DNA of 63,358 nt from Minisyncoccota bacterium. GTDB lineage: Bacteria; Patescibacteriota; Minisyncoccia; JAHIHE01; JAGLIN01. The stretch is taken from contig JAGLOZ010000002.1 in assembly GCA_023137595.1 (NCBI GenBank), positions 1 through 63,358 of the forward strand, read 5' to 3'. Shown here piece after piece: positions 1 to 63,358 of the stretch. How positions within the stretch are numbered: position 1 is the first letter of the stretch; the number at the start of each line of letters is the position of its first letter. A model generated the notes under the pieces. It had not been told where the DNA came from. It ran no database searches and saw nothing but the letters and a program-made list of their open reading frames with translations. Both the position numbers and the translations under genes were made by a program.

Positions 1-90
1 CTGCGTTTTTCAGAGGTTCCTAAAACAAGTCAGTATAATAAAAAAAACCTTCCAAAAATTTAGGAAGGTAACCAATCAATATTACTATTT

Positions 91-567
91 CTATTCACCA
101 GGTTTGTAAATGTTTTTGACAAAACCGTCTTCCATCACCATGACACTGCCAGGCGTCATCATTATCTGCCAGAACCTTGCAGGTATTTTCCCTGCTGAAA
201 TTTCATAAAAATTCATTGGTTCATTATAACAATTCGACACCAATTGTAGCTGCACCGATATAACGCTCATAGCGTCTTGAAGATTAAACTCATTTACACC
301 TTTATGATGTATGGAACTGCCTATGCCTTTTCGCATCTTCATAACTGGAGTGCTCATTATTCTATAGTCTCCGTTTCTTAATCCTGCTACGGCTTTACGT
401 CCTTCGTCTATAAGTCCAACCATTCCGGCAGCCACAAAAGGAAAACCGATTAATACTGATAACCCAAAGATTAAAAGCATTATCCCTTCCTCTTTTATGT
501 AAAAGTATGTTAGCCCGGCAATAACGGGCATCAGATAACCTAGTAAAATCTTAGTATGGCTTTCCAT
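91..567 (-). CDS. hypothetical membrane protein (158 aa)
   Basis: ORF track. The N-terminus has hydrophobic helices. The ATG is preceded by a GGAGGAGG SD (rev-comp of 578-585) about 10 nt upstream. Confidence 0.6.
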   Translation of the reverse strand: MESHTKILLGYLMPVIAGLTYFYIKEEGIMLLIFGLSVLIGFPFVAAGMVGLIDEGRKAVAGLRNGDYRIMSTPVMKMRKGIGSSIHHKGVNEFNLQDAMSVISVQLQLVSNCYNEPMNFYEISAGKIPARFWQIMMTPGSVMVMEDGFVKNIYKPGE

Positions 568-719
568 CTTTTATTTTCCTCCTCCAAATCATTTATTAGC
601 AATTTTTATATGCTATTTCAAACATAATGCTAACAAAACACATCATAATTCATATAACAATAAACGTCAAGCTTAATTCAATAAAAAAGCACATTCAACG
701 AATTGAATATGCATATTTT

Positions 720-1385
720 TCAACTTAAGTTATTTATATATTCCTCCACCAACCTTGGATAGTTTAATATTTCTTGAGCAACCTCTTCTGATATAAATTT
801 ATTTTTTATATAAATCTCAAGAATTTCCTCAAGAGTAAAAAGAAAATGAACTTCAATACCCAATTCATGTAATAATTCAACCCCTCCTTGTTGACGATCT
901 ACGAGAACAATACAGTCAATCACTGCAAGATCATTATCTTTCAAAGGTTTAATTCCTTCAATTTTAGTATGACCTTTATTTACAACATCATCAATTGGAA
1001 GAACAACTTCTCCTTTGTCATATTTTCCAATAATATGAGGCAAGATTATTCTTTTGCCATCTGATTCCTCCTTTTCAAGAAAGACCAGATCATCACTTCG
1101 ACCAGCCATCTTGGCGAAAACTTTTGCAAGAGGATCGCCCGCTTTTGGAAGCCCAACAATTCTGTCAAATTTAATTTCTCTTTCTTTAACAAGCTCATTG
1201 AACAGCCGTCCGATACAAGAAAGAATTTCATCGCTCAAATCCCTGAAATTAAAATACGAAGGCGAACCTGGAGCATCCAGATGCTCATCGTGAAACTTAA
1301 ATTTAAATCCATGTTCACTTCCCGACTCCCTGAATTTTATATGCCCATTTTCAAAAAGCATTATTGCCAATTTTTCGTTATTCAT
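720..1385 (-). CDS. phosphoribosyltransferase, OPRT-like paralog
   Basis: PRPP-binding loop VVLPIDDVVNKGHT and an OPRT-like N-terminus (FKFKFH..PGSPSYFNFR). Start moved to the ATG at 1385 (MNNEKL), which has an AAGGA SD 7 nt upstream. Confidence 0.7.
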   Translation of the reverse strand: MNNEKLAIMLFENGHIKFRESGSEHGFKFKFHDEHLDAPGSPSYFNFRDLSDEILSCIGRLFNELVKEREIKFDRIVGLPKAGDPLAKVFAKMAGRSDDLVFLEKEESDGKRIILPHIIGKYDKGEVVLPIDDVVNKGHTKIEGIKPLKDNDLAVIDCIVLVDRQQGGVELLHELGIEVHFLFTLEEILEIYIKNKFISEEVAQEILNYPRLVEEYINNLS

Positions 1386-1535
1386 TATAACATCCTTTAT
1401 CACCAAGTATATCACCCTTTTTGTTTTGATAATTTTTAGAGATCGTTTTTATCCCCCATTTTTTTTAATTTGTTTAAAAATAGAAATTATTTATGCTGTC
1501 AAAATAAAAAAAGGTAGATAGCTCTACCTTTGAAT

Positions 1536-2474
1536 CTAGCCAGTTATTGGCCAACCGTATTTTCTTTTGAGATTCCACTCTTTGGGATCTTCTAGATATT
1601 TTTTTATGCTTTCTGCCTCTTCTTCTGTTATATATCCATATTCTACTCCGACTTCCAAGTGAGTATCAATATCCGTGAGAGAATGGAGTCGAACATCCCA
1701 TCTCTCAGCCAGATATTGTTCTCCTCCTTGTTTTCTGTCAAAGATTACAATTACATCATTAATTATCGCTCCTGCATTCCTTATATTTTGTATAAAAACT
1801 CCTTTTGATCCTCCATCAGTAATCAAATCTTCAACAAGAATACATACCTCTCCAGGTCTAATTTTTCCTTCAATTCCCTGACCGGTTCCGTATTCTTTTA
1901 CAACCTTTCTCGCGACCCCTACGCCTTTGAATAAATCATTAGCTATCCAAGTCGCAATCGCAATTCCTCTGGTTTCTCCGCCGATAAGTATATCAAATTC
2001 TTCCATAGCTCTTTGAATTTCGACTTGAGCAAAAGCACTCATTAGATTCATAATATCTGCCCAGGATGTAAGAGCGCCACCATCTATATAGATTGGAGAT
2101 TTTGTATGATTTTTAATCGTCCACGGATCTTCGTTATCTACCAGGAAAACATCAGGTGTTACCCAAATTGCAAGAGAAACAGCTCTTCTCCCAATATTCG
2201 CAAACGGATTTTTGAACTCAACAGATCTTGATATTTTTTCAGCGAAATCTTGATTGATTTCTTCTAAAATTTCTGTACCAGAAACAAGATCATTTAAACG
2301 TTCAGAGAAAAACATAATTCCATAGGCCTGTTCATCGTTATGAAACTCATAAACATCCACATTCAATCCTGGAATACGTCTTCTTATTTCCGTGTTCATC
2401 TCTGTTATAACAGCTTTCATTTCCCTTTTTTGAAAGAATGTCAAATACAGCTTCTTATTAATAAGTCTCGTCAT
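1536..2474 (-). CDS. pyrE: orotate phosphoribosyltransferase with an N-terminal extension of about 110 aa
   Basis: KSPIYIDGG and ILVEDLITDGGSK motifs typical of OPRT. SD is GAGGTGA. It lies downstream of pyrF on the same strand. Confidence 0.75.
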   Translation of the reverse strand: MTRLINKKLYLTFFQKREMKAVITEMNTEIRRRIPGLNVDVYEFHNDEQAYGIMFFSERLNDLVSGTEILEEINQDFAEKISRSVEFKNPFANIGRRAVSLAIWVTPDVFLVDNEDPWTIKNHTKSPIYIDGGALTSWADIMNLMSAFAQVEIQRAMEEFDILIGGETRGIAIATWIANDLFKGVGVARKVVKEYGTGQGIEGKIRPGEVCILVEDLITDGGSKGVFIQNIRNAGAIINDVIVIFDRKQGGEQYLAERWDVRLHSLTDIDTHLEVGVEYGYITEEEAESIKKYLEDPKEWNLKRKYGWPITG

Positions 2475-2531
2475 TTCCCATCACCTCTTTGTAAAAAATT
2501 TGCGGCTGAGATAAACTCAGCCAGTTTATTT

Positions 2532-3506
2532 CTATAATTTTCCCGCGCGTCTTCGTGCCTCATTCAGTTCATTGTTCGAAAATTCTGCTGATCGTGCTGA
2601 TGCTTCTGCGTAATCATAGGGATCGCATTTGAAAGGACCTTTTAGATATGCACCAGAAATTCCTCGAGATGAATTAACAATTCCAAAGCCATCATTATTA
2701 ACTCCGGCAACAGCTGCATCTGCCCCACCTCCTTGTCCAGCGCCATATCCAGGTATCAAAAACAAGACTTTTTCACCCAGAATTTGACGCATAATACCGG
2801 CATCTTCGGGATATGTTGCTCCCATTACAACACCAATATTACTATAACCAAATTCACCTTCCGTTCCCTTTCCCCAGCTAAGAGCGAGTTTAGCAAGACC
2901 TTGCCAGACTGTAGTTCCGTCAGAGAGTTTCATCTGCTCAATTTCAGAATTTGGATCAAAGGATGTCTTATCAACAATAAAAATTCCTTTACCATATTCT
3001 TTTATTACTTTTACAAATTCACTTATACAGGAAGATCCAATATAGCCATGAACCGTCATTGCGTCTAAATTGAAAGATGGAACTTTTACAACCTTTCTTA
3101 TATTTCCGTCCCACTTTTCTACCAGTCCAAGGTGGCCTTCTGCGTATGCCTTGGCTGTTGCTCCTCCGTCGCCACGTTTAGCGTCTTCAATGACGATAAA
3201 ACCAACTTCCTCGCATATCCTTTTGGTTTCTTCAAATGCCCAAACGCCCCATGCACCATACTTTTCATAAAAAGCCATCTGTGGTTTTGCAAAAGTTGCA
3301 AACGGGACTGAAGACTTTGCTATTGCGGTATTAAAAATAACAATAGCTCTGGCAATTGGCTCAAATCCTGTTTTGTTTTTTGCCTGTTCCCAGCCTTCTT
3401 GAAGTATATGCTCTGGTATGTGTTTTAATTGAGGATCAAGTCCTACACACAAAACACTGCCTTTTTCTCTTATATGTTTTATTGCTTTATCTGAAAATGT
3501 TTTCAT
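2532..3506 (-). CDS. pyrF: orotidine 5'-phosphate decarboxylase, type 2
   Basis: LCVGLDP and EDAKRGDGG motifs. SD is GGAAGGTGA. Confidence 0.85.
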   Translation of the reverse strand: MKTFSDKAIKHIREKGSVLCVGLDPQLKHIPEHILQEGWEQAKNKTGFEPIARAIVIFNTAIAKSSVPFATFAKPQMAFYEKYGAWGVWAFEETKRICEEVGFIVIEDAKRGDGGATAKAYAEGHLGLVEKWDGNIRKVVKVPSFNLDAMTVHGYIGSSCISEFVKVIKEYGKGIFIVDKTSFDPNSEIEQMKLSDGTTVWQGLAKLALSWGKGTEGEFGYSNIGVVMGATYPEDAGIMRQILGEKVLFLIPGYGAGQGGGADAAVAGVNNDGFGIVNSSRGISGAYLKGPFKCDPYDYAEASARSAEFSNNELNEARRRAGKL

Positions 3507-3561
3507 TCATCTTCACCTTCCGTTTATTTATTCTATTTCAAGAGAATCCGTCTCTTGTCGT

Positions 3562-3735
3562 TCAAATCCCATAAGCCGCATTAAATTTACATCCAGTACA
3601 TTTTTGGGATATTTCCACTTTTCTTTTCTGAACCGATTCCTGTAATTCATCTATCTTCACGGGACTTATTCCGTTACCGCAAGAACCATCGCCACAACAA
3701 TCTTCACAACCTCCAGTTTTTTTTCCTTCACACAT
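3562..3735 (-). CDS. small Cys-rich protein, 57 aa (MCEGKKTGGCEDCCGDGSCGNG...CTGCKFNAAYGI)
   Basis: Below the 60-aa cutoff of the ORF track, so translated by hand. ATG at 3735, TGA at 3562-3564. A perfect AAGGAGGTGA SD lies 7 nt upstream. It is the first gene of the pyrF strand block. Confidence 0.55.
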   Translation of the reverse strand: MCEGKKTGGCEDCCGDGSCGNGISPVKIDELQESVQKRKVEISQKCTGCKFNAAYGI

Positions 3736-4063
3736 TTATTTATCACCTCCTTTGAATTTTCAAAGATCAAACACTTCGGATTCCCTCCAATTTATTCAAT
3801 CTCTCTTAAATAAAAAATAACAGCATAAGCTGGTATTGTCAACAGCAATAATAATAACGTGCGGTCTGACTCCTGACATAATATATTTATGTAGTATAAT
3901 TTTAAGTTCACAATAGATTTGAAAACATTTTAAAAAAGGAGGAGTCATAATTAGATCATTTGAAAGAATAAAAAAGTTCCTTAAAAAAATAGAAACACCC
4001 GCTATAATAATCCTATTTATAATATTAGTTTTTACAAAAGAGGCAAATGTTCTTCGCCATAAT

Positions 4064-4453
4064 TTGTTACAACTAGTCTATATATTTATGATTATTATTG
4101 TTGCGAGTTATGCACATGAGATAGGACATTATTTGGTTATGAAATATTACTATCCAAACGCGGGTTCTATTCGTTTTGTTTGGGATAGAATATTCCTTAT
4201 ACCTGTTCCGCGAAAAGTTATATCGAAAGATTTGAATGGCGATATTACAATAATAAGAGCGCTTGTAGCTTTTTTCTCGGGACCAATTGCAGGTCTCATT
4301 GTGATAACTGTATTATCCTATCTTCTATTGGATGCATATTTATTCATAGTTCCTCTTTCGCTAGGGCTGCATAGCTCAAAAGGAGACTTTGAAAAAATAT
4401 ATATCACAGCCAAAGAAGGATTGGAAGAGAAAAAATCAAACCAAGAGACATAG
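4064..4453 (+). CDS. small membrane HExxH metalloprotease-like protein (M50/site-2-protease-like)
   Basis: AHEIGHY motif inside a TM helix, with further TM segments. The frame stays open back to 3947, where an AGGAGG SD (3937-3942) precedes ATA 3947 / ATT 3950. The true start may therefore be non-canonical, adding one more TM helix. Confidence 0.6.
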   Translation: MLQLVYIFMIIIVASYAHEIGHYLVMKYYYPNAGSIRFVWDRIFLIPVPRKVISKDLNGDITIIRALVAFFSGPIAGLIVITVLSYLLLDAYLFIVPLSLGLHSSKGDFEKIYITAKEGLEEKKSNQET

Positions 4454-4597
4454 TCTCTTTTTTTTCGCAATAAATATTTTATGTCAAAACAAAACTCCTT
4501 TACTATACCTTGTAATGTCAATTCTATATTTTTTCAAATACAAAAACACTCCTTTCCTGAACATTTATCATTCAATTCCAGCAATTTCAAACAAAAT

Positions 4598-4632
4598 AAA
4601 ACACAGAATAAATTCTGTGTTTAATTTTATTT
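4598..4632. terminator. bidirectional hairpin terminator
   Basis: AACACAGAA-taaa-TTCTGTGTT with A/T runs on both sides. It abuts the 3' end of tRNA-Trp. Confidence 0.6.
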
Positions 4633-4633
4633 G

Positions 4634-4704
4634 CAGGAGCTGAAGGAATCGAACCTACACTATCGGTTTTGGAGACCGACGTTCTACCGTTAAACTAAGC
4701 TCCC
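4634..4704 (-). tRNA. trnW: tRNA-Trp (anticodon CCA)
   Basis: Hand-folded cloverleaf. Acceptor GGGAGCT/AGCTCCT, anticodon stem TCGGT/ACCGA, loop CTCCAAA, T-loop TTCGATT. Confidence 0.85.
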
Positions 4705-4785
4705 ATAGGTCTTTGTTTTACTCAACATAAACGCAAAGTTAATCTATCCCAGGCCTAACCCAGTCACGGAAATGTAAAATTAAAA

Positions 4786-4918
4786 CAAATCCAAACTATT
4801 CCAAAGCTCAAATTATTCCAAACCAAGCTCAAATCACAAAGTCTTTAAAAATGTAATTTAAAAACATTTGAAATTTAGATTTAATTTGGAATAATTTGGC
4901 ATAATTTGAATTTTGGAC
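4786..4918. repeat. palindromic intergenic repeat, family E
   Basis: aaatccaaa/attccaaa/gctcaaat words, mirrored by tttgga/aatttgg words. A second copy lies at 33518-33635. Confidence 0.6.
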
Positions 4919-4997
4919 TTATTAACCTTAATTTTTCTAAACAAACTAGCCTTGCTGCGCGTATATTTCCCATTACATACTGACAAATAAAGTAAAT

Positions 4998-5159
4998 TTA
5001 CTTCCCTTTCATTTCCTTATGCTTAGTATGTTTCTTACAAAAACGACAGTGCTTATTCAGTTCAATTTTTTCTTTTTTTGTTTTTTTATTCTTTGTAGAG
5101 TAATAGTTAATTCGTTCACACTCTTTACATTGCATTTTTATCAGACTATCTTGTGACAT
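4998..5159 (-). CDS. rpmG: 50S ribosomal protein L33
   Basis: Hand translation gives MSQDSLIKMQCKECERINYYSTKNKKTKKEKIELNKHCRFCKKHTKHKEMKGK. This shows the CxxC...CxxC KHT.HKE signature. At 53 aa it is absent from the ORF track. Confidence 0.85.
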   Translation of the reverse strand: MSQDSLIKMQCKECERINYYSTKNKKTKKEKIELNKHCRFCKKHTKHKEMKGK

Positions 5160-5305
5160 AGTATATCAAATTAAAAGTTAAAAACAGCATAGATAACAAT
5201 ATCTATATTATACTGTAACACAAATAAAATAATTTATCAAGAGCTGTTGTTCTAAACTACAAAGACGCGATTAATCGCGTCTTTACTCGTTTACATTACG
5301 AAAAA

Positions 5306-5599
5306 TTACAACTTCACATCAATAGCTCCGCTTCCGCCTTCGTTTATTTTGGCTTCACAATATTCCAAATTTTCTTCGATTAAAATAGATCGGACATATC
5401 TATTCAAAACACCTTGATTGTTTTCAGAATGGATTCCCTTCCCTGTAATAATTCTTATTTTGTTATATCCCTTGCTATTTGCTTCACTTAAAAAATCAAA
5501 TATTTCTTCTCTTGATTCTTCTTTCGTAAGTCCATGAAGATCTAACTCAGCTTGAATGGTCTGTGGATATTTATTCTTTTTTTCTTTTTTACTATTCAT
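5306..5599 (-). CDS. Smr domain protein
   Basis: ELDLHGLT ... RIITGKG motifs. Start set to ATG 5599, 4 nt after the metK stop. Confidence 0.7.
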   Translation of the reverse strand: MNSKKEKKNKYPQTIQAELDLHGLTKEESREEIFDFLSEANSKGYNKIRIITGKGIHSENNQGVLNRYVRSILIEENLEYCEAKINEGGSGAIDVKL

Positions 5600-5603
5600 T
5601 TGC

Positions 5604-6662
5604 CTATAGATCAGACTCAATCTTTTCCCATGGAAGATTTGCTTTCCCAAAGTGGCCATAACAAGAAGTTTGACTGTAGATCGGACTTAATAGATTCAAT
5701 CTTTCAACAATAGCTCTTGGTTGAAAATCAAATTTTTCATTAATGATTTTGGCAAGACTTTTTCCATTTTCATCTAAAGCCTCAACCATAAGCGGCTTGG
5801 CCCTGCCTATAGCATAAGCAACCGACACAAGACACTCTTTTGCAAGCTTGTTAGCAACGATATTTTTAGCTACAAAGCGCGCCATATAAGCTGCAGATCT
5901 GTCAACTTTACTTGGATCTTTTCCAGAAAATGCTCCACCGCCATGAGGAGCAAGTCCTCCATAAGTATCAACCATAATTTTTCTTCCCGTTAGACCAGTA
6001 TCAGCTTCAAAACCACCTTGCACAAATTTTCCGGTTGGATTGACTAAGATTTCTATATTATCTAATTCATCGCCGACTAAATCGCTTATTAATTTTTCAA
6101 CAAGAGCTTGGCGAATTTCTTCTTGAGAAATGTTTTCATTATGCTGAGTGCTTATTAAAACAGACTTTATACTACCATCTTCAATTGTTACCTGTGATTT
6201 TCCATCAGGGCCTAGCCATGATATTTTCCCGCTCTTTCTTAATTCCTCCAATCCTTCTGCCAATTTGTGAGCCAAAACAAGTCCTTTTGGCAAAAATTCG
6301 TCGGTTTCATCAGTGGCAAATCCATACATGATCCCTTGATCTCCCGCTCCCCCGGTATCCACGCCCTGAGCAATGTCAGGAGATTGACAGGCAATGTTGC
6401 AATTAACTTCTAAATCATCCTTATATCCAATATCGCGATAAACTTCTCTTGCTATATTTTCAAAATCAACTTCGGAATTAGTAGTAACCTCTCCACCGAT
6501 CGCCAAATGGCCATGACCGCCAAAATTTTCTACCGCGACACGACTTTTGGGATCATTTTTCAAACATTCGTCAAGAATTGCATCTGAAATTTGATCACAA
6601 ACCTTGTCCGGATGTCCGGAAGTTACGCTCTCTACTGTATAAATTTTTGTCTTATCAAACAT
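5604..6662 (-). CDS. metK: S-adenosylmethionine synthetase
   Basis: ESVTSGHPDKVCDQISD and GGGAFSGKD motifs. Start set to ATG 6662 (MFDKTK). Confidence 0.9.
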   Translation of the reverse strand: MFDKTKIYTVESVTSGHPDKVCDQISDAILDECLKNDPKSRVAVENFGGHGHLAIGGEVTTNSEVDFENIAREVYRDIGYKDDLEVNCNIACQSPDIAQGVDTGGAGDQGIMYGFATDETDEFLPKGLVLAHKLAEGLEELRKSGKISWLGPDGKSQVTIEDGSIKSVLISTQHNENISQEEIRQALVEKLISDLVGDELDNIEILVNPTGKFVQGGFEADTGLTGRKIMVDTYGGLAPHGGGAFSGKDPSKVDRSAAYMARFVAKNIVANKLAKECLVSVAYAIGRAKPLMVEALDENGKSLAKIINEKFDFQPRAIVERLNLLSPIYSQTSCYGHFGKANLPWEKIESDL

Positions 6663-6869
6663 AGTGATAAATATTAACAAATAAAAATACTCTTCCGAGA
6701 AATCAAAGAGTTACGGCCCGTAAATAAATAACCTCCACAATTTCACCTCAGCTTCACACCATCTTGGTTTGAAAAAACTTTCAATATATAGCAATATCTT
6801 TCAATTTTTTTCAAAGCAATCTGGGATAAATCTGAGCGAACTCGAGAATATTGTTTATTTACGGAACCT

Positions 6870-7000
6870 TAGAAAAATAAAAATCGACCTTTTATCTTTT
6901 CCTCTCGGTCAACTGGTTTAGCACCTTCCTTAAGCTGTCACGCTTAGGGGGTTGCCGACGGATTAATAAGCCAGCGCTCTATCCGTACTCTTGATAAACA
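6870..7000 (-). promoter_or_regulatory. SAM-I (S-box) riboswitch with terminator
   Basis: The minus-strand RNA reads TTATCAAGAG...GGATAGAGCGCTGGC...ATCCGTCGGCAACC...GGTGCTAAACC...AGATAA. P1 is TTATC/GATAA. It is followed by the TTGACC/GGTCGA hairpin and TTTTTATTTTT. Confidence 0.8.
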
Positions 7001-7161
7001 CTTATTTAATTGTAATTATATTATATCAAAATATAAAAATTGGTCAACAAGATTGAATTCATTGCAAGATAGGACTCCACAATATTAACTTTCATAAATT
7101 TCCACTATTACAGAGACACAATTAATAGCATCTCTATATTTGCAAAAAATATTTAAACAAG

Positions 7162-7653
7162 CTATTCCCTGACTCTTTCTTCCAGTGTATAAAAAATATC
7201 AGATTTACCATTTTTTCTTTCTGTAATTTGAATTGTCAAATCCAAATTACCTTTTTCCAGAACAAGAATACCTTCTTCTTCTTTGGTTCGTATTTCCCAT
7301 TCACCTCTGTTCTTTCTTTTAAGATAATATTCTTTGACAGTTTGCGGAGAGTCAAAAGTGTTAAATGTCCAATGCTTTGAATCGCTTTTTGAAACTGAAG
7401 GTAGCCACATCGAAACAAAGGCACCCTCATATGGCTTTATGTGTAAAGAAAGCTCGTTTGGAACGCGATACTCTCGCCACAGAACATAGCTCACAGCTAT
7501 AAGCAAAAACAGACACGGAAAGAAAAGTGCTTGCGCTTGACGACGACTGAAAAAGAGAAATTCATCTTTAGAAGAAAATCCCAAATAATGAGTCAAAACC
7601 GCGCATGCCAAGACAATTACAAACAAAACAATTGTGGTTGTGCTAAAAATCAT
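7162..7653 (-). CDS. hypothetical membrane protein (163 aa)
   Basis: ORF track. Two N-terminal TM helices. Confidence 0.55.
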   Translation of the reverse strand: MIFSTTTIVLFVIVLACAVLTHYLGFSSKDEFLFFSRRQAQALFFPCLFLLIAVSYVLWREYRVPNELSLHIKPYEGAFVSMWLPSVSKSDSKHWTFNTFDSPQTVKEYYLKRKNRGEWEIRTKEEEGILVLEKGNLDLTIQITERKNGKSDIFYTLEERVRE

Positions 7654-7861
7654 AAAATATTTTTTATCCGGACCTTGCTAATTTTACTGTTAATTTCAGC
7701 TAAACTGCTTTCTAGAATTGGGTTTTAAAGAAATATCAACAGAGTCTATTTGAATTATCCTATTAAAATACTTCCGATTATTTTTTGCGACAAACTGCCC
7801 AAAAAGCACCCATTTAGTACAAAAATTTGACAAAAATTAATTGAGATGTTAGAGTTGAATT

Positions 7862-8001
7862 AGCAGTTTAGTGTAAATATCAAAAGATATTTATGCAAGC
7901 AAGTGGGAACGAAATAAAATTTCATCACGACTTCCAAAAACCTCCTACAAAAAACCCACTTGCGCTTTTTACTTTTCATTGCCGCTTGAAGCGGTTTTTT
8001 T
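7862..8001 (+). ncRNA. candidate small RNA (unknown class)
   Basis: Promoter TTGACA (7827-7832), 17-nt spacer, TAGAGT (7850-7855). Stem GCAAGTGGG/CCCACTTGC encloses a loop containing CCTCC. It ends in the strong terminator GCCGCTTGAAGCGGTTTTTTT (7981-8001). There is no plausible ORF and no downstream plus-strand gene. Confidence 0.3.
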
Positions 8002-8013
8002 GGTGTAAATTCC

Positions 8014-8556
8014 CTAATTTTCACAAACACCATCAGCCCATAATCCTCTCTTTGCTTCTCTTGCCTCTTTTTCTGCTTGTTTGAATTCACTTTGATACTT
8101 ATACGGCAAATCAAAAGTATACTCATAGGCATAACCTTCATTGATCATCATCTTATTGAAATTTATCCCGTCCTCCAAAAAAATATATTTCAACAATCGT
8201 CCATATTTATCCCTTTCACCAACAAGATCGTCCACCTCTAATCTAACTCTTTTACCACTTAATATTTCTTTAGCTCTATTAGATGCTTCTATTCCAAAAC
8301 ATTCTACTGGCCTACGAGGATCTACTACCTCTGGAGTATTAATTCCTATCAGTCGTACAGTTTCATTTTTACCGTCTATCTTAATAATTACAGTATCGCC
8401 ATCTATTACTCTGACAACCCCAAATAATGCATCATCTCGAGAACTATGTAATTTTTCCTTATCAATTATGGGATTGTCTAAAAGAACACCCAAACAACAA
8501 ATTAAACCAACAACAAACAAACTAACAGCAATAATTACGATATAGTTCTTATTCAT
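8014..8556 (-). CDS. thermonuclease (staphylococcal nuclease, SNase-like) with N-terminal TM anchor
   Basis: VIDGDTV...VRLIGINTPE...KYGRLL motifs. Confidence 0.8.
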   Translation of the reverse strand: MNKNYIVIIAVSLFVVGLICCLGVLLDNPIIDKEKLHSSRDDALFGVVRVIDGDTVIIKIDGKNETVRLIGINTPEVVDPRRPVECFGIEASNRAKEILSGKRVRLEVDDLVGERDKYGRLLKYIFLEDGINFNKMMINEGYAYEYTFDLPYKYQSEFKQAEKEAREAKRGLWADGVCEN

Positions 8557-8851
8557 AATTTTGTGTTAAATATTATTTTGCACCTTCCAAATAGATCTTG
8601 TCCTTATAATAAAATATATTTTCGCCAACTTTCCACACTTCTTCTAGATATTTTTCTAACTAATATTTAGATTATATCCAAAAACATAAAAATTTAAACA
8701 TCAATTTAAATTTACAAATTTTTATCCATAGCCCTATAATACTCTTAAAAAGTATGCTCGTAAAGAGAAAGAGAAACAGGATTGACATGTCTAAAAATTC
8801 GTGATTTTGTTTTAGCAGTCCAAAACAAAATTATCGGAGGATAAAAACAGA

Positions 8852-9100
8852 ATGACAGACTATATTATAGTTGTAAACATATTTACAATAGATAGCAACG
8901 ACAACAGACTCTTTAAAGAGTCATCTGAGCATATAATCAAACATTGCGCCGATCCAAAACTCCTTGAAGCTTTAGAAGATCTAAAGAAAACGGCAATTGA
9001 CAATTTTTGTAACAGAGACAAGAAATACAAAAAAACATGTTGCACTTCAAGTATTCATCAGATCATTAGAATACAAAATAATTCCACAACGATCTTTTAG
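8852..9100 (+). CDS. hypothetical protein (82 aa)
   Basis: GGAGGA SD 9 nt upstream of the ATG, and its own terminator at 9099-9136. Confidence 0.5.
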   Translation: MTDYIIVVNIFTIDSNDNRLFKESSEHIIKHCADPKLLEALEDLKKTAIDNFCNRDKKYKKTCCTSSIHQIIRIQNNSTTIF

Positions 9101-9136
9101 CTCACTTGCAAGAAAAAACAAGTGAGCTTTTTTATT
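9099..9136 (+). terminator. rho-independent terminator
   Basis: AGCTCACTTG-caagaaaaaa-CAAGTGAGCT followed by TTTTTT. Confidence 0.75.
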
Positions 9137-9232
9137 AAAAATTAAATCCTACAAACACAAAACTTGTCTATTTCAACAGACTGTTAGATAAATAAAAAAC
9201 ACCACAAAAACTAATTGCGATATTTCTTGTTG

Positions 9233-9305
9233 AGCCGTTGTGCGGATTCGAACCGCAGACCTATTCCCTACCAAGGAATTGCTCTACCAACTGAGCTACA
9301 ACGGC
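9233..9305 (-). tRNA. trnT: tRNA-Thr (anticodon GGU)
   Basis: Cloverleaf. Acceptor GCCGTTG/CAACGGC, anticodon arm ATTCC-TTGGTAG-GGAAT, T-loop TTCGAAT. Confidence 0.85.
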
Positions 9306-9314
9306 AAAATTATA

Positions 9315-9387
9315 TAACGCAAAACGTGTAACTTATAATGCAACTACTTTACTATATTGCATATTACATGTTACACGTTTTGCGTTA
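9315..9387. repeat. 73-bp hairpin between the two tRNA-Thr genes
   Basis: Perfect 18-bp arms TAACGCAAAACGTGTAAC / GTTACACGTTTTGCGTTA, plus an imperfect inner stem. Confidence 0.7.
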
Positions 9388-9397
9388 CACGAACTTG

Positions 9398-9469
9398 AGC
9401 CGACTGTCAGATTCGAACTGACGACCTGCTGTTTACAAAACAGCTGCTCTACCACTGAGCTAAGTCGGC
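9398..9469 (-). tRNA. trnT: tRNA-Thr (anticodon UGU)
   Basis: Cloverleaf. Acceptor GCCGACT/AGTCGGC, anticodon arm GCTGT-TTTGTAA-ACAGC, T-loop TTCGAAT. Confidence 0.85.
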
Positions 9470-9638
9470 GCGCTAACTCACAACTAACAACTTATTACAA
9501 ATAACCTTCCTAAATTTTATCATTAAATTGCTATGCTATGCATAATAATAGAACAATTTAGCAATACAACAATTTGTTTTATATTGAAAATTTAAGTGAG
9601 CTAAAGTAAAAATTCTATTTCCCTACAGTCCTTAATGC

Positions 9639-10541
9639 CTATTTTCTATTCTTTTTTTCTTCTTTTTCCTGAATGTCAACATCTTTTTTCATAATTTTCT
9701 TTTCCTCCTTTGCTTTCTTTTTATTTTCTTTTTTATCTTTCATTCTCTCCATCAAGTCAACGATCTTTTTTTTGGCTTTTGTATAGGTCGGATCTATTTT
9801 TGTAATTTGACGAAAACAGGAAATAGCATCTTTATAATTTTTTCTTCTTGAATATATAATTCCTAATTTCCAATATGCTTTTATGTCAATCGGGTTTTTT
9901 AGTATTATATTTATATATTCCTTTTCCTTGCCTTTCGCGTTTTCCTTTTTTGCGTATGCCTCTATTTCTTCTTTCGCATCTTTTTCAAATTTAGAAGCAT
10001 CGTTCTCTTTCTCGCCGCTATCTGTTGACTCTACTATTTTATCATTATCCATATTTCCCAAGGCTTCGTTTTTCTGTAATTCATTTTCCACAATACCTGC
10101 TTCTTTTTGCAAAAATTCACTATCTTTTTCTTTTGCCTGACCTTCTTCAATTTTTTCTTTTACATCTTCATATTTATCAAAGCTATCAGTTTCTTCGCTT
10201 TTGTCAATTTCAATTTCTTCATGCTTTTCCCTTAATTTATCCAGAAGAGAAATAATTTTATTATCAATTTTTAAAAATCTAATTCTTGTCTTTCGCAAAA
10301 TCTTTTCAAGCCAAACCCACATTAGGTTGATCTTTTTTTTATATTCTTCCTTGTTGATTCTTTTCTTGATCCTACTATACAAATAGAAAAACTTTTCTTT
10401 TTCTTCCTTGTCTTCTTCCTTGTGAAAAAAAAGATTCTCCTCATTTAAATTCCTTACCTTTGAAATGTTTCTGCCCAAAATAACAATAATAATTCCTGTT
10501 GAAATAATTATAATAATTTGAGGCATTAAGTCAAATGTCAT
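9639..10541 (-). CDS. TM-anchored Lys/Glu-rich protein with a C-terminal TPR-like repeat
   Basis: N-terminal TM helix. Low-complexity KE-rich core. AYWKLGIIYSRRKNYKDAISCFRQITKIDP is TPR-like. Confidence 0.55.
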   Translation of the reverse strand: MTFDLMPQIIIIISTGIIIVILGRNISKVRNLNEENLFFHKEEDKEEKEKFFYLYSRIKKRINKEEYKKKINLMWVWLEKILRKTRIRFLKIDNKIISLLDKLREKHEEIEIDKSEETDSFDKYEDVKEKIEEGQAKEKDSEFLQKEAGIVENELQKNEALGNMDNDKIVESTDSGEKENDASKFEKDAKEEIEAYAKKENAKGKEKEYINIILKNPIDIKAYWKLGIIYSRRKNYKDAISCFRQITKIDPTYTKAKKKIVDLMERMKDKKENKKKAKEEKKIMKKDVDIQEKEEKKNRK

Positions 10542-10659
10542 ATTTTTTATTTTTTATACTTTATATAGCGTTATCCTTCTTCAAGATGACATAACTTTAT
10601 TTAGAGCCTTTTTAAAAAATGAAAGGCTAAAGCCTAAATTCCACTTTTCAAGCTAGCTC

Positions 10660-11436
10660 TTAAGCTTTTAATTCACTAATATGAACCTTTTTTTTATTTT
10701 TATTTTCAAATTCAACAGTAACCTTCTCCGCTAATACGTCTAATTCCGTAATTTTTACTTCTTTGCCTTCAATTGTAAACTTCTTTCCTATCTTTGGCAT
10801 TTTTAATAAACTTTTTCTATATTGTTCAGATTCAAAACCCAAACAACACTTAAGCCTTCCACATAACCCAGAGAGCCTTTCGCTTCCTCTTTGCCCCATT
10901 TGTTGCACTTTAGCATCTTCTGTTATAACACTTTTTAAATTGCCTGAAAACTTTATACAACACAACTCCCTTCCACATACGCCAAACCCTCCTCTTCCTC
11001 TTGCCTCATCTCTGGAGCCAATTTGCTGTAATCTTATGGATCGTTGAAATTTTTTTGAAAGACTTTTTACCAGATCTCGAAAATCAACTCTTTTCTCGGC
11101 AATGAACGAAAAAATCACTCTTCCTCCGTCAAAACTAAAACGCGCATTAACAATTTTCATAGCCAATTTTTTCTCGTTAACCAAATTTCTGCAAATTTTA
11201 ACCGCATCTTCGTTTTTTTTCTTATTTTTTTCTATTACCTCAAGATCAATTGAAGTTGCCTTTCTTGCTATATTTGGAACTTCCTCTTTGCTTTCAATGT
11301 CTATTTTTTCAACTACCCCGCTTTCTATTCCAGAATCAACATTAACGATAATAACATCTCCTACTTCAAGACTCCAACTCCCGGAATCAAACACAAGCGG
11401 ATTCTCCCAAGGAAATATTTTTGCGCTTATTTTCAT
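10660..11436 (-). CDS. PSP1 domain protein (YaaT/RicT-like)
   Basis: RVDFRDLVKSLSKKFQRSIRLQQIGSRDEARGRGGFGVCGRELCC motif. Start set to ATG 11436. Confidence 0.75.
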   Translation of the reverse strand: MKISAKIFPWENPLVFDSGSWSLEVGDVIIVNVDSGIESGVVEKIDIESKEEVPNIARKATSIDLEVIEKNKKKNEDAVKICRNLVNEKKLAMKIVNARFSFDGGRVIFSFIAEKRVDFRDLVKSLSKKFQRSIRLQQIGSRDEARGRGGFGVCGRELCCIKFSGNLKSVITEDAKVQQMGQRGSERLSGLCGRLKCCLGFESEQYRKSLLKMPKIGKKFTIEGKEVKITELDVLAEKVTVEFENKNKKKVHISELKA

Positions 11437-11446
11437 ATTTATTTTG

Positions 11447-12031
11447 TTATATCTCAAATCTGACAATATTTTTCACTTTTATATTTTCTCCCAACTTCGC
11501 AATTTTTTCCGTTATCAATTGTTCAATAGTAAGATCGGTATCTTTTACGAATGACTGAGTCAACAAACAAACTTCATTAAAATATTTTTTTATTTTACCT
11601 TCAACTATTTTTTCCGCGATATCTTCCGGTTTATTTTCCTTTTTAACTTCTTCTTTCAATTCTTCTTTCTTGTTTTTCATTTCTTCAGGATCTATATCGC
11701 TGTAATCAATATACTTCGGACCAGTAGCCGCAACATGCATTGCAAGATCATGCGCAAATTCTCTAAACTCTTCATTTCTCGCGACAAAATCGGTTTCACA
11801 ATTGATCTCAACCAAAACCCCGACTTTTCCATTACTGTGAATATATGATCCAATATATCCCTCTGCCATCCCTCTGCCACATTTTTTATCAGCCACCTTT
11901 GATCCGCTTTTTTGCATAATTTTTATTGCTCCTTCAATATCGCCGGAACTTTCTTCAAGCGCTTTTTTGCACTGCATCATGCTCGCGCCCGTGCGATCTC
12001 TTAAATTTTTTACATCTTGAGCTGCAATCAT
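11447..12031 (-). CDS. tsf: elongation factor Ts (short form)
   Basis: VKNLRDRTGASMMQCKKALEES N-terminal UBA-like motif. Adjacent to rpsB. Confidence 0.9.
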   Translation of the reverse strand: MIAAQDVKNLRDRTGASMMQCKKALEESSGDIEGAIKIMQKSGSKVADKKCGRGMAEGYIGSYIHSNGKVGVLVEINCETDFVARNEEFREFAHDLAMHVAATGPKYIDYSDIDPEEMKNKKEELKEEVKKENKPEDIAEKIVEGKIKKYFNEVCLLTQSFVKDTDLTIEQLITEKIAKLGENIKVKNIVRFEI

Positions 12032-12144
12032 AATATTCGTATTAATATTTAAACTTCTAGGTTGAAAATTCTAATAAATTTAGAACTTATACTTTTGTTT
12101 TGTATATTAGCGGTTAGCCCCCAAACACGTAATTCCTAAAATTA

Positions 12145-12843
12145 CTATTTTTTAGCTTCAATTATCATATCAGCGACAGCATTTGCCATTAATTTAATTG
12201 CTCCAACCGCATCATCATTAGAAGGAATTGGATAATTAACTAATGTAGGGTCAATATTGGTATCTGCAATAGCAACTATTGGAATTTTTTTTGAATTAGA
12301 CTCGGTAACTGCCGTTAGGTCTTCTTTCGCATCAATAATAAAAACAGCTTCCGGAAGTTTTTTCATAATTTTAATACCGCCGAACTTTCGCTCAAGCCTG
12401 TTTATCTCTCTGTCTATTTCCAATCTTTCTTTTTTGTTATATTTCTTTTCCAGCTCCCCGCTTTCTTTTTCCAATACCATTTTTTCAAGTCTCTTTATGC
12501 TACTTGCAATTTTTTCGAAATTTGTGAATGTTCCGCCAAGCCACCTCTCTGTAACATAAGGCATACCGCACTTTTCTGCCGCTTCTTTTACAGTTTCTCT
12601 TGCTTGCTTCTTTGTGCCTACAAAAAGAATAACTCCGCCCTTAGATGATACATCTTTTATAAACTCAAGAGCCTCGTTTAATTTTACCATGGTCTTTCCT
12701 AAATCTATGATACTTATGCCGTTTCTTACCGTATAAACATATTGGCTCATTTTTGGATGCCTTTTGGATTTTTTATGACCGAAATGAACTCCTACTTTTA
12801 GCATATTCATCATGCTGATTTCTTCCTTTTTTTTACTTTCCAT
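12145..12843 (-). CDS. rpsB: 30S ribosomal protein S2
   Basis: LKVGVHFGHKKSKRHPKM motif, with tsf downstream. Confidence 0.9.
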   Translation of the reverse strand: MESKKKEEISMMNMLKVGVHFGHKKSKRHPKMSQYVYTVRNGISIIDLGKTMVKLNEALEFIKDVSSKGGVILFVGTKKQARETVKEAAEKCGMPYVTERWLGGTFTNFEKIASSIKRLEKMVLEKESGELEKKYNKKERLEIDREINRLERKFGGIKIMKKLPEAVFIIDAKEDLTAVTESNSKKIPIVAIADTNIDPTLVNYPIPSNDDAVGAIKLMANAVADMIIEAKK

Positions 12844-13400
12844 TATTTTTTACCTTTCTTTCCAACATATTGATTTAAACACAAAAAACACTTGCAATTT
12901 ATATTTAAACAAAGTTATTCGCCTTTTTAATATGTCAGTTTTGTCAAAAATTTGACAAATTTAATAAATTAAAAATGTTAAGGACTTTTAATAACCTTAA
13001 TACTAAAATAGTATATCATAAAAATAAAATATGGCAATAGGTATAGAATAATGAATGATAAATTATGGATTATGAATAGAAAGCTCCAAAAAACTAATAA
13101 ATTCCTCTTTTATAATCCATTTTTTGCCTTAAATCATGGATTCTCTTCTCAGAAGAATGACAAAAATTGCATTTTAAGAGATTTCAACAATATCTTAGCA
13201 GTATAATATACACAGAGATACCACTGGAGCTTAGATTTACAATCTCCTGTGGATTATATGATTAATAATAACCTATTATCCAGAACGTGTTGGACTAATA
13301 CAAAAATTTGCCAAAATTAAATATTTCTGCTACAATCTATTTGCGTTTATATAGACAGGTCAAATAACGGTTTTTTAATTTTATTTTTACTACAATAAAC

Positions 13401-13706
13401 ATGAAAAAGAAGATACATCCAAAATATAATGAATGTAATGTAAAATGCGTTTGTGGCAATATCTTTATAACAAAATCAACTTTAGCTGAAATAAATGTTG
13501 AAGTTTGTGGCTTTTGTCATCCTGTATACACGGGAAAACAAAAGATCGTAGATTCCACGGGAAGAGTAGAAAGATTTCAGAAAATGGTCAATAAAAAAGG
13601 ATCAAAAACAGTAAGATCAAAAACAGAAAAAAGAGCTAAAAAATCCGAGAAAAAAATTGAGGCTAAAAGTAAGATCGAAGATACGAAAGAAAAAAGTGAA
13701 AAATAG
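13401..13706 (+). CDS. rpmE: 50S ribosomal protein L31 with a Lys-rich tail
   Basis: MKKKIHPKY...[13 protein letters not shown]...GRVERFQK. Confidence 0.9.
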
Positions 13707-13716
13707 CTTATTATAT

Positions 13717-13782
13717 GATAAATACCCCGTTCTGGTTTATGTTCTGCTCAAAGTAGAATAAACCAAAGCGGGGTTATTTATA
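13717..13782 (+). terminator. long imperfect hairpin after rpmE
   Basis: ATAAATACCCCG...CGGGGTTATTTAT with an inner GGTTTAT/ATAAACC stem. Confidence 0.5.
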
Positions 13783-13800
13783 AAGTAGATTCATTGATAC

Positions 13801-14025
13801 GGACGCAAAGCATGAATTGGAGTTCTTACGAAAGTAAGTAGGAGCGCAAGATTTTGCGTTCACTTACGAAAGTAAGTAGGAACGCAAGATTTTGCGTTCA
13901 CACGTAAAATTAGCGAATTTCAAAAAAATTGTGACATTTCTTCCTGACTGAAGTTTACGCTGAATCCATTCGGCAAGCTCAGAACAAGCTTATTTCGGTA
14001 TCAAGATTCCGTTGTATTCAAATTC
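13801..14025. repeat. intergenic repeat family B (copy 1, with an internal 38-nt tandem duplication)
   Basis: Shares gacgcaaag..ggagt, acgcaa.attttgcgtt and gaatttcaaaa.aattgtga.atttcttcctgact blocks with 31921-32067, 34307-34455, 41559-41709 and 49111-49306. The unit cttacgaaagtaagtagga.cgcaagattttgcgttca occurs twice. Confidence 0.75.
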
Positions 14026-14039
14026 TTACGCTTTAAATT

Positions 14040-15104
14040 ATGAAAAACAAATTAGAAAAAATAAAAAAAGAATATGGAGAGATCACGGAAGAACTCAGCA
14101 AAACTGGTGTTGTTTCTGACGTAAGAAAATTCAAAAATTTAAATAAAAAGCAAAGTAAGCTTAAAGAAATTATAGATAAATATGAGCAATTTTTAATAAT
14201 AGAAAAGACTATAAAAGAAAATAGCGAGATAATAAGAAAAGAAGAAGATCGGGAATTAGTGTCAATGGCCGCTGAAGAAAACGAGAAGATAGCAGAAAAA
14301 AAAGAAAAGCTAGAAAAAGAGATCCAACTTCTTATAATCCCAAAAGATCCAAAAGATGAAAAAGATGTCCTGATAGAGATCAGAGCCGGCGCGGGAGGAG
14401 ACGAGGCCGGACTCTTTGCCTCTGAATTGTTCAGAATGTATGCAAAATTCGCTGAAAATAATAATTGGAAAACAATCATTTTAAGTTCAAACAGAACGCC
14501 GATTGGCGGATTTAAAGAAATTATTTTTGAAGTGAATGGACAAGATGTCTATTCAAAAATAAAATATGAAAGCGGAGTTCATCGAGTGCAAAGAGTGCCT
14601 GAAACTGAAAAACAGGGCCGCGTACACACTTCAACCGCGACTGTCGCGGTTTTGCCTCAAGCCGAAGAAACTGATATAAAAATTAGAAATGAGGACATCA
14701 GAATTGACATTTTTCGATCATCAGGTCCGGGCGGACAAAGCGTTAATACGACAGATTCTGCCGTCCGAATAACGCACATTCTAACCGGAGTAACCGTATC
14801 CTGCCAAGACGAAAAATCACAACTGAAGAACAAAAATAAGGCTATGCAAATTCTGCGCTCAAGACTTCTTGCTATTGAAGAAGAAAGAAAAGCAAAGGAA
14901 GAGTCTGGCGCAAGAAAGAGCCAGATTGGCACAGGGGACAGAAGTGAAAAAATTAGAACATATAATTTCCCGCAAGACAGGATTACCGATCACAGAATAA
15001 AAAAAAGCTGGCATGAAATTGAAAGCATCCTTGAAGGAGATCTGGATAATATAATCAGCTCTCTGCAACAAGCAGATCAGGAGAAAAAGAAAGAGAACGA
15101 ATAA
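14040..15104 (+). CDS. prfA: peptide chain release factor 1
   Basis: RVQRVPETE (RF1 P-x-T position) and [19 protein letters not shown] motifs. Confidence 0.9.
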
Positions 15105-15204
15105 AAAATTAAAAAAACAAATGTTTTTACACGCTTGAAATGAGTGTTTTTTTATTCACAATTTAAGGGTTGACAGATCCCAGGAAGCATGCTAAGCTGT
15201 TATG

Positions 15205-15451
15205 TTGGCTTGGGAATGATCTTCGTCGCTTTATGTCCTGAAAATAATGAAAAGGGAAATAATAACGAAAGAAAAAAGCGAGGAAGGGTCTGTTAAGACG
15301 ACATAAAAAATCCCGAAGGAAGATTTGCTCTCGCGAAAACGAGAAAACGATTCAATACCTCTACTTGAATCAAAAAAAGAGGTAACCTGAATTAACAAAT
15401 CTTCCTTCTTCCAATTCTTCTGTTTCACTAAAAGCCAGCAGGCTGTTTTTT
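15205..15451 (+). ncRNA. candidate structured RNA of about 250 nt (class not identified)
   Basis: Promoter TTGACA (15170-15175), 17-nt spacer, TAAGCT (15193-15198). Perfect 13-bp pairing GAAGGAAGATTTG/CAAATCTTCCTTC. Nested hairpins TCTCG/CGAGA, GATTCAA/TTGAATC and TTATGTC/GACATAA. It ends AGCCagcaGGCTGTTTTTTT. The only ORF is antisense and low-complexity. Confidence 0.4.
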
Positions 15452-15527
15452 TGTGCGTAAATGCTTACAAATCTAAAAACGCCAGGTATTTTTATTAAAC
15501 CCTGTTCCAATCCCTAAGAAGCTAAAA

Positions 15528-15547
15528 CCTGCCTGTCGACAGGCAGG
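15528..15547. repeat. perfect 20-bp palindrome CCTGCCTGTCGACAGGCAGG
   Basis: It interrupts a CTAAGAAGCTA..CAACCTAAAAA leader-type motif. Related cctg.c.g...c.ggcagg hairpins occur at about 54616-54633 and inside xseA at about 58706-58752. Confidence 0.7.
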
Positions 15548-15569
15548 GCTACAACCTAAAAAGCTAATT

Positions 15570-16004
15570 TTACGAATTAATCCCAACGATCAGATATCCC
15601 GCGACTATTAAAAAAATCTGAATAATAAGAGTATTGAAAGCAAGAAAATAGGAAGCAAGTTTTTCTTTATTATACAGAATATAGCCAAGAACTGAATTAA
15701 ATAAAATTAAAATTAATCCCACAAAAGAAATCAAATAAATTTTTTCATAATCACCCAGACAATCTACTCCAAAGATCAAATTATAATGCAAAATTATCGG
15801 ATAATCGCTTTCTTTTTTATTTTGAAAAAAATAGATCCAAAGAGATATGTTTAAGAACAAGCTCAGGGCGGTCAAATTCACGATCAACCTATCTTTCCAA
15901 AATGAATTTGAAAAAAATATTTTAAATCCACTCAGCAAAAACTTCAGAAAAATAAAAATTCTTCTTATAATAACTTTTATCAACTTTTCTTTTTTTTCCG
16001 ACAT
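15570..16004 (-). CDS. hypothetical membrane protein (144 aa)
   Basis: ORF track. Four predicted TM helices. Confidence 0.55.
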   Translation of the reverse strand: MSEKKEKLIKVIIRRIFIFLKFLLSGFKIFFSNSFWKDRLIVNLTALSLFLNISLWIYFFQNKKESDYPIILHYNLIFGVDCLGDYEKIYLISFVGLILILFNSVLGYILYNKEKLASYFLAFNTLIIQIFLIVAGYLIVGINS

Positions 16005-16077
16005 TGATTTTTGATTAGATTAATTTATTTTTCTAGCACATAATAGCAATTTATGATCCCATCGGAATATTTCATCA

Positions 16078-16255
16078 TCTTCCTGACAAGGGAAGATTAG
16101 GGGATTTAAATACGAGCAGAATTGAAATTATAATGGAGAGTGAGAAGACTTTCTAAATTTTTTATTTAAAATTATAGTTCTGTGATATTTCAAACCCCTC
16201 TCAGCCTCTCCTCGTTCGGCTTCGCTCAGGACAAGCTCCTTTCAGAGAAGAAATT
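16078..16255. repeat. intergenic repeat family G
   Basis: ctgacaag.gga...ggggatttaaa...attataa...gctcaggacaagct. A second copy lies at 59195-59382. Confidence 0.55.
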
Positions 16256-16261
16256 CACATT

Positions 16262-16416
16262 AAATTCCGGATCATACACGATTTAACCTATTTAATAATT
16301 AGAACTTTCTTGTTTTTGTCATTCTGAACTTGTTTCAGAATGACAGGTTTTTAAGAATAGTGAAATAGAGCGAAAAAAATTAAACTAGGGTTAAATTGCG
16401 CATGATCCGAAATTCC
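16262..16416. mobile_element. short MITE-like element (family A relative)
   Basis: About 29-bp terminal inverted repeats, aaattccggatcatacacgatttaaccta / tagggttaaattgcgcatgatccgaaattcc. The central hairpin is tgtcattctgaa-cttgtt-tcagaatgaca. Confidence 0.65.
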
Positions 16417-16422
16417 TTAGCA

Positions 16423-17346
16423 TTAAATCAACAACACCGCAACATATCCCATAAAAGAAAAAAACGACATTAAGGGGAGAGCCGGGATTGCTCTTTTTTC
16501 TTTTTGGGTTACAAAAATTATATGATTAACAGCAAGCCCGACAACTGCTCCTAAAATTATAGCAATAGAAAATTTAATTCCATCGACATAAAAAGCGGAG
16601 GATGCAAAAAACAAAGGCAGGGCTATGTCCCCTGTTCCAAGAAAAATAAATTCACTTCTGTTCTCAGATCTAATGACGCTAAATTTGTTTTTCCATAAAG
16701 AAAAACTTTTTGGAATTATAAGCGCGAGCACAGCTCCCTTTTCCGCCATACCTTTAAAAAGTTTTACCATATGGCAAGTTTTATAAACGGCTATAATATC
16801 ATAGACGGAAAGAAAAATTAATATAAAAATAGCAAAATTCGGCTTTACGCTAGCTCCCAGACTGGCAGCAATACCCGAAATTCCGATTATTATGATGATA
16901 TTTTGCGTCCAAATTCTCGGATATATAAATCGAAAAATAACAAGCAAAATAGAAGCTAGAAACGCATAAATACTCGAAAGAAAGAGCCCAAAAGGACCTT
17001 GAGCGCCAAAAATTATCGCTCCGGCAAAAAGAAATTTAAACAAAAACTTGCCTTTGAGCTTTTTCAAAAACAGAATCATCAGCAAAGTAGCAATAAAAAA
17101 CGAAAGAAGGAATTGGAATATATCAATTTCAGCCGGCTCATAAAAAGGTTTTAGACTTGAAGAATCAGGTTCTATCGCCGGGGCTGATTGTGAAGGAATA
17201 TAAACAGATCTAACCGATTCCAAGGTGTAAGCAGCTTTTCCGGTTATCATGCTATTTACCACTAAGATGGACAATATCGCCGTCAATAAAAAAGCAATGA
17301 CTATTTGAACCAAAAAATTCAGCTTTAAATCTCTTTTATTTTTCAT
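16423..17346 (-). CDS. presenilin/signal-peptide-peptidase family intramembrane aspartyl protease (archaeal PSH-like)
   Basis: Polytopic membrane protein carrying, in order, the motifs SVYDIIAV (YD), LGTGDIALP (GxGD) and AIPALP (PAL). Confidence 0.7.
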   Translation of the reverse strand: MKNKRDLKLNFLVQIVIAFLLTAILSILVVNSMITGKAAYTLESVRSVYIPSQSAPAIEPDSSSLKPFYEPAEIDIFQFLLSFFIATLLMILFLKKLKGKFLFKFLFAGAIIFGAQGPFGLFLSSIYAFLASILLVIFRFIYPRIWTQNIIIIIGISGIAASLGASVKPNFAIFILIFLSVYDIIAVYKTCHMVKLFKGMAEKGAVLALIIPKSFSLWKNKFSVIRSENRSEFIFLGTGDIALPLFFASSAFYVDGIKFSIAIILGAVVGLAVNHIIFVTQKEKRAIPALPLMSFFSFMGYVAVLLI

Positions 17347-17347
17347 T

Positions 17348-17794
17348 TTATTTTTTTCTAAAAATCAACCAGTTTTTTTCTTTGTTTTTTTCACTTCCAA
17401 ATCCCCTTGTTTTTATAAGCGCGAATTCACCTTTTATTTTTTTGCCATTTAGCATAACAATAATTTCCTTTAATTCTCCCAAATCATTATATTTTTTGCT
17501 TATCAGCTCATAGCTGCCATTATCCCATATGATCACTTCTCCCGCCCCATAATTTCCTTCCTCTATTATTCCTTCAAAATCAATATAATTCATATCATGA
17601 TCTTCAACCTGAATCGCCAACCGTTTTATTCCGATTCCGTCAGAAATATTTTTCGGCACAGCCCAAGATTTGAGAATATAGTTCTCGCTATCCCCTTCTT
17701 CTAACATTTCAAGTCTGAAATCATAATGAAGATGGCTTGCGTGGTGCTCCTGAATGACAAAACGGAGTTGTTTTCCTGAAGATTGAGTCAGCAT
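17348..17794 (-). CDS. stand-alone LigD-type 3'-phosphoesterase domain protein
   Basis: FVIQEHHASHLHYDFRLE...KSWAVPK motifs. Its stop lies 1 nt before the start of the downstream protease gene. Confidence 0.75.
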   Translation of the reverse strand: MLTQSSGKQLRFVIQEHHASHLHYDFRLEMLEEGDSENYILKSWAVPKNISDGIGIKRLAIQVEDHDMNYIDFEGIIEEGNYGAGEVIIWDNGSYELISKKYNDLGELKEIIVMLNGKKIKGEFALIKTRGFGSEKNKEKNWLIFRKK

Positions 17795-17910
17795 ATGTTT
17801 AGTATTCAGTGTTTAGCATTAAATATAATAAAACTACAAAAACGATTGACAAAAATGAATTTACTGTTTAGCATAAAGTAGCTTTTTAAAAAAATGCTAG
17901 AGGTGTAATA

Positions 17911-18210
17911 TTGAGTTATATAAAAAATATTTTTGAACTAGAAACTGAAGAAAATAAATATTATGTGATAATTGGAATACCCTTTGAAGGGGTAGTAGAT
18001 GAAGAAACAGCAATTGAAGAGACAGATCAAATAACAATCACATCAACTTTTGAAATAAAAGTTGAAAAGATAAATGAGCATCTTTTAAGAATAAGCTTTG
18101 ACGAAAAAGAAAACGAAACAAAAATAAATATAATTTTCCATCCTGGATCAGAAAAAAGAGCAACAATAAAGAAGAAGAATAAGGGGATTGTCGGAATAGA
18201 AATAGAATAA
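17911..18210 (+). CDS. hypothetical protein (99 aa)
   Basis: TTG start with an AGAGGTG SD. Terminator at 18217-18243. Confidence 0.45.
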   Translation: MSYIKNIFELETEENKYYVIIGIPFEGVVDEETAIEETDQITITSTFEIKVEKINEHLLRISFDEKENETKINIIFHPGSEKRATIKKKNKGIVGIEIE

Positions 18211-18216
18211 ACATCT

Positions 18217-18243
18217 ACTGGGCAACGCTCCAGTCTTTTTTTA
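18217..18243. terminator. bidirectional terminator (17911 ORF / alaS)
   Basis: ACTGG-gcaacgct-CCAGT followed by TCTTTTTTT. Confidence 0.6.
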
Positions 18244-20214
18244 TTCCAAAACAGCTTTGATCCTTCTTACGCCAGCGCTTGAAGATTGTTCTTTCTTTAT
18301 TCTAAATTTTCCAAGCTCTGATGTGTTCTTGATGTGTGGACCACCGCAAATTTCTTTGCTGAAAATATCATCGTTTTTTCCAATGGTATAAACCTTCACC
18401 TTCTCTCCATATTTAGACTCAAACACTCCCATTGCGCCAATTTTTTTCGCTTCTTCCAAATTCATTTCCTCAAATGAAACCGGAAGCTTTTTTTGTATCT
18501 GCTCGCTCACCATTTCTTCAACTTTCTGTTTTTCTTCATCGGTCAATTTGTCGGCATGAGAATAATCAAATCTCAACCTTTCAGCAGTGATATTGCTCCC
18601 TTTTTGAAATACATGCTCGCCAAGAACTCTTCTTAATGATTCTAATAATAAATGCGCCGCCGTATGCAACCTTGTCGTTTCTTCACTCGCGTCCGCAAGC
18701 CCGCCCTTAAATTTCCCAGCTGAGGCTGTACGGGAGAGGGTTTGGTGTTTTTTGAACTCCTCGTTAAATTGTTTTTTAGTTTCTTCTAAATTAATCGGAT
18801 TACTTTTTTCTTTTACTAATTCAATGGTCATTTCTAGCGGGAGTCCAAAAGTAGAAAAAAAATAAAAAACATCCTCGCCACTTATAAATATATCATCTAT
18901 ATTACTCAGTCCTGCTTCTAAATTTCTTTGCTTATATAAATTTATCATCTCCTCAAATTCCTTCAACCCTTTTTTTATTGTCTTTTCAAACTTCTCCTCT
19001 TCCTTTTTGATCTCATCTAAGATTTTATCTTTATTATTCTCCAATTCAGGATAAAATTCTTTATAAATCTCTATCACAGTTTCAGCTAGCGGAAATAAAA
19101 ATCCATTTGGCATTTTCAACAAATTTCCATGCCTGATTGCGCGCCTTAACAATCTTCTCAAAATATATCCCCTATCTAAATTTGAAGGAAAAACTCCGTC
19201 TGAGATCATAAAGACTGAAGTTCTGATATGATCGGCAATAATTTTGATTGATTTTGTTTCCACATTGTCATTCTGAGCCGTAGGCGAAAGAATCCCGTCA
19301 TCAGACTCCTTGCATGTAGTTACGGGATTGCTTCGGGCTTCGCCCTCGCAATGACAATGTGACAAAGTCTTGACTTGAGCTACGATTGGAGCCAGTACAT
19401 CCGTTTCATAAACATTATCAAAGTCATTCAAAATAGCCAGAGTTCTCTCCATTCCCATCCCGGTATCAACGTTTTTTTGTCTTGATAAAACATATTTTCC
19501 TTCAGCCGTTTTATAATATTCCATAAATACATTATTCCAAATTTCAATATACCTTCCGCAATTGCATCCCGGTCTACAATTCTCAGCGTTAGGACAACTC
19601 TCAAAATTTACAGACTTTCCCAAGTCAATAAAAATCTCCGTATCAGGTCCGCACGGACCGGTCAATCCTGCCGGACCCCACCAATTATCCTCTTTTGGAA
19701 GAGGAAAGATCCTCGCATCTTCATTATTCTTTTTTTCTTTATCAAAAACTTCTGCGCTAACTCCAAGCTTTTCAAAACATTCTTGCCAGACCTTGACTGA
19801 CTCTTTGTCGCGCGGAGCGTCAACATCTCCCTCAAAAACCGTAACCTTGATCTTTTCTGGATCAATTCCAAGCCATTTTTCATCCGTTAGAAACTCCCAG
19901 CTCCAACGAATTGAATCATCTTTGAAATAATCTCCCAAAGACCAATTTCCAAGCATCTCAAAAAAAGTATTATGAGTGCTGTCGCCAACATCATCAATAT
20001 CCCCCGTCCTAACGCATTTTTGCACACTCACAAGCCTCTTTCCTTCGGAGTGCAATTCACCAAGCAAATATGGCACCAAAGGATGCATTCCGGCAGTCGT
20101 GAAAAGAACAGTCGGATCATTTTCCGGTACAAGCGAAGCCGAAGGAATCTCGCTATGTCCTCTTTCTTTAAAAAATTCAATATACTTTTTCCGCAATTCT
20201 TTGGAAGTGATCAT
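18241..20214 (-). CDS. alaS: alanyl-tRNA synthetase, short form (657 aa), carrying an in-frame repeat insertion
   Basis: FTTAGMHP, WNNVFMEY, DTGMGMER and HTAAHLL motifs. It lacks the usual C-terminal extension. Confidence 0.9.
   Translation of the reverse strand: MITSKELRKKYIEFFKERGHSEIPSASLVPENDPTVLFTTAGMHPLVPYLLGELHSEGKRLVSVQKCVRTGDIDDVGDSTHNTFFEMLGNWSLGDYFKDDSIRWSWEFLTDEKWLGIDPEKIKVTVFEGDVDAPRDKESVKVWQECFEKLGVSAEVFDKEKKNNEDARIFPLPKEDNWWGPAGLTGPCGPDTEIFIDLGKSVNFESCPNAENCRPGCNCGRYIEIWNNVFMEYYKTAEGKYVLSRQKNVDTGMGMERTLAILNDFDNVYETDVLAPIVAQVKTLSHCHCEGEARSNPVTTCKESDDGILSPTAQNDNVETKSIKIIADHIRTSVFMISDGVFPSNLDRGYILRRLLRRAIRHGNLLKMPNGFLFPLAETVIEIYKEFYPELENNKDKILDEIKKEEEKFEKTIKKGLKEFEEMINLYKQRNLEAGLSNIDDIFISGEDVFYFFSTFGLPLEMTIELVKEKSNPINLEETKKQFNEEFKKHQTLSRTASAGKFKGGLADASEETTRLHTAAHLLLESLRRVLGEHVFQKGSNITAERLRFDYSHADKLTDEEKQKVEEMVSEQIQKKLPVSFEEMNLEEAKKIGAMGVFESKYGEKVKVYTIGKNDDIFSKEICGGPHIKNTSELGKFRIKKEQSSSAGVRRIKAVLE
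19261..19361. repeat. palindromic repeat family C, copy embedded in frame in alaS
   Basis: Terminal inverted repeats (TIRs) CACATTGTCATTCTGAG / CTCGCAATGACAATGTG. The interior also pairs: aggcgaaagaatcccgt / acgggattgcttcg. Same tgtcattgcgag...cgaagcaatc family as 48395-48534. It translates as SHCHCEGEARSNPVTTCKESDDGILSPTAQNDNV. Confidence 0.8.
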
Positions 20215-20239
20215 TTAGTTAATTATTATTTAGTTATCA

Positions 20240-20269
20240 GTGACGAGCACCTTTTTCGGTGCTCGTCAC
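20240..20269. terminator. perfect 12-bp hairpin GTGACGAGCACC-tttttc-GGTGCTCGTCAC
   Basis: Lies between the antiporter stop and the alaS start. A T-run follows on the plus strand only. Confidence 0.4.
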
Positions 20270-20348
20270 CTGTTTTTATTATTATATCTCAAATAAATAA
20301 AAAAATAAAGGACTATGCCCTTATTTTTTTGATACTCAATATTAAACA

Positions 20349-21668
20349 CTAAACACTCTCTACTGCTTTATCTTTCCTCGCTATGCTCCATTTCAAAAGC
20401 GGCGGAGTTACAAGAGTGGTAAGAATTACCATAATAACAATTGCGCCAAAAAGCGAATCATCTAAAACACCAAGTTCTTTTCCGATTCCGGCAAAAATAA
20501 GCCCCACTTCCCCCCTCGAGATCATTCCAATTCCAACTGTCAATTTACTTGCTCCTGGACATTTTACACCAAGTCCGCAAGCTTGTTTTCCAATAATAGA
20601 AACTGCTGTAATACCAAGAGCGATTATAATTATTTTTGGATCTAAAAATGCGTCTAATTTGACCTGAATTCCCATTAAAACAAAAAAGATAGGAACAAAA
20701 ATGCAATAGAGAGGCTTTACTAAAACTTCTATGTGATGCTCTTTTTTGTTTTTAAAAGACACATCGTCTAAAACCAAACCTGCCGCAAAAGCGCCAACAA
20801 TCGTCGCAAGACCCATTAGGTCTGCCATATAAGACATTACAAAAAGAAAAAGAAATGCTGTAACAATTTTCATGCCTTCTACTTTCATTCCTGAAACCCA
20901 TTTACCGATAAGCGGAGCAGCTTTGAGTCCGATTAAAATTGAACCAATCAAAAACACAACCGAAGTTAAACTTATAGTTACAATTGATGTGGCGCTTACG
21001 GTGCCTGAAATGACGATCCCGCTTACAATTGAAAGGATGATAAGACCCAGAACATCATCAATAACCGCAGCTCCAAGAATGATTTTAGCTTCCGGAGTTC
21101 TCAGCTTATCAAGGTCTTTTAACACTCTTGCAGTTATTCCAACTGAAGTAGCAGTTAAAGTCGCGCCAATAAAAAGATGAGCATTAAATCCGGCTTCAGG
21201 AATTATCCAACTGCTTACATAATATCCCAACACCATTGGCACTACAACGCCTACTATAGCAACTAAAAATGATGAAATTCCCACTTTCATCATATCTTTT
21301 ATATTTGATTCTAGCCCAACTTGAAAAAGAAGGATCATAACTCCAAGACGCGCCATAATGTCAATTGCCTCTGCTTCAACAAGATAACTAAAAGAAAAAG
21401 CGCCTCCGCTTAAAAGGGCTAAATTTCCTATCATAATTCCAAAAATCAGTTCTCCTAACACTGCCGGCTGATTCATTTTTTCAAAAAGTTCTCCTCCTAC
21501 TTTGGCAGCCAATAAAATAATAATTAGTCCGAACAACACAGGAGCTATCGGATCGGAATGCCCTGAGCTGGCTGCATGTTCAACTTCAGAGCTTGCATAA
21601 GAGATAAAAGGAGACATTACTAACAAAGCAATTAAACCGTACGACAAAAACTTTTTTGTGATTTTCAT
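20349..21668 (-). CDS. cation:proton antiporter (CPA2 / Na+-H+ exchanger family)
   Basis: About 12 TM helices, with GELIFGIMIGN and IGMISRGEVGLI motifs. Confidence 0.8.
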   Translation of the reverse strand: MKITKKFLSYGLIALLVMSPFISYASSEVEHAASSGHSDPIAPVLFGLIIILLAAKVGGELFEKMNQPAVLGELIFGIMIGNLALLSGGAFSFSYLVEAEAIDIMARLGVMILLFQVGLESNIKDMMKVGISSFLVAIVGVVVPMVLGYYVSSWIIPEAGFNAHLFIGATLTATSVGITARVLKDLDKLRTPEAKIILGAAVIDDVLGLIILSIVSGIVISGTVSATSIVTISLTSVVFLIGSILIGLKAAPLIGKWVSGMKVEGMKIVTAFLFLFVMSYMADLMGLATIVGAFAAGLVLDDVSFKNKKEHHIEVLVKPLYCIFVPIFFVLMGIQVKLDAFLDPKIIIIALGITAVSIIGKQACGLGVKCPGASKLTVGIGMISRGEVGLIFAGIGKELGVLDDSLFGAIVIMVILTTLVTPPLLKWSIARKDKAVESV

Positions 21669-21761
21669 TTTTCTAATTAATTTTTAAAACATAAGATTTA
21701 TGATACTACTTTTATTTTGCTTGTCAAGGGTGGAAAATTTTAGACATAAAAATAAAAAGGG

Positions 21762-22013
21762 TTACTTGATAAGTCCCTTTAAATATTCAATAATTCTTGC
21801 TAGTTTACGCTTTATACTTTTGTTTTCAAGCAATTCTATTCTTTTTAAAAGATCTTTATTTTGTTTTTGCAATTGATCAATACGCTCCTTGTTGCTATCA
21901 TTCTTTGTGATAATAGCTTCAAGAATCTCTTTTAAAAATTCTGGAATTTGTCTTGAACAATTTGTGCTTTCAGGCACTATTCCATTTTCAAACATAAACT
22001 CCTCTAAAGTCAT
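21762..22013 (-). CDS. hypothetical coiled-coil protein (83 aa)
   Basis: Start moved to ATG 22013, because the GGAGG SD directly abuts the first ATG and sits 6 nt from the second. Confidence 0.45.
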   Translation of the reverse strand: MTLEEFMFENGIVPESTNCSRQIPEFLKEILEAIITKNDSNKERIDQLQKQNKDLLKRIELLENKSIKRKLARIIEYLKGLIK

Positions 22014-22066
22014 AATCATCCTCCATATGCTTGAAAATTATCAGTTTTGACTGTTTATATCAATCT

Positions 22067-23023
22067 TTATTCCTCTTTATTCATATTTCGATTTTTTAAT
22101 AAATATGCAGGGAACAAATACAGTAAAGTATGAGCGACAAAAACAAAGACAGAAATAAAAACAAGAACTGGAAGCTGCTTATAAATTTCTTCCATAAAGA
22201 TAATCGCCAAGAAGAAAAAGTGAAGGAAAATTAATATCAAATAAGGTAAAAGATCAACTTCAGCAGATATCCTATTCCTGTTTTTATAAAGTTCTTTTAT
22301 TAGATACAAAACAAGCAAAAAAACCATGCCGAATAGAATGTATGCTTTCGCGCTTTGGACTTCAGGATAATAAGCATAACTATAATCATGCTTATTATAA
22401 AGAGCCATAACTTCATTCAGCGTAAATTTTCCAGAAACAACAGCTGACAAAACAGTATAGCTAATTATTTGAAAAGCCAGTAAAAATGGTGAAATGATCA
22501 CAGAGGAATATTTTATTGCTTTAGACAATTTTTTGCTCAAAAAATTCTGCCTGCTTAGATTTATAAAAAATGAAAATGTCCAGATAACCGCCAGCCAGCC
22601 AAAAAGATTGTCATAAGGAACTCCAAACCATTCCTCGTTGAACGGGATTTGCCAACTCCAAAATCCAAGGCGTATGGCGACAACATCAACAACAAGATCA
22701 ATGCTCAGAGCTATCAAGGACATAAATAGCGGAATTTGCCACCATTTCAGATCATAATTTTGCGCGCTTTTATGTGAAATATAATAAATGACAGCCCATC
22801 CCAGGCCGATGGCAAGCGGCACATTATAGATCTGAACCATAAATTCTTTTCCATAAGAATATAGCCCCGACATATGAACATTAAGAACTTCTAATATAAT
22901 TCCATATAAAACAGCGAGTATCAGAGTTTCCAAAAGATCTCTGTTTTTTCGCTCCTCAAAAAGTATAGCTAAAATCGCGAATATTGCGCCAAATTCAAAG
23001 ATGTAAAAATAGAAATCATTCAT
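22067..23023 (-). CDS. polytopic membrane protein, function unknown
   Basis: ORF track. 8-9 TM helices. A family D palindrome lies 74-115 nt upstream. Confidence 0.55.
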   Translation of the reverse strand: MNDFYFYIFEFGAIFAILAILFEERKNRDLLETLILAVLYGIILEVLNVHMSGLYSYGKEFMVQIYNVPLAIGLGWAVIYYISHKSAQNYDLKWWQIPLFMSLIALSIDLVVDVVAIRLGFWSWQIPFNEEWFGVPYDNLFGWLAVIWTFSFFINLSRQNFLSKKLSKAIKYSSVIISPFLLAFQIISYTVLSAVVSGKFTLNEVMALYNKHDYSYAYYPEVQSAKAYILFGMVFLLVLYLIKELYKNRNRISAEVDLLPYLILIFLHFFFLAIIFMEEIYKQLPVLVFISVFVFVAHTLLYLFPAYLLKNRNMNKEE

Positions 23024-23096
23024 GTTTATAAATTGTTTTTCCTCTTTTAAAAGAAGATGATCTTAAGTTCAAATATTAAAATTCCTTATTAATAAG

Positions 23097-23138
23097 TTAT
23101 AGCCTCTTTCCATGCGGCCGCATGGAAAGACACTATAA
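23097..23138. repeat. family D palindrome (core TCTTTCCATGCGGCCGCATGGAAAGA)
   Basis: Perfect 26-bp palindrome centred on GCGGCCGC, with TTATAG/CTATAA outer arms. Same core as 40070-40117 and 40699-40752. Confidence 0.8.
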
Positions 23139-23171
23139 AAAATAAAGACGATATTGTGATACTAATTATTA

Positions 23172-24266
23172 TTATATTATAACTCCCCCTCCTAAAATTT
23201 CGCTTCCCTTGCAAAAAACAACTGACTGACCGGACGTAATTGCGCGCTGTGGTTTGGAAAATTTCACAATATATTTACCTTTAATTTTATCAACAACAGC
23301 AGACTCTTCGTTCATTCTGTATCTGGCTTTTGCTTTTATTCCAAGAGGAAGTTTGGGAACGCTTCCGGAAATCCAATTTATTTTTTTCGCGATAAGCTCT
23401 TTTGAAAATAAATTTTTATCATTTTTATTGTTGCTTACGACAAGCTGATTTTTTTTGCGATTCAAGTTAATTACATAATATGGTCCTGTTCCGCCAATAC
23501 CAATGTCTCTTCGCTGGCCAATCGTATAAAGCGGCAATCCCTTGTGCTCTCCTAAAATATTATTATTTTCATCAACTATTTTTCCATGAACTAATTTTAA
23601 ATATTTTCTCAAAAAATCTCCGTAATACTTATCCTGAATAAAACAAATTTCCTGGCTCTCCTTTTGGAATTTACCCTTTAGGGTTTCATTTTTATCATAA
23701 ATTCCCAGCTTATATTCCTCCGCGATTTCTCTAACTTCATCTTTTGTATATTCCCCCAACGGAAACAAACAATGCTTTAACTTTTTCTGTGTTAAAGTAT
23801 ACAAAAAATACGACTGGTCTTTATTTTTGTCTTTTGCCTTTAGTAATTTATACCTAGTTTTTAGTTTTAAGTTTTTAGTTTTTATTTTTTTTACATAGTG
23901 TCCCGTCGCAATATGATCCGCTCCCATTTCCAAAGCTTTATCAAGCAAAATTCCAAATTTAATTTCCTTATTGCACATCACACACGGATTTGGCGTTCTT
24001 CCCTTTTCATATTCAGAAATAAAATAGCTGATTATTTCTTTCCTAAACTCTTTGCTTAAATTCACAGCATGAAACTTAATCCCTATTTTTTTCGCCACCG
24101 CCCGCGCATATTTTTCAGACTCATTATCTCCCGCAATTCCCAAACGCATAAAAATTCCTTCTACCTTATAGCCTTGTTCTTTCAATAAAACAGCCGCAAC
24201 CGAAGAATCAACTCCACCTGACATGGCAACAACCGCTTTTTTGTTTTCAGGAATTATCATTGACAT
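23172..24266 (-). CDS. mnmA: tRNA-specific 2-thiouridylase
   Basis: VAMSGGVDSSVAA PP-loop motif. Length and C-terminal domains are typical. Confidence 0.9.
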   Translation of the reverse strand: MSMIIPENKKAVVAMSGGVDSSVAAVLLKEQGYKVEGIFMRLGIAGDNESEKYARAVAKKIGIKFHAVNLSKEFRKEIISYFISEYEKGRTPNPCVMCNKEIKFGILLDKALEMGADHIATGHYVKKIKTKNLKLKTRYKLLKAKDKNKDQSYFLYTLTQKKLKHCLFPLGEYTKDEVREIAEEYKLGIYDKNETLKGKFQKESQEICFIQDKYYGDFLRKYLKLVHGKIVDENNNILGEHKGLPLYTIGQRRDIGIGGTGPYYVINLNRKKNQLVVSNNKNDKNLFSKELIAKKINWISGSVPKLPLGIKAKARYRMNEESAVVDKIKGKYIVKFSKPQRAITSGQSVVFCKGSEILGGGVII

Positions 24267-24314
24267 ATTATTGCTTTGTGTTACATTTTAAACAAATAAG
24301 GAGATGATAGTTTT

Positions 24315-24656
24315 ATGAAAATAACCATTGAAAAGGTAGAACCTCGGCACGAAATAGAATTAAAAAATGCTCTGATAAAAAAAGGGAAATTATATATTGA
24401 TAAAGATAAAGAAGTTGAATGGACAGAATTTATCAGTAGTCCTAAGCTTCGTGGCCTTGATTTATTGTCTGCAGAATTAGCATTAAAAGTTATAAAACTT
24501 TTAGAAAGCGGGGAAAGCCCAGAAGAAGCAGACAAGGTATTAGAAGAAGAAGACACTACTGGTGCATTTAATTATATAGTCGCACAAATAGTAATAAAAT
24601 ACAGCTCAAGAGGAGAGGAATTTAAAATATTCCAAAAACAAAAAGGCTATTTATAA
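24315..24656 (+). CDS. hypothetical protein (113 aa)
   Basis: AAGGAGATGA SD 7 nt upstream of the ATG. The overlapping minus-strand ORF 24281-24556 is low-complexity. Confidence 0.5.
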   Translation: MKITIEKVEPRHEIELKNALIKKGKLYIDKDKEVEWTEFISSPKLRGLDLLSAELALKVIKLLESGESPEEADKVLEEEDTTGAFNYIVAQIVIKYSSRGEEFKIFQKQKGYL

Positions 24657-24705
24657 AGATAATAAATATTTTCAAATATTAATTATCTTTTTTTTATTAT
24701 TACAT

Positions 24706-25083
24706 CTAATTATAAAGACTGCCTAATGCTTTATCCTTCTTAAATCTATCAATATTCTTCGTCACCTGCTTATAAAACTCCGGATAATGAATTCTGTTTA
24801 TCCAGCGGAATTTGTGAAATTGCCGATACGGTTTTTTTTGATGATGCGCAAGTTCATGCGCGATAACAGCAAGAATACTGCTGTATTTTTTTGGTTTTTT
24901 CAATTTCTGCGTATAGATATCAACTACCACTAATTTTGATTTTAAGTTAGTATAACCAAGCTTGTAATTTTTCACATACCCATCCCCCGCTCTGATCACT
25001 TTTGGCTTAAACGAAAAATCTTTGAGCTTTAAAGCTCTACAAGCCTCTTTGAAAATTTCTTCGCAATTTTGTTCGTGATTCAT
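24706..25083 (-). CDS. putative zinc metallopeptidase (HExxH; SprT/YgjP-like)
   Basis: VIAHELAHH motif. Confidence 0.55.
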   Translation of the reverse strand: MNHEQNCEEIFKEACRALKLKDFSFKPKVIRAGDGYVKNYKLGYTNLKSKLVVVDIYTQKLKKPKKYSSILAVIAHELAHHQKKPYRQFHKFRWINRIHYPEFYKQVTKNIDRFKKDKALGSLYN

Positions 25084-25095
25084 AATTCCTGATTC

Positions 25096-26988
25096 TTAGT
25101 TCATAATTCTATCTCCAAAATACCAATCCAGCACCTCTTTTGCCACAGGAACCGCCGCCGCATGCCCTTCTCCTCCTCCTTCGATTATTACTGCCAGAGC
25201 GATCTCTGGATCATCATAAGGAGCATACGCGATATACCAAGCGTGTGTTTTTTGATTTCCGAAATATTGCGCGGTTCCTGTTTTACCGGCAACTTCTATC
25301 GGCAGATTACGCAGCGCTATTCCCGAACCGGATATAACATTTTCCCTCATTCCTTTCTGAACCCACTTTATATTCTCCAAATCCACAAAACCCTCTTTTA
25401 TTATCTTTGGATCTATATCTTCAATTATCTTGCCGTCAGAATCTATGATTTTATCAACTATTTGCGGCTGGAATAATTTTCCTCCATTTGCGATCACGGC
25501 GGTATAATTTGCGATCTGAAGAGGAGTTGCTAGAACATCTCCTTGCCCTATGGAAACATGATAGGTATCGCCTATATACCATTTTTCATTTTTCGTCTCT
25601 TCTTTCCATTTCTTATCAGGAGTAAGTCCTTTTATTTCTCCCGGTATGTCAATTCCTGAAATATTTCCAAGTCCGAAAAGATTTGCATATTTTTTTATCC
25701 TATCAATCCCCAATCCTTCTATATTTCCATGCCCTCCGCCCACTGTATAAAAATATACATTACAAGATTGCGCAATAGCCTTTTTTAGGTCAACCAAACC
25801 GTGCACTTTCCAATCTGGATAACTGTACGAACCGACATATATCGCTCCGCTAGCGAATATTTTGCGCTGAGGACTTATAATTCCTTCTTGCAGAGCCGCT
25901 ACTCCTATCAAGGGCTTAAAGGTTGACCCGGGCGGATATTGTCCGGCAATCGCTTTATTCAGAAGAGGGTTGGTCTTGTCAGCAAGCAATTTGTTATAAT
26001 CGTCGCTACTTATTCCTTTTGCGAATAAATTGTTATCGTAAGAAGGAAAATTAACAAGAGCAAGAACTGCGCCATTTTTTGGATTAATCGCAACAACAGA
26101 TGCTCCCGCTTCAGTTTCCAACCTTTCTATTATCTTCTCTAATTCGTCGTATATTTTTTTCTGTAGTTCTATATCTACATTTAAAATTAAATTATTACCG
26201 GAAACAGGAGCTTCTTTATTTATTGTTCTTGTCTTTTCTCCAAAAGAATCTACTTCAATTTCTTCTTTGCCATATTCTCCTCTGAGCTGTTTCTCGTAAA
26301 AAAGTTCAAGTCCATCTTTCCCTATTGTATCCGTTAAAAGATAGCCAGAATTAACATTCAATTCTTTTTCGTTTATTCTTCCGCTATAGCCTATAATATT
26401 TGAAATATATTTACTATCAATATAATTCCGTATAGCGTTTTTTTCCAGTTTAACTCCGTCTATTTTTTTTATTTCTTCCTCCAATATCAACGCCTCATCT
26501 TTTTCTATATTTTCCAAAATTAAAAAAGATTGATGCGAAAATCTATCCGCTTTATTGATTTTCTCCGTTAAGTCGTCTTCTTTCATTTCAATTATCAGAG
26601 AAAGTTTTTTTATCTTTTCTTTGATTCTATCTTTATCTTTTAGAAAATCATACGGAATAATTACAAGATCAAAAATAGGCACATTAAAAACAATTTGCTT
26701 ATTATTTCGATCATAAATTATTCCTCTTGGAGATTTTACAGCAACAACTCTTTTGTAATTGTTTTCTGAAATCTCCGTATAATGTCCGCCTTTTATTATC
26801 TGCAAATAAGCTGATTGAAGAACAAGCGCTAAAAGAACGAGGAAAAATAATTTCTTAACTGTTTTTATGTTTTTAACGCCCAGAGGGATCTCTAAATTAC
26901 TATCTTTTCTTGCTACAGAATCCAAAAAAAACTCTTCCAGCTCAAGAGATTCTTTATTCTTATTTTTTATAAAATGTTTATTTTTCAT
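25096..26988 (-). CDS. mrdA: penicillin-binding protein 2 (elongasome transpeptidase)
   Basis: PGSTFKP, SCNVYF and KTGTA motifs. Lies downstream of mreBCD. Confidence 0.85.
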   Translation of the reverse strand: MKNKHFIKNKNKESLELEEFFLDSVARKDSNLEIPLGVKNIKTVKKLFFLVLLALVLQSAYLQIIKGGHYTEISENNYKRVVAVKSPRGIIYDRNNKQIVFNVPIFDLVIIPYDFLKDKDRIKEKIKKLSLIIEMKEDDLTEKINKADRFSHQSFLILENIEKDEALILEEEIKKIDGVKLEKNAIRNYIDSKYISNIIGYSGRINEKELNVNSGYLLTDTIGKDGLELFYEKQLRGEYGKEEIEVDSFGEKTRTINKEAPVSGNNLILNVDIELQKKIYDELEKIIERLETEAGASVVAINPKNGAVLALVNFPSYDNNLFAKGISSDDYNKLLADKTNPLLNKAIAGQYPPGSTFKPLIGVAALQEGIISPQRKIFASGAIYVGSYSYPDWKVHGLVDLKKAIAQSCNVYFYTVGGGHGNIEGLGIDRIKKYANLFGLGNISGIDIPGEIKGLTPDKKWKEETKNEKWYIGDTYHVSIGQGDVLATPLQIANYTAVIANGGKLFQPQIVDKIIDSDGKIIEDIDPKIIKEGFVDLENIKWVQKGMRENVISGSGIALRNLPIEVAGKTGTAQYFGNQKTHAWYIAYAPYDDPEIALAVIIEGGGEGHAAAVPVAKEVLDWYFGDRIMN

Positions 26989-27000
26989 TTACTTAAGATT

Positions 27001-27306
27001 ATGCGAAATTTAACCCTAACATAACTTCTTCACTTTAACTCGCCTGCAAAAATTTGTCATCCTGAATTTATTTCAGGATCTTTGTTGTTTTAGGTTTTAA
27101 CTTATTACTATTCAACACTATACTTTCATCTACAATACAAATACAATTATCTTTCTATAATAACACAACCATTGTATTTTTAATTTATTCAAGAGTTCTG
27201 TGATTTATGGATTTTATTAAATGTAAAAGAAAATAGATCCTGAAACAAATTCAGGATGACAAACAGCAAAAGTTTTTGTTATTGATACATAGTTAAATTG
27301 CACATA
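27001..27306. mobile_element. MITE-like element, family A
   Basis: Inner TIRs tgtcatcctgaatttatttcaggatc / gatcctgaaacaaattcaggatgaca (27055-27261). Outer TIRs atgcgaaatttaaccct / tagttaaattgcacat. The conserved interior is aacactatactttcat.tacaa...tgatttatgga. Confidence 0.75.
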
Positions 27307-27311
27307 AGACG

Positions 27312-27815
27312 CTAATTACAAGTCTTGCGAGAAAGAATGTGAGCCAGAGGATAAATTAAAATTACTGTATAAATTATCTGAAAAACAATTATAAGCAAAA
27401 ATTGTTTTAAATTGAAAAAAATTTGCCCAAAATCACCAATACTAATTAAAAAAATGTATGTGGTATTATAAATCAAGATAGCTAAAGAAGCTACCAAGAA
27501 TAAATTATATGAAAACAGTTCTTTGAGAAAATAATAATTCAAGTATGACGAAATAAAGATCGTAAAAAGAATACTGATAATGATCAGGCCGAAATAATTT
27601 CCTGAAAATATATCCAAAACGAATCCAGTTACAAAAGCGGCATAAAATATATTTATAGATCTATTATCTAGCGCTGAAACAGCCAGCAATAATGCAAGAA
27701 CAATATTCGGAATATAATTGTCAAAAAAAAGTTGCGGGATAAAAGTAACTTGCAAAAATAAAAACACAAGAAAAAGCGATATAAATGTCCAATTTTTTAT
27801 TTTTCCGTTGATCAT
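27312..27815 (-). CDS. mreD: rod shape-determining protein MreD
   Basis: Five-TM small protein positioned between mreC and mrdA. Confidence 0.7.
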   Translation of the reverse strand: MINGKIKNWTFISLFLVFLFLQVTFIPQLFFDNYIPNIVLALLLAVSALDNRSINIFYAAFVTGFVLDIFSGNYFGLIIISILFTIFISSYLNYYFLKELFSYNLFLVASLAILIYNTTYIFLISIGDFGQIFFNLKQFLLIIVFQIIYTVILIYPLAHILSRKTCN

Positions 27816-27826
27816 ATCTACAACCT

Positions 27827-28657
27827 TTAACTCTTAATAGCTACAAATATTTTTTCAATTCTATTAATATCCACAAACATATTTACCCCCGCAGATTTAA
27901 AAACTTTATTCGCGGATTCTTTTATGTCTGAGATCTTTCCTATTATCAAGCCCTTAGGAACCTTATCTTCTAATCCGGAAGTTATGATCAAATCACCCAC
28001 AGCAAGCTCCTCCGACTGATTGATCATTTCCAGCTTCACTCCCGTCGCATAACTGCCTTTAACGACTCCATTCGCCCGACTAGTTTGAGTTATAGAATTA
28101 ATAGAACTTTTTGAGTCTGTTATCAGCATAACCTTTGAAGAATTGTCAAATACTTCTATAATTTTTCCAATTAACAATCCCCCGGACGCGACAACAGACT
28201 GTCCGTCTTGAATGCCATTACTTCTTCCCAGATCAATAAAAATATGCTTTCCGAAATTGCTAGGATCCCTTCCTATAACATCAGCCATTTTCCATTCAAT
28301 GCAAACTCCTTCGGAACAACTGCTCTCAGAAAACTTGATTTGCTTTCTTAAGATTTCGTTTTCTCTTTGAACCTCTTTCAATTCCGAAATCTCATAAGTC
28401 ATCTTTAAATTTTCCTCTTTAAGTTCCACGTTCTCCACTTTAAATTTATCTATACTTTTTAGCGTCCAGAAGAATTCATTCACTTCATTAGACGATAATT
28501 GAAACATTTTTCCAACAGGACTTGTAAAATATACTGTATAATTTTTTACCTGATCCAAATACCCGATCTTATTTAAAAAAATTAGCAGTACCGCAACTAC
28601 TAACAGAAAGATAAAGGTTACTATTTTTGTATTAATTTCTTTATTCATAAAAGTCAT
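27827..28657 (-). CDS. mreC: rod shape-determining protein MreC
   Basis: N-terminal TM helix, coiled coil and beta-rich C-terminus. Positioned after mreB. Confidence 0.8.
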   Translation of the reverse strand: MTFMNKEINTKIVTFIFLLVVAVLLIFLNKIGYLDQVKNYTVYFTSPVGKMFQLSSNEVNEFFWTLKSIDKFKVENVELKEENLKMTYEISELKEVQRENEILRKQIKFSESSCSEGVCIEWKMADVIGRDPSNFGKHIFIDLGRSNGIQDGQSVVASGGLLIGKIIEVFDNSSKVMLITDSKSSINSITQTSRANGVVKGSYATGVKLEMINQSEELAVGDLIITSGLEDKVPKGLIIGKISDIKESANKVFKSAGVNMFVDINRIEKIFVAIKS

Positions 28658-28660
28658 TTT

Positions 28661-28800
28661 AACATACTAACATTTTAACACACTAACATAGTTTTATTTT
28701 AATATTGACTTGATATTGTTCTAATTGCAATTTTTATAAATTATTTATTTTGCAATAAACCATTTTTTTCGCTTGTTAAAATGTTAATATGTTAGTATGT
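28661..28800. repeat. imperfect inverted repeat (family H words gttaaaatgttagtatgtt)
   Basis: aacatactaacattttaaca versus tgttaaaatgttaatatgttagtatgtt. Related words abut the start codon of the 53639-54544 gene and occur at 32281-32321. Confidence 0.5.
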
Positions 28801-28808
28801 TTATATGA

Positions 28809-29861
28809 TCACTGCGGAGCTTTTTCGTTTCCTAAAGATACTAGTATTTCTTTCAACCTTTCTACGTCTTCTAAGACAATTCCGGCACCGCGAGCCACGG
28901 CAGTAAGAGGATCATCCGCCAGCTTTACAGGCATTTTTGTTTGTTCATTGATTAATATATCCAAACCGCGAAGCATTCCTCCTCCTCCAACAAGAATTAT
29001 GCCTCTAGTCATTATGTCGGCCACAAGCTCAGGAGGAGTTTCTTCTATTGTCGCTTTTATGTTATCAACTAAAATTTTTACAGACCTTGACAGAGCTCTG
29101 CGAATTTGTTCATCACTTATTAGAACTTCTTTAGGAAGACCGGTCACAAGGTCTCTGCCGCGCATTGTCATTTCCATTTTTTCTTCTTGAGGATAAGCTG
29201 ATCCTATCGCAATTTTGATATTTTCAGCTGTTTTCTCTCCCAAAAGCAAATTAGCTTCGTCCCTTGAAAATTGGACTATATTTTCATTAAGCTCGTCCCC
29301 GGCAATTCTAAGGCTCCTGCTTGCGACAATTCCTCCTAAGGATATCACAGCGACTTCTGTTGTTCCTCCTCCTATGTCGACGATCATATTCCCTGCCGCC
29401 TCCTGTACGGGAAGACGAACTCCAATAGCCGCTGCCATTGGTTCTTCAATCAAATATGCCTCTCTCGCTCCAGCGCTTATAGTTGCGTCAATCACAGCCT
29501 TTTTTTCAACTTCAGTAACACCTGACGGAACACCGATAACAACTCTCGGACGAGGCAAAAAAGCAAATGACTCTTTATGGACTTTTTCAATAAAATATTT
29601 AAGCATTTGCTCGGTAACTTCAAAATCAGAAACCACGCCATCAACGAGCGGACGCGTTGCAACAATATGCGCGGGTGTTTTACCAACCATTTTTTTTGCC
29701 TCTTTCCCAATTGCAAGGATCCTTCCGGTTTTCTTGTTAATAGCAACTACAGAAGGTTCATTTATAACGATCCCCTTGCCCTTAACATAAACAAGGGTAT
29801 TAGCAGTACCCAAGTCTATTCCGATGTCATGGCTGAGATAGCCGAAAAGTTTATTGAACAT
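28809..29861 (-). CDS. mreB: rod shape-determining protein MreB
   Basis: DIGIDLGTANTLVY, GGGTTEVAV and VGGGGMLRGLD actin-fold motifs. Confidence 0.95.
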   Translation of the reverse strand: MFNKLFGYLSHDIGIDLGTANTLVYVKGKGIVINEPSVVAINKKTGRILAIGKEAKKMVGKTPAHIVATRPLVDGVVSDFEVTEQMLKYFIEKVHKESFAFLPRPRVVIGVPSGVTEVEKKAVIDATISAGAREAYLIEEPMAAAIGVRLPVQEAAGNMIVDIGGGTTEVAVISLGGIVASRSLRIAGDELNENIVQFSRDEANLLLGEKTAENIKIAIGSAYPQEEKMEMTMRGRDLVTGLPKEVLISDEQIRRALSRSVKILVDNIKATIEETPPELVADIMTRGIILVGGGGMLRGLDILINEQTKMPVKLADDPLTAVARGAGIVLEDVERLKEILVSLGNEKAPQ

Positions 29862-29870
29862 ATAAAAAAC

Positions 29871-29905
29871 GAATTTAGAATTTAGAATTTAGAATTTAGA
29901 ATAAA
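29871..29905. repeat. 4 x 8-bp tandem repeat gaatttag, 9 nt upstream of the mreB start codon
   Basis: Direct reading. The gene-sense sequence is TTCTAAATTCTAAATTCTAAATTCTAAATTCGTTTTTTATATG. Confidence 0.85.
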
Positions 29906-29929
29906 AATTCTACATTAAAAATTCAAGAT

Positions 29930-31168
29930 TCAAAATTCAAGATTCATTATTTTATCAATTCCAATTAATTCAAACCCATCCGCATCTCTCTTCTTTATCT
30001 CAATACTTCTTTTCTCTATGGTTTTTTTGCTAACCACAATTCGGAGCGGGATTCCGATCAAATCCGAATCTTTGAACTTTACTCCGGCAGATTCGTTACG
30101 GTCATCATATAATACTTCAATTTTCTCTTTTTGTAAAGAATCATATATCTTTTCAGCTTCCGCGATAACATTATCATCATTTCCCAAAGATACTAAATGA
30201 ACTTGATACGGAGCAATTGATTCCGGCCAAATTATGCCGTTTTCGTCGTTCAAGAGTTCTACGATCGTTCCCATTAAACGCGATGGTCCAATTCCATAAC
30301 AACCCATTAAAACCAAATTCTCTTCGCCTTTTTTATCTAAGAACTTAAAATTAAAAGCTTCGGTAAATTTTGTTTTTAGCTTGAATATGTTTCCTGTTTC
30401 AATCGCCTTATCTTCTTCTAAATTTTCATTTCCGCATTCCGGACAGCGATTTTTAACTTCATCAATTATTTCTTTATTAACGGCTACTTTACATTTATCA
30501 CAGATGTAAATTGTATCCTCACCGGCAGAAGATAAGGTCTGAAATTCATGGGAATATTTACTGAAATCTCCTCCCGAAGCAAAGGTTAAATAAGTTTTAT
30601 TTTTTATTCCAACTCTATCAAAAATTTTAAAATATGCTTCCTTTGCCAGATCGTAAAATTTATTTAGGTCTTCTTCGCCGACATGAAATGAATATAGATC
30701 TTTCATTGAAAATTCTCGCCCGCGAAGCACTCCGGATTTCGCTCTCTTTTCGCTTCTAAACTTGGTTTGAATTTGATAAACAGAAAATGGAAAGTCCTTA
30801 TACGATCTTATATATTTTTTTGCAAGCGGAGTCACGACTTCTTCGTGTGTCCACCCAAGTCCATATTCTTTATCAAAAAACGTTTTGACCTTCATCATCA
30901 CGTCAACATCCCACCTCCCGGTTGTTTGCCAATCCTTTTTATTCTGAAGCGCCGGCATAAGAATTTCTTGCCCCCCGATCGCATCCATTTCTTCACGGAT
31001 TATATTCTCAATTTTTGTAAGCACTCTTTTGCCAAGAGGCAAATAGGTATAAACTCCCGCCATTAATTTATCAACAAAACCGCCCCTAATCAAAAGCCGA
31101 GCGTTTATGCTCGTTTCATCCTTTGGAACTTCATAGGTGGTTTTTCCGAAAAGCTGTGATTGTTTCAT
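29930..31168 (-). CDS. proS: prolyl-tRNA synthetase, short form without the INS editing domain
   Basis: Class II motifs (FRSEKRAKSGVLRGREFSMKD; GCYGIGPSR). CDKCK...CPECG zinc-ribbon insert. C-terminal anticodon-binding domain. Confidence 0.85.
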   Translation of the reverse strand: MKQSQLFGKTTYEVPKDETSINARLLIRGGFVDKLMAGVYTYLPLGKRVLTKIENIIREEMDAIGGQEILMPALQNKKDWQTTGRWDVDVMMKVKTFFDKEYGLGWTHEEVVTPLAKKYIRSYKDFPFSVYQIQTKFRSEKRAKSGVLRGREFSMKDLYSFHVGEEDLNKFYDLAKEAYFKIFDRVGIKNKTYLTFASGGDFSKYSHEFQTLSSAGEDTIYICDKCKVAVNKEIIDEVKNRCPECGNENLEEDKAIETGNIFKLKTKFTEAFNFKFLDKKGEENLVLMGCYGIGPSRLMGTIVELLNDENGIIWPESIAPYQVHLVSLGNDDNVIAEAEKIYDSLQKEKIEVLYDDRNESAGVKFKDSDLIGIPLRIVVSKKTIEKRSIEIKKRDADGFELIGIDKIMNLEF

Positions 31169-31284
31169 AGGGGTTGACAGATTAACAATTATATGATATG
31201 ATGATAAGTCTTAGTTTCATCATTATTATTATAAAAATTTACAGAGGGGATGAAATTAGGAAAATATCCTGGAGGGGATAATAT

Positions 31285-31527
31285 ATGGAAGAAATTAATA
31301 CAGAATCGATTTACAGCTTAGTACAAAGGTCAATAGCAAAAGCAAATAAATTTAATTCTCCGGATAGCATGAAAATGGTAGCTGTTCTGGAAGAAAAAGA
31401 CTCAGTAGAAACAATGCATCTGCTAAACAACGAATTAAAAAACAGGACAGGGTACCAGATGGCTTCAACAAAAGACATAACAGTAAACGGAAGCCTAACA
31501 ACAATTTTTCTAACAAAGACAAGATAA
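31285..31527 (+). CDS. hypothetical protein (80 aa)
   Basis: Promoter TTGACA-17-TATGAT (about 31176-31204), GGAGGGGA SD, and a terminator at 31540-31575. Confidence 0.5.
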   Translation: MEEINTESIYSLVQRSIAKANKFNSPDSMKMVAVLEEKDSVETMHLLNNELKNRTGYQMASTKDITVNGSLTTIFLTKTR

Positions 31528-31539
31528 TACTTTGTTAGT

Positions 31540-31575
31540 ATCCAGCTTTTCTTTCGGAAAGCTGGATTTTCTCTT
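31540..31575 (+). terminator. rho-independent terminator
   Basis: ATCCAGCTTT-tctttcgg-AAAGCTGGAT followed by TTTCTCTTT. Confidence 0.75.
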
Positions 31576-31920
31576 TCTAGCGCCTCTCTGGTTCGGTGTC
31601 TTCCTTATTGATTCAGCGTCTCTGACCTGAACTTTTTTTTACATCATCTTTCGGAATTTATCACTGAACTAAATTCAGCGCAAGCTCTTCAGGGTTTCAT
31701 TTTTGATTTGCGACAACCTTGAAGCCATCAAAGGGTAAATTTCTATTTTGATCCTACTATTTTATTCTGCGCGAGAACAAGATTGTCCCGAGTAGTCGGG
31801 ATTTCTTTTGTTTTGAAATTTCATCTATTGCTGTTCCCTATAACAATAATCCTCGCTCTATGATTTTCTAATCTATTTTCCTGTCTCCAACAAACAAATG
31901 TATTCTTGTTAATTTAATGT

Positions 31921-32067
31921 ATAGGAATTCCAATATCACGGAATCCTGACGAGAGTCAGGAAGAAGCATCACAATTCTTTTGAAATTCACTAATCTTTCT
32001 TATGAACGCAAAATCTTGCGTTCCTACTCACTTTCGTGAGGACTCCAATTCGCGTTTTGCGTATGCG
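31921..32067. repeat. intergenic repeat family B (inverted orientation)
   Basis: ataggaatt...cctgacgagagtcaggaagaag.atcacaattcttttgaaattc...acgcaaaatcttgcgtt...gaggactcc. Confidence 0.75.
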
Positions 32068-32098
32068 TGAAACATAATTTCTAGGTCTCCCAACCTTT

Positions 32099-32266
32099 TT
32101 AGAACTTGATCTTTTCTATTCCATCTAAAACCGAACCAATTTTCTTTTCTATTCCATCTTCCAACTTACTAGCTTCATCTTTGATCTCGCTTTTCAGTCC
32201 CTTAAATCCATTTTGCTTTATTCCGTCCCATTTATCCAGAATCGTTTTGTCGTTTTTATTTTCCAT
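32099..32266 (-). CDS. hypothetical small protein (55 aa; MENKNDKTILDKWDGIKQNGFKGLK...DGIEKIKF)
   Basis: Hand translation; below the ORF-track cutoff. It lies directly downstream of rseP on the same strand and has no SD. Confidence 0.35.
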   Translation of the reverse strand: MENKNDKTILDKWDGIKQNGFKGLKSEIKDEASKLEDGIEKKIGSVLDGIEKIKF

Positions 32267-32321
32267 ATTTTTCTATTTTAAATATGTTAATATGTTTAGA
32301 TGTTAACATGTTAGAATGATT

Positions 32322-33434
32322 CTACCCAAACAATCCCATAACCTTTCCCCAAACATCCAGCTTCGCGATATCCTTAAATGTGACAACTAACATCAAGAGC
32401 ATCAAGAGCATAAAACCCACATTATTTACCTTTGCTTCCCAGATCTGATTTATCGGCGATCCTTTTATTTTTTCAACGATCAAAAATACCAATCTTCCTC
32501 CGTCAAGAGCTGGAAACGGAAGAGCGTTTATAATCGCAAGATTAATGCTTATGAGCGCCGTAAAATTCAAAACAGCTATAATGCCAAGTGATGCCGCTTG
32601 CTCGGTCATCATTGCGATGCCAACAGGACCTGAAACTTCAATAGCTGTTTTTCCAGTTGTAAAAAGGCTCCACAAAATCCCGGCAAACGCAGTAATGATA
32701 AACATTGTCAAGAATACGGTCCATTCATATCCTTTCTTTATAGCCTCAAGAAAAGGAAAAGAAACATTAGCGGTATTCACAAGAGACACACCCATAGCTC
32801 CTTCATTTTCAGGATACTTTTCTCTTGGAACTACTTCTCTAACACTGATTTCTTTGTTCCTTGAAACGGTCAATGCCACAGTTTCACCAAGATTATCTTT
32901 CGTGTAATTTTGCAGATCCTTTATGCTTTTGATCTCTTTTTCATCCGCTTTCAAAACCACATCTCCCAACTGAAGCCCGACATCATGAGCTGGAGTTCCT
33001 TCCAGAACTTCAGAGATCGCAACCTGTTCATTTTCCACGCTTCTGGCTTTAGACAGATCCTCTCCCTCAATGCTCATCGGAGCGCCTGCCATAAAAATTA
33101 TGCTAAATATCACAAAAGCCATAAAAAAATTCATTAGCACACCCGCTGAAATTATCTGGAATCTTTGACTTATACTTTTTGAAGAAAAACTTCTCGGATC
33201 GTTTTTTTCTTCACCGTCTTCACCAACAATTTTACAATAACCGCCCAAAGGCACCCAGTTTAATCTATATTCTGTTTCCCCTTTTTTAAATCCAAAGATC
33301 TTTGGCGGAAAACCCAGAGCAAATTCTTCAACTTTCACGCCATAAAGCTTAGCCATAAAAAAATGACCCAGTTCATGAAAAAAAACTATAACCCCGAGTA
33401 TCAATAAAAATAGAATTATTGTGGTTAATATCAT
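32322..33434 (-). CDS. rseP: RIP metalloprotease RseP (M50 site-2 protease with PDZ)
   Basis: FFHELGHFFMAK, a PDZ-like middle region, and the NALPFPALDGGR motif. Confidence 0.9.
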   Translation of the reverse strand: MILTTIILFLLILGVIVFFHELGHFFMAKLYGVKVEEFALGFPPKIFGFKKGETEYRLNWVPLGGYCKIVGEDGEEKNDPRSFSSKSISQRFQIISAGVLMNFFMAFVIFSIIFMAGAPMSIEGEDLSKARSVENEQVAISEVLEGTPAHDVGLQLGDVVLKADEKEIKSIKDLQNYTKDNLGETVALTVSRNKEISVREVVPREKYPENEGAMGVSLVNTANVSFPFLEAIKKGYEWTVFLTMFIITAFAGILWSLFTTGKTAIEVSGPVGIAMMTEQAASLGIIAVLNFTALISINLAIINALPFPALDGGRLVFLIVEKIKGSPINQIWEAKVNNVGFMLLMLLMLVVTFKDIAKLDVWGKVMGLFG

Positions 33435-33517
33435 ATTTATAACATTTAATTAGTAATGAATGGCAAACAAAATCAGGCATAAAAATGGGTTTAGTTTCGC
33501 CTTAAATAGTTTTTAAG

Positions 33518-33635
33518 TTCAAATTACAAATCTCAAATTATTCCAAATCAAATCCAAAACTCAAATGTTAAATTATTTTTAGACGTTTGGATTTTGAGCT
33601 TGCTTTGGAACAATTTGGATTTTGATATTTAGATT
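33518..33635. repeat. palindromic intergenic repeat, family E (copy 2)
   Basis: caaattattccaaatcaaatccaaaactcaaat, mirrored by tttggattttgagcttgctttggaacaatttggatttt. Confidence 0.6.
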
Positions 33636-33706
33636 TAAAAATGAATTCTTAGGTTAAATCAATCAATATTTATTGTTGTCTAAGTTATCTCTTAATATTT
33701 TATTTC

Positions 33707-34261
33707 TTAAATCGTCATTATTTCCGCTTCCTTCTTCCCCGATGCTTCTTCAAGCTTTTTATTTTCTTCATTTATAACTTTTTGAATATCATCTTGTCCC
33801 CTGAATCTTTCATCCTCGCTAATATCTCCTTCTTTTTCCTTTTTTTTAATCTCTTTCATCGCGTCTTCCCTGCCATTACGAACAGAAATTTTTGCCTCTT
33901 CCAAAAGATCGCGTAAATGCTTTACCAGATCTTTTCTTCTTTCTTCAGTAGGTTGAGGAACTGTGATTCTAATGCTTTCACCGTCATTTATAGGATTAAA
34001 ACCAAGTTGAGCCAGGTTTATTGCTTTTTCAATTTCCTTAAGCTGATTTTTCTCCCAGGGTTTTATAAGGATATTTCTAGCATCAGGAATACTTATTGTA
34101 GATATTTGCTTAAGAGGCGTAGGAGTTCCATAATAATCTACTATGATATCTTCCACAAGAAAAGGAGTTGCTCTTCCCACGCTTAATGACGCGATCTCGC
34201 TTTTGAAATGGCTTTGATTTTTATCAAGTTCCTCTTTCAACGTTCTTATTATATTTTCCAT
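33707..34261 (-). CDS. frr: ribosome recycling factor
   Basis: LSVGRATPFLVEDIIVDYYGTPTPLKQ motif; 184 aa. Confidence 0.9.
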   Translation of the reverse strand: MENIIRTLKEELDKNQSHFKSEIASLSVGRATPFLVEDIIVDYYGTPTPLKQISTISIPDARNILIKPWEKNQLKEIEKAINLAQLGFNPINDGESIRITVPQPTEERRKDLVKHLRDLLEEAKISVRNGREDAMKEIKKKEKEGDISEDERFRGQDDIQKVINEENKKLEEASGKKEAEIMTI

Positions 34262-34306
34262 AAATTTTTAAATTAATTAAGTTTGTAATTAATTAGGTTT
34301 TACAAA

Positions 34307-34455
34307 CAAAGACGCAAAGCGCAGATCGGAGTCCTCATGAGAGTGAGTAGAAACGCAAAATTTTGCGTTCATAAAAAAGATTAGCGAATTTCAAAAGAAT
34401 TGTGATATTTCTTCCTGACTCTCATCAGGATTCCATGAGATTAAAATTCCTATGC
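34307..34455. repeat. intergenic repeat family B
   Basis: caaagacgcaaagcgcagatcggagtcctc...acgcaaaattttgcgtt...gaatttcaaaagaattgtgatatttcttcctgact...aaaattcctatgc. Confidence 0.75.
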
Positions 34456-34481
34456 TTTTAATTATTTTCATCCAAACACAC

Positions 34482-35651
34482 TTAAAAAAATCCTTTTTTC
34501 TTTGGCGGTGGCGGCGGTGGCGGCGGGTCATAGAAAGAACCTACGTAAATTACATCCGAATTTCTATAATCGCTTATCGTATAGCGAACATCCCCTTTGA
34601 TCGGGATATCGTGCATTGACCATGTCATTCCGGCGTTATCACTTTTATACAAAACATTACCAGCTCCGTAATAAACAATATCACCTATCAAACCAATCTG
34701 TTTTATTTGTGGAACCGTACCTATTACTGTTTTTGACGGAGTTATCGTATTTAATTTCTCCCAGCTATTTCCTCCGTCTCTTGAAATAATTACTAAATTT
34801 TTATATGTTATATAAAGAATAAGAGGATTTGCGGGATGCATTGTTATTGAATTGATCGCACCCGCCCTTACTCCACGAACAGATTTAGCCATTTCAGTCC
34901 CTAAATCTTCCCATTCCTTCCCTCTGTCAATTGTTTTTTTAAGGCCAGTTGACAAACGCAAAATTATACCATTATTATTCCAAAAATCGATCAAGATATC
35001 CTTAACCTCCTCTTTTGCTTCAAACCACATTACAGTTTCCCATTCCTTGCCTCTGTTCTCACTTTTTATGAATCCAGCTTGGGCAGTACCTATGTAAATT
35101 ACATTCTGGGATTTTGGATCTATTTCAACTGCGTAAATAGGCTTATTGAGTTCAGAAATTATATGAGACTCAATCCAACTTTTTCCTCCGTCTTCAGTTT
35201 TTAATAATTCTCCGCGGCCATTGTTCAAGGTTGCGACATAAATTATATCAGAATTTCCTTTTTCTATGGCGATATCATAAATCGTCGCAACAGGGCTGAA
35301 TATTCCATTTTCATCAGTTATTTTTTCCCACGAGTCAGCTCCGTTTAAAGATCTATACAAACCATTTGCTGTTGTGCCAAGATATAAAATATTATTATCC
35401 TGCGGATCCATTTTCATACTCAATATTTTTACTCCATCGATCAAACTTCCATCAATAACATCAATTTTATGTTCCCATGTTTTTCCTCTATCAATAGATT
35501 TAAAAACTCCCTGATTATTATTCACAACAACAACATCATCAGCAACAGGCTCTTCTTTGGTCGTGCCTGACAAATTTAGACATCCGGTAAAAGAGGTCAT
35601 TATGATCGCAATAAGCAGAAGAGAAAATATTTTGTTTGTTTTTTTATTCAT
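34482..35651 (-). CDS. BNR/Asp-box repeat lipoprotein (Ycf48/sialidase-like beta-propeller) with a C-terminal poly-Pro tail
   Basis: Lipobox FTGC. Seven SxDxGxxW boxes. It ends PPPPPPPPKKKGFF. Start set to ATG 35651. Confidence 0.75.
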   Translation of the reverse strand: MNKKTNKIFSLLLIAIIMTSFTGCLNLSGTTKEEPVADDVVVVNNNQGVFKSIDRGKTWEHKIDVIDGSLIDGVKILSMKMDPQDNNILYLGTTANGLYRSLNGADSWEKITDENGIFSPVATIYDIAIEKGNSDIIYVATLNNGRGELLKTEDGGKSWIESHIISELNKPIYAVEIDPKSQNVIYIGTAQAGFIKSENRGKEWETVMWFEAKEEVKDILIDFWNNNGIILRLSTGLKKTIDRGKEWEDLGTEMAKSVRGVRAGAINSITMHPANPLILYITYKNLVIISRDGGNSWEKLNTITPSKTVIGTVPQIKQIGLIGDIVYYGAGNVLYKSDNAGMTWSMHDIPIKGDVRYTISDYRNSDVIYVGSFYDPPPPPPPPKKKGFF

Positions 35652-35668
35652 AGTCGAAACTAAATTAA

Positions 35669-36622
35669 TCAAATCTGTAAAAATAAATTTTCAATAGCCA
35701 GTCTGGGATTTACGTTTTTGGTTAAAATATCTCTTTTGGTATTATCTATCAAATTTATATTACTTTTAATTTTTACAACCTTGTTCTTGTTAATGTCATT
35801 TATTTTTTTATATTCCTTCAATAAAACTTTTCTTAAATAAAAAGAATATAAATTTAACAGATCAACGATTTCATTTATTTCTTTTTTTGAAACGATCTCA
35901 GCTTCGTCAAGCCTTTCAATGTCACCTTTTTGAACAAAATTTGAGAAACTATCCAATATACCGATCAATTCTTCAATTTTACCTCCGTCATTTGTAAATT
36001 CTACAATTTTTCCCGGTTTATACCCTGCCAATTCAATGATCTTTTCTACTCTGGATTGATCGCTTATTTTGTTTTTCACAAAATCTTCAAGAACCATTTT
36101 TTTTACCGGCAGAAATTTCAATATTTGACAGCGTGATTTTATGGTATCAAGTAAATTTCCGGAATTGGATGTCAAAAGTATTAAAATCGTTGTGCCACTT
36201 GGCTCTTCCAGTGTTTTTAAAATAGAATTAGCGGCAGATTTACTCATCATATCTGCTTGTTCTATAATCGCCACTTTATATTTTGCCGAATACGGAAAAA
36301 GGCTTAATTTTTTTTGAAGATCCCTAACTTGCTCGATCACTATCTGTTTTTTATCTTCATCTGGACGCAAAACAGCTAAATCTGGGTCTTCTTCAATTTT
36401 ATCTCCATTATCATCGTTGTTGGCTCCATATTTTTGCATGGGATCATTCCGCAAAAGCAATTTACAAAATGCCAACGCAAGCGTTTTCTTGCCAATATGC
36501 TCCGGACCATCAAATAGATAAGCATGAGACAATTTTCCTGTTTTATAGCTTCTTTCCAGCATGTTAACTATTTGTTCATTTCCAATTATTGCATTTTGAA
36601 AAGACATAATTTTCTCATTCAT
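35669..36622 (-). CDS. holB: DNA polymerase III delta' subunit
   Basis: HAYLFDGPEHIGKKTLA and KTLEEP motifs. Confidence 0.8.
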   Translation of the reverse strand: MNEKIMSFQNAIIGNEQIVNMLERSYKTGKLSHAYLFDGPEHIGKKTLALAFCKLLLRNDPMQKYGANNDDNGDKIEEDPDLAVLRPDEDKKQIVIEQVRDLQKKLSLFPYSAKYKVAIIEQADMMSKSAANSILKTLEEPSGTTILILLTSNSGNLLDTIKSRCQILKFLPVKKMVLEDFVKNKISDQSRVEKIIELAGYKPGKIVEFTNDGGKIEELIGILDSFSNFVQKGDIERLDEAEIVSKKEINEIVDLLNLYSFYLRKVLLKEYKKINDINKNKVVKIKSNINLIDNTKRDILTKNVNPRLAIENLFLQI

Positions 36623-36670
36623 AGTTTTAAATTAACACAATTCTACAACTAAAGCAATACTATGTTTTCC

Positions 36671-36774
36671 TGTCATTCCGAAAAATTTTGTATCCGCCAG
36701 CAAGCAGAAAATAAATTTATCCGGAATCCAGCAAGTATTACCGGCGTGTCATTCCTGTGAAGGCAAGAATCCAG
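36671..36774. repeat. palindromic repeat family C (gtcattcc... gaatcc modules)
   Basis: tgtcattccg...ccggaatccag and gtgtcattcctgtgaaggcaagaatccag. Confidence 0.6.
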
Positions 36775-36955
36775 TAAGTTTCAATAAACAATATTTCTCG
36801 TATAATTTTATAAGCAATAAAAACGTTTCATATGATAATTTGAACAAAACGAAATAAACCAGATCCCAAACTTTTTTCTTAAGCTATCGCTTCAGAAAAA
36901 AATCTGGGATGCCAAAAAATATTATTCCGTAATTGAAAATAATTTAGCTCAAAGC

Positions 36956-37384
36956 TCATTTCCCTCCCGTGCTTCCAAATTTTCCATCACCACGTTGCGA
37001 GCCACTTAAATCTTTAGCCTCTTCAAATTCAGCTTCCTCTACTTTTTGGATTAATATTTGAGTTATTTTAGAATTTTTTTCTATTTTATGATCTTTTTTA
37101 CCAAGGTTAACTAAGATAACAACAAATTCTCCTCTATAAGTAGAATCAATAACTCCACCCATTGTTTTAATTCCATGATTTATAGCCAATCCGCTTTTAT
37201 CCCAAAAAAGAGCAACGTATCCTTTGGGAATTTCCATTTTTATGCCAGTCTTAAAACCTTTTCTTTCTCCTGGCTTTAGCGTGTAGTCTTCTTCTGCTGA
37301 ATAGATATCAAGTCCAGCATCTCCTTGATGAGCATAATTAGGAGTTTTTGCATCGCCAATTTTTTGAATTTTAATTTTAATCAT
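36956..37384 (-). CDS. dut: dUTP diphosphatase
   Basis: GDAGLDIYS and RGDGKFGSTG motifs. Its TGA stop falls right after the conserved C-terminal motif. Confidence 0.9.
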   Translation of the reverse strand: MIKIKIQKIGDAKTPNYAHQGDAGLDIYSAEEDYTLKPGERKGFKTGIKMEIPKGYVALFWDKSGLAINHGIKTMGGVIDSTYRGEFVVILVNLGKKDHKIEKNSKITQILIQKVEEAEFEEAKDLSGSQRGDGKFGSTGGK

Positions 37385-37527
37385 AAGATTTATTTATTAT
37401 TTTTTTATTGTACTAGGAACAATATTTTTATTTTTTTAATTATAAAACATGAACTATTACCCCTTTAACGACAACCAACTATTCATTAATTTTTTCATCA
37501 ACAATTTTTATAATTCTATTATGAATT

Positions 37528-38082
37528 TCATTGATTGTCTGAATTAGCATTAATTTTTTTCCAGTTATATTTTTCTGCCAGCTCCAGATGAATTTGCCGA
37601 ACCTTCTCAATAAGAATACCGTTATTTTCATGTTTATGATTCTTTTCTATAGAACTGGTAAATCTTTCTCCGTCGAATAAAATTGCTAAATCTTCTTTAT
37701 AAATAAAGGAGTATAGATACTCAAGTATTTCTCTGTCAACTCCCGCTCCAGCGCCTCAAGCCACCGCCGTACCAACATAATTCTCTGCAATAATATTGCT
37801 TCCATCGTTTAGTTTGTTTTTTAAAATCGGCTCAAAAGCAACGCGGTCAGTATAATGTAATAACTGCAACTCGCGCGGGCTAAAATTATTTGGATTGCCG
37901 GCTCTTAAATATTCATTGATTAATTTTCCGGCTGGTTTCAAATCGTAAATCGGATATTTTAAATACTCCGCTTTTATATTTTTTCTACTCAAATAATCCA
38001 CTAACATTTTCGCTTGCGTGGTTTTTCCTAAATTATTTACTCCATATAAAACAATAAGTTTTCCTTTAGATTTATTTTTCAT
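37528..38082 (-). pseudogene. tmk: thymidylate kinase interrupted by one in-frame TGA (37756-37758)
   Basis: P-loop LYGVNNLGKTTQ. The reading frame continues unchanged after the TGA: ...NYVGTAVA[TGA]GAGAGVDREILEYL... for 75 more codons. Combined length is 184 aa. Confidence 0.75.
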
Positions 38083-38153
38083 TTAGTATCTAAAATTCAC
38101 CTGATTATTTTTTAAAATTATATTAATATGATTATAAGAGGTGCAAAAAAATA

Positions 38154-38360
38154 ATGTTACAAGACAAAAAGAGCTTAGAAAGGCTAATAAAATCGGTTCG
38201 CGATTTTTTTATAGCAGCGTCGTGGTTTGTTTTTTGTTGGTCATATACAATTTTATTCTGCATATTGCCAGCATCACAGACAACGAAAATAAAAATTTTA
38301 AAGACAATAGAACCGCTTATCCGCTTTATAACAGACAAGCATCCAAAGATTACAATTTAA
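38154..38360 (+). CDS. possible small membrane protein (68 aa)
   Basis: AAGAGGTG SD about 10 nt upstream of the ATG, and one TM helix. Weak support. Confidence 0.3.
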   Translation: MLQDKKSLERLIKSVRDFFIAASWFVFCWSYTILFCILPASQTTKIKILKTIEPLIRFITDKHPKITI

Positions 38361-38388
38361 ATGGTAGCCTCAAGGTGCTGCGATTTTT

Positions 38389-39843
38389 TTATAATTTTAA
38401 TTCTTCGTCTTGTTTATATTTAATTCCTCGTTTTATCGCCATTTCCGCTTTTTGCAGTTCCGCGCCTAGATCAAACGCGTGAGAAATTTCTGATACCGCG
38501 TCTGCTAATAATAATTTTCTATACATTGAAACAGACGCTTTTTCTTCTGTTCCATTTTGGTGAAATTCCTGTATATATTCGCCTTTTGGCGTATAGTGTT
38601 TTACTATAATATCTTTATTTTCTACGCTGATCATAAAATATCCTCTTGGATCAGTTGCTTCAAATTTTATTTGATTTCCATATTTTTTTACTATTCCTTC
38701 CGCTGTTTGCCATTCATTATCATAGATATGCGAACAATTTGAAAAGATCGTTAGCGTTCCCATTTTTTTTGAAAGCTTGTCCGCTATGTGCTTTTGAACC
38801 GTTCTAAGTCCAAAAGCATTTAAAACCCATCCGGAAAAAATGGCGTGGCTTCTGAAATACGCGGTTAAATTCAACTCATCGCCCAGCGCTGTCGCCTGAA
38901 CTTGAGTCATGCAAGGCGCTCTTTCAGCTTTATGATCGTTTGTCAGATCAAACATCATCGCGATTGCCGCTCTGTCGGTAGGATATTTTTTCAAATAAGG
39001 TATCATCACATCCTCAACTTGATTTATTCCCTTGTAATTCCAAAGTCTTTCTCCATAAGTATAAACTTCATCGCCCTTTTTACCGCTCATTATGTTGGCA
39101 GAATATTTTTCGATATCTTCTTTGCTTACCTGCATAAAAGGAAACATTTTAGGATCTAGCGGATCTTCCTCGGTAACTACTGCCGCGATATTAAAAAGTT
39201 CTTTCACATTTCCGCCGTACCATGTCGGATTTTCAATTCCAAATTTCAAGATCTTTTTCAAGATCTGCAGCCAGACGTTGCCGATATACTTGCCCCTGAC
39301 TTTGAAAACTGATTGATCGGTTGGAAATATTTTTACCTCTTCCTTCTTTGCGTCTGAAAAAACTTGAGGCTCGGAAAACGGCTTGCCGATCGATTTATGG
39401 TCGCTTATTTTCTTCTTTATTTCATTTATATCCTGAACGCCTATTAAATTTTCCAATTTAACATTCTCACGGATTAGAGCTAAAGACTCCTTTGGAATTT
39501 CTTTATGTATTTTAGCAAAATCATTGCCAATAACCAGAAAGTCATCATCAATTCCTTTTTCAAAAAAATCCACAAGCACTTTTCCGCTTCCGGAAAGTTC
39601 TGTCCCACAGACGATCAAATATCTGACTGAAGGCTTGGCAAGAATATTTCTGATTATGAAATTTATTCCCTCTTTTGAATAAAGCTGTCCCGCGACACAA
39701 AAAGAATCAGGATCCAATTCATCCGTAATTTTTTTTGTCGGTGTCCAAAGAGTCGCGATCACTATTTCACTATCAGGATTTCCCAACACCAAATTCTCAT
39801 TTGAACAAACCGGCCAATTTGTTTTTTTGTCACATTTTGACAT
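38389..39843 (-). CDS. thyA: thymidylate synthase (ThyA family), three-domain form: MtrA-like N-domain + ThyA + DUF4346-like C-domain
   Basis: The ThyA core shows ERAPCMTQVQ...YFRSHAIFSGWVLNAFGL...SHIYDNEW. The C-terminal motif is SHAFDLGAELQKAEMA. Confidence 0.75.
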   Translation of the reverse strand: MSKCDKKTNWPVCSNENLVLGNPDSEIVIATLWTPTKKITDELDPDSFCVAGQLYSKEGINFIIRNILAKPSVRYLIVCGTELSGSGKVLVDFFEKGIDDDFLVIGNDFAKIHKEIPKESLALIRENVKLENLIGVQDINEIKKKISDHKSIGKPFSEPQVFSDAKKEEVKIFPTDQSVFKVRGKYIGNVWLQILKKILKFGIENPTWYGGNVKELFNIAAVVTEEDPLDPKMFPFMQVSKEDIEKYSANIMSGKKGDEVYTYGERLWNYKGINQVEDVMIPYLKKYPTDRAAIAMMFDLTNDHKAERAPCMTQVQATALGDELNLTAYFRSHAIFSGWVLNAFGLRTVQKHIADKLSKKMGTLTIFSNCSHIYDNEWQTAEGIVKKYGNQIKFEATDPRGYFMISVENKDIIVKHYTPKGEYIQEFHQNGTEEKASVSMYRKLLLADAVSEISHAFDLGAELQKAEMAIKRGIKYKQDEELKL

Positions 39844-39934
39844 TGCTATATCTATTTTTTATTATTACTATATTCTTATTATATTATTATATCTTCTCCC
39901 ACTTTTATCTGTTTTCATTTATTAGTTTTATAAT

Positions 39935-39957
39935 ACCCCGCTCGCTTGCGACGGGGT
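39935..39957. terminator. GC-rich hairpin ACCCCG-ctcgcttgcga-CGGGGT
   Basis: Lies between the 40115 gene and thyA. Confidence 0.4.
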
Positions 39958-40069
39958 CCCAAGCTGTACAATTAATATGTAAACACTAAACTAAAATTTA
40001 GAGTTCATTGAATCTGTGAATAAGGGAAAGAGTTTAGGGCTTGCACTGAGGTTTAATACCTTTTATTTC

Positions 40070-40117
40070 TAGCCATAGCATCTTTCCATGCGGCCGCATG
40101 GAAAGATGCTATGGCTA
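40070..40117. repeat. family D perfect 48-bp palindrome (NotI-centred), overlapping the stop codon of the 40115 gene
   Basis: tAGCCATAGCATCTTTCCATGCGGCCGCATGGAAAGATGCTATGGCTa, symmetric about 40093/40094. Confidence 0.9.
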
Positions 40118-40639
40118 TATTTCCTCTATTAGAAATAATTTTACATATGAATCAATAGAATGTTTCCTTAAAATAAATTCAGTCTCTTTTTGAACATCAT
40201 AAGGACAAATCCAGATGCTTTGTTGAAGCATTTTATATTTCAGAAGAATAAGTTTTTCTCGCAACAAATTTCTCAAGTATCTTTTTTCTTCAGGAATATC
40301 AAAAATTATCATTTGCCATTTTTTGTCAGGTCTTTTTTTATTATCTTTTATTTTAAGTCTTGCTTTTAGAACTTTTTCTGCTCCTTTTTTGGTTAAAAGA
40401 ATTCCTTCATTTTGTTCTAAATTTTTAATCTTAATATAACCATTTTTCTTTAGATGATAAACTAGTTGAGTAAATTGCTGTTTTGTTTGTTTTTTTCTAT
40501 ACTGATTCTTTAATTCATAAAGAGACGGATAGCAATATTCTTTCATTTTTCTATACGAAAAAACAGTAAAGGTGTTGTCTAATTTCTCAGCATAGCTACA
40601 GACATCTAATAAAAATTTTTCAGTAATCGGAAGTTTCAT
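40115..40639 (-). CDS. wHTH regulator with a PaaX-type (Cas2-like) C-terminal domain
   Basis: N-terminal winged-helix-like segment (QLVYHLKKNGYIKI). C-terminal KKWQMIIFDIPEEKRYLRNLLREKLILLKYKMLQQSIWICPYD matches the W-x-iv-FDIPE...SvW.P pattern of PaaX-family/Cas2-like domains. Confidence 0.6.
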   Translation of the reverse strand: MKLPITEKFLLDVCSYAEKLDNTFTVFSYRKMKEYCYPSLYELKNQYRKKQTKQQFTQLVYHLKKNGYIKIKNLEQNEGILLTKKGAEKVLKARLKIKDNKKRPDKKWQMIIFDIPEEKRYLRNLLREKLILLKYKMLQQSIWICPYDVQKETEFILRKHSIDSYVKLFLIEEI

Positions 40640-40698
40640 TGTGATAATAATTTATTTAATTTTTTAAATCATATAACTTTATTATACACTAGTTCTTG

Positions 40699-40752
40699 AT
40701 ATAGCCATAGCATCTTTCCATGCGGCCGCATGGAAAGATGCTATGGCTATAT
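40699..40752. repeat. family D perfect 54-bp palindrome, 60-113 nt upstream of the 40115-40639 gene
   Basis: atATAGCCATAGCATCTTTCCATGCGGCCGCATGGAAAGATGCTATGGCTATat, symmetric about 40725/40726. A TATAAT box lies about 15-17 nt downstream (gene sense) of its edge. Confidence 0.9.
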
Positions 40753-40848
40753 TTTCATAATCTATCAGTCAAAAGCTACAACGAGTTGTCTAATAGTTAT
40801 AATAAAAAATTATAAATAGTTATTATAAATACGATAAATATTTAGAGT

Positions 40849-41355
40849 TTAATTTCCACCTTTGATCCACCTTTCAATTCTCGGAATAGTGTCTATAAAA
40901 TTTTTGTGTACTTTTATATTTTTCTCAATTATTTCATTCGGTTTTATCCAGATATATTCTTCCACGTCATATTTCCTTTCTGTCTCATCTTCTGATCTTT
41001 TTAACTCTATTTTTTGTCCATCTGGGAATTTTCCGATATATGTTACTATTGGAATAAAAATTTTATTTTCTTTATAAGGATTATCCCCTTCCGCATACGA
41101 AATTCTGACATCAAGCAGTTCTGCGTTATTTTTTTCAATACTGATCCCGACTTCTTCTTCGGTTTCTCTGATCGCGGCATCAATAAATTGCTCTTTTTTG
41201 CCATAATCAACCTCCCCGCCCGGAACGGTCCAGATATCATAACTATTCCTTTCTTTCGCCAGAAGAATTTCGCCTTTGTTATTTACCAACACCAAAGAAC
41301 CGACAAAATATGCCGCTTGAACCGGGAATTCTAGGTCTTTTTGATTCTTTTTCAT
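40849..41355 (-). CDS. NUDIX hydrolase
   Basis: Nudix box GGEVDYGKKEQFIDAAIRETEEEVGI. Confidence 0.8.
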   Translation of the reverse strand: MKKNQKDLEFPVQAAYFVGSLVLVNNKGEILLAKERNSYDIWTVPGGEVDYGKKEQFIDAAIRETEEEVGISIEKNNAELLDVRISYAEGDNPYKENKIFIPIVTYIGKFPDGQKIELKRSEDETERKYDVEEYIWIKPNEIIEKNIKVHKNFIDTIPRIERWIKGGN

Positions 41356-41394
41356 TTATTTGAATTATCTTCAATTATAAAATTAATTAGAAAC

Positions 41395-41859
41395 TGTCAT
41401 TCTGAACTTGTTTCAGAATCTTTTACATGTTAGGTTTTAATTTTCGCTATTTAACGCCATATTTTCATTTACAGTAATTCTAGGTTTTCTTGATTAGTTT
41501 TCATTTGTTTGAGCTAGATTTTAAAAATAAATTTGGTCTTTGATATATACATGAAATACAAGCAGACATCGTGCAAACTGGAGTCCTCGCGAGAGCGAGG
41601 ATGAAATTTCGCAAGATTATTGAATTTCAAAAGAAATATGATATTTCTCCCTGACTGGAATTTATGAATTCAGTTCAGTATCGGGACTTCTTAGTATTAA
41701 AATTCCTTAATAATAATCTATTTTTAATTACAAACAACCGTTTCATCCTAAGCTTGTTTCAATATTTTCGCTGATTTCACGTAATACTATCTAAATGTAA
41801 AATACCGTAGATTCTGAAACAAAGCCTGTGCTGAATTTAGTTCAGTATTCAGAATGACA
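41395..41859. mobile_element. MITE-like element family A with a nested family B insertion
   Basis: Ends tgtcattctgaacttgtttcagaatc / ttcagtattcagaatgaca. The interior has ctatttaacgccatattttcatttacag. A family B copy lies at 41559-41709. Confidence 0.7.
41559..41709. repeat. intergenic repeat family B, nested inside the family A element
   Basis: cagacatcgtgcaaactggagtcctcgcgagagcgagg...gaatttcaaaagaaatatgatatttctccctgact...aaaattcctta. Confidence 0.7.
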
Positions 41860-41994
41860 AATTGGCGCACATCTTCACATCTCTACTAAATCTACCACAT
41901 TTATTGATCTTTTTCAAATAAATAAAGAGATATTGATATTAAAGATACTTGTGTTAAATTAAATACAACATAAAAAAATTTGGGAGAGAAATCA

Positions 41995-42261
41995 ATGCTA
42001 ACAATCTATAAATACCCCGTATCATCTGAAAAATATTTTTCACTTGACATGCCTGCTGGAGCTAAAATACTTTCAGTTCAGGAACAAGATGAAGAAACGC
42101 AAATATGGGCACTTGTAAATCCAGAAAATCAGACAGCAACTAGGGATTTTGCCACTTTCGAAACAGGCGCTTTGATTAGCGAGGAAGAAAGTCGCCTACA
42201 TTTTATTGGAACATATCAAGATTTAAAGGCTGAACCTACAAATGGTTTATCATTTATATGA
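41995..42261 (+). CDS. hypothetical small protein (88 aa; MLTIYKYPV...AGAKILSVQEQ...IWALV), resembling a family I recall from phage genomes
   Basis: GGGAGAG SD 6 nt upstream of ATG 41995. The family resemblance is from memory and unverified. Confidence 0.5.
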   Translation: MLTIYKYPVSSEKYFSLDMPAGAKILSVQEQDEETQIWALVNPENQTATRDFATFETGALISEEESRLHFIGTYQDLKAEPTNGLSFI

Positions 42262-42391
42262 AATAGCTCCGGATTGATATTTTCAAACAGTTTATGCCTC
42301 TCTTTCAATTGAAAGGCTTATTTTTTTTATATAAAAATAAAGGGAATTAATTTCCCTTTTTAAATATTTTTTAGTTTTCTGTTCCAGCTGT

Positions 42392-42754
42392 TTATATCAT
42401 TGTAACAATCTTAGTAACTAGAACAGCGAGAGCTAGACAGGTAATAATTATTCTCGGTCTTAATTTCATCTTACCATAAATGTCCTGTTTATACCAAAAA
42501 TTGCTTGGGTCTTCTATTTTAGCAGAAGAACAACTTGTGTTTTTTAAATATCTTGTTAGACATTTCTTTTTGTCAACGGTAATATATCCTCCAATCTCAA
42601 CACTATCCATAATAGTATGCGATATATTTGTTGCTCCACATAGAATGGTAAGTTCTTCAATGATTTCATTTATTATTTTATATCCTTGTCCATAATATAC
42701 TTTTTCTGGTGGGAAATATGCAATAAACAAAATTCGTATTGGTTCTTTTTTCAA
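42392..42754 (-). CDS. hypothetical tail-anchored protein (120 aa)
   Basis: TTG start with an AAGGAGGT SD 7 nt upstream. C-terminal TM helix. Terminator AAGGGAA-ttaa-TTTCCCTT downstream. Confidence 0.55.
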   Translation of the reverse strand: MKKEPIRILFIAYFPPEKVYYGQGYKIINEIIEELTILCGATNISHTIMDSVEIGGYITVDKKKCLTRYLKNTSCSSAKIEDPSNFWYKQDIYGKMKLRPRIIITCLALAVLVTKIVTMI

Positions 42755-42846
42755 CTAAATTACCTCCTTATAAGAATTTGTATTTTTTGTTAATATATTC
42801 TTTATATCAATAGAAAAGCATACACTTATGAATTATTTTGTCAATA

Positions 42847-42891
42847 GTCAGATTATCGTATGTCAGATTATCGTATGTCAGATTATCGTAG
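42847..42891. repeat. 3 x 15-bp direct repeat gtcagattatcgta(t/g), abutting a -35 box
   Basis: Gene-sense reading: CTACGATAATCTGAC ATACGATAATCTGAC ATACGATAATCTGAC TA-TTGACA-17-TATGCT. This lies upstream of the 42392-42754 gene. Confidence 0.8.
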
Positions 42892-42941
42892 TAATTTATG
42901 TTAGTTTGAGTCTTTTTTGTTATAAAAAATAAAAAAGGGAA

Positions 42942-43397
42942 TTAAATCTTTCCCTCACGAAGGAGTTGATTCAATTCCAATAATTTTGCTGCAAAATTTG
43001 GATATATATTAATATCCCAACTGTCTATTTCTCTCATTGAACATGGAAGAGGCAATAGGACAGTATCAACGATCATGCAGTCCTTCTCTGGCTCCTTATT
43101 CAATACAATATCATTAAGGTTCCATTTTCCAGTGTGAAGATATGATGAAATTAATATGCCAACTCCATCATAAAGATCATATTCTGGCGTTGGTAATATT
43201 AACTGGGGATCTCCAATATGAACAAGATCCTGTTCGCTTAGTTTAAGTCCTGTTTCTTCCCAGACCTCTGCAACTGCTGCCTCTCTTGGATATTGTCCAT
43301 TAAGAACCTTTATTTCTCCTCCTGCAGGGGTATAAATTAGCGCTTCTTCTCTATCTTCTGAAAGAGTAAGAAAGATATTTCCCTTCTCATCAATCAA
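42942..43397 (-). CDS. NUDIX-like hydrolase (degenerate Nudix box)
   Basis: GGEIKVLNGQYPREAAVAEVWEETGL. The frame is open upstream to ATA 43493, which sits 7 nt after an AGGAGG SD (43501-43506). No ATG/GTG/TTG lies between, so the N-terminus is probably 32 aa longer. Confidence 0.6.
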   Translation of the reverse strand: MIDEKGNIFLTLSEDREEALIYTPAGGEIKVLNGQYPREAAVAEVWEETGLKLSEQDLVHIGDPQLILPTPEYDLYDGVGILISSYLHTGKWNLNDIVLNKEPEKDCMIVDTVLLPLPCSMREIDSWDINIYPNFAAKLLELNQLLREGKI

Positions 43398-43557
43398 TGT
43401 GACATTAGCAAACAGATGCCATGCCGATGCTGGATAAGGTCGTTCTCCTAGCGCAGAAGTTAGGTCTGCAAATTGTACATTCTTTTCAGGTATTAAAATT
43501 CCTCCTATACATCTAATAGCAAAGAATATTTTTTATCAATGCCAATTATATTCTATC

Positions 43558-44430
43558 TCAAATCTTAATAATGTCAACTTCCCTGCTTGCCATAACCCTT
43601 TCTCCGTCAAAAACGGACGAGCCGCGAGTGTAAACAACTTTTTTAAATCCGGCCAGTGCGACAAGCTTAGCGCAAGCTGGACATGGAAAATGAGTTACAT
43701 ATAAAATTGTGTCTTTCAAAGAAACTCCATCACGCGCCGCCAAGGAAATAATAGACGCTTCGGCGTGGGTTACAGAGCAAACTTCAGGGTCTTTTCCAGG
43801 TTCAATTGAATCGCGAATACAGCCGATCTTATAACATTCATCTTCAGTGGGAAGCATTCTGTTAAATCCTCGAAAGATCACCTCTCCGTTTTTGACCGCC
43901 ACGGCTCCGACTTGCCTCCACCAGCATTTTGATCTTTCGGCTTCTTCCAGCGCATCCCGCATAAATTTTTGATGTTCTTTCAGTTCTTCTTCTGGCAATT
44001 CTGATGCTTCTTTTTTAAATTCCTGAACCTTGTCGTCAGACCAACGCAATCTGATGTCGTGATATTCAGTAATATCTTTATATTTACTGTCTATAAGATA
44101 CTTATCTGCAAAATCTTCACTCTTATCGCCTTGTAAAATAAATATTTTGTCTGGCTCCAAATCGCTTACAATTTGAGAAAAATTATCTTTCCCAACAGAA
44201 AAATATTCTTTAACGGAAATATAAGAATTAATTATATGCTTTATACCTTCTTCGGAAACTTTTCTGATATCCGGTTCCAAGGATGTTAATTCTTTAATGG
44301 TTTTGTCACTCAAAATTCCAACAAAAAAAACAAGGTTTTCCTCGCCTTTTTTTATTTTATTTAAAAATTCAATATATCCTTTATGAAATACTATAAATTC
44401 ACCAAGTATTAATATCTTTTGTTTTGACAT
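43558..44430 (-). CDS. fusion protein: nucleotidyltransferase-like N-domain + dCMP deaminase
   Basis: N-terminus has ILGEFIVFHKGY (a degenerate HxGH). C-terminus has VTHAEASII...THFPCPACAKL zinc-deaminase motifs. Confidence 0.75.
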   Translation of the reverse strand: MSKQKILILGEFIVFHKGYIEFLNKIKKGEENLVFFVGILSDKTIKELTSLEPDIRKVSEEGIKHIINSYISVKEYFSVGKDNFSQIVSDLEPDKIFILQGDKSEDFADKYLIDSKYKDITEYHDIRLRWSDDKVQEFKKEASELPEEELKEHQKFMRDALEEAERSKCWWRQVGAVAVKNGEVIFRGFNRMLPTEDECYKIGCIRDSIEPGKDPEVCSVTHAEASIISLAARDGVSLKDTILYVTHFPCPACAKLVALAGFKKVVYTRGSSVFDGERVMASREVDIIKI

Positions 44431-44482
44431 AAATAATATTATTTTAATTTCTTAGTCGTATAAAAAAATACAAAGCAAATTT

Positions 44483-44687
44483 TGTCATCCTGAATCCATT
44501 CGACTACCGCTCAGAACAAGCTTATTTCAGGATCTTTTGTAATTTAGGTCTGATCTATTCTATTTAACACTATACTTTCATTTACAACGCACACACAGAT
44601 TATATTAATTTATTCAAACGCTTTGATAATTTATGGATTTGATTAGATGTAAGAGAAAATAGATTCTGAACTAAATTCAGAATGACA
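44483..44687. mobile_element. MITE-like element, family A
   Basis: tgtcatcctgaatccattcgactaccgctcagaacaagcttatttcaggatc ... agattctgaactaaattcagaatgaca. The conserved interior is aacactatactttcatttacaacgca... Confidence 0.75.
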
Positions 44688-44740
44688 TCAACGTGTTTTA
44701 TTAGCTCTAATGCTCTAAAAAGCTAATAATAATCTTATTG

Positions 44741-45178
44741 TCATCCAATCGGAAAATTAATTACTTTCGCGTTCTTGTTTTTATCAAGTTCAGGAACAAT
44801 AAGATGAAAATGCAGATGACAAACAGTAGCTCCGGTAAATTCCGTATCGCCGAACCTCAAACTCAATGCTCCTCCTTTTATTTTATATTTTTTGATCGCC
44901 CAATTCGCCAGATCAGAGACTATTTTGAAATCAGAAATTTCCAGCTCATCAAATTCCTCCTTGTGTTTTTCTGAAATGATCAAAAAATGAAATTTCGCGT
45001 TTTCATAGGGCCAGCTATTTTTAGTTATAAACCAATTTTTATAAGTTTTAAGAACTTTTTTCTTGTGATATTTGAAATTTTCTTTGCAAAATGGACATTT
45101 GGCGGTATTTTCTATAGTTTCCAAAGTTTTTTTATAATCTTCGGATTTTGCGTGTTTTTTGTCAACTACCTTTTTCAT
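44741..45178 (-). CDS. HIT family protein
   Basis: Histidine triad CHLHFHLIVP. N-terminal CPFC. Overlaps the upstream gene by 4 bp. Confidence 0.75.
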   Translation of the reverse strand: MKKVVDKKHAKSEDYKKTLETIENTAKCPFCKENFKYHKKKVLKTYKNWFITKNSWPYENAKFHFLIISEKHKEEFDELEISDFKIVSDLANWAIKKYKIKGGALSLRFGDTEFTGATVCHLHFHLIVPELDKNKNAKVINFPIG

Positions 45179-45705
45179 AATTTGATATTAGATAAAACAT
45201 GTTCCAGTCTTTTCTTGAAGGTTTTTTCAATTATATCGCTTGTAGAAGTGTTTTCCGCTTGTCTGTCAAACAGCCTCAATTCACCGCAAAATTTACTTAT
45301 ATTGTCTCTCTGCTCCTGCGGATAACTTTCTTCAGTGGCAACAAAAAAATCAGGGTTAATTTCTCTCAGAATAGTCATTGCCCAATCTCCTGTTTCGCTA
45401 ACATCGTCAATAAGCGTCACATAGTCAACAAAATGCTGATAGCTAAGCATTTCCATCCTCTCTTCTTCCGGAATAACCGGCCTCAAAGAATTTTTCTTAT
45501 ATGTTTTTATCGCCTTATCACTGTCCACCCCCACAACCAGTATATCTCCTTGCTTTTTTGCTTTATTCAGATATCTAAGATGCCCGATATGAAGCATATC
45601 CCAAGAACCGATCGTACAAACAACTTTATTCCCAAGCGTTTTGTGAGCCTTTGTTAATTCTGATAGTTTTTTGTAATCAGTTACAATTTTATTTTTTGTT
45701 TCCAT
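45175..45705 (-). CDS. cytidylyl/adenylyltransferase family protein (TagD / RfaE domain II-like)
   Basis: GSWDMLHIGHLRYLNKAKKQGDILVVGVDSD. Confidence 0.75.
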   Translation of the reverse strand: METKNKIVTDYKKLSELTKAHKTLGNKVVCTIGSWDMLHIGHLRYLNKAKKQGDILVVGVDSDKAIKTYKKNSLRPVIPEEERMEMLSYQHFVDYVTLIDDVSETGDWAMTILREINPDFFVATEESYPQEQRDNISKFCGELRLFDRQAENTSTSDIIEKTFKKRLEHVLSNIKL

Positions 45706-45737
45706 TTCTAATTAATAAAAAATTAACAAAAGTCTTA

Positions 45738-46418
45738 TTAAATATTAACTTTAATTCCCGCGCCCATTGTTGAAGTGATTGTGATGGTTTTGATAAATTC
45801 TCCCTTTGCTCCGCTTGGTCTTGCTTCTTTAATGGCCTGGATAAAACTTTTTAAATTTTCTCTTAATTTTTCATCTCCAAAAGAAACTTTTCCGACTAGC
45901 TGATGAATATTTCCGGAATCATCGTTTTTGAAGTTTAATTTTCCTTTCTTTAATTGTTCAACTGTCGCCTTAATATCTACCGTTACGGTGTCAGTTTTCG
46001 GCGATGGCATAAGACCCTTTGGACCTAATATCTTGGCGATAACCGCCAGCTTTCTCATCATATCCGGCGTTGCAACCGAAACATCAAAATCAACCTGCTT
46101 TGTTTGTTTTATTTTTGCGACAAGCTCCTCTCCGCCGACAGTATCAGCTCCAGCTTCCTTTGCTTCTTCCGCTTTCTCGCCCTCGGCGAAAACTGTAATT
46201 TTCTTTTCCTTTCCAATCCCATATGGCAAAACAACAGACCCTCTAATAAGCTGATCCGCCTGTTTTGGATCAATATTCGTTCTGAAATGGATTTCAACGC
46301 TTTCATCAAATTTTGCGTTTGCGTTTTCAATTAAAAGACTAAGTGCTTCGTCAAGTTCATAAGCTTTGCTCCTGCCTATTTTTTCTTTTACACTTTTATA
46401 CCGTTTTGATCTTTTCAT
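45738..46418 (-). CDS. rplA: 50S ribosomal protein L1
   Basis: Typical L1 sequence (FDVSVATPDMM, GPKGLMPSPK). Confidence 0.9.
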   Translation of the reverse strand: MKRSKRYKSVKEKIGRSKAYELDEALSLLIENANAKFDESVEIHFRTNIDPKQADQLIRGSVVLPYGIGKEKKITVFAEGEKAEEAKEAGADTVGGEELVAKIKQTKQVDFDVSVATPDMMRKLAVIAKILGPKGLMPSPKTDTVTVDIKATVEQLKKGKLNFKNDDSGNIHQLVGKVSFGDEKLRENLKSFIQAIKEARPSGAKGEFIKTITITSTMGAGIKVNI

Positions 46419-46508
46419 ATTTTTTTCCTTTGTGGTGCGAGCGCGCTAGTTTAATTATAACGCTCCCACTGGTTAGTTGGTTAAATTTGAATTTAATAAA
46501 TAACTAAG

Positions 46509-46688
46509 TGTCATCCTAAACTTGTTCCAGAATCTTTTGACTGCATGGACCAGCCTCTATCCAACACTGACCTTTTGCATACAATGTAGCCAATGTTTGG
46601 ATGATTTATGGCTTATGACCAACGTAATATACAGTGGATTCTGAAATAAGCTTGTTCTGAGCGGTAGTCAAATGGATTCAGAATGACA
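46509..46688. mobile_element. MITE-like element, family A
   Basis: tgtcatcctaaacttgttccagaatc ... ggattctgaaataagcttgttctgagcggtagtcaaatggattcagaatgaca. Confidence 0.7.
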
Positions 46689-46694
46689 AAATTT

Positions 46695-47345
46695 CTATTT
46701 TTTTATTTCTGTAAATTTTTTCTTTTGCGATAATATTTTTGAAATATCGTAATTTTTAACTCCATAAAGCACTCTTGAAGCAATATAAATCCCCATCGGC
46801 ACAAAAATCAAATTTCCAACCAGGTTATTTCTAAAAAATGGGATCGCCATCCAATAGCACCTCGCAAGTCCCGACAAACTATATTCATACATTCCGGACA
46901 TCAGCCACCAGCCAAAGTTGGTACACAAATAAAAGAATATGGAAGATAATAGAGCTAAAACAATTGAATTTTTCGTTCCAAGTTCATAATCTTTTCTCTG
47001 ATTATATTTTTTTTCTAACTTCCAATTTTCCGCTTTAACTGGATTCCCGTCTTCACAGGAATGACAAGTTTTTTTCTTAAAAAAACATCCAAACAATCCA
47101 ATTGCCGCGAATGCTGTCCAAGTGAAAATGAAAATATATGTATTCCCAATTACCAAATCACTCAAAAAAATTATAGAAAGCGGAACTGCAACCGCGTAAA
47201 CACCGCCCAGATATATCCCCGAAATCAAAGCCAAAACGGTTATTATTTCAAGATTTGGAATTCCGATATAGCTTACTAAAACAAATCTACCAACTACGCC
47301 GATTATTATCAGCATCAATGCTATAAGTATTTTCGATTTATTCAT
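46695..47345 (-). CDS. polytopic membrane protein (ECF S-component-like), with a repeat-derived internal segment
   Basis: Six TM helices. The central hydrophilic insert is ..KKTCHSCEDGNPVKAENWKLEKK... Confidence 0.55.
   Translation of the reverse strand: MNKSKILIALMLIIIGVVGRFVLVSYIGIPNLEIITVLALISGIYLGGVYAVAVPLSIIFLSDLVIGNTYIFIFTWTAFAAIGLFGCFFKKKTCHSCEDGNPVKAENWKLEKKYNQRKDYELGTKNSIVLALLSSIFFYLCTNFGWWLMSGMYEYSLSGLARCYWMAIPFFRNNLVGNLIFVPMGIYIASRVLYGVKNYDISKILSQKKKFTEIKK
47041..47066. repeat. family C hairpin module inside the coding sequence
   Basis: Gene-sense TGTCATTCCTGTGAAGACGGGAATCC is near-identical to the intergenic tgtcattcctgtgaaggcaagaatcc at 36749-36774. It encodes CHSCEDGNP. Confidence 0.7.
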
Positions 47346-47375
47346 AATTCTAATTTCATAATTCTAAATTCCAAA

Positions 47376-47825
47376 TCAAAACGGCACTTCTTCAAATCTC
47401 CATTCTACCACATCCCCTTCTTCCAAAACTTTTTTATCAGCCGCGACATCACCCAAAACATCATTCATATAATACTGCCAATATTTTCCATCAACTCCAT
47501 TCTCAATTCCATCAATATTTTCTATAAAAACTCCAAAACTATAATCATTATTATATTTTATATCAACGCTATTTTTTAAAATATCAAATACAGTGACCTG
47601 TTCTGAAATATCATTTAACTCATATTCTTTTTTTTCTTCGCTTCCATTATCTATTTTGAGCAGAACAGAAAATTTTATCTCATCTGATTTTTCAATAATA
47701 CCAACCTTGTCATCATTTTTTTTGGAAGCAATATCAGCGCTCAAAAAGAAGAAAACGGCAAGCAACAGCACCAAAGCCAGCACAAGCGACAATATTTTAT
47801 TATGTTTTTTGCCCATCTTCCCCAT
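47376..47825 (-). CDS. DUF4430-like (transcobalamin-like fold) TM-anchored protein
   Basis: GKYWQYYMNDVLGDVAADKKVLEEGDVVEWRF C-terminal signature. N-terminal TM helix. Confidence 0.6.
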   Translation of the reverse strand: MGKMGKKHNKILSLVLALVLLLAVFFFLSADIASKKNDDKVGIIEKSDEIKFSVLLKIDNGSEEKKEYELNDISEQVTVFDILKNSVDIKYNNDYSFGVFIENIDGIENGVDGKYWQYYMNDVLGDVAADKKVLEEGDVVEWRFEEVPF

Positions 47826-47942
47826 ATTTTTGGAAATTTAAAATTGACAATTTAGCAATTTGACAATGAAGAATTTGACAATTTTTTTCAATTTCAAGCA
47901 ATACTACAGATAAAAACCTAAACTCAAGAAACTAGGCATATT

Positions 47943-48368
47943 CTACCCTTTCACTTCTATCCCCATATTCCTTGCTGTTCCCGCTATAATTTTCATCGCG
48001 CCTTCAATATCATTCGCGTTTAAGTCTTTCATTTTCAGCTCAGCGATCTCTTGAAGTTGTTTTTTTGTAACTTTTCCAACTTTATCTTTTTGTGGCTCTT
48101 TCGATCCTTTTTTAATTCCAGCAGCTTTTTTGAGAAGTTCAGCGGCTGGAGGAGTTTTCATTATAAAGCTATAGGACTTGTCCTCATAGACAGAAATTTC
48201 AACAGGAATAATATCCCCGCCCATATTTTTTGATTCATTATTAAAACGAGTGCAAAATTCCTGAATGTTAATTCCAGCCTGTCCCAAAGCAGGACCAATG
48301 GGAGGAGCTGGATTAGCTTTTCCAGCTGGAATTTGAAGCTTAACTAATTTTTCAACTTTTTTTGACAT
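47943..48368 (-). CDS. rplK: 50S ribosomal protein L11
   Basis: [26 protein letters not shown]. Confidence 0.95.
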
Positions 48369-48394
48369 ATCATTATATATTTAATAATAAACAC

Positions 48395-48534
48395 TGTCAT
48401 TGCGAGAAGTCTGAGCAAGCGTAGCGAATGAAGTGGCGACGAAGCAATCTCTTAATTAAATTCCTCGTACATAGTTATGGGATTGCTTCGTCATTTCACT
48501 ACGCTATCGCTCTGTTCCACTCCTCACAATGACA
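48395..48534. repeat. palindromic repeat family C (intergenic, rplK-nusG)
   Basis: tgtcattgcgagaag...cgacgaagcaatc...gggattgcttcgtc...ctcacaatgaca. Confidence 0.75.
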
Positions 48535-48536
48535 AC

Positions 48537-49082
48537 CTAGATCTTCTTAATCTGCAAAAAATCAAGTTCAAGCGGTGTTTCTCGTCCAAACATTTGAACT
48601 AAGATCTTTACTTTGCCTTTTTCTTCGTCAATAGCGTCAACCTTACCATCAAAATCCTTAAAAGGACCATCAATTATCTTTATAATTTCACCTGAAATAA
48701 CATCAATTTTATATTTTGGCTCTCTAACCCCCATTCTTTTTTTAAGCATATTCATCTCTTCTTCAGATACTGGAGTTGGCGTAGTTCCAGATCCCACAAA
48801 ACCAGTTACATTAGGAGTGTTTCTAACAACATACCATGAATCATCATTTACGATCATTTCAACCATAACATATCCTGGAAAAATTCTTTCTTCTATCGTT
48901 TTTCTCTTTCCATTCTTTATTTTTATCTTTTTCTCCTTCGGAACTAAGACGTCAAATATTTTGTCCTCCATGCCCATTGAGTCAATCCTCTGCTTTAAAT
49001 TTCTGCAAACATTATCTTCGTAACCGGAATATGTATGCAAAACATACCAATTCCTTCCAAAATCCACTGTTTGTTTTGGCAT
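48537..49082 (-). CDS. nusG: transcription termination/antitermination factor NusG
   Basis: NWYVLHTYSGYE, and a KOW motif (G.IIKIIDGPFKDFDGKV). Confidence 0.9.
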   Translation of the reverse strand: MPKQTVDFGRNWYVLHTYSGYEDNVCRNLKQRIDSMGMEDKIFDVLVPKEKKIKIKNGKRKTIEERIFPGYVMVEMIVNDDSWYVVRNTPNVTGFVGSGTTPTPVSEEEMNMLKKRMGVREPKYKIDVISGEIIKIIDGPFKDFDGKVDAIDEEKGKVKILVQMFGRETPLELDFLQIKKI

Positions 49083-49110
49083 AGTTTTCGTTTAATGATT
49101 TAGTTAGATT

Positions 49111-49306
49111 CAAAGACATAGACACTTTCGCATATTTTGGAGTCCTCGCACTGGACTAAATTCAGCATAAACTCCAGCAAGAATGAAGCTTCACAGGATA
49201 AACGCGTTTCAAAATAATTGTGATCCCTCTTCCTGACTAGAGTCTATATTGAATTCAGCTCAGTATTAGGACTCCGCAATGTCCAAATTCCTATGCTTTG
49301 AATTAA
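49111..49306. repeat. intergenic repeat family B (between secE and nusG)
   Basis: caaagacatagac...ttggagtcctcgc...caaaataattgtgatccctcttcctgact...aaattcctatgc. Confidence 0.7.
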
Positions 49307-49323
49307 TATTCCCTAGCAATAAA

Positions 49324-49515
49324 TTAAAAAGCTATATTTTTCATTATTTCATTTAGCGCAAAATCAATTCCACCCAAAAACGCAGCAGCTGCCAAACTTA
49401 TCCCGATAACAATAAAAGAGTCTTTTATTGCTGTTTTTTTACTTGGCCAGCTAACCTTTTTTGCTTCTGTTTTGACTCCTGTAATATATTTTTTTGTTTC
49501 TTTGAAAATACTCAT
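49324..49515 (-). CDS. secE: preprotein translocase subunit SecE
   Basis: 63 aa with a single C-terminal TM helix and the KVSWPSKK motif. Lies upstream of nusG. Confidence 0.8.
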   Translation of the reverse strand: MSIFKETKKYITGVKTEAKKVSWPSKKTAIKDSFIVIGISLAAAAFLGGIDFALNEIMKNIAF

Positions 49516-49640
49516 TTTTTATGTGATTATAGTTGTTTATAAATTTCTGATTTTTAAAACAGCCCTTCAGAGGCTATTTATTCATTTTCAAGTTACAACT
49601 TCATAATACAAGTATTTTTAGATTTAGTCAATAGCCAGCT

Positions 49641-49677
49641 AGGTTTGTAGCTTCTTAGGTTTGTAGCTTCTTAGGTT
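49641..49677. repeat. 2.3 x 16-bp tandem repeat aggtttgtagcttctt
   Basis: Gene-sense CCTAAGAAGCTACAAA x2, immediately upstream of the TTGACT-17-TATTAT promoter of secE. Confidence 0.8.
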
Positions 49678-49733
49678 AGCTGATTTTGTACTATTATTTA
49701 AACATTACCCCGAGACAGACATTAAATTTTTCT

Positions 49734-49877
49734 TTACTTTTTAATGTCTTTGTATTTATCTTTCTTCGCTTCTTTAAGCCTTTCAAATATCTTTATAACA
49801 AGCGCAATTATAAAAAACAAAAACAGCCCCGCTTCCACGAATAAAATAAACATTACAAAAATTGGCGTATCTTCCAT
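49734..49877 (-). CDS. possible small membrane protein (47 aa; MEDTPIFVMFILFVEAGLFLFFIIALVIKIFERLKEAKKDKYKDIKK)
   Basis: Hand translation. One TM helix plus a basic tail. No SD. Confidence 0.35.
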   Translation of the reverse strand: MEDTPIFVMFILFVEAGLFLFFIIALVIKIFERLKEAKKDKYKDIKK

Positions 49878-49895
49878 AATTTTATTATTCTTAAT

Positions 49896-50210
49896 TTATC
49901 TAATTTTAACAGCAGTCCCGTAAACCAAAACTTCTGAGATTCCGCCACTGATCGTTGTACTTGAAAATCTGACACAAACAATGGCATTCGCGTCCATTTT
50001 TTTTGCTTCTTCCTTCATTCTGTCCATTGACTGTTCTCTTGATTCAGCAATGAGCTTTGTGTATTCCAAAACTTCTCCGCCAACAATATTCTTGGCAAAA
50101 GCAAAAATATCTCGCCCGACATTCCTTGCTCTGGCGGTATTTCCCCTGACCAATCCTATTGTCTCAATAATTTCCTTACCGGGAATTTTGTCCGTTGTTG
50201 CAATAATCAT
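49896..50210 (-). CDS. YbjQ/UPF0145 family protein
   Basis: Full-length similarity pattern (IGLVRGNTARARNVGRDI...GGEV..Y). Confidence 0.75.
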   Translation of the reverse strand: MIIATTDKIPGKEIIETIGLVRGNTARARNVGRDIFAFAKNIVGGEVLEYTKLIAESREQSMDRMKEEAKKMDANAIVCVRFSSTTISGGISEVLVYGTAVKIR

Positions 50211-50236
50211 AGTTTTAATTTTAATTTTTTAAATAT

Positions 50237-50812
50237 TTATTGAACTTCGTGCTTTACTTCATTTTTAAATAATAGCATAAACGGATAACCTACATAATTC
50301 CTCTCTATTTTTCCTAGTTTTAAATTCTTTAAAAAAATCACCATTTCTTCTGTTATTTTTTTCGGATCTACTTTTTCATTTTTGCCAATATATTCTATCT
50401 CCACAAAATTTCCTAGGTCTTTTACTGAATCTACGGCGATTTCATAATTTTTGTGCACCTAAATTTTTCTCATTTTATTAACCGTCACAATAGACTTAAA
50501 ATTAATTGCATTAAAGATTTTTTTTGCTTTATCCGAATCTTCAACTTTAGTTTCGTATTCATCGCAATAATTACCTTTTCCGTTTTCACCAGAATGCCAA
50601 TTTTTATAATTTATAGAATAAATTCCATCAGCACTTCTTAGCCTTAACCACTCATTTACAGGTCGTGTTTTTAAGAAATTACGATGTGCTGGAAAAAAAT
50701 ATTCGTCTATTTGATTTTTTTCCGCTTTAAATTCCGCGTTCTTTTCTAAAAACTCTAACAACGGTTTATTGTTTTCAATTTTTACTTGAATTTCAATTTC
50801 AATATTATCCAT
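50237..50812 (-). pseudogene. CYTH domain protein (CyaB-like) interrupted by one in-frame TAG (50459-50461)
   Basis: N-terminal part has EIEIQVKI; C-terminal part has DLGNFVEIEY. The two ORFs are contiguous and in frame: ...TVNKMRKI[TAG]VHKNYEIAVDSV... The combined 191 codons are typical for the family. Confidence 0.7.
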
Positions 50813-50853
50813 AATATTTATTAGTTTTTATAATAGCAACGGAGCAATTTAAT

Positions 50854-51777
50854 TCAAATCCACCTTTTACTTTTTATCACTACAAAAAATAACATAGACA
50901 ATAAGACTATAACCACGACCACAAACAAAAACGCAAAAGGATTTCCTTCTAAGGGCAATGCGACATTCATTCCGAAAATACTGGAAACAATTGTTGGAAT
51001 AGTCAGGAAGATAGTAACAAAAGTCAGAATTTTCATAATTTTATTAAGTTCATTCGTAAGAATTGCAGAATATGCTTCACGAATATTTTTAATTGATCTT
51101 GAGCCGGCCCTGGAAAGCTCCATGGTCTGATTGCTGTCCATCACAAGATCTTCCATGATATCTCTGTCTTTTTCATAGATCGTAATATAGCGGCCGCTAA
51201 GAATCTTTTCTAAAATATTTATTGCCGGAAATAATGAAGAAACAAAATTATTCAGTGATTCTTCTTCCTGGACTAAAAACAAAATGTCTTTATTCTCCAG
51301 GTTGCCGATTTTTATTTTCTTTGATTTTATGTCTTTTAAAATTCTATTTAAATACAGATCATAACTGCCAAAAATTTCCAGAATAATTTTCAGAAGAAAA
51401 TTTGTTTTGTGCGTGGTGCAAAAATCACTGTTGCTTATCAGAAAACTATCCGTGATCTTGTTTTTTGTTCTGCATAAAGTTATTATATTATCTTTAGTTA
51501 TCACAACCAAAATCGGCGTAGTTATAATATCAGCATCTTTTTCAATCGGAAATCTCATAATCATATAAAAATTACCAGCCTTATCCGTTTCTATTCTGGA
51601 AATTTCATTTTCATCCAGTCCATCTTCAAGAATTGTAAAATCAAGATCCAAAGACTTCGCAAGCGATCTTATTTCCTCTTCGCCTGGTTCCAAGACTGAA
51701 ATCCAACTGCCTCTTTCTATTTCCTTTACCTTTTTCAATCGCAGATCATTTAGTTTTTTTCTATATATATTGATCAT
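50854..51777 (-). CDS. corA: magnesium/cobalt transporter CorA
   Basis: IFGMNV (GMN) motif before the last TM helix. Confidence 0.85.
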   Translation of the reverse strand: MINIYRKKLNDLRLKKVKEIERGSWISVLEPGEEEIRSLAKSLDLDFTILEDGLDENEISRIETDKAGNFYMIMRFPIEKDADIITTPILVVITKDNIITLCRTKNKITDSFLISNSDFCTTHKTNFLLKIILEIFGSYDLYLNRILKDIKSKKIKIGNLENKDILFLVQEEESLNNFVSSLFPAINILEKILSGRYITIYEKDRDIMEDLVMDSNQTMELSRAGSRSIKNIREAYSAILTNELNKIMKILTFVTIFLTIPTIVSSIFGMNVALPLEGNPFAFLFVVVVIVLLSMLFFVVIKSKRWI

Positions 51778-51919
51778 AAAATAGCTCTATAATATAATAA
51801 GTTTTTGTTTTTTCATTTCTTGTTATAAGTATAGCCGTTTGGAAAAATATGACAAGAATTTAATTGTCATTGCAAGAAGCCTGAACGAACAAAGTGAATG
51901 ACGACAAATAGAGACTAGC

Positions 51920-52933
51920 TTACGATTCTCTAAAAACAATCTTCGCCTCCTCCCAGATCCTGTCATCCCCTTTTTTTGTCTTCAGCCAATACCACCATTC
52001 TCCACCCCATAAATACGCCTCTGAAAATTCTATTTTTTTCACATATTCTATATTTTCACGAAACTGTTCCGGGCTCATTGATTTATACTGCTCTTCTAAT
52101 GGCGTATCTATGATCATCTTTGGTCCCCATGGCTCCGCCTGCAATTCTACAATGATTATCTTTTCCACGCCTGTAATATACATAATGATTGCCGCTTTTA
52201 TTCTATAAGAAATTGAAGCAATCGGATAATGAACATAGCCAAGATGACCGTTCCAAACAATTCTATACAGAGTTGTTCCAAGAATGTCCGCTCTTTTCGC
52301 GGCGCTATACCAAGTGCCAAGCTCGCCGCTATCTGAAATTATAATTGGTCGGCTATCAAGAGAACGGACCAGGGAAATTTCTCTATCAAGAAAATTTTTA
52401 TCTAATTTTGGACACTCTCCAAAGGCCAGAAAAGGTTCGTTTTCCACCTGCCACGCAACAATGTTTTCTTTATATTTGTACCTCTCCACAACTTTTGTTA
52501 TTTTCCCAATAAGCTCTTCTTGCCTCTCATATTTATTCAATTTCTCCGCCCATTCTGGAATATGGCACTCCGGCCAACGCGGTTGTTTTTGACCCAGAGA
52601 AAGAACTACTTTCACTCCGCGTTTTTCTGCTTCTTCAATTTGCCAATCCAGATCTTCAAATGAATAGCTATCTCTTTCCGCTTCAATTTCTGTCCAGTAA
52701 GATGATAATCGCACTCTTTTTGCGCCAGCATCATCTAGTAAAGCCAGGTATGTCTCTTGCCAATCCAATCCCAAATGCTCCGCAAACGGCTTGCTGAACG
52801 TTACGCCATATTGAACATCTTCTCTTCTCGGGGCATAAACAAGATAGATCACAGTCACAAAAAAAATAAATGTAATAAGAACTGCAAGAGTTTTCTTTCG
52901 CGATAATTTTAGATGTTTATTTATTATTGACAT
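51920..52933 (-). CDS. TM-anchored glycoside hydrolase, TIM-barrel (GH5/GH42-like)
   Basis: WQVENEPF catalytic-type motif. Start set to ATG 52933 (MSIINK). Confidence 0.6.
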   Translation of the reverse strand: MSIINKHLKLSRKKTLAVLITFIFFVTVIYLVYAPRREDVQYGVTFSKPFAEHLGLDWQETYLALLDDAGAKRVRLSSYWTEIEAERDSYSFEDLDWQIEEAEKRGVKVVLSLGQKQPRWPECHIPEWAEKLNKYERQEELIGKITKVVERYKYKENIVAWQVENEPFLAFGECPKLDKNFLDREISLVRSLDSRPIIISDSGELGTWYSAAKRADILGTTLYRIVWNGHLGYVHYPIASISYRIKAAIIMYITGVEKIIIVELQAEPWGPKMIIDTPLEEQYKSMSPEQFRENIEYVKKIEFSEAYLWGGEWWYWLKTKKGDDRIWEEAKIVFRES

Positions 52934-53178
52934 AAGTTTTCTTGTTTTTTTAAAAAATAAGTTTATCACTCTGTATCCTTTTTCCATACGACCGCACAAA
53001 AAGAGGCTAAGATCGCTTTATATGAAAAAATAAATATTGATATAAATTTTTATTTTTAAATATATCTTTTAACACCATAGGTGTTCGTGCATAAAAGTAA
53101 AGACACTGTGAAGTATTGACGGAGCTGAAAATTTGAGTTATATTTTTTTTAGATATAAATATCAACGGAGGAGTAAGC

Positions 53179-53613
53179 TTGAATAATAAACAAATAGAAA
53201 GTGAATTGAGGTTCGGATTTAAAATAGGTCCGTTAGTGGGAATATTTTTGGGAATATTTGCCCTGCTCATACTAAATGTGTGGTATATTTTACCTCCTAT
53301 TGGCGCTCCCGACATTTGGGCAGCAATAGTAATTTGGATAGGAGTAGGATTTTCTCCGGTAGTTTTACTTTACAAGCCGTTAGACCTGCGCCTATACCGT
53401 CCAAAAAGCCAAGCTTTTTTTATAGGAATGATTATGACTATTGGATTGATAAGTTGTGTCTATAATGCAATAACAGCATATAACATATTACCATATAGCT
53501 CATTGGAAACTATTCCTGTTGTAATGTTTGTCATGTTTGGCACATTTATAGGTTTTACTATAAAAACAATAGTGGAACCAAGAATAGCGAAAACAAAAGA
53601 AACTGTGCAGTAG
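53179..53613 (+). CDS. hypothetical membrane protein (144 aa)
   Basis: TTG start with a GGAGGAG SD. Promoter TTGACG-17-TATATT upstream. Four TM helices. Confidence 0.55.
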   Translation: MNNKQIESELRFGFKIGPLVGIFLGIFALLILNVWYILPPIGAPDIWAAIVIWIGVGFSPVVLLYKPLDLRLYRPKSQAFFIGMIMTIGLISCVYNAITAYNILPYSSLETIPVVMFVMFGTFIGFTIKTIVEPRIAKTKETVQ

Positions 53614-53638
53614 GATCTAATCTCTCTACTGTATTTTT

Positions 53639-54544
53639 TTATCCCCCCAACAAAACCAGTCCAATTCCGATCAAAACAATAGCTCCCACCTTTTGCATGA
53701 TAACATTTCCCCGGGCTTGTTCGTGATATAATTTTGGAAGTTTTTTGGAAAGAATTATGGCAAACAATAAGACAAAAACATATTGGACAGACTGCAGAGA
53801 GTTTATTATTGCCACACTGCTATCTTCAATTGAAATTGCGTAAAAGATCAAAATCGCCGCGACGGCCGCAAGAATTTTGTTTGGTATAAACAAATATGCG
53901 GTTCTTTTTTTTATTGTTTCCGGAGTTGAAAATATTTTTTTTCTGTTCTGTTTTGACAAAAGCAGCAGTACAGCTCCAAAAAACCCGCCAATCTGGAAGA
54001 GGATAAATCCGTCAAAAAATGATATGTGCAGATATAAATATTTTATCAAAGTATAATATAGAGCAAAGAGAAGTCCTGCGATAGCGGCCGGTAAAAATCC
54101 CTTGATCATGGAAAATCTGCCATTGTCCAGCTTTGAAGACAAAAGAAATCCGCCTAAAACGAAAAATGCAAAAGCAAAGAATTGCTTAGTTGTCAAAAGC
54201 TCCCCCATAATCAAATAAGACAAAAGAACGGTAAAAATAGGAACAGTTGCCCCGACTACAGGTATGACTCTTGACGCTTCGCCAAGTTTCAATGCCTTAT
54301 AAAAAATCAGAAGCGCCAAAATAAACAAAGCTCCATTTGAAATCCCGAGAATGAAAAATCCGGTTTCTGGAATCGTAAATCCAACGATCGGAACAAGCGC
54401 AATAAACAAAATCTGAAAAACGCCAGAATAAAAAGTATAAGCCACTGGACGCAATACCGTATTTGAAACAATATGCTTGTCAATTATTGAAACAATGGCA
54501 TTCAGAAAATGAGCGGTGATTGTAATTAGAATCCAGGAAAACAT
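53639..54544 (-). CDS. EamA/DMT family transporter
   Basis: Ten TM helices with a two-EamA-repeat architecture. Confidence 0.7.
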   Translation of the reverse strand: MFSWILITITAHFLNAIVSIIDKHIVSNTVLRPVAYTFYSGVFQILFIALVPIVGFTIPETGFFILGISNGALFILALLIFYKALKLGEASRVIPVVGATVPIFTVLLSYLIMGELLTTKQFFAFAFFVLGGFLLSSKLDNGRFSMIKGFLPAAIAGLLFALYYTLIKYLYLHISFFDGFILFQIGGFFGAVLLLLSKQNRKKIFSTPETIKKRTAYLFIPNKILAAVAAILIFYAISIEDSSVAIINSLQSVQYVFVLLFAIILSKKLPKLYHEQARGNVIMQKVGAIVLIGIGLVLLGG

Positions 54545-54589
54545 ACTAACATTTTAACATATAAACATTTCAACAGATTTAATAAAGTC

Positions 54590-54823
54590 TGTCGTTCTAA
54601 GCGTCGTTCTGAACCTGTCTGCTGATAGGCAGGCTTGTTTCAGAATCATTATTATTTTAGGTCTGATTTATACTATATTAACACCACACTTTCATTTACA
54701 GCGCAAACACAATTATTTTTTATAATACAGCTATTGTATTATAAATTCGTTCAAAAGTTTAGTGATTTATAGGTTTGATCAAATGCAAAATACAATAGAT
54801 TCTGAACTGAATTCAGAATGACA
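54590..54823. mobile_element. MITE-like element, family A
   Basis: gtcgttctgaacctgtctgctgataggcaggcttgtttcagaatc ... agattctgaactgaattcagaatgaca. The conserved interior is aacaccacactttcatttacagcgca. Confidence 0.75.
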
Positions 54824-54850
54824 TCAACGCATCCTGATAATTCAAATGTT

Positions 54851-56032
54851 CTAAGAATCTAACAAACCAGTCTTGCATATCTTCGCATACTCTCTCGCGC
54901 TCTTGCGAATCTTTGTGCTCATATCCTTATAATTCATTTCAACAAGCCCAAATCTCGGTCCGAAGCCGTCAACCCATTCAAAATTATCAATGAGCGACCA
55001 ATGTAGATAACCTCTGACATCAACACCGTCTTGGATAGCCCGATGAATTTGTTGAAGATGCTCCATAATAAATTTTGTTCTTTTTTTGTCCTCTTTATCA
55101 GCTAATCCATTTTCGGTAATATAGATCGGCAAATTATATTTTTTAAGATCTCTTAAAACATAATAAAGGCCTTCAGGATATATCTCCCAGCCCAAATCCG
55201 AAACTTCTTTGTCATCATTTTTAATTTTCAAAGGAGAGAAAGAGAAAGGATCAAATTTTATTCTGTCATGAAAATAATAATTTATTCCCAAAAAATCTTG
55301 ATAGTTTTTTGTTAATTCCAGAAACAAACGATTTCTGAAAAAATTAAAAGCGTTCGCAACCGCCTTGTTCAAAACAGAATTTTCATCAAAGACATCCACA
55401 AAGGAAAGATTTTGCGCAATACCGACTTTCGCGTTTTTATTAATGTCATGTATGGCTTTATACGCTTTTTTATGAGTTTCTATAAAATTATAAAAAACTT
55501 TTGGAACAACTAACAAATTATTTTTTTGGGGAGGAAATTTTCCCAAAATATAGGCAAGAGAGGTATAGATCATCGGTTCATTCGTCGTCAGCCAAAGATC
55601 AACGACATCATCAAGCTCTTCAACTACGAATCTCGTATATTGCTCAAAATATTCCGAAAATTTTGAGTTTTGCCATCCGCCTTTTTCTGCCATCCACAAA
55701 GGAAGAGTCCAGTGCCAAATTGTAACCATCGGACTTATTCCTCGTTCTCTCAGCGCTAAGATCATTTTCCTATAATGTTCAATTTGCTTTCTGTCAAATT
55801 TACCCTCTTCCGGCTGGATTCTTGACCAGGAAAGTGAAAAGCGATGAGCATTTTGATTCAATTCTTTTGCCAGATCAAAATAATGCTCATAATTTAAATA
55901 ATAGTTACAAGCGGTGCGAGCCGGAAATTTCTCCGACCAATCGCAATTCTTGACATTGCCCTCTACCTGATAGGAAGAAACTGAAGAACCCCATAAAAAA
56001 TCCTTTGGAAATTTTTTTGTTTCTTTTGGCAT
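54851..56032 (-). CDS. beta-glucosidase, glycoside hydrolase family 1
   Basis: LTTNEP and YITENG catalytic motifs. Confidence 0.85.
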   Translation of the reverse strand: MPKETKKFPKDFLWGSSVSSYQVEGNVKNCDWSEKFPARTACNYYLNYEHYFDLAKELNQNAHRFSLSWSRIQPEEGKFDRKQIEHYRKMILALRERGISPMVTIWHWTLPLWMAEKGGWQNSKFSEYFEQYTRFVVEELDDVVDLWLTTNEPMIYTSLAYILGKFPPQKNNLLVVPKVFYNFIETHKKAYKAIHDINKNAKVGIAQNLSFVDVFDENSVLNKAVANAFNFFRNRLFLELTKNYQDFLGINYYFHDRIKFDPFSFSPLKIKNDDKEVSDLGWEIYPEGLYYVLRDLKKYNLPIYITENGLADKEDKKRTKFIMEHLQQIHRAIQDGVDVRGYLHWSLIDNFEWVDGFGPRFGLVEMNYKDMSTKIRKSAREYAKICKTGLLDS

Positions 56033-56298
56033 AAGATATGATTAACTTAAAAAGATCGTTCTATTGCCTCATTGTCAAAAACTATCAAAACCCTTGTCGC
56101 CAAACAATTCAGCGATAAAACGATGAAACGATGTAATATCATTATACATTAACTTTTTATTAAATCCAAATAAATATCCGAATAAACATTAATGATTTAT
56201 TGTCTTATTTATTGACTTATTATTTATTATATGGTAGAAAGAAGACATCCTGATCTTATTGTAAAATAAAATTTAGGACATACTACGGGAGGATTATC

Positions 56299-56955
56299 AT
56301 GAAAGAAGAAATAAACAAAACAATTAAAGAGTACACCGACGATCTCGCAGAAAGGTTTATCGAAGACCTAAGAAGAGTTTTAAGCACAGGAATAAGCTCT
56401 CAGGAGCTCGTTCGATTATTTTTGGGAGAGAGTGTAAATGTAAGCATTGCTTCTTTAACAAAAACGGACAAAAGAATACACAGCGCTGTTTTCGCGAAAG
56501 TAAACGACATTCTTTCAAAAAAAGGAATTTATGTTAAACCTATGAGAAGGGATGGATTTAATTGCCGAGTTTCACTTACTGGAAACTATCCCCCGGGAAC
56601 ACGATGGTTCCATCTTGAAAATAGTGAGTTTATGTTGGAAGATCGCTATTTGATAGAAAACGGAAAGAAAGCTTTTGACGAAATTACAGAAAAGCTTGTC
56701 GAAAATATAAAAGAATCCGCTATTTTCCCTGGAGAAAGAGCTGTAAAACTGCGTCTAGGAGAAGCAGTGCATCTTAAAGACATCAATGTTCTGCTTCCGA
56801 TAAGATCAGAAACTGCGAGAAGAAAGATCATCTCAGCAGCTGTCCGGAAGCTAAAAGAAGTAGAGATAGCGGCAGAATTTAAAAATATCAAATTCACTAG
56901 AAGAGAGGAGGGGCATTATGATTGTAAAATTCATTTGATCAATTCCGCTTCTTAA
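56299..56955 (+). CDS. hypothetical protein (218 aa)
   Basis: GGGAGGA SD 6 nt upstream of the ATG, with its own terminator. No recognisable motif. Confidence 0.55.
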   Translation: MKEEINKTIKEYTDDLAERFIEDLRRVLSTGISSQELVRLFLGESVNVSIASLTKTDKRIHSAVFAKVNDILSKKGIYVKPMRRDGFNCRVSLTGNYPPGTRWFHLENSEFMLEDRYLIENGKKAFDEITEKLVENIKESAIFPGERAVKLRLGEAVHLKDINVLLPIRSETARRKIISAAVRKLKEVEIAAEFKNIKFTRREEGHYDCKIHLINSAS

Positions 56956-56978
56956 GGCATTATACGATGCCTTTTTTT
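56954..56978. terminator. bidirectional terminator
   Basis: AAGGCAT-tatacg-ATGCCTT followed by TTTTTT. Confidence 0.75.
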
Positions 56979-57183
56979 ATTCTTCAACATTTCCCAGATC
57001 CTTCTTCACTTCCTCAAACTCATTCTCAACCTTTTTCAGCCTTTCTTTACTGGCTTTGATCAGTTTCACGCCTTCTTTGACTTTCTCAAGCCCTTTTTCA
57101 ACATCAACTTCTTCCTGCGATTCAAACCAATCCACTATCTTTTCCAATTTTTTAAGCGACTCGCTCAAATTTGTTTTTTCCAT
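56977..57183 (-). CDS. xseB: exodeoxyribonuclease VII small subunit
   Basis: 68-aa helical protein, LEKIVDWFES...VDVEKGLEKVKEG. Downstream of xseA. Confidence 0.8.
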   Translation of the reverse strand: MEKTNLSESLKKLEKIVDWFESQEEVDVEKGLEKVKEGVKLIKASKERLKKVENEFEEVKKDLGNVEE

Positions 57184-57217
57184 ATTTTTTTAAGTTAGTT
57201 TTTAAGTGTTTTAATAG

Positions 57218-57310
57218 TCGCTGGTTCCATAGTCCCGATAGGGCTGTGGAACCTATTTGCAGATATCCCGCATTTAGGCTTCACAGGGTTCCGCCGCAAT
57301 GGAGCCAACA
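57218..57310. other. GC-rich structured spacer between xseA and xseB
   Basis: Hairpins GGTTCCA..CCC-gata-GGG..TGGAACC, CCTA..TGC/GCA..TAGG and GGCT...AGCC. About 50% GC in a roughly 33% GC context. Confidence 0.35.
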
Positions 57311-57316
57311 AGCAAC

Positions 57317-58987
57317 TTATTTCCCAACACCTCTCACCTCAGCCTCAATCTTCCCGTCAGAGATTTTTATATCAACAGCATCTCCTTTCCCCACTTGTTT
57401 TATGCTTCTTACAATTTTCCCGCCAAATGACACTATGCTATAACCAAGCTTCAATTGCCTTTCCGGATCGCTCGCGTTTATTGCATTTTCAAAAATATTT
57501 ATTTTGTTTTTTGTGTCTATGATCTTTCGACTATAATTTGAAAATATTCGGCTTGCAGAATCATCAACTGCGTGTCTCGCGCCATCAATCGCGTAATTTA
57601 TATTTTTAACTATTTTCAAAAAATTATTTTCCGCGTCAGTGAATCTTTGCAGTATATTTTCAAATTTTTGGTTCAGACTAAAAGAAATTCTTTCAATTTT
57701 GTGCTTGGATTCATATAAATATTTTTCAAATGAATTTATTAGAATTGCTTCATTGCGATTTAGTTTTTCAAAAGCCTTGTCCCATGATTCCCGAATTGCT
57801 CTTGCCGCAGCGGTCGGAGTTGAAACCGCAAGATCAGAAACAAGAGAAACAAGAGAAATATCTTTTTCATGTCCCACTCCGCAAATAACAGGGATATTCA
57901 AATCCGCAATTTCCCGCACCAGCGCCTCGTTGTTAAACGCCTGCAAGCTTTCCAAGCTTCCGCCTCCCCGAACTATTACCAGCGCGTCAATTTTTTTTAT
58001 TTTCCTAAATTGTCTCACAGCTTTTATGAGATCAAAAACAGCTTGTTTTCCCTCAACGCTGGAATCTATAAATTTGATCTTAAATCCATAGCTTCCCAAA
58101 TTTGTCGTAAAATCCCCTATCGCAGCACCCTTTGATGAAGTTATGAGTCCGATCGTTTCTGGCAGTTCCGGCAAAGATTTTTTTCTTTCAAGAGCAAACA
58201 ACCCTTCTTTTTCAAGTTTATTTTTAATTTCGTCATAAGCTTTTTTCAACGCCCCTTCTCCCGCAACTTCAACCAGACTTGTTTTTAGACTCAATTTTCC
58301 ATACGGCTTATAAATTTCAGGTCTTCCGCTTGCAATAATTTCATTTCCAATCTTGATCTTTACGCCGGAAATCTCATATTGATACCGAAAGATCAAACAA
58401 TTGATAACACTATCATCTTTCTCATCTTTTAAACTGAAATATACCACCTTCTCCCTTTCGTCAACGCTTGTCACCTCGCCTTTCAATCTCACCTCTTCAC
58501 TCGTCAATTTCTCATTCAAATGATCCAGAAATTCGCTAACGGAATAAATTTTTTCTTTTTGATCCGTTGCGCTAAAATCTAACGATGCGGTGCTCTCTTC
58601 TTCCCGCCCTGCCGGAGTCTCTCGCAAAGAACTATGATAAGATTCAGAATTACCCTCGCTTTCGCGAAAACTCCGATTCGCGCTTTGTCTTTCTGGTAAA
58701 ATTATATTCCTACCAGCCTGTCCGGCAGGCGGGAAAAACGGCTGCCTGCTGTCTATTTTATCATTTCCCAGACTTTCTTTTACCATATCCAAAATCTCCT
58801 TGCCATATTTATAATATTTTTTATCTTTTATTCCCTTGATACTTGTCAACTCTTCTCTCGTTTTTGGCTCCATCCTTGCAACATCTTCAATGGCTCTGTT
58901 TGGCAACACGCGAAAAATCTCAACCATTTCTCTTTTGGCCGTTGCGTCTCTCCACGCCTTTAATTTTCTGAGGAGATTTGGGTTCAT
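57317..58987 (-). CDS. xseA: HRDC domain - repeat-derived linker - exodeoxyribonuclease VII large subunit fusion
   Basis: N-terminal 70 aa are HRDC-like (LKAWRDATAKREMVEIFRVLPNRAIEDVARMEPKTREELTSIKGI). Residues from about 145 onward are XseA (IYSVSEFLDHLN...IGLITSSKGAAIGDF). Confidence 0.8.
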   Translation of the reverse strand: MNPNLLRKLKAWRDATAKREMVEIFRVLPNRAIEDVARMEPKTREELTSIKGIKDKKYYKYGKEILDMVKESLGNDKIDSRQPFFPPAGQAGRNIILPERQSANRSFRESEGNSESYHSSLRETPAGREEESTASLDFSATDQKEKIYSVSEFLDHLNEKLTSEEVRLKGEVTSVDEREKVVYFSLKDEKDDSVINCLIFRYQYEISGVKIKIGNEIIASGRPEIYKPYGKLSLKTSLVEVAGEGALKKAYDEIKNKLEKEGLFALERKKSLPELPETIGLITSSKGAAIGDFTTNLGSYGFKIKFIDSSVEGKQAVFDLIKAVRQFRKIKKIDALVIVRGGGSLESLQAFNNEALVREIADLNIPVICGVGHEKDISLVSLVSDLAVSTPTAAARAIRESWDKAFEKLNRNEAILINSFEKYLYESKHKIERISFSLNQKFENILQRFTDAENNFLKIVKNINYAIDGARHAVDDSASRIFSNYSRKIIDTKNKINIFENAINASDPERQLKLGYSIVSFGGKIVRSIKQVGKGDAVDIKISDGKIEAEVRGVGK

Positions 58988-59016
58988 AGATTAGGTTTTT
59001 AGGTTGTAACTTCTTA

Positions 59017-59137
59017 GAACCTGTTTAAAAAGTTTATTTTCGGGTAGATGCGAGCCCTTGCTCGCACCAAAAATAGCTCATCCCAAACGGTTCAAGTGAG
59101 GGTTTGAATCTACCCGGTAGAGTTTTTAAACAGGCTC
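59017..59137. other. nested-palindrome structured element of about 120 nt
   Basis: Outer arms GAACCTGTTTAAAAA/TTTTTAAACAGGCTC, middle arms CGGGTAGAT/ATCTACCCG, inner hairpin GCGAGC-cctt-GCTCGC. Its GC content is elevated. Confidence 0.4.
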
Positions 59138-59194
59138 TTAGCTCGTTAGGGATTTAAAATTTTCAGAATATTGAACGAAAAGCGTGCGTTTTAT

Positions 59195-59382
59195 CTCGTC
59201 CCCCTGACAAGAGGGAATCAAAGGGGGTTTTGAATATAGATAGAGTTGTAATTATAAAATAAAACTAGAAGAGTTTTGAAAAAATTTATTTAAATTTATA
59301 ATTCTATAATGCTTTAAAACTCCTCCCAACCCATTCGACTATCGCTTAGGGCAGGCTCTTCACTTATCAGGGAAGGAGTCCC
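59195..59382. repeat. intergenic repeat family G (copy 2)
   Basis: ccctgacaagagggaatcaaaggggg...attataaaat...ccattcgactatcgcttagggcaggct. Confidence 0.5.
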
Positions 59383-59389
59383 AAAAAAG

Positions 59390-59797
59390 CTAATCACTCA
59401 TTCCTTTAATTCTTCGTATTATATTTTCTAGAGCATCATTGCTATCAGACTCCTCTATTTCAGATATTTCTTTCTCAAGAAGTTCATTTTCTTTTTCCAG
59501 TTCAGTGGCAATATTTTCAACAGAAACCGGAACTTCTTTGTCACTATTATATAAAAATAATCCCATAAAAACAATAGATATAAATGAAATAAAAATTATT
59601 CCAAAAATTAATCTTTTATTTGAACTTATTAAACTTTCTAAATTGGTTACTTTTTTTGCTTTATTTTCTACGCTTCTTACATCTGTTTTATTTTTAGAAC
59701 GTGAAGAAGCAGCAACTTTTTTTGCCGCATTATAATTCCTCAACAAGTCTTTCTTGTTATCTTTTTTTACACAAATTATATCTTCAACTATTCTCAT
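59390..59797 (-). CDS. hypothetical single-pass membrane protein with an acidic coiled-coil tail
   Basis: ORF track. One central TM helix. Confidence 0.5.
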   Translation of the reverse strand: MRIVEDIICVKKDNKKDLLRNYNAAKKVAASSRSKNKTDVRSVENKAKKVTNLESLISSNKRLIFGIIFISFISIVFMGLFLYNSDKEVPVSVENIATELEKENELLEKEISEIEESDSNDALENIIRRIKGMSD

Positions 59798-59850
59798 TTT
59801 TTTGCTTTAGTTTTATTCATAATTCTATATTCTAAATTCTAAATTCTTTT

Positions 59851-60942
59851 TTATACCGCCTTTTCTTTTTCAAAATCTTTCGGCTCGTCAAAAATAAAAA
59901 TATTATCCGAAAAGAAATTGATTGAGACCTTGTCTCCGGATCTTAGATCGCTTGGAGTTCTTTTCAAGGCGTTCACTTCAGTTCCGTCAAAAAGTCTTAT
60001 GATATATTGCCATTTGTCTCCTAAAAAATTAACAAATTCAATTGTTCCTTTGATATTCTCTTTTCTGACAGCGCTGTCTATATGTATTTTTTCTGAACGA
60101 ACTCCCAGGACAACTTTCTTCTTTGAGTTATTTTTCGGCAGCTCAATTACGGCATCCTGAAATCTTACATGATTTTTATCAACCATTTCACAGCGAAAAA
60201 AATTACAGCGTCCCAAAAAATACGCAGCAAAAATTGAATTTGGCTTGTCATAGATTTCTTTCGGCGATCCGGATTGAACAACTTTTCCCCGCTTCATCAT
60301 TATAATATTATCAGAGATCGTCATCGCCTCTTCCTGGTTATGCGTTACATGGATCGCGGTAAGCTTATATTCTTTGATCAGTTTCATTAGATCATATCGA
60401 AGAGCGGTTCCAATGCGAGCATCCAAGGCTCCAAGAGGCTCGTCCAGAAGCATCAAGGGAGATTTGGTCGCAATCGCGCGCGCCACGGCAACTCTTTGCT
60501 GCATTCCGCCTGAAAGCTCGTTTGGGTAAGCGTTTGCCCGATCATCCAGCCTGACCATTTTCAAAACTTCGTGAATATAATTCTTTGTTTTTTGCGAAAA
60601 ATTATTTCTGATCATGGGACCATAGCTTACATTATGCCAAACATCCATATGAGGAAAAAGAGAATAGCTTTGAAACACAAATCCTATATTTCTCTCTTGC
60701 GTAGGCATATTTGTAATATCTTTTCTGCCAAAAAAAACTTTTCCGCTTGTCGGCTCTTCTAGTCCTGAGATCATGCGAAGCAATGTCGTTTTTCCACACC
60801 CGGAAGGACCAAGAAGCGTGTTATAGCTATATTTTTTTATTTCCAGACTGACATCGTTAACGGCAACGATAATTTCTCCTTTCGTTGCTTCATTTATAGA
60901 AATGAATTTTTTGGTAAGTTTTTTTAATTTTATATTTGGCAT
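59851..60942 (-). CDS. ABC importer ATP-binding protein (PotA/FbpC/CysA type, with a C-terminal regulatory domain)
   Basis: Walker A GPSGCGKTT, signature LSGGMQQRVAVARA, Walker B LLLDEP. Confidence 0.85.
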   Translation of the reverse strand: MPNIKLKKLTKKFISINEATKGEIIVAVNDVSLEIKKYSYNTLLGPSGCGKTTLLRMISGLEEPTSGKVFFGRKDITNMPTQERNIGFVFQSYSLFPHMDVWHNVSYGPMIRNNFSQKTKNYIHEVLKMVRLDDRANAYPNELSGGMQQRVAVARAIATKSPLMLLDEPLGALDARIGTALRYDLMKLIKEYKLTAIHVTHNQEEAMTISDNIIMMKRGKVVQSGSPKEIYDKPNSIFAAYFLGRCNFFRCEMVDKNHVRFQDAVIELPKNNSKKKVVLGVRSEKIHIDSAVRKENIKGTIEFVNFLGDKWQYIIRLFDGTEVNALKRTPSDLRSGDKVSINFFSDNIFIFDEPKDFEKEKAV

Positions 60943-61009
60943 ATATTTAGATTATTAGGTTGTTAGATTATTAGGCTTGCTAGAACTTTAAATTATCAGG
61001 ATATATTGA

Positions 61010-61236
61010 TGTCATTCTGAATCCATTCAGTAAACCCAGGACAAGCTTAGTTCAGAATCTATTATGTATTAGATTTCAATCTATCCTGTTTATATTAACT
61101 TTCACCTAAACTATAAATACAACTATTTCTTGTATGAATATTGTAATTGTGTTTTCGTTCCAATCAAAATGTTTGATGATTTATTGAATAAATTAGTGTA
61201 ATAATTGAAAGATTCTGAACTAAATTCAGAATGACA
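61010..61236. mobile_element. MITE-like element, family A
   Basis: tgtcattctgaatccattcagtaaacccaggacaagcttagttcagaatc ... agattctgaactaaattcagaatgaca. Confidence 0.75.
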
Positions 61237-61301
61237 CCTACGCATCAACCTATGAATAACTCAGCAAATCCTGGTTTCTTGTCCCTAATTAAATTAATTT
61301 T

Positions 61302-61532
61302 TCATTCCCGACGCCAGTTTTTTAATTGTTTTTCTCTCCTGATAGCGGAATTTATATCATTCGTCGTTTCATAATAAACTAATTTGTTAACTTTGTATTT
61401 TTGAGAGAAGCCCTCTACTAGACTATCTTTGTGCTCGTACATTCTTTTTGGCAAATTACTAGTTACTCCAACATACAAAACATTATCATTAACATTCGTT
61501 GAGATATAAATATAGTATATTTTATTTTCCAT
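61302..61532 (-). CDS. GIY-YIG nuclease superfamily protein (UPF0213-like)
   Basis: YYIYISTNVNDNVLYVGVTSNLPKRMYEHK. Confidence 0.8.
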   Translation of the reverse strand: MENKIYYIYISTNVNDNVLYVGVTSNLPKRMYEHKDSLVEGFSQKYKVNKLVYYETTNDINSAIRREKQLKNWRRE

Positions 61533-61593
61533 AATTTTAAACCTAATTCCTAACCCACTAAGGGCTAATCCCTAATTCCTAATTCCTAACCCA

Positions 61594-63096
61594 CTAGCAT
61601 CTCTTCGTCTTCTTCAACATTATCAAAAACACAAACGCGATCATAAACAAAACAAAGCATATAAATCCAGCTTCCGCAATTTGTTCTTTTTCAACTAGAT
61701 CAACTATTAGAACCGAGATGGTTTTTACGTCATTACTCACAGCCAGCGTTGCTCCGGTTTCCGACAAGCTTCTCATAAAAGCCATAATGCTCCCGGCAAT
61801 TATGGCGGGCAGGATCAAGGGAAAGAGAATTGATGTCAAAACTTTGCTTGAATTCGCGCCAAGACATAAGGCCGATTCTTCTATCTTAAAATCAACATTT
61901 TTTATCGCCGCGACAACAGGCTTTACAAGAAGCGGAAAAGTAAAGCTCAAGTGAGCAAAAATAAGAATCAACAATTCATTAAAGTGCAGTCTCCCCCAAA
62001 ACATAGCAAGTGAAAATCCCAGCGCGCTGGTCGGCACCAAAAGAACAATGTCATGCATGCTTTCAAACAGATTCGCCAGTTTTATATTTTTGCTTCGCGC
62101 GATAAAATATGCCATAGGAATCGCAAAAATAAGCCCGATTAGCGTTACCGAAAAAGCGATTCCAAAAGAAATAACGAAACTTTCTAAGATCTGCGCGTTA
62201 AAAACAGGATTAAAATTCAAAAAATTATAAAAAATAATATAAAAAGTCGGAATTATTATAATGATCGCAAGAAACGATCCGAGAATAAGATTTCTAATTT
62301 TGTGCAAATCACTTAACGATCTTTCAAGTTTTGGATAAGCGACTTCAAAATTAAAATGTTTCTTTCTTGTTAAAAATTTTGCAAACACAAGCACGAAGAG
62401 GGCTGACAAAATAAGAATGATACTGGCAATCGCTGCCTCGGGAATATCTCCAGAATGCTTTAGATTAACAATAAATACTGGAGCGGTCATTGTCGCAGCA
62501 CTTGCAACCATCATCGTTGCTCCGGTTTCCGACAAGCTTCTTGTAAAAGTAAGAACTGCTCCGACAACAACTCCGTCTTTGAACAAAGGAAGATCAATCG
62601 TTCGAAATAAACTGAAAGAAGACGCGCCAAGCGTTGTGCCAGCCTCGTTATAAGTTTTGTTGATCTGTTCAATTGAGGCCACAACTGAGCGAACCATATA
62701 AGGAATCGTAAAAATAATATGAAGTAAAATTATAAGAACTAATCCCCTGCCAATATGCCAAAACTCTCCCCAAAACAAGAATACTGAAAGCCCGAGAGCC
62801 GCTGTCGGAACAATCAGAGGTAGGTCAATAAGATTGTCCATCCACGCTTTATATTTGCTTTTTGTATTGACGAAAACCCACGCAAAAGCAATTCCAAAAA
62901 ACAAATTAACGCTCGTCACTATAAAAGCCACCAAAAAAGAAATTTTCAATACACCGAAAAGCTCGCTTGAAACAGTAAGCTTTCCGCCGAAAGCAAAACT
63001 AAGGACATATACCGCTGGCAAAAAAATAACGGTAATAAAAAACAAGAATGTCGCGAAATAGATTAGATGTAAAAAATATTTTTTATAACTGAACAT
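61594..63096 (-). CDS. ABC importer permease, duplicated two-domain form (FbpB/ThiP-like)
   Basis: About 12 TM helices. Two copies of the SLSETGAT(M/L) EAA-loop motif. Confidence 0.8.
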   Translation of the reverse strand: MFSYKKYFLHLIYFATFLFFITVIFLPAVYVLSFAFGGKLTVSSELFGVLKISFLVAFIVTSVNLFFGIAFAWVFVNTKSKYKAWMDNLIDLPLIVPTAALGLSVFLFWGEFWHIGRGLVLIILLHIIFTIPYMVRSVVASIEQINKTYNEAGTTLGASSFSLFRTIDLPLFKDGVVVGAVLTFTRSLSETGATMMVASAATMTAPVFIVNLKHSGDIPEAAIASIILILSALFVLVFAKFLTRKKHFNFEVAYPKLERSLSDLHKIRNLILGSFLAIIIIIPTFYIIFYNFLNFNPVFNAQILESFVISFGIAFSVTLIGLIFAIPMAYFIARSKNIKLANLFESMHDIVLLVPTSALGFSLAMFWGRLHFNELLILIFAHLSFTFPLLVKPVVAAIKNVDFKIEESALCLGANSSKVLTSILFPLILPAIIAGSIMAFMRSLSETGATLAVSNDVKTISVLIVDLVEKEQIAEAGFICFVLFMIAFVFLIMLKKTKRC

Positions 63097-63358
63097 GATT
63101 TAGGTTTTTAGGTTGTAGCTTCTTAGCTTCTTAGGGTTCTAGGACTTGTTAAAATATATTGATATTATCCCGATTCGCCAACTGACGAAGAATTGTCATC
63201 TCAAAGGAGGTGCGACTAAGAGATCTAAGAGTTAAACAAAGTTCACTTTAACTTTTCTTATTTCTAGCATAGTATAGTTTCCAGACCTCTCATACGTTTT
63301 TAGATAAATGCAACTATAAAACTCAAAATTAACAAATATAGTGTATTTTACAACGGCC

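Follow-up and report, generated by a model that had tools for sequence, protein, structure and literature searches.

In-frame copy of a dispersed TGTC-tagged palindromic repeat within alaS of a Patescibacteria genome, probably carried as a tolerated loop

We examined if a palindromic sequence of about 100 nt lying within a gene for alanyl-tRNA synthetase (AlaRS) is a peptide recruited by the enzyme, a nucleic-acid signal, an artefact of assembly, or a resident copy of a repeat that the gene tolerates. The window, i.e., the whole stretch of DNA that was analysed, comprises 63,358 nt. A preliminary description made from its letters had placed the palindrome in frame between the codons for two conserved AlaRS blocks, and this placement was borne out by the map of the gene:

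18241-20214, minus strand: alaS, coding for a short-form alanyl-tRNA synthetase of 657 aa, host of the element (assigned from the ORF, Pfam and homologs)
19444-19467, minus strand: DTGMGMER codons, residues 250-257 in the region of class II motif 3, serving as upstream landmark
19261-19361, minus strand: the whole palindromic element with extended inverted ends, encoding residues 285-318 (delimited by end pairing and folding)
19222-19242, minus strand: IIADHIR codons, residues 325-331, start of the tRNA-recognition helical domain, the downstream landmark

The 657-aa ORF was identified as AlaRS by Pfam matches to tRNA-synt_2c (E = 7e-127) and tRNA_SAD (E = 1.3e-14); its homologs are annotated as alanine--tRNA ligase of Patescibacteria/Paceibacterota, and it is by these AlaRS relatives that the host is placed in Patescibacteria. 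The peptide encoded by the element, SHCHCEGEARSNPVTTCKESDDGILSPTAQNDNV, lengthens the segment running from DTGMG through IIADHIR to 82 aa, versus 52 aa in baseline 607-aa orthologs and 54 aa in E. coli. Query residues 282-316 have no counterpart, and the gap falls between E. coli AlaRS residues 266 and 274, i.e., the insert takes the place of the short inter-domain linker (E. coli residues 266-274). Mapping onto an AlphaFold2 model (mean pLDDT 83.6) likewise put the insert within this linker: residues 289-315 scored below 50, with values of 32-41 in the insert region, and were modelled as coil between helices 275-285 and 311-338. The insert of ~30 residues is accordingly predicted by the model to be a disordered loop. 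An intein or a group I/II intron was considered and rejected, the insert being just 30-34 aa of low-complexity coil with no Rfam match. Tryptic peptides spanning AlaRS residues 282-324 would include SNPVTTCK and ESDDGILSPTAQNDNVETK.

The inverted ends and self-complementarity reported for the element were both confirmed. The end CACATTGTCATTCTGAG (19261-19277), set against the reverse complement of 19345-19361 (CACATTGTCATTGCGAG), paired at 15/17 positions, and three or more matches to this end 17-mer occurred in 0/100 dinucleotide shuffles of the window. Folding of the 116-nt stretch gave -40.3 kcal/mol (z = -3.66), and none of 200 shuffles was as stable. Its parts, named in the coding sense, are as follows:

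19324-19356, minus strand: 5' unit, TGTC-ATTGC-GA-GGGC-GAA-GCCC-GAA-GCAAT-CCC, a TGTC-tagged REP-like hairpin encoding CHCEGEARSNP
19297-19323, minus strand: spacer/loop of 27 nt, GTAACTACATGCAAGGAGTCTGATGAC, whose first bases lie within the family-conserved core CGAAGCAATCCCGTAACTAC
19266-19296, minus strand: 3' unit, GGGATTCTTTCGCCTACGGCTCAGAATGACA, the unit in inverted and degenerate form, encoding GILSPTAQND

In architecture, two TGTC-tagged REP-like hairpins make up an inverted dimer, with the tags outward, the CCC tails inward and the 27-nt spacer between them. The 5' unit folded when taken alone (-6.3 kcal/mol, z = -2.4), leaving the 4-nt tag and the 3-nt tail unpaired; the orthologs P0006 and P0003 have its first 31 nt (TGTCATTGCGAGGGCGAAGCCCGAAGCAATC) without change, and P0004 has them with one base different. 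The 3' unit taken alone folded weakly (z = -0.87), and its end CTCAGAATGACA matches the ends of the TGTCATTCTGAA family, which is abundant in the window.

This architecture was compared with that of the CGTC superfamily of REPs, defined by an unpaired tag CGTC (variants TGTC, CCTC), a stem of 8-9 bp with complementary A-T at its first two positions, a loop of 4-5 nt and a CCA tail, the units being commonly paired in inverted orientation across a spacer of 20-100 bp (Di Nocera, De Gregorio and Rocco 2013, BMC Genomics 14:522; PMC3733652). The superfamily includes Rickettsia RPE-6 (CGTC-1) and RPE-4 (CGTC-4) and Neisseria dRS3; its intragenic dimers encode 20-30 aa and occur, among other hosts, in tRNA synthetases and tRNA-modifying enzymes, and it was reported from 5 phyla, Patescibacteria not among them (PMC3733652). 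Judged from its sequence, the alaS element is a member of this CGTC/TGTC-tagged superfamily, without an exact match to the published families (the stem is interrupted). In common with CGTC REPs, it ends TGTC/GACA with the TGTC of the left unit unpaired in the fold, has a short unpaired tail CC(C/A), and is built of two inverted units 27 nt apart; its relatives are mostly intergenic and at times intragenic in frame, with no target-site duplication. The likeness is partial in the stem ATTGC/GCAAT, which starts A-T, T-A, but continues as 5 bp, an internal loop and 4 bp. Unlike the 8-9 bp stem and 4-5 nt loop of CGTC REPs, the ATTGCGAG...GAAGCAAT unit has a stem of 5 + 4 bp and a 3-nt loop (GAA in the left unit); and here the entire dimer including the spacer core is conserved as a unit, with long-arm variants of 120-170 nt. 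The peptides VIAS, HCE and SNP of the alaS-type unit do not occur among the intragenic elements listed in PMC3733652. A separate unit in the window, at 47041-47066, is canonical-looking, with an 8-bp stem and a 4-nt loop, and its peptide CHSCEDGNP may be compared with the R. conorii CGTC-1 peptide CYSRESRNP.

The dispersed repeat follows the pattern TGTCATTGCGAG...CGAAGCAATCCCGTAACTA...GGGATTGCTTCG...CTCGCAATGACA. Beyond the alaS copy, the window holds one clear extra copy only, together with a fragment:

48395-48534, minus strand: intergenic 140-nt family member, a long-arm variant oriented like the alaS copy (from core alignment and ends)
51865-51901, plus strand: partial copy, the left arm of a 48395-type element (78% over 37 nt, E = 0.002)

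The 48395-48534 copy aligned with the alaS element over a 51-nt core at 74.5% identity (E = 4e-4) and shares the TGTCATTG[CT]GAG ends. Three intergenic stretches had been put forward earlier as members of the family: 48395-48534 proved a true relative and 51862-51912 contains the partial copy, but 36671-36774 was rejected, as it gave no alignment to the alaS element and has the TGTCATTC head alone in common. The latter stretch consists of TGTC-tagged units of another family, and its kinship to the alaS element is at the superfamily level only.

The 18-mer GAAGCAATCCCRTAACTA was found at 69 loci in metagenomes. Since about half of these loci are chance matches, full architecture (both ends plus the inner stem) was used as a filter, which left ~30 copies of 80-169 nt, nearly all intergenic, from hosts of GC 0.31-0.59; the element thus has nucleotide matches outside alaS in metagenomes as well as in the window. 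The terminal tags of the metagenome copies are TGTC or CGTC, and the tail, CCC in the alaS unit, is CCC, CCA or CTC in other copies. The P0006 genome carries several family copies in ribosomal-protein operon spacers. No consistent direct repeat indicative of a target-site duplication flanked 23 copies. Further in-frame hosts, in other frames, are MnmA in the loci L116 and L159 (the same loop in both) and a methyltransferase in L093, so that the family is read in three different frames in alaS, mnmA and the methyltransferase. A search with the 34-aa insert by phmmer against 1.84 billion representatives returned a single match (50 aa, E = 6.6e-4), and a 41-aa peptide query gave no word-sharing candidates.

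The insert had been likened to the Rickettsia palindromic elements (RPEs), and the resemblance, seen here in an unrelated lineage, went beyond analogy, in that RPE-4 and RPE-6 are placed with TGTC-tagged units in the same superfamily; this kinship rests on their published placing there. Elements of the RPE-1 type (Ogata et al. 2000 Science 290:347; 2002) are presented in a review as palindromes of 100-150 bp, translated in frame within unrelated housekeeping genes at positions judged compatible with folding, their presence varying from ortholog to ortholog, and as carrying a conserved ORF/peptide (PMC10969869). Like RPEs, the element is a dispersed palindromic repeat in frame in conserved protein genes, the host function presumably being retained. 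Unlike RPEs, the present family shows neither a conserved peptide nor a preferred frame, with 1/24 family copies open in the alaS frame, and it resides in a CPR lineage, free-living or episymbiotic, where RPEs have an intracellular alphaproteobacterium as host. The idea of a "pre-adapted ORF", as for RPEs, was rejected, the openness of family copies being nothing unusual. In-frame fusions are also made by bacterial MITEs, among them ERIC, Coxiella QMITE and cyanobacterial MITEs (review PMC10969869); the alaS family is likewise small and non-autonomous, with terminal inverted repeats, and sometimes intragenic and read through, but differs from them in showing no target-site duplication among the 23 copies.

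Alignment of orthologs showed that the insert is extra relative to the baseline segment, but it is not unique to this genome, being present at the same site in ~18 Paceibacteria orthologs with 66-80% identity to the query. Genomes of insert-bearing orthologs carry the repeat family intergenically, e.g., L157. In a genome-collection scan with AlaRS, the matches listed included distant short-form AlaRS of 50-55% identity (Clostridia, DPANN, Bathyarchaeia, other CPR), and among the matches listed L001 was the sole insert-bearing ortholog. Repeats are a classic source of mis-joins in metagenome assemblies, and an assembly chimera or sequencing artefact could in principle have joined the repeat into alaS; no result here specifically favours this, and we regard it as scarcely credible. 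The same alaS gene, identical and including the insert, came out of separate assemblies of two samples (SAMN18200495 scaffold_194 and SAMN18200496 scaffold_9215), orthologs with homologous inserts at this site come from ENA, NCBI, JGI and Logan assemblies, and the frame is preserved.

The orthologs differ in the state of the loop. Three right-arm variants occur among the inserts, of total length 91, 99 and 100 nt, which puts the 3' end in either of two reading frames (LAMT versus xND); the downstream flank lengths differ, compensating the frame in each variant. P0021 is a scar that retains only TGTCATTGT/AATGACA, with junctions as in P0007. P0031 has 92.6% DNA identity to P0007 and is without exactly 108 nt between two GAC triplets. 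Reading P0031 as a pristine empty site was rejected: the P0021 scar, with its P0007-type junctions, branches outside the P0004/P0007/P0030/P0031 group (93% bootstrap), and a secondary deletion in P0031 is therefore more likely. Other repeat families occupy the same AlaRS loop in some close relatives, and sister pairs with 100% bootstrap have unlike loop states (P0006/P0023, P0011/P0052, P0025/P0039). P0006 is a mosaic, its loop being P0003-like and its C-terminal half P0023-like. The genes of P0004 and P0007 are 85% identical, yet hold different element subfamilies; the P0007 arm GAGGAGGGACGA matches the intergenic copies L130 and L116, and the P0006 right arm agrees at 39/40 positions with an intergenic copy elsewhere in the P0006 genome.

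Comparison of the orthologs gave an element identity of ~0.80 at each of codon positions 1, 2 and 3, versus 0.87 (positions 1+2) and 0.57 (position 3) for the alaS gene. Divergence of the element was uncorrelated with that of the gene (r = 0.06), and in most pairs <5% of 22-codon gene windows reached the third-position identity of the element. Equal conservation of the codon positions, with divergence that does not track the gene, suggests selfish DNA that undergoes turnover or gene conversion, and the substitution pattern argues against a selected peptide. We conclude that the alaS segment is probably an in-frame copy of a dispersed non-coding palindromic repeat, translated as a tolerated loop, and represents resident selfish DNA rather than a selected peptide.

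From the insert taken together with two other findings, the preliminary description had suggested that repeats are repeatedly exapted into proteins in this genome, which was not borne out. Under exaptation the repeat-derived loop, e.g., its Cys/His-rich CHCE head, would serve AlaRS through a metal, tRNA or partner contact and be kept by protein selection. This would account for the maintenance of the frame without stops in ~18 orthologs saturated at synonymous sites, with frame-compensating indels, and for the recurrence of the head HCHCEGEARSNPVTT. We nonetheless consider it unlikely: besides the like conservation of the three codon positions, the Cys/His residues vary (HRHCE, CCHGE, VCCLCE, HCYCE), the insert is lost or unrelated repeats are present there in close relatives, the region is predicted to be disordered, and intergenic copies, too, conserve this DNA.

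An alternative is that a selected DNA or RNA structure underlies the nucleotide conservation above the synonymous background. The hairpin would then be kept in alaS as a signal, either an mRNA structure for translation or decay or a DNA site for a host factor, the peptide being a by-product, and both the third-position window comparison and the significant predicted fold agree with this. The sequence is equally conserved, however, in intergenic copies of the family from unrelated contexts and hosts, so conservation goes with the family rather than with alaS. In the alaS copy the right arm is degenerate, relatives with near-identical genes manage without the element, and it matches no Rfam family (in the window Rfam detected three tRNAs only, none of its matches falling on the element at E up to 1). 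Such a signal therefore appears quite improbable.

Returning to a tolerated copy of selfish DNA, we propose that the repeat entered alaS at the codons of the short linker joining the aminoacylation domain to the helical tRNA-recognition domain. Survival in an essential gene would be possible only for insertions that keep the frame and are free of stops, and the alaS copy would therefore be translated straight through, giving some 30 hydrophilic residues that would form a disordered surface loop, which the enzyme may tolerate. The element would since have held the same site across a Paceibacteria clade, its arms being swapped, by gene conversion or re-insertion, with subfamily variants also circulating intergenically in the same genomes. 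Allelic recombination may carry it between lineages, and deletion between or within the hairpin arms may erode or remove it. The occurrence at one exact site in many lineages, with sequences that do not track the gene, fits one old insertion followed by gene conversion as well as repeated site-specific insertion.

This type of event is already known from Rickettsia; what is new here is the lineage, Patescibacteria (CPR), and a loop that was hit repeatedly. Literature searches on Patescibacteria and MITE, CPR in-frame repeats and the motif string found no relevant report. The ortholog series forms an unusually complete life cycle at one site, from full copy through subfamily swap, scar and clean deletion to replacement by other families. 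Such inserts inflate or fragment marker-gene alignments for CPR phylogeny and seed spurious "hypothetical proteins", and recognizing them aids annotation. The findings indicate that streamlined CPR genomes still tolerate REP-type repeats in translation genes that are essential (alaS in this genome, mnmA in relatives). A bolder reading, rather doubtful at present, is that the Paceibacteria AlaRS linker is a long-lived "landing pad", where REP-type palindromes of at least three or four families keep being inserted, converted with intergenic copies, exchanged between lineages through recombination and deleted, and where the unusual nucleotide-level conservation stems from a selected DNA or RNA role of the hairpin in alaS rather than from hitch-hiking. 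If this were true, the essential genes of reduced CPR genomes would have a lasting supply of structured, exchangeable cassettes in the form of selfish repeats.

The palindromic element at 19261-19361 (about 100 nt) was as first described from the sequence: its ends were complementary at 15 of 17 positions, 0 of 100 window shuffles contained as many matches to the 17-mer, and the region folded far below shuffled controls (z = -3.66). It lies in frame within the alanyl-tRNA synthetase gene, alaS, where it encodes residues 285-318, flanked as proposed by DTGMGMER (residues 250-257) and IIADHIR (325-331) of the synthetase (AlaRS). The gene and element parts are as follows.

18241-20214, minus strand: alaS, one ORF of 657 aa with Pfam domains tRNA-synt_2c (E = 7e-127) and tRNA_SAD
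19356 down to 19266, minus strand: 91-nt core of the element (left unit, 27-nt spacer, right unit)
Left unit, first part of the core, coding strand: TGTC-ATTGC-GA-GGGC-GAA-GCCC-GAA-GCAAT-CCC
Right unit, coding strand: GGG-ATTCTTTCGCCTACGGCTCAGAAT-GACA, a degenerate inverted copy of the left unit

The left unit alone forms a hairpin that leaves the TGTC tag and CCC tail unpaired, and complementarity of the alaS copy runs 5 nt past its TGTC/GACA ends. The AlaRS codons for a conserved C-H-C-G read TGTCATTGCGG(A/G), nearly the terminal 12-mer of the element, about 210 nt upstream of it within alaS (fetched loci L157:10646-10657, L158:1646-1657 and L159:10658-10669); this resemblance is probably a coincidence.

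A mis-join of the repeat into alaS was excluded for practical purposes, because two different samples yielded assemblies of the gene, insert included, without a single base difference. The nearest relatives were alanine--tRNA ligases from Patescibacteria (CPR), Parcubacteria and Paceibacterota. The segment from DTGMG through IIADHIR comprised 82 residues in the window AlaRS vs 52 in orthologs of 606-610 aa. Compared with E. coli AlaRS (PDB 3HXU), residues 282-316 had no counterpart; E. coli residues 266 and 274 bracket the gap, which lies in the linker connecting the aminoacylation and helical tRNA-recognition domains. An AlphaFold2 model built with 77 homologs as input was confident overall (mean pLDDT 83.6), except at residues 289-315 (pLDDT < 50), a modelled coil that joins helices 275-285 and 311-338. 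Short-form AlaRS of about 600 aa (tRNA-synt_2c and tRNA_SAD, no other Pfam domains detected) occurred at 50-55% identity in loci L002-L080, whose genomes include CPR bacteria as well as MAGs that carry the labels Christensenellaceae/Clostridia, DPANN archaea, Bathyarchaeia and Spirochaetota; so wide a distribution is odd, and some of the labels may be binning errors.

Among the 120 best AlaRS homologs (P0001-P0120), about 18 carried the element, full or partial, at exactly the same site.

Element carriers, all at 66-80% identity: P0001-P0014, P0020, P0025, P0063, P0109

In the ortholog DNA the left arm and core (66 nt) were nearly invariant; the right arm came in three variants (element lengths 91, 99 and 100 nt), so that two frames are used at the 3' end (..LAMT vs ..xND). 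The frame was restored each time by a different length of downstream flank, the expected product of selection for an intact AlaRS. P0021 showed only an internal-deletion scar, retaining just TGTCATTGT followed by AATGACA, with the same junctions as P0007. The DNA of P0031 was 92.6% identical to that of P0007 and lacked exactly 108 nt between two GAC triplets; this state is best read as a secondary deletion because P0021 branches outside the P0004/P0007/P0030/P0031 group (bootstrap 93%). P0020 held two elements in tandem, and in other orthologs the same loop contained unrelated repeat-derived peptides (e.g., TPTLSQ..ERE, LRQAQGDN, PLTPTLSP..GEGEIQN). The loop state differed within sister pairs at 100% bootstrap: P0023, sister of P0006, had an ancestral-type SGKKY..KKS loop, and P0006 AlaRS was a mosaic with a P0003-like loop and a P0023-like C-terminal half.

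These AlaRS sequences had at least three more hypervariable sites of in-frame insertion (alignment core positions 235, 391 and 424; inserts of 9 to 124 aa); in the window AlaRS the second of them holds 18 aa (NLYKQRNLEAGLSNIDDI). In several of these inserts the peptide was of a kind typically encoded by other repeats (SRIKNQELR, NQELRIKNDEK, NSKFQIQNNRK), and these peptides resemble a repeat of the window.

25078-25119, 47340-47381, 59815-59856: ttcataattctaaattc repeats

The suggestion that the repeat had been exapted into the protein was not supported. For 21 ortholog pairs, element identity was about 0.80 at each codon position, and that of the surrounding gene was 0.87 for positions 1+2 together and 0.57 for the third. 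In most pairs the element's third-position identity was attained by fewer than 5% of the 22-codon windows of the gene. Element divergence did not track host-gene divergence (r = 0.06). P0004 and P0007, whose genes are close (85% nt), had different element subfamilies; the P0007 arm matched intergenic copies at L130 and L116, and the P0006 right arm agreed at 39 of 40 positions with a copy that lies between genes of the same genome. Turnover would proceed through gene conversion with copies elsewhere in the genome, recombination between alleles, and deletion; insertion may also have targeted the alaS site repeatedly. These comparisons argue that the alaS element is selfish DNA and not a peptide kept by selection.

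Other sites in the window had been assigned to the same family, and two of them stood, one as a partial arm.

48395-48534, orientation as the alaS copy: clear relative of 140 nt with the same ends (blastn)
51865-51901: partial arm (blastn)

The first is the sole clear relative by blastn within the window, its 51-nt core matching the alaS element at 74.5% identity (E = 4e-4). The third assignment, 36671-36774, did not hold: blastn gave no alignment with the alaS element, and the stretch contains TGTC-tagged units of another type. Three orthologs shared the core CGAAGCAATCCCGTAACTAC without a difference in their alaS copies. Scanning JGI metagenomes with GAAGCAATCCCRTAACTA matched 69 loci, about 30 of which had the complete architecture (TGTCATTGCGAG or CGTCATTGCGAG, variable arm, core hairpin, other arm, CTCGCAATGAC(A/G)), the rest being chance matches. 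The complete copies were 80-169 nt long on contigs of GC 0.31-0.59. True copies were nearly all intergenic, including several in spacers of the S10/L3/L4/L23/L2/S19/L22 ribosomal-protein operon of the P0006 genome.

L157:17955-18094, 18265-18386, 20204-20215, 21426-21549: TGTCATTGCGAG-family members in operon spacers

No target-site duplication was visible among 23 copies, and Rfam held no family matching the element. Read in the alaS frame, only 1 of 24 copies stayed open; this is not a 'coding' family.

In-frame copies were also found in a SAM-methyltransferase-like gene (L093) and in the tRNA 2-thiouridylase MnmA, each in a frame other than that of alaS.

L159:6876-8099 (MnmA, P0005 genome, GCA_029210775.1) and L116:1438-1551: MnmA with TGTCATTGCGAG-family insert

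Both MnmA copies sit in the same loop, flanked by GHYVRLQ and ..KDQSYFLY; the two assemblies are unrelated, and the frame used yields NVIARE...APRNDN. The P0005 genome has the family in alaS and mnmA, and therefore one genome hosts it in both genes. The mnmA genes of the window (23172-24266, minus strand) and of L083 are without this insert.

Further repeats of the window were as follows.

47041-47066: single TGTC-tagged REP unit, in frame inside ORF 46695-47345 (minus strand; 216-aa predicted membrane protein)
58580-58770: low-complexity stretch (..PPAGQAGRNIILPERQSANRSFRESEGNSESYHSSLRETPAGREEE..) in the N-terminal part of ORF 57317-58987 (minus strand; 556 aa)
16317-16345, 27055-27261, 41395-41406/41848-41859, 44483-44687, 46677-46688, 54812-54823, 61010-61236: second palindrome family with ends TGTCATTCTGAA or TGTCATCCTGAA
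40070-40122, 40702-40754, 23094-23146: 53-nt perfect palindrome with NotI-like core (..CTTTCCATGCGGCCGCATGGAAAG..)
13802-13957, 31910-32062, 34311-34464, 41610-41664, 49192-49246, both orientations: repeat family of about 150 nt, 76-88% identical

The REP unit looks canonical (reverse complement TGTC-ATTCCTGT-GAAG-ACGGGAAT-CC; 8-bp stem, 4-nt loop), and its peptide CHSCEDGNP is similar to CYSRESRNP, which Di Nocera et al. 2013 (PMC3733652) list for R. conorii CGTC-1. The low-complexity stretch overlaps GC-rich repeat-like DNA (cctgccggag / ccggcaggcggg) and is probably another repeat-derived in-frame segment. The second palindrome family is abundant and all intergenic in the window; the alaS element has a right end that matches those of this family, and some of its members are short perfect hairpins just 3' of genes with a terminator-like look. 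The 53-nt palindromes at 40070-40122 and 40702-40754 are 100% identical and 632 nt apart (third copy 72%), and the 150-nt family includes a 153-nt inverted pair (31910-32062 / 34312-34464) around 2.2 kb.

Di Nocera et al. 2013 (PMC3733652) defined a REP superfamily by a CGTC tag, often altered to TGTC, with stems beginning with A-T pairs, CCA-like tails, units mainly in inverted dimers and no dedicated transposase; reported in five phyla, it includes Rickettsia RPE-6, RPE-4 and Neisseria dRS3, and dimers that lie within genes, those for tRNA synthetases and tRNA-modifying enzymes among them, contribute 20-30 aa to the protein. The alaS element is like this superfamily in tag, stem start, tail and dimer layout, but its stem is interrupted (5 + 4 bp) where the superfamily rule is 8-9 bp, its loop has 3 nt where the rule is 4-5 nt, and its characteristic peptides are absent from the intragenic-element list of that paper. 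It behaves as RPEs and intragenic REP dimers do. The in-frame palindrome in alaS is real and its RPE-like reading in the preliminary description was essentially right. We found no literature report of such elements for Patescibacteria, and the element is best classed with the known RPE/REP-dimer kind, as a new family from a phylum new to it. The series of orthologs neatly documents the natural history of such a palindrome, read in frame at a permissive hotspot of an essential CPR gene.

Follow-up and report, generated by a model that had tools for sequence, protein, structure and literature searches.

Family A repeats in a small Patescibacteria-like genome are dimers of CGTC-REP/Ssn-related hairpins and share spacer sequence with the leader of a GIY-YIG nuclease gene

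The window, by which we mean the whole 63,358-nucleotide stretch of DNA that was analysed, is contig C17 of a Patescibacteria-like genome of 1.106 Mb (104 contigs, G+C content 33.8%), which also encodes a short AlaRS, an archaeal-type thymidylate synthase fusion and a presenilin-like protease. It contains five full copies of a repeat designated family A, one composite element and one solo hairpin. These are given here together with a nuclease pseudogene and two further repeat structures.

16317-16345, no strand assigned: solo 29-nt perfect palindrome made up of two tagged hairpins that overlap, within an outer inverted repeat (16262-16416)
19266-19356, plus strand: hairpin dimer of another, GC-richer subtype with TGTCAT...ATGACA ends, in frame within alaS (from the sequence and its translation)
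27001-27020, plus strand: left arm, ATGCGAAATTTAACCCTAAC, of an outer inverted repeat unrelated to family A, with its partner arm at about 27289-27306
27055-27261, minus strand: full family A copy, 207 bp (nhmmer, 144.6 bits on the minus strand against 67.8 on the plus strand)
41395-41859, no strand assigned: composite element, 465 bp, with family A termini and a partial arm into which other repeats are inserted (nhmmer matches the ends only)
44483-44687, minus strand: full family A copy, 205 bp, with a long-loop hairpin at 44483-44533 (nhmmer, 113.3 bits)
46509-46688, plus strand: divergent family A copy, 180 bp, upstream of rplA, with a long-loop hairpin at its right end (nhmmer, 57.8 bits)
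54590-54823, minus strand: full family A copy, in whose left hairpin the tag is partly duplicated and the loop enlarged (nhmmer, 141.9 bits over 54603-54823)
61010-61236, minus strand: full family A copy, 227 bp, 8 nt downstream of the ssn pseudogene (nhmmer, 125.1 bits)
61245-61532, minus strand: ssn-like GIY-YIG nuclease pseudogene (tblastn, Pfam GIY-YIG)

The copy at 27055-27261 sits between mrdA, the PBP2 gene (25096-26988), and mreD (27312-27815), and is bounded by terminal hairpins at 27055-27080 and 27236-27261. The hairpin folds as single-stranded DNA at -6.2 kcal/mol (z = -4.8) and the whole element at -29.6 kcal/mol (z = -5.6). An earlier, sequence-only reading had taken 27001-27306 as one MITE-like element, but the segments 27001-27054 and 27262-27306 belong to the outer, different inverted repeat, whose motif ATGCGAAATTTAACCCTAAC has seven occurrences in the genome, five of them 28-41 nt outside an element bounded by the Ssn-related motif (SRM) described below. 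The termini proposed in that reading are present at all seven loci that it listed, and the interior blocks that it quoted are the best-conserved interior columns; two of the seven, however, are not simple copies, since 16262-16416 holds the solo hairpin only (its palindrome folds as single-stranded DNA at -11.3 kcal/mol, z = -6.1) and 41395-41859 is the composite, within which repeat families D3 and D19 lie. What had been described as a sub-module shuffled between copies is a long-loop variant, an extension of about 29 nt within the loop of the terminal hairpin, of which blastn-short finds about 18 cases genome-wide, nearly always at that place. The statement that the elements are always intergenic holds for 43 of the 44 full-length family A copies of the genome, whereas the related dimer of the other subtype at 19266-19356 is read in frame through alaS.

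A family A unit has the layout TGTCATYCTGAA-N5-TTCAGRATC, a spacer of about 150 bp, and GATYCTGAA-N5-TTCAGRATGACA, with a length of about 200 bp. Using a profile built from 35 aligned copies, nhmmer recovered 44 full-length and 30 partial copies genome-wide, and the premise that the copies align significantly is thereby confirmed; from these counts the family is estimated to make up about 1% of the genome, with roughly one copy per 15 kb. In the 1.106-Mb genome there are 38 occurrences of the exact terminal 12-mer TGTCATTCTGAA and 36 of TTCAGAATGACA, against a chance estimate of about 0.1. Hairpins of the form GTCAT-stem-loop-stem-ATC number 97, compared with 1-8 in five Markov shuffles, an SRM-type enrichment over dinucleotide-level chance. 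Each of the tag letters T, G, T, C, A and T is found in 72-76 of 76 termini. Identity between copies is 83% in the termini and 64% on average in the interiors, where it reaches at most 85%. The two arms are imperfect inverted copies of each other (alignment score 19, shuffles 3.6 +/- 4.4), yet a copy can be assigned an orientation, since its two strands score differently, the better at about 145 bits and the other at about 65. One orientation is common to all family A copies of the window but one. A literature search with the terminal 12-mers returned unrelated primer matches only.

Conserved intergenic sequences of this kind could be immobile structures at fixed positions, whether regulatory elements, terminators or small RNA genes. 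Apart from their position, the strong predicted folding, the T-rich run that the consensus shows inward of each hairpin and the conserved interior blocks are in keeping with such a role, as is a copy identity of about 80% across genera whose mrdA DNA is 71% identical. The orthologous junctions, however, are empty in most sister genera. The mreD-mrdA junction is reduced to 0-24 nt in four of them (G007, G011, G005 and G002). At the site upstream of rplA, the flank alignments to G007 leave 1-2 nt in place of the stretch of about 210 nt that holds the element, and G011 has two tandem short relatives there; the deaminase/HIT site, which carries the 44483-44687 copy, is an intergenic gap of 4 nt in G018 and holds a solo hairpin in G007. 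Across 32 genomes of the order the number of hairpins varies from 0 to 71 each (the reversed-pattern control gives 0 in all), and the preferred length of the dimers differs genome by genome. Orientation relative to the flanking genes is without significant bias genome-wide (18 same, 10 opposite), the hairpins were not scored as terminator-like in a scan of the consensus, and no Rfam family matches in the window. A fixed structure is thus a highly improbable account of family A, and the proviso of the sequence-only reading, that the copies might prove to be conserved regulatory structures at orthologous positions in relatives, did not materialise.

The insertion polymorphism between relatives that the same reading had proposed to look for is found, as presence and absence at orthologous sites. 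The genome G009, which also has an intact ssn gene, has at least 15 copies, uniformly 205 bp long and at unrelated loci, with a mean identity of 87% and a maximum of 98%, and this homogeneity points to a fairly recent burst. When G009 is compared with the congeneric G017, one site is found empty and two others are occupied by a different hairpin-bounded element in the same place, a replacement that also speaks against fixed structures; the intergenic DNA of the two genomes is too diverged for base-exact insertion junctions. Taken together, the empty orthologous sites and the G009 copies indicate, on comparative sequence grounds, that family A elements move or are exchanged, by gain, loss and replacement. 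The copies of the present genome are old by the same measure (interior identity 64%, maximum 85%), so activity here may have ceased.

The designation MITE-like was apt insofar as family A is an abundant family of small, non-coding units bounded by inverted repeats. Classical MITEs are deletion derivatives of DDE-type insertion sequences, moved in trans by a transposase that recognises, in this case, 25-nt terminal inverted repeats (TIRs); the small size, intergenic position, high copy number and 25-nt terminal inverted repeats beginning with TGT are what this origin would give. Against it, the target-site duplications that had been suggested as a check were sought at 38 copies and found at none for k = 3-8 (0.0-1.4 expected) and at one for k = 2 (2.9 expected), and none was seen in the young G009 copies. 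The rve and DDE_Tnp_1 domains are absent from the whole genome, and none of the long elements bounded by these ends carries a transposase gene; the partner that does have the same ends encodes a GIY-YIG nuclease. Taken literally, the remark that there is no transposase was correct; the window does, however, contain a dedicated nuclease gene. Finally, each supposed TIR is itself a known Ssn-related hairpin. A classical MITE origin is accordingly very hard to sustain, and the label fits by analogy only. A 1.4-kb unit with family A ends (C97:766-2199) was considered as an autonomous transposon and set aside, its two ORFs being without a Pfam match.

The nature of the terminal hairpin is more informative. 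It measures 25 nt and consists of a TGTC tag on the outside, an 8-bp stem ATTCTGAA (ATYCTGAA/TTCAGRAT), a 5-nt loop and a conserved C right after the stem. CGTC-tagged REPs, as catalogued by Di Nocera, De Gregorio and Rocco (2013, BMC Genomics, PMC3733652), often have a TGTC tag, stems of 8-9 bp starting with AT and loops of 4-5 nt, and mostly form head-to-head dimers; the superfamily takes in the Neisseria dRS3 and the Rickettsia RPE-4/RPE-6 repeats, and no dedicated transposase was linked to it in any species. Family A hairpins have these properties, with the exception of the roughly 18 that carry the 29-nt loop extension. Head-to-head dimers with the tags outside predominate here as well (the 44 full copies), and both groups have conserved spacers and occasional intragenic copies that are read in frame. 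The spacer is usually 20-100 bp in the CGTC REPs (PMC3733652) and about 150 bp in this genome; in the relatives G021, G025 and G002 the hairpin starts are 42-180 bp apart, mostly 54-113 bp. The phylum of the host lies outside the five listed in that survey.

Chenal et al. (2025, Nat Commun, PMC11893778) showed that an extended form of the Neisseria motif, the NTS (CGTCATTCCCGCGMAVGCGGGAATCYRG), is bound as single-stranded DNA by SsnA. This GIY-YIG endonuclease has 94 aa and makes its cut a few nucleotides 5' of the motif. In both Neisseria and Wolbachia, Ssn binds the hairpin in single-stranded DNA only and nicks the strand a few nucleotides from the tag, on its 5' side; the ssn genes are typically flanked by the motif, an arrangement termed IS-like, and the system reduces transformation by motif-bearing DNA (PMC11893778). 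Activity on dsDNA or RNA is absent in that system, whose proteins are assigned through CDD cd10448 or through homology to the N. meningitidis SsnA (E < 1e-10). Placed side by side, the Neisseria NTS reads CGTCATTCCCGCG-MAV-GCGGGAATC and the family A hairpin TGTCATTCTGAA-CTTGT-TTCAGAATC. Both have the 5' (C/T)GTCAT tag, a palindrome of the type ATTC...GAAT and a C immediately 3' of the stem, and in both systems there are tens to hundreds of copies per genome. The published SRM pattern, HGTCWYN(0-2)YYVSBRHN(0-5)WNVSBRGN(0-2)RNCYNB, matched the NTS used as a control and did not match the consensus family A hairpins, because it demands G or C at stem positions that have A or T here (TCTGAA/CCTGAA); it has four matches in the genome, against 0-3 in shuffles. 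The assignment is therefore based on the printed NTS comparison and on the 2013 description of the family. By sequence, the termini of family A are TGTC-tagged REPs of the CGTC superfamily, and hence Ssn-related motifs, in an AT-rich version.

The exact hairpin is not confined to this lineage, being present in at least 119 loci of many phyla, which include Flavobacteriia, Dehalococcoidia, Gastranaerophilales, Treponema, Scalindua and Patescibacteria. A second hairpin usually lies 10-60 nt off in these loci; it keeps the TGTCAT and ATC signature and has a different, internally complementary stem. When the ORFs beside the hairpins of these loci were clustered, small GIY-YIG proteins were the only recurrent family directly against the hairpins, 12-20 nt away in several loci of different phyla, and locus L036 has the layout hairpin, ORF, hairpin.

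Genes of this type were found in the present genome by tblastn with foreign GIY-YIG proteins. The only intact element-type copy found, on contig C59, stands at a contig end and encodes 95 aa with GIY-YIG as the sole above-threshold Pfam domain (E about 1e-16); a terminal hairpin lies 113 nt upstream and a half-hairpin, GATTCTGAA, 16 nt downstream, where the contig ends. By our own count, its residues Y10, Y21 and E68 each stand four positions beyond the catalytic Y6, Y17 and E64 of the published enzyme (offset +4), so that the spacing of the two tyrosines and the glutamate equals that of the Neisseria enzyme; the protein also weakly resembles UPF0213 (PDB 1zg2, E = 0.16). The copy in the window, 8 nt from the 61010-61236 element, has 64% identity to the C59 copy and matches Pfam GIY-YIG with E = 1.9e-16. 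Its ORF of 76 aa (61302-61532) ends at an in-frame TGA (61302-61304), beyond which 18 further codons continue in frame, and the TGA falls where the C59 copy and the copies of relatives read Trp (NWRRQW against NWRRE*). This single TGA is an ordinary stop in the genome, and the window copy is therefore called a pseudogene; recoding of TGA was considered and ruled out, given that TGA ends 62 of 475 long ORFs and that an RF2-like paralog is present. Degenerate or fragmentary further copies occur on contigs C29 and C9, the latter truncated by a different TGTCAT...ATGACA element.

The connection between this gene and family A extends beyond the hairpins. The leader of the C59 gene matches positions 1-100 of the family A profile (E = 4e-15), and the leader of an 85% identical gene in G014, preceded by the same hairpin, matches positions 2-123. 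G012, G032 and G025 contain complete units of hairpin, ssn and hairpin, about 360-380 bp long, in which, as with the single-domain C59 gene, the motif lies on both sides of ssn. The arrangement at 61010-61236, where a hairpin and an arm resembling family A come after ssn, recurs in G011 (locus L143). Among the 32 genomes compared within the order, 30 have genes resembling ssn, often as several intact copies. The correspondence is not complete: G003, with 49 hairpins, gives no more than a weak GIY-YIG match, and G004 and G008 have ssn but lack this hairpin type. From these sequence relations we infer that the partner of the family A hairpins is Ssn, a GIY-YIG endonuclease of about 95 aa that would act on single-stranded DNA. 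With the pseudogene 8 nt from one element, and with a family A hairpin and leader at the intact C59 gene, the description of family A as non-autonomous and without a partner proved wrong.

A different enzyme would be required if family A were a REP/REPIN-type element that depends for its movement on a RAYT-like tyrosine transposase of the Y1 (IS200/IS605) type, with its gene at another place in the genome. REPIN/RAYT systems (Bertels and Rainey 2011, PMC3116915) resemble family A in their inverted hairpin doublets, in the lack of target duplication and in a single-copy partner gene flanked by repeats. The genome does contain four to five Y1_Tnp genes (best score 62 bits, open frames of 185-193 aa), and the results above fit the mode of action of Y1 enzymes, which use single-strand hairpins as substrates and generate no duplication. 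The tag of the REPIN/RAYT repeats is GTAG, however, and that of family A TGTC, and their partner is a Y1 transposase in place of the GIY-YIG nuclease found here. The RAYT-like genes of this genome have GTAG REPs of their own: its Y1 genes are flanked by these or by other palindromes (GTAGggacaggtttgaaacctgtcc on contig C35), and none by TGTCAT hairpins. Neither the GTAG tag nor a Y1 gene flanked by the repeat is thus found for family A; the gene that does lie between these hairpins is ssn, and the CGTC REPs had no transposase linked to them in any species (PMC3733652). We consider movement by a Y1 enzyme unlikely, if somewhat less so than the MITE and fixed-structure accounts.

The explanation that we favour, with considerable confidence, is that family A elements are dimers of TGTC-REP hairpins with the tags outward, that their partner is Ssn, and that they are a non-coding, foldback-type relative of the ssn unit. 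The unit comprises, in this lineage, a hairpin, a leader, ssn and a second hairpin within 0.4-0.5 kb, and it is the terminal hairpin and the first 100 nt or so, common to both, that lead us to read family A in this way. Ssn would bind each terminal hairpin when the DNA is single-stranded. Since the tags of the two inverted hairpins point outward, either strand would present one hairpin in the orientation for cleavage and would receive a nick immediately beyond the element, on the 5' side of that strand; recognition and cleavage of the AT-rich hairpin by this particular Ssn would be part of the scheme. The nuclease may then drive or permit spread by way of single-stranded DNA, in a REP/RAYT-like manner or by break and repair; candidate routes are single-strand excision and insertion, break-induced copying, and exchange through transformation and recombination.

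A similar system is that of the NIMEs (Neisseria intergenic mosaic elements), which Parkhill and colleagues reportedly described in 2000 as repeat units bracketed by dRS3 inverted repeats. Like family A, they are short intergenic units with the same type of hairpin inverted at both sides, and units are exchanged at one site; they form long arrays, whereas family A elements are mostly single, with a tandem pair in G011. The hairpins may, in addition, flag incoming single strands to be cut if the host is naturally competent, as they do in Neisseria. ComEC is present in the host genome and natural competence has been shown in Patescibacteria, and it is therefore plausible, by analogy, that incoming strands bearing the hairpin are cut in the same manner, a role that would be compatible with family A as a relative of the ssn unit.

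A stronger version of the relation, in which the hairpin-ssn-hairpin unit is an autonomous mobile element driven by its GIY-YIG nuclease and family A is its non-coding passenger form, is possible, though we would sooner doubt than accept it. To our knowledge GIY-YIG nucleases are hydrolytic, and we know of none that carries out strand transfer or joins DNA, so that Ssn acting as a transposase would be without precedent. The common ends and leader, the lack of duplications, the G009 burst, the nested insertions in hairpin loops and the replacement of elements at the same site are all compatible with such a unit. If it exists, it would represent a route of transposition or homing without a described bacterial precedent, and it would supply the mobilising enzyme long missing for the whole CGTC REP superfamily, including the Neisseria dRS3 and Rickettsia RPE-4/RPE-6 repeats.

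Family A thus belongs to a known kind, that of the CGTC REPs, or SRMs, and Ssn. The CGTC REPs stood without a dedicated enzyme in the 2013 catalogue (PMC3733652), and the hairpin was tied to Ssn only in 2025 (PMC11893778); for family A the link to ssn is explicit. Several points are new with respect to the published systems. The host is Patescibacteria-like, which places an Ssn/CGTC-REP system in tiny genomes of this type, at an estimated 1% of the DNA. The stem is AT-rich and missed by the published pattern and, as the same hairpin in many phyla escapes that pattern too, the family has probably been under-counted. The long-loop variant is a further difference from the Ssn/SRM systems described so far, as is the form of the elements, which are uniform dimers of about 200 bp whose spacer has sequence in common with the ssn leader. 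That the spacer of the dimers corresponds to the leader of the nuclease gene is direct evidence, at the level of sequence, for the IS-like relation that has been proposed for gene and repeat. The young and homogeneous burst in G009 offers material for tests of mobility, and, since Patescibacteria are naturally competent, a role of the hairpins and Ssn in the cutting of incoming single strands can be put to the test as well.

Around the hairpin-bounded elements of the 1.1-Mb source genome runs a second inverted-repeat motif, ATGCGCAATTTAACCCTA, for which five of the seven genomic occurrences lie 28-41 nt beyond the ends of such elements, so that family A copies and solo hairpins occupy the center of another palindrome. 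The sites of this outer motif are:

window 27001-27020 and 27289-27306, outer inverted-repeat motif
window 16268-16290 and 16386-16403, outer inverted-repeat motif
C8:4051, C10:24799 and C58:6459 (other contigs of the same genome), further sites of the motif

In the relative G009, the family A copy at locus L152 is likewise flanked by inverted sequences, and its congener G017 does not have those flanks. The outer inverted repeat may represent a preferred target or, alternatively, may belong to a larger composite element.

G009 and G017, which belong to a single genus, also differ at two orthologous intergenic sites in the hairpin-bounded element present there (L156 in G009 versus L173 in G017, and L161 versus L174, respectively). 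The TGTCAT...ATGACA ends are identical and the stems and spacers are not, a pattern that suggests cassette-like replacement at fixed sites. The nesting of subfamilies within one another is shown by contig C9 of the source genome (2400-2760), where another kind of TGTCAT...ATGACA element, its stems richer in GC, has removed the 3' end of a gene for the GIY-YIG single-strand DNA nuclease Ssn. The alaS gene contains, at window 19266-19356, a hairpin dimer of higher GC content that has the same type of ends and is translated in frame. The hairpins that delimit family A also bound a 1.4-kb segment at C97:766-2199, in which the inverted repeat reaches about 60 nt inward from both ends. This segment, which may be a cargo-carrying unit, encodes two ORFs of 262 and 134 aa, neither of which has a Pfam match, and the longer one contains a stretch that, judged by eye, is hydrophobic and membrane-like.

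The window ssn pseudogene is interrupted by one in-frame TGA (61302-61304), at a position where tryptophan is read in the intact copy on contig C59 and in the copies of relatives. A single in-frame TGA is likewise reported for ssn copies in two relatives (G011:C4:20361-20645 and G031:C17:23125-23397); the recurrence may be a coincidence, or the codon may act as a leaky stop that holds expression low. Several intergenic spacers, including the one directly upstream of this pseudogene, are occupied by short TTAGG-type tandem repeats (e.g. ggttaggaattaggaattagggattag):

window 61540-61595, TTAGG-type tandem repeats
window 60945-60975, TTAGG-type tandem repeats
window 49629-49691, TTAGG-type tandem repeats
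window 63113-63143, TTAGG-type tandem repeats

The source genome has further GIY-YIG mini-genes, belonging to another subtype, at C87:1752-2006, C60:6-251 and C16:15469-15690; two copies, about 85% similar, are located at contig ends, one is flanked by tRNA genes, and none of the flanks examined carried a marked TGTC hairpin. The same genome encodes four or five Y1 (IS200/RAYT-like) transposases:

C65:5945-6277, Y1 transposase gene
C75:8857-9078, Y1 transposase gene
C48:8335-8568, Y1 transposase gene
C35:106-270, Y1 transposase gene
C10:2581-2802, Y1 transposase gene

Since the flanks of these genes contain GTAG-tagged REPs or other palindromes, both REP superfamilies, the GTAG-tagged and the TGTC-tagged, are present together in one tiny genome.

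The window copy of family A at 27055-27261, between mreD and mrdA, is 76-82% identical to copies from other genera (G009 and G003), whereas the identity of mrdA DNA to that of G009 is only 71%. Because the elements are thus closer across genera than this housekeeping gene, the comparison hints at horizontal spread of family A or at constraint on its spacer.

Follow-up and report, generated by a model that had tools for sequence, protein, structure and literature searches.

INTRODUCTION

PaaX of E. coli and Pseudomonas is a phenylacetyl-CoA-responsive repressor of ~305-316 aa, in which a winged-helix N-terminus is followed by a Cas2-like dimerisation domain and then by the PaaX_C domain (PDB 8a39, 3l09). 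The target of the E. coli protein is a 39-bp inverted repeat, TGATTC-N27-GAATCA, and from it the protein represses its own promoter, blocking RNA polymerase sterically (PMC9493321). A quite different association of protein and palindrome is found in the REP/REPIN-RAYT systems, where a single-copy, vertically inherited RAYT gene lies between two cognate extragenic palindromes (Nunvar 2010, PMC2817692; Bertels & Rainey 2011, PMC3116915). In these systems the gene and its palindromes co-evolve, paralogs have palindrome families of their own, and intergenic copies are dispersed in numbers above 100; the protein itself is a tyrosine (HUH) transposase of the IS200/IS605 type.

Two further kinds of element provide points of comparison. 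Insertion sequences carry a promoter element against one terminal repeat and the end of their open reading frame inside the other, and empty sites are found in relatives. The palindromic elements of Rickettsia (RPEs), reportedly 100-150 bp in length, are said to lie in frame inside conserved housekeeping genes, and we know of no cognate protein for them.

Here we analyse a locus that shares features with all of these. It lies in a 63 358-nt stretch of DNA from a Minisyncoccota bacterium (the whole of which we call the window), and consists of a gene for a small PaaX-like protein, termed mini-PaaX, between two long palindromes. We found no description of such a mini-PaaX/palindrome cassette in the literature.

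RESULTS

Palindromes in the window

The initial annotation of the window described two perfect palindromes around a gene for a 174-aa protein, and a third copy of their core some distance away upstream of a membrane-protein gene. These features are all present (Table 1). The bracket stands as described, but the order of the copies has to be read from the minus strand, on which the gene lies; thus the 54-bp palindrome is the upstream copy, and the 48-bp palindrome is the one that overlaps the stop codon, an overlap that had been correctly recognized. The two are identical across 53 nt. The 26-mer TCTTTCCATGCGGCCGCATGGAAAGA is found at exactly three sites in the window (23105, 40081 and 40713), where none is expected from 100 shuffles; the first of these belongs to the solo palindrome, 74-115 nt upstream of the membrane-protein gene. 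All three palindromes are intergenic. It had also been stated that GCGGCCGC occurs three times and always in this context. There are in fact four sites (0.19 expected), the fourth, at 51190, falling within an unrelated open reading frame (50854-51777).

An independent assembly from a different sample (L002) has the same palindrome-gene structure, and this excludes an assembly artefact. A scan of the window against Rfam returned three tRNAs only, so that the palindromes match no known RNA family, and the window's own 22-mer core has no exact match in the JGI metagenomes.

Table 1. Positions of the palindromes, promoter elements and genes discussed in the text.
Feature	Position	Strand	Remarks
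Polytopic membrane protein gene (Pfam Caroten_synth)	22067..23023	-	PF04240, E = 1e-16; candidate second target
TAATAT -10-like box	23073..23078	-	39 nt from centre of solo palindrome
Solo 42-bp palindrome	23097..23138		19/21 pairs; identical 26-bp core; between MnmA and CarSyn-like genes
Segment between NUDIX (40849-41355) and ThyA-like (38389-39843) genes	39844..40848		Absent from outgroups
Downstream 48-bp perfect palindrome	40070..40117		Outer arm carries TAG stop 40115-40117
Mini-PaaX gene, 174 aa	40115..40639	-	Winged-helix-like N-terminus and PaaX Cas2-like central domain (Pfam, Foldseek)
TATAAT -10-like box within GTGTATAAT	40681..40686	-	12 nt from end and 39 nt from centre of 54-bp palindrome
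Upstream 54-bp perfect palindrome	40699..40752		NotI centre; proposed operator over -35 region

The mini-PaaX protein

Residues 102-170 of the protein match the Pfam family PaaX_M (PF20803; E = 9.9e-21, 74 bits against a cut-off of 24), as do 36 of 36 aligned family members. The PaaX model TIGR02277 aligns residues 60-169 to its positions 41-149, at 33.3 bits against a cut-off of 264.55. There is no Pfam match to the PaaX_C effector domain, the protein ending four residues past PaaX_M, and the Pfam model of the PaaX N-terminus has no match in the window protein or the aligned family members. The winged-helix model DUF6293_C gives weak matches in 21 of the 36 (best E = 0.003). In the AF2 model the C-terminal half is folded as beta-alpha-beta-beta-alpha-beta, while the N-terminal half is predicted with low confidence (pLDDT 44-67) as helices together with a beta-hairpin at residues 69-82 (pLDDT 50-67). 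A Foldseek comparison gives E. coli PaaX (8a39) as the top match (120 columns, E = 8e-4), followed by Cas2 structures and VapD; no solved structure was matched at the level of sequence. The earlier description of the protein as a winged helix joined to a PaaX/Cas2-like domain is right for the latter and probably right for the former.

Mini-PaaX belongs to a family of 2272 clusters (50% identity) at E<=1e-10, nearly all of whose members are 170-200 aa in length. In the databases they are labelled 'hypothetical', 'PaaX' or 'Cas2', and the homolog P0107 is recorded as Cas2. The neighbours in the window encode a dCMP deaminase, a NUDIX protein, a ThyA-like fusion, a Tmk-like open reading frame and a dUTPase; there are no phenylacetate catabolic (paa) genes among the annotated neighbours.

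With Cas2 the protein shares the ferredoxin-like fold, a (Y/F)DI motif and weak profile matches. We rejected its assignment as a CRISPR Cas2, however, the scores lying below the gathering thresholds (PF09827, 15.6 bits against 23.8; TIGR01573, 19.4 against 24.5). Moreover its Cas2-like domain is joined to a probable winged helix, no cas1 was seen among the annotated neighbours (part of the open reading frames of the window being annotated), and neither the Rfam scan nor a tandem-repeat scan of the window revealed a CRISPR array.

D114 and E117 are invariant in the alignment, and we take the FDIPE motif in which they lie to be the counterpart of that carrying the metal-binding Asp of Cas2. This correspondence lends itself to an alternative reading of the locus, similar to REP/RAYT or to the RPEs, in which the palindromes would be non-autonomous insertion elements. 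Mini-PaaX would recognize them by its winged helix, its Cas2-fold domain with the invariant Asp would nick, mobilize or maintain them, and autoregulation would be secondary. We regard this as unlikely. The same Asp is part of the signature of the PaaX_M family, where nuclease activity is not known, and searches of Pfam, NCBIfam, PADLOC and PHROGs with mini-PaaX found PaaX_M and weak Cas2 matches only, with no HUH/Y1 or other known transposase or recombinase domain. Nor were there phage or plasmid homologs in IMG/VR or PLSDB; we rejected an origin from either, and the pattern of the palindrome is found in only three viral contigs.

Bracketing and core specificity across the family

How general is the bracketing of the gene? 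Flanks were scored as shared where at least 14 nt matched with no more than one mismatch, taking other genes of the same loci as the control. Among the family loci, shared flanks are found at 30 of the 39 that are close and at 12 of the 31 that are distant, compared with 9 of 278 other genes. The cores are specific to lineages, and include GCGGCCGC, ACGGCCGT, ACGATCGT, GCGATCGC, AAGCTT, CAATTG, CAGCTG and AACGTT. They differ also among paralogs of a single genome, which are 60-75% identical, and yet both flanks of each gene agree. Thus in the genome from which the window is taken, the gene studied here has a type A core, while CTGACGAYCGTCAG is found at its paralog P0062 (L212), which sits between the genes for prepilin peptidase and LigA. 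No palindromes of the paralog type were found in the 63-kb window. Further pairs of paralogs with distinct cores are L007 and L016, L003 and L020, and L017 and L028. L203 and L208 give a hint that palindromes decay where the corresponding paralog has been lost. Taken together, the flanking sequences indicate that a bracket of palindromes co-evolving with the gene is conserved across the phylum.

A gene that always lies between two cognate, co-evolving palindromes is the defining arrangement of the RAYTs (PMC2817692), and this is a point in favour of the REP/RAYT-like alternative. The rate of evolution speaks against it. In L005 and L209, respectively, mini-PaaX is 82% and ~92-93% identical to the window protein, the ThyA-like protein 86% and 92%, and the NUDIX protein 82% and 83%. 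Mini-PaaX has evidently been inherited vertically at the rate of the neighbouring genes, judging by these identities, and is as slow as they are (82-93% against 82-92%), unlike the RAYTs.

Insertion of the cassette

The segment between the NUDIX and ThyA-like genes comprises palindrome, promoter, gene and palindrome, together with 226 nt of further spacer. This filled site is common to L005 and L209. In L203 and L204/L205, where the ThyA-like protein is 76% and 65% identical to that of the window, the NUDIX and ThyA-like open reading frames overlap by 8-14 nt and there is nothing between them. The gene and its palindromes are thus present or absent together among these relatives, a comparison that the initial annotation had proposed. 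Its further suggestion of a mobile cassette holds as far as insertion is concerned, given the empty sites in two outgroup genomes, but nothing points to recent transposition. No transposase or near-identical copies of the gene were found, the gene being single-copy in the window, and the only candidate for a target-site duplication is a 7-nt echo (TCTAAAT) of the start of the ThyA-like gene after the NUDIX stop codon, which is not significant in AT-rich DNA.

The solo palindrome has a similar history. It is kept at the orthologous junction in L206 and is degenerate in L208; it is absent from L207 and L214, both of which have kept the flanks, and from L215, where the gap is 3 nt. The synteny MnmA-CarSyn-Na/H exchanger is kept in the relatives examined, except that L214 lacks the exchanger gene. 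Compared with L206 there are four differences in 42 nt, and by eye the palindrome is closer than the surrounding spacer. Together these comparisons show the arrival of both the cassette and the solo palindrome by insertion into gene junctions that were formerly tight.

The layout recalls that of an insertion sequence, with the promoter at one repeat, the stop codon in the other and empty sites in relatives. It differs in that there is neither a transposase nor a near-identical copy, and each 'terminal repeat' is palindromic throughout. Both this layout and the insertion into tight junctions would be expected of a REP/RAYT-like element. The failure to find near-identical copies of the gene, the low copy number (one solo copy in the 63 kb of the window) and the stability of the solo site at one junction in three genomes all count against such an element.

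Promoter coupling of the upstream and solo copies

The initial annotation placed the upstream palindrome 15-17 nt from a TATAAT box. The box is indeed there, though closer to the end of the 54-bp palindrome (Table 1); it was missed by a simple sigma-70 scan because no match to a -35 element is present. The motifs GTGTATAAT or GTGTACAAT lie 36-40 nt from the palindrome centre in L003, L004, L005, L007, L008, L020, L209 and L212, and the conserved GTGTATAAT box recurs in several genomic contexts. More broadly, of 32 upstream copies 14 have a TATAAT-like box 34-41 nt past the centre, while 2 have one at the corresponding distance on the mirror side. There is a second class, in which the -10 box is inside the arm at an offset of 15 (6 of the 32, compared with 2 on the mirror side); these boxes are mostly near the ATG. 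The solo copy has its -10-like box at the same offset as that of the mini-PaaX promoter. In the relatives a TAATAT is found at offset 38 in L208, and has been lost in L206.

The sequences therefore support the reading of the upstream and solo copies as putative operators. Such a geometry, and the precedent of PaaX (PMC9493321), would also suit an ordinary transcription factor with a small regulon. The downstream copy would then serve the gene that follows as its operator (the ThyA-like gene in the window, LigA at the paralog), and any resemblance to a cassette would be coincidental; the recurrence of the contexts NUDIX-X-ThyA-like and PilD-X-LigA might be taken in the same sense. We consider this very unlikely, in view of the empty sites, which indicate insertion into overlapping open reading frames, and of the properties of the downstream copy.

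The downstream copy and hairpin properties

The downstream palindrome is centred 14-15 nt past the mini-PaaX stop codon in ~15 orthologous loci. The distance to the next gene is variable, at 45 nt (L005), 226 nt (window) and ~190 nt (L212), and on the distal side -10 boxes are at no favoured distance from the palindrome. The register of this copy thus follows the mini-PaaX stop codon rather than the next gene, as would not be expected of an operator for the latter.

The downstream palindrome had been described as a terminator-like hairpin. It has no U-tract in the sense orientation, and a terminator scan flags both bracket copies on the plus (antisense) strand only and does not report the solo copy; we therefore rejected a sense-strand intrinsic terminator. 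Nevertheless the hairpins predicted for the two copies are very stable, at -40 and -44 kcal/mol (z = -9.7 and -11.4). There are also 27 cases, at 20 loci, of compensated differences between copies, preserving the pairing of the arms. The outer TATAG arms are conserved. In L209, whose mini-PaaX is ~93% identical, the upstream element is the same apart from one compensated G:C to A:T change. Relative to L209 about five substitutions render the downstream copy of the window identical to the upstream one, and create the stop codon two codons early; we read these as probable gene conversion. Where the centres are asymmetric, the upstream and downstream copies are reverse complements of each other in three of three informative loci (L014, L062 and L079); other loci do not fit, and a value of 1/8 is not significant.

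It could then be asked whether the palindromes act alone, as structural hairpins unbound by any protein and homogenized by gene conversion. They might serve as stabilizers of mRNA 3' ends, RNase III sites, transcription insulators or antisense terminators, and would accompany the gene because the cassette was duplicated as a unit. The stability of the folds, the compensated arms, the conversion-like homogenization in the window and the antisense terminator scores are all in keeping with this, as is the position of solo copies in metagenomic contigs, close to the upstream stop codon (median ~19 nt). Yet the upstream copy precedes the -10 box and is hence outside the gene's own transcript. Among imperfect palindromes, G:U-compatible mismatches are not in excess on the sense strand (17, against 13 antisense), and so give no signal of structure in the sense RNA; the sense strand also lacks the U-tract. 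Structure alone would leave unexplained the fixed 39-nt spacing to the promoter, the paralog-specific cores within one genome, and the bracketing of the mini-PaaX family ~25 times more often than that of other genes. We therefore hold this explanation to be quite unlikely.

The same palindrome class in other genomes

In other metagenomic genomes, members of this class of palindrome are found within QueA, MurF and MiaA, where the reading frame is kept; in QueA and MurF the net change in length is ~5 residues. Others lie between convergent genes, at 6 of 32 classified intergenic sites on the basis of crude gene calls. In the metagenome Ga0265316 a 36-mer flanking a mini-PaaX homolog (L181) is repeated identically inside QueA (L089), with near-identical copies at L094 and L110. 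One palindrome family is common to three to four contigs in each of the metagenomes Ga0265316, Ga0066637 and Ga0209515.

The initial annotation had also proposed a regulon with a palindromic operator. The promoter geometry at the upstream and solo copies supports the operator, but we rejected a conserved regulon: the 20 genes that face solo palindromes elsewhere are functionally unrelated housekeeping genes, and clustering of adjacent open reading frames found no recurrent neighbour family other than mini-PaaX itself. The in-frame copies, those between convergent genes and those beside unrelated genes fit a dispersed element better than a regulon, and this too weighs against an ordinary transcription factor. 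The repeated 36-mer, the copies within MurF and MiaA and those that separate convergent genes are what a REP/RAYT-like or RPE-like system would produce. The in-frame siting is shared with the RPEs, although the copies in the window are all intergenic and the net change in QueA and MurF is so small. Gene-palindrome co-evolution, paralog-specific families and dispersed intergenic copies are shared with REP/REPIN-RAYT, from which the present system differs in that mini-PaaX is not an HUH transposase and evolves slowly, that the palindromes are perfect, longer and in one case coupled to a promoter, and that the copies are apparently units to tens rather than >100 in the window and the metagenome contigs scanned.

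DISCUSSION

The reading that we prefer is of a cognate pair of protein and palindrome, autoregulating via the upstream copy, on a cassette derived by insertion; we would assign this a probability of about 0.5. Mini-PaaX would bind DNA as a winged-helix dimer, built on the Cas2-like dimerization domain of PaaX without the ligand-binding C-terminal domain, and the long palindrome would be its putative cognate binding site. Palindrome, promoter, gene and palindrome would make up a self-contained unit. The upstream copy extends from roughly -78 to -24 of the predicted GTGTATAAT promoter, so that bound protein would occlude RNA polymerase, giving autorepression. The downstream copy, whose distance from the stop codon is fixed, would mark the 3' boundary, and may be a second operator acting by looping or as a roadblock, a stabilizing hairpin, or the relic of a terminal repeat. 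Through the solo copy at 23.1 kb, with its identical geometry, mini-PaaX would control the membrane-protein gene as well. Within a genome the copies may be kept alike by gene conversion, by the specificity of the protein, or by both.

The predicted operator geometry is consistent with binding at its own promoter in the manner of PaaX, with which mini-PaaX shares a Cas2-like domain, here behind a probable winged helix, and a long inverted repeat at its own promoter (bound in PaaX, and a predicted site here). The two differ in the length of the protein and the presence of PaaX_C, in their gene neighbourhood and in their scores against TIGR02277. Furthermore, the sites of mini-PaaX are palindromic over their whole 42-54 bp with a second copy at the stop codon, its cassette is inserted, and its palindromes are dispersed. 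Autoregulation does not explain the downstream copy, the most constant feature of the arrangement. Nor, on the sequence comparisons, would a protein footprint alone require palindromy over 42-54 bp to be kept by compensated changes.

A bolder proposal is that mini-PaaX is a Cas2-fold protein targeted by its winged helix, the dedicated partner (nuclease, mobilizer or maintainer) of long palindromic insertion elements in the Patescibacteria. We think this decidedly unlikely. If true, it would be a vertically inherited replicator system, REP/RAYT-like while based upon a completely different enzyme, and a free-living Cas2-like domain would be coupled to palindromic repeats outside CRISPR.

To our knowledge the Patescibacteria (CPR) have very few recognizable regulators, and none with a defined binding site. 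In mini-PaaX they would have a family of 2272 clusters extending across the phylum, whose probable DNA targets are apparent from the sequences that flank the individual genes. The variants of specificity among the paralogs would allow a protein-DNA code to be tested, and this in organisms not amenable to culture. The inserted unit and the solo palindromes document the spread of a binding site, or of a selfish palindrome, in reduced genomes, and should the Cas2-like domain act on the palindromes this would be a new kind of REP/RAYT-like system.

Domain structure of mini-PaaX and its flanking palindromes

The 174-aa product of the minus-strand gene 40115-40639, here termed mini-PaaX, is on record with its exact sequence from a Candidatus Pacebacteria MAG (Patescibacteria/CPR; 74-kb contig, G+C ~0.33). 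In Pfam the only match is the central Cas2-like domain of PaaX, over residues 102-170 (E = 1e-20). Cas2 models score under threshold, the PaaX equivalog model reaches 33 bits where its cut-off is 264, and profile search finds no C-terminal effector domain. The AlphaFold model (mean pLDDT 67.6) combines a confident beta-alpha-beta-beta-alpha-beta C-terminal half with an N-terminal half of helices and a beta-hairpin at lower confidence; its top Foldseek match is E. coli PaaX (8a39), followed by many Cas2 structures and VapD. Thus domain and fold both uphold the PaaX/Cas2-like character proposed in the initial annotation. A winged-helix profile matches weakly in 21 of 36 family members. The family comprises 2272 clusters at 50% identity (E<=1e-10), nearly all of 170-200 aa, and is strongly conserved (60-93% identity over 120 clusters); its members are labelled 'hypothetical protein', 'PaaX' or 'Cas2' in databases.

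Two perfect palindromes with a shared core, and a third copy of that core, had been recognized from the sequence alone and are all confirmed. The 26-mer TCTTTCCATGCGGCCGCATGGAAAGA occurs three times in the window and not at all in shuffled sequence, the 54- and 48-bp copies are identical over 53 nt, and the same palindrome-gene structure is present in an independent assembly from another sample (L002). Their assignment is reversed, because the ORF lies on the minus strand and the 54-bp copy is therefore the upstream one. There are four NotI sites rather than three; the fourth (51190) lies within ORF 50854-51777 in a 12-nt palindrome, TAGCGGCCGCTA (51186-51197), unrelated to this palindrome family.

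Coordinates of palindromes and other repeats (L-numbers are comparison loci from other genomes or metagenomes; all other positions are in the window)
Feature	Position	Remarks
Upstream palindrome, perfect, 54 bp	40699-40752	centre GCGGCCGC
Downstream palindrome, perfect, 48 bp	40070-40117	centre GCGGCCGC; overlaps TAG stop of 174-aa ORF
Solo palindrome, 42 bp	23097-23138	third copy; two broken pairs
In-frame palindromes in QueA/MurF/MiaA	L089 1877-1912; L136 725-762; L163 ~7875-7914; L197 ~2991-3018; L097 ~2886-2921	
MITE-like family, ~170-230 nt	27055-27263, 44483-44690, 46509-46690, 54602-54825, 61010-61238; also 16317-16345, 41395-41860	inverted TGTCATTCTGAA(C/T) ends
MITE-like element	L207 9787-9990; L214 2815-2975 (MnmA-CarSyn junction); L209 4539-4558	inverted CTCCTCCCCTGATAAGGGGAGG ends
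~150-nt repeat	13803-13949, 31910-32062 (inverted), 34312-34464; fragments 41613-41656, 49195-49238	85-88% identity between copies
GC-rich hairpin	39937-39957	CCCCGCTCGCTTGCGACGGGG; between cassette and ThyA-like gene
Similar hairpin	L212 ~6700-6725	CCCCGTCCGCTTGCGGCGAGG; downstream of paralogous cassette, same MAG

Bracketing was surveyed at 80 loci from GTDB species representatives, the upstream and downstream flanks being taken to match when they had at least 14 nt in common with at most 1 mismatch. Flanks match at 30/39 close and 12/31 distant mini-PaaX loci, compared with 9/278 other genes of the same loci, and the common sequence at mini-PaaX loci is a long palindrome in nearly every case. 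The core differs by lineage (GCGGCCGC, ACGGCCGT, ACGATCGT, GCGATCGC, AAGCTT, CAATTG, CAGCTG, AACGTT, TGATCA) and also between paralogs within one genome, with the two flanks of each gene matching. The second copy in the window's MAG, P0062 (71% identity), has the prepilin peptidase gene on one side and LigA on the other, and ...CTGACGA(C/T)CGTCAG... palindromes bracket it; cores are likewise paralog-specific in L007 and L016, L003 and L020, and L017 and L028. This would not be expected if the palindromes were generic terminators or generic REPs.

Position relative to promoter and stop codon

In 14 of 32 loci the upstream copy is centred 34-41 nt ahead of a TATAAT-like box (mirror side, 2/32), and in close relatives the box is conserved as GTGTATAAT regardless of genomic context. 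The TATAAT previously noted beside this copy in the window is present and occupies 40686-40681, at a distance of 39 nt from the centre. Another class, made up of more distant loci, has its -10 box within the palindrome arm at offset 15 (6/32 upstream copies; mirror side, 2), and in the majority of these cases the ATG comes no more than ~15 nt after the box, which would suggest leaderless transcripts. In both classes, protein sitting on the palindrome would mask core promoter elements. The solo copy has TAATAT at a 39-nt offset, equal to that at the mini-PaaX promoter.

The downstream copy is centred 14-15 nt past the stop codon, constant in ~15 orthologous loci, and its outer TATAG/TATAA arm includes that stop (TAG or TAA); there is no favoured spacing to the promoter of the next gene. 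A plus-strand AATAAT -10-like hexamer (40134-40139) lies 39-40 nt from its centre, directed into the gene, and has an equivalent in 9/30 loci, its geometry mirroring that of the sense promoter. It probably arises incidentally from the conserved KLFLIEE codons, or may be an antisense promoter.

The outer arms of the two copies at one locus are often unlike, yet each copy is still palindromic, with 27 compensated differences between copies in 20 loci. Against the upstream copy of the window, the 93% ortholog L209 shows a single compensated G:C to A:T change; relative to L209, the downstream copy of the window has ~5 substitutions that yield identity to the window's upstream copy. The same substitutions convert a GAG codon to TAG, so that mini-PaaX has 174 rather than 176 residues. 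We infer that homogenization of the downstream with the upstream copy by gene conversion best explains this pattern. Template-switch mutational bias perfects quasi-palindromes, and could contribute here. Another reading is that the palindromes act as hairpins independently of the protein, the downstream copy having been described as terminator-like. A terminator scan calls the hairpins on the antisense strand only, and mismatch types give no sign of selection for a sense-strand RNA hairpin (17 vs 13). We regard this reading as distinctly unlikely.

Insertion and genomic context

In the syntenic relatives L005 and L209 the order is dCMP deaminase - NUDIX - [cassette] - ThyA-like - dUTPase. On comparison with two more distant, cassette-free genomes, L203 (ThyA-like 76% identical) and L204/L205 (65%), the ~1-kb segment 39844-40848 is an insertion into an operon, because in these genomes the NUDIX and ThyA-like ORFs have no DNA between them and share 8-14 nt of overlap. 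By the same kind of comparison, the solo site shares this history. The gap from MnmA to the CarSyn-like membrane-protein gene is 3 nt in L215; the window and L206 have the palindrome, and L208 a degenerate form of it; and L207 and L214 keep the flanks AATATCG ... CTATAA, with a different MITE-like element and no palindrome. At least two genomic contexts recur among related mini-PaaX genes, NUDIX-ThyA-like and PilD-LigA, and these do not track the protein tree cleanly. The mobile cassette of the initial annotation is therefore supported as to insertion, by the empty sites, but not as to current mobility, of which there is no sign: each type has one copy of the gene, and its rate of evolution matches that of the adjoining genes. 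Phage and plasmid searches found no relatives.

Several features of these regions deserve record. The CarSyn-like and Na/H exchanger proteins of L208 are 86-87% identical to those of the window, but identity is 54-69% for MnmA, PBP2 and MreC, which lie across the palindrome from them; such a mosaic would point to recombination with a breakpoint at the solo palindrome or close to it. The ThyA-like gene (38389-39843) is a three-part fusion of MtrA-like, ThyA and pterin-binding DUF4346 parts, conserved across Patescibacteria. The Tmk-like ORF that follows it (37756-38082) is short in the window (108 aa) and in L209 (64 aa) and missing from L005, but the cassette-free L203 has one of 234 aa. The TGTCATTCTGAA(C/T)-ended family has at least six copies in intergenic DNA, and the genome has several further intergenic repeat families. 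Within the ~150-nt repeat lie a tandem duplication of 38 nt and a GAACGCAAnATTTTGCGTTC hairpin; Rfam gives no match, and the repeat could represent either a gene for a small RNA or a further mobile element.

Palindromes in metagenomes

A scan of JGI metagenomes for TTTYYYACGGCCGTRRRAAA matched at least 120 contigs, and among the 120 matches listed 74 have palindromes whose arms reach 13 or more. Most sites are solo; among the matches listed, ~11 of 75 with enough flank adjoin a mini-PaaX gene, far above chance given that a genome has one to three such genes. By crude gene calls, solo sites lie mainly between tandem genes, near the upstream stop, and some between convergent genes. The genes adjoining them are functionally unrelated, which counts against the operator regulon first proposed, although the fixed promoter geometry of the upstream and solo copies speaks for it; a plain regulon with no cassette biology seems to us very improbable.

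Palindromes also occur in frame within real genes, namely MiaA, a Wzy-like gene, and QueA and MurF, which each have one at a shared position in two contigs. Those in MurF encode STFSTAVENV in both contigs, and the net length change in QueA and MurF is only ~5 residues relative to solved homologs. In metagenome Ga0265316 a 36-mer flanking a mini-PaaX homolog (L181) is identical to one inside QueA (L089), and near-identical copies lie on two further contigs of similar G+C. By analogy, dispersed insertion elements that have a cognate gene behave in this way. The RPEs of Rickettsia are comparable dispersed palindromic insertion elements. REP/RAYT likewise joins a dispersed insertion element to a cognate gene (PMC2817692), and the solo and in-frame palindromes would fit a REP/RAYT-like role for mini-PaaX, which we nevertheless consider rather unlikely.

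Discussion

The best-supported reading of these comparisons is that mini-PaaX and the palindrome form a cognate pair. Conserved bracketing, paralog-specific cores, fixed promoter geometry and insertion are all four demonstrated at the level of sequence. E. coli PaaX is an autorepressor whose binding site is an inverted repeat of 39 bp (PMC9493321); in the present case TATAG-N30-CTATA extends over 40 bp. By analogy a mini-PaaX dimer would bind the palindrome, the upstream copy would autoregulate the gene and the solo copy may regulate the membrane-protein gene; the Cas2-like domain might serve dimerization only, or act on DNA too. We give a cognate-binding, autoregulated cassette a probability of about 0.5. 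Full-text literature search found no paper connecting PaaX-like proteins with Cas2, palindromes or CPR. In kind the system would be familiar: a DNA-binding protein of the PaaX type whose site is a long inverted repeat, arranged in a manner that recalls REP/RAYT. Its importance is that the candidate site is legible from sequence, that the family spans the phylum, and that its predictions are open to direct test in vitro.
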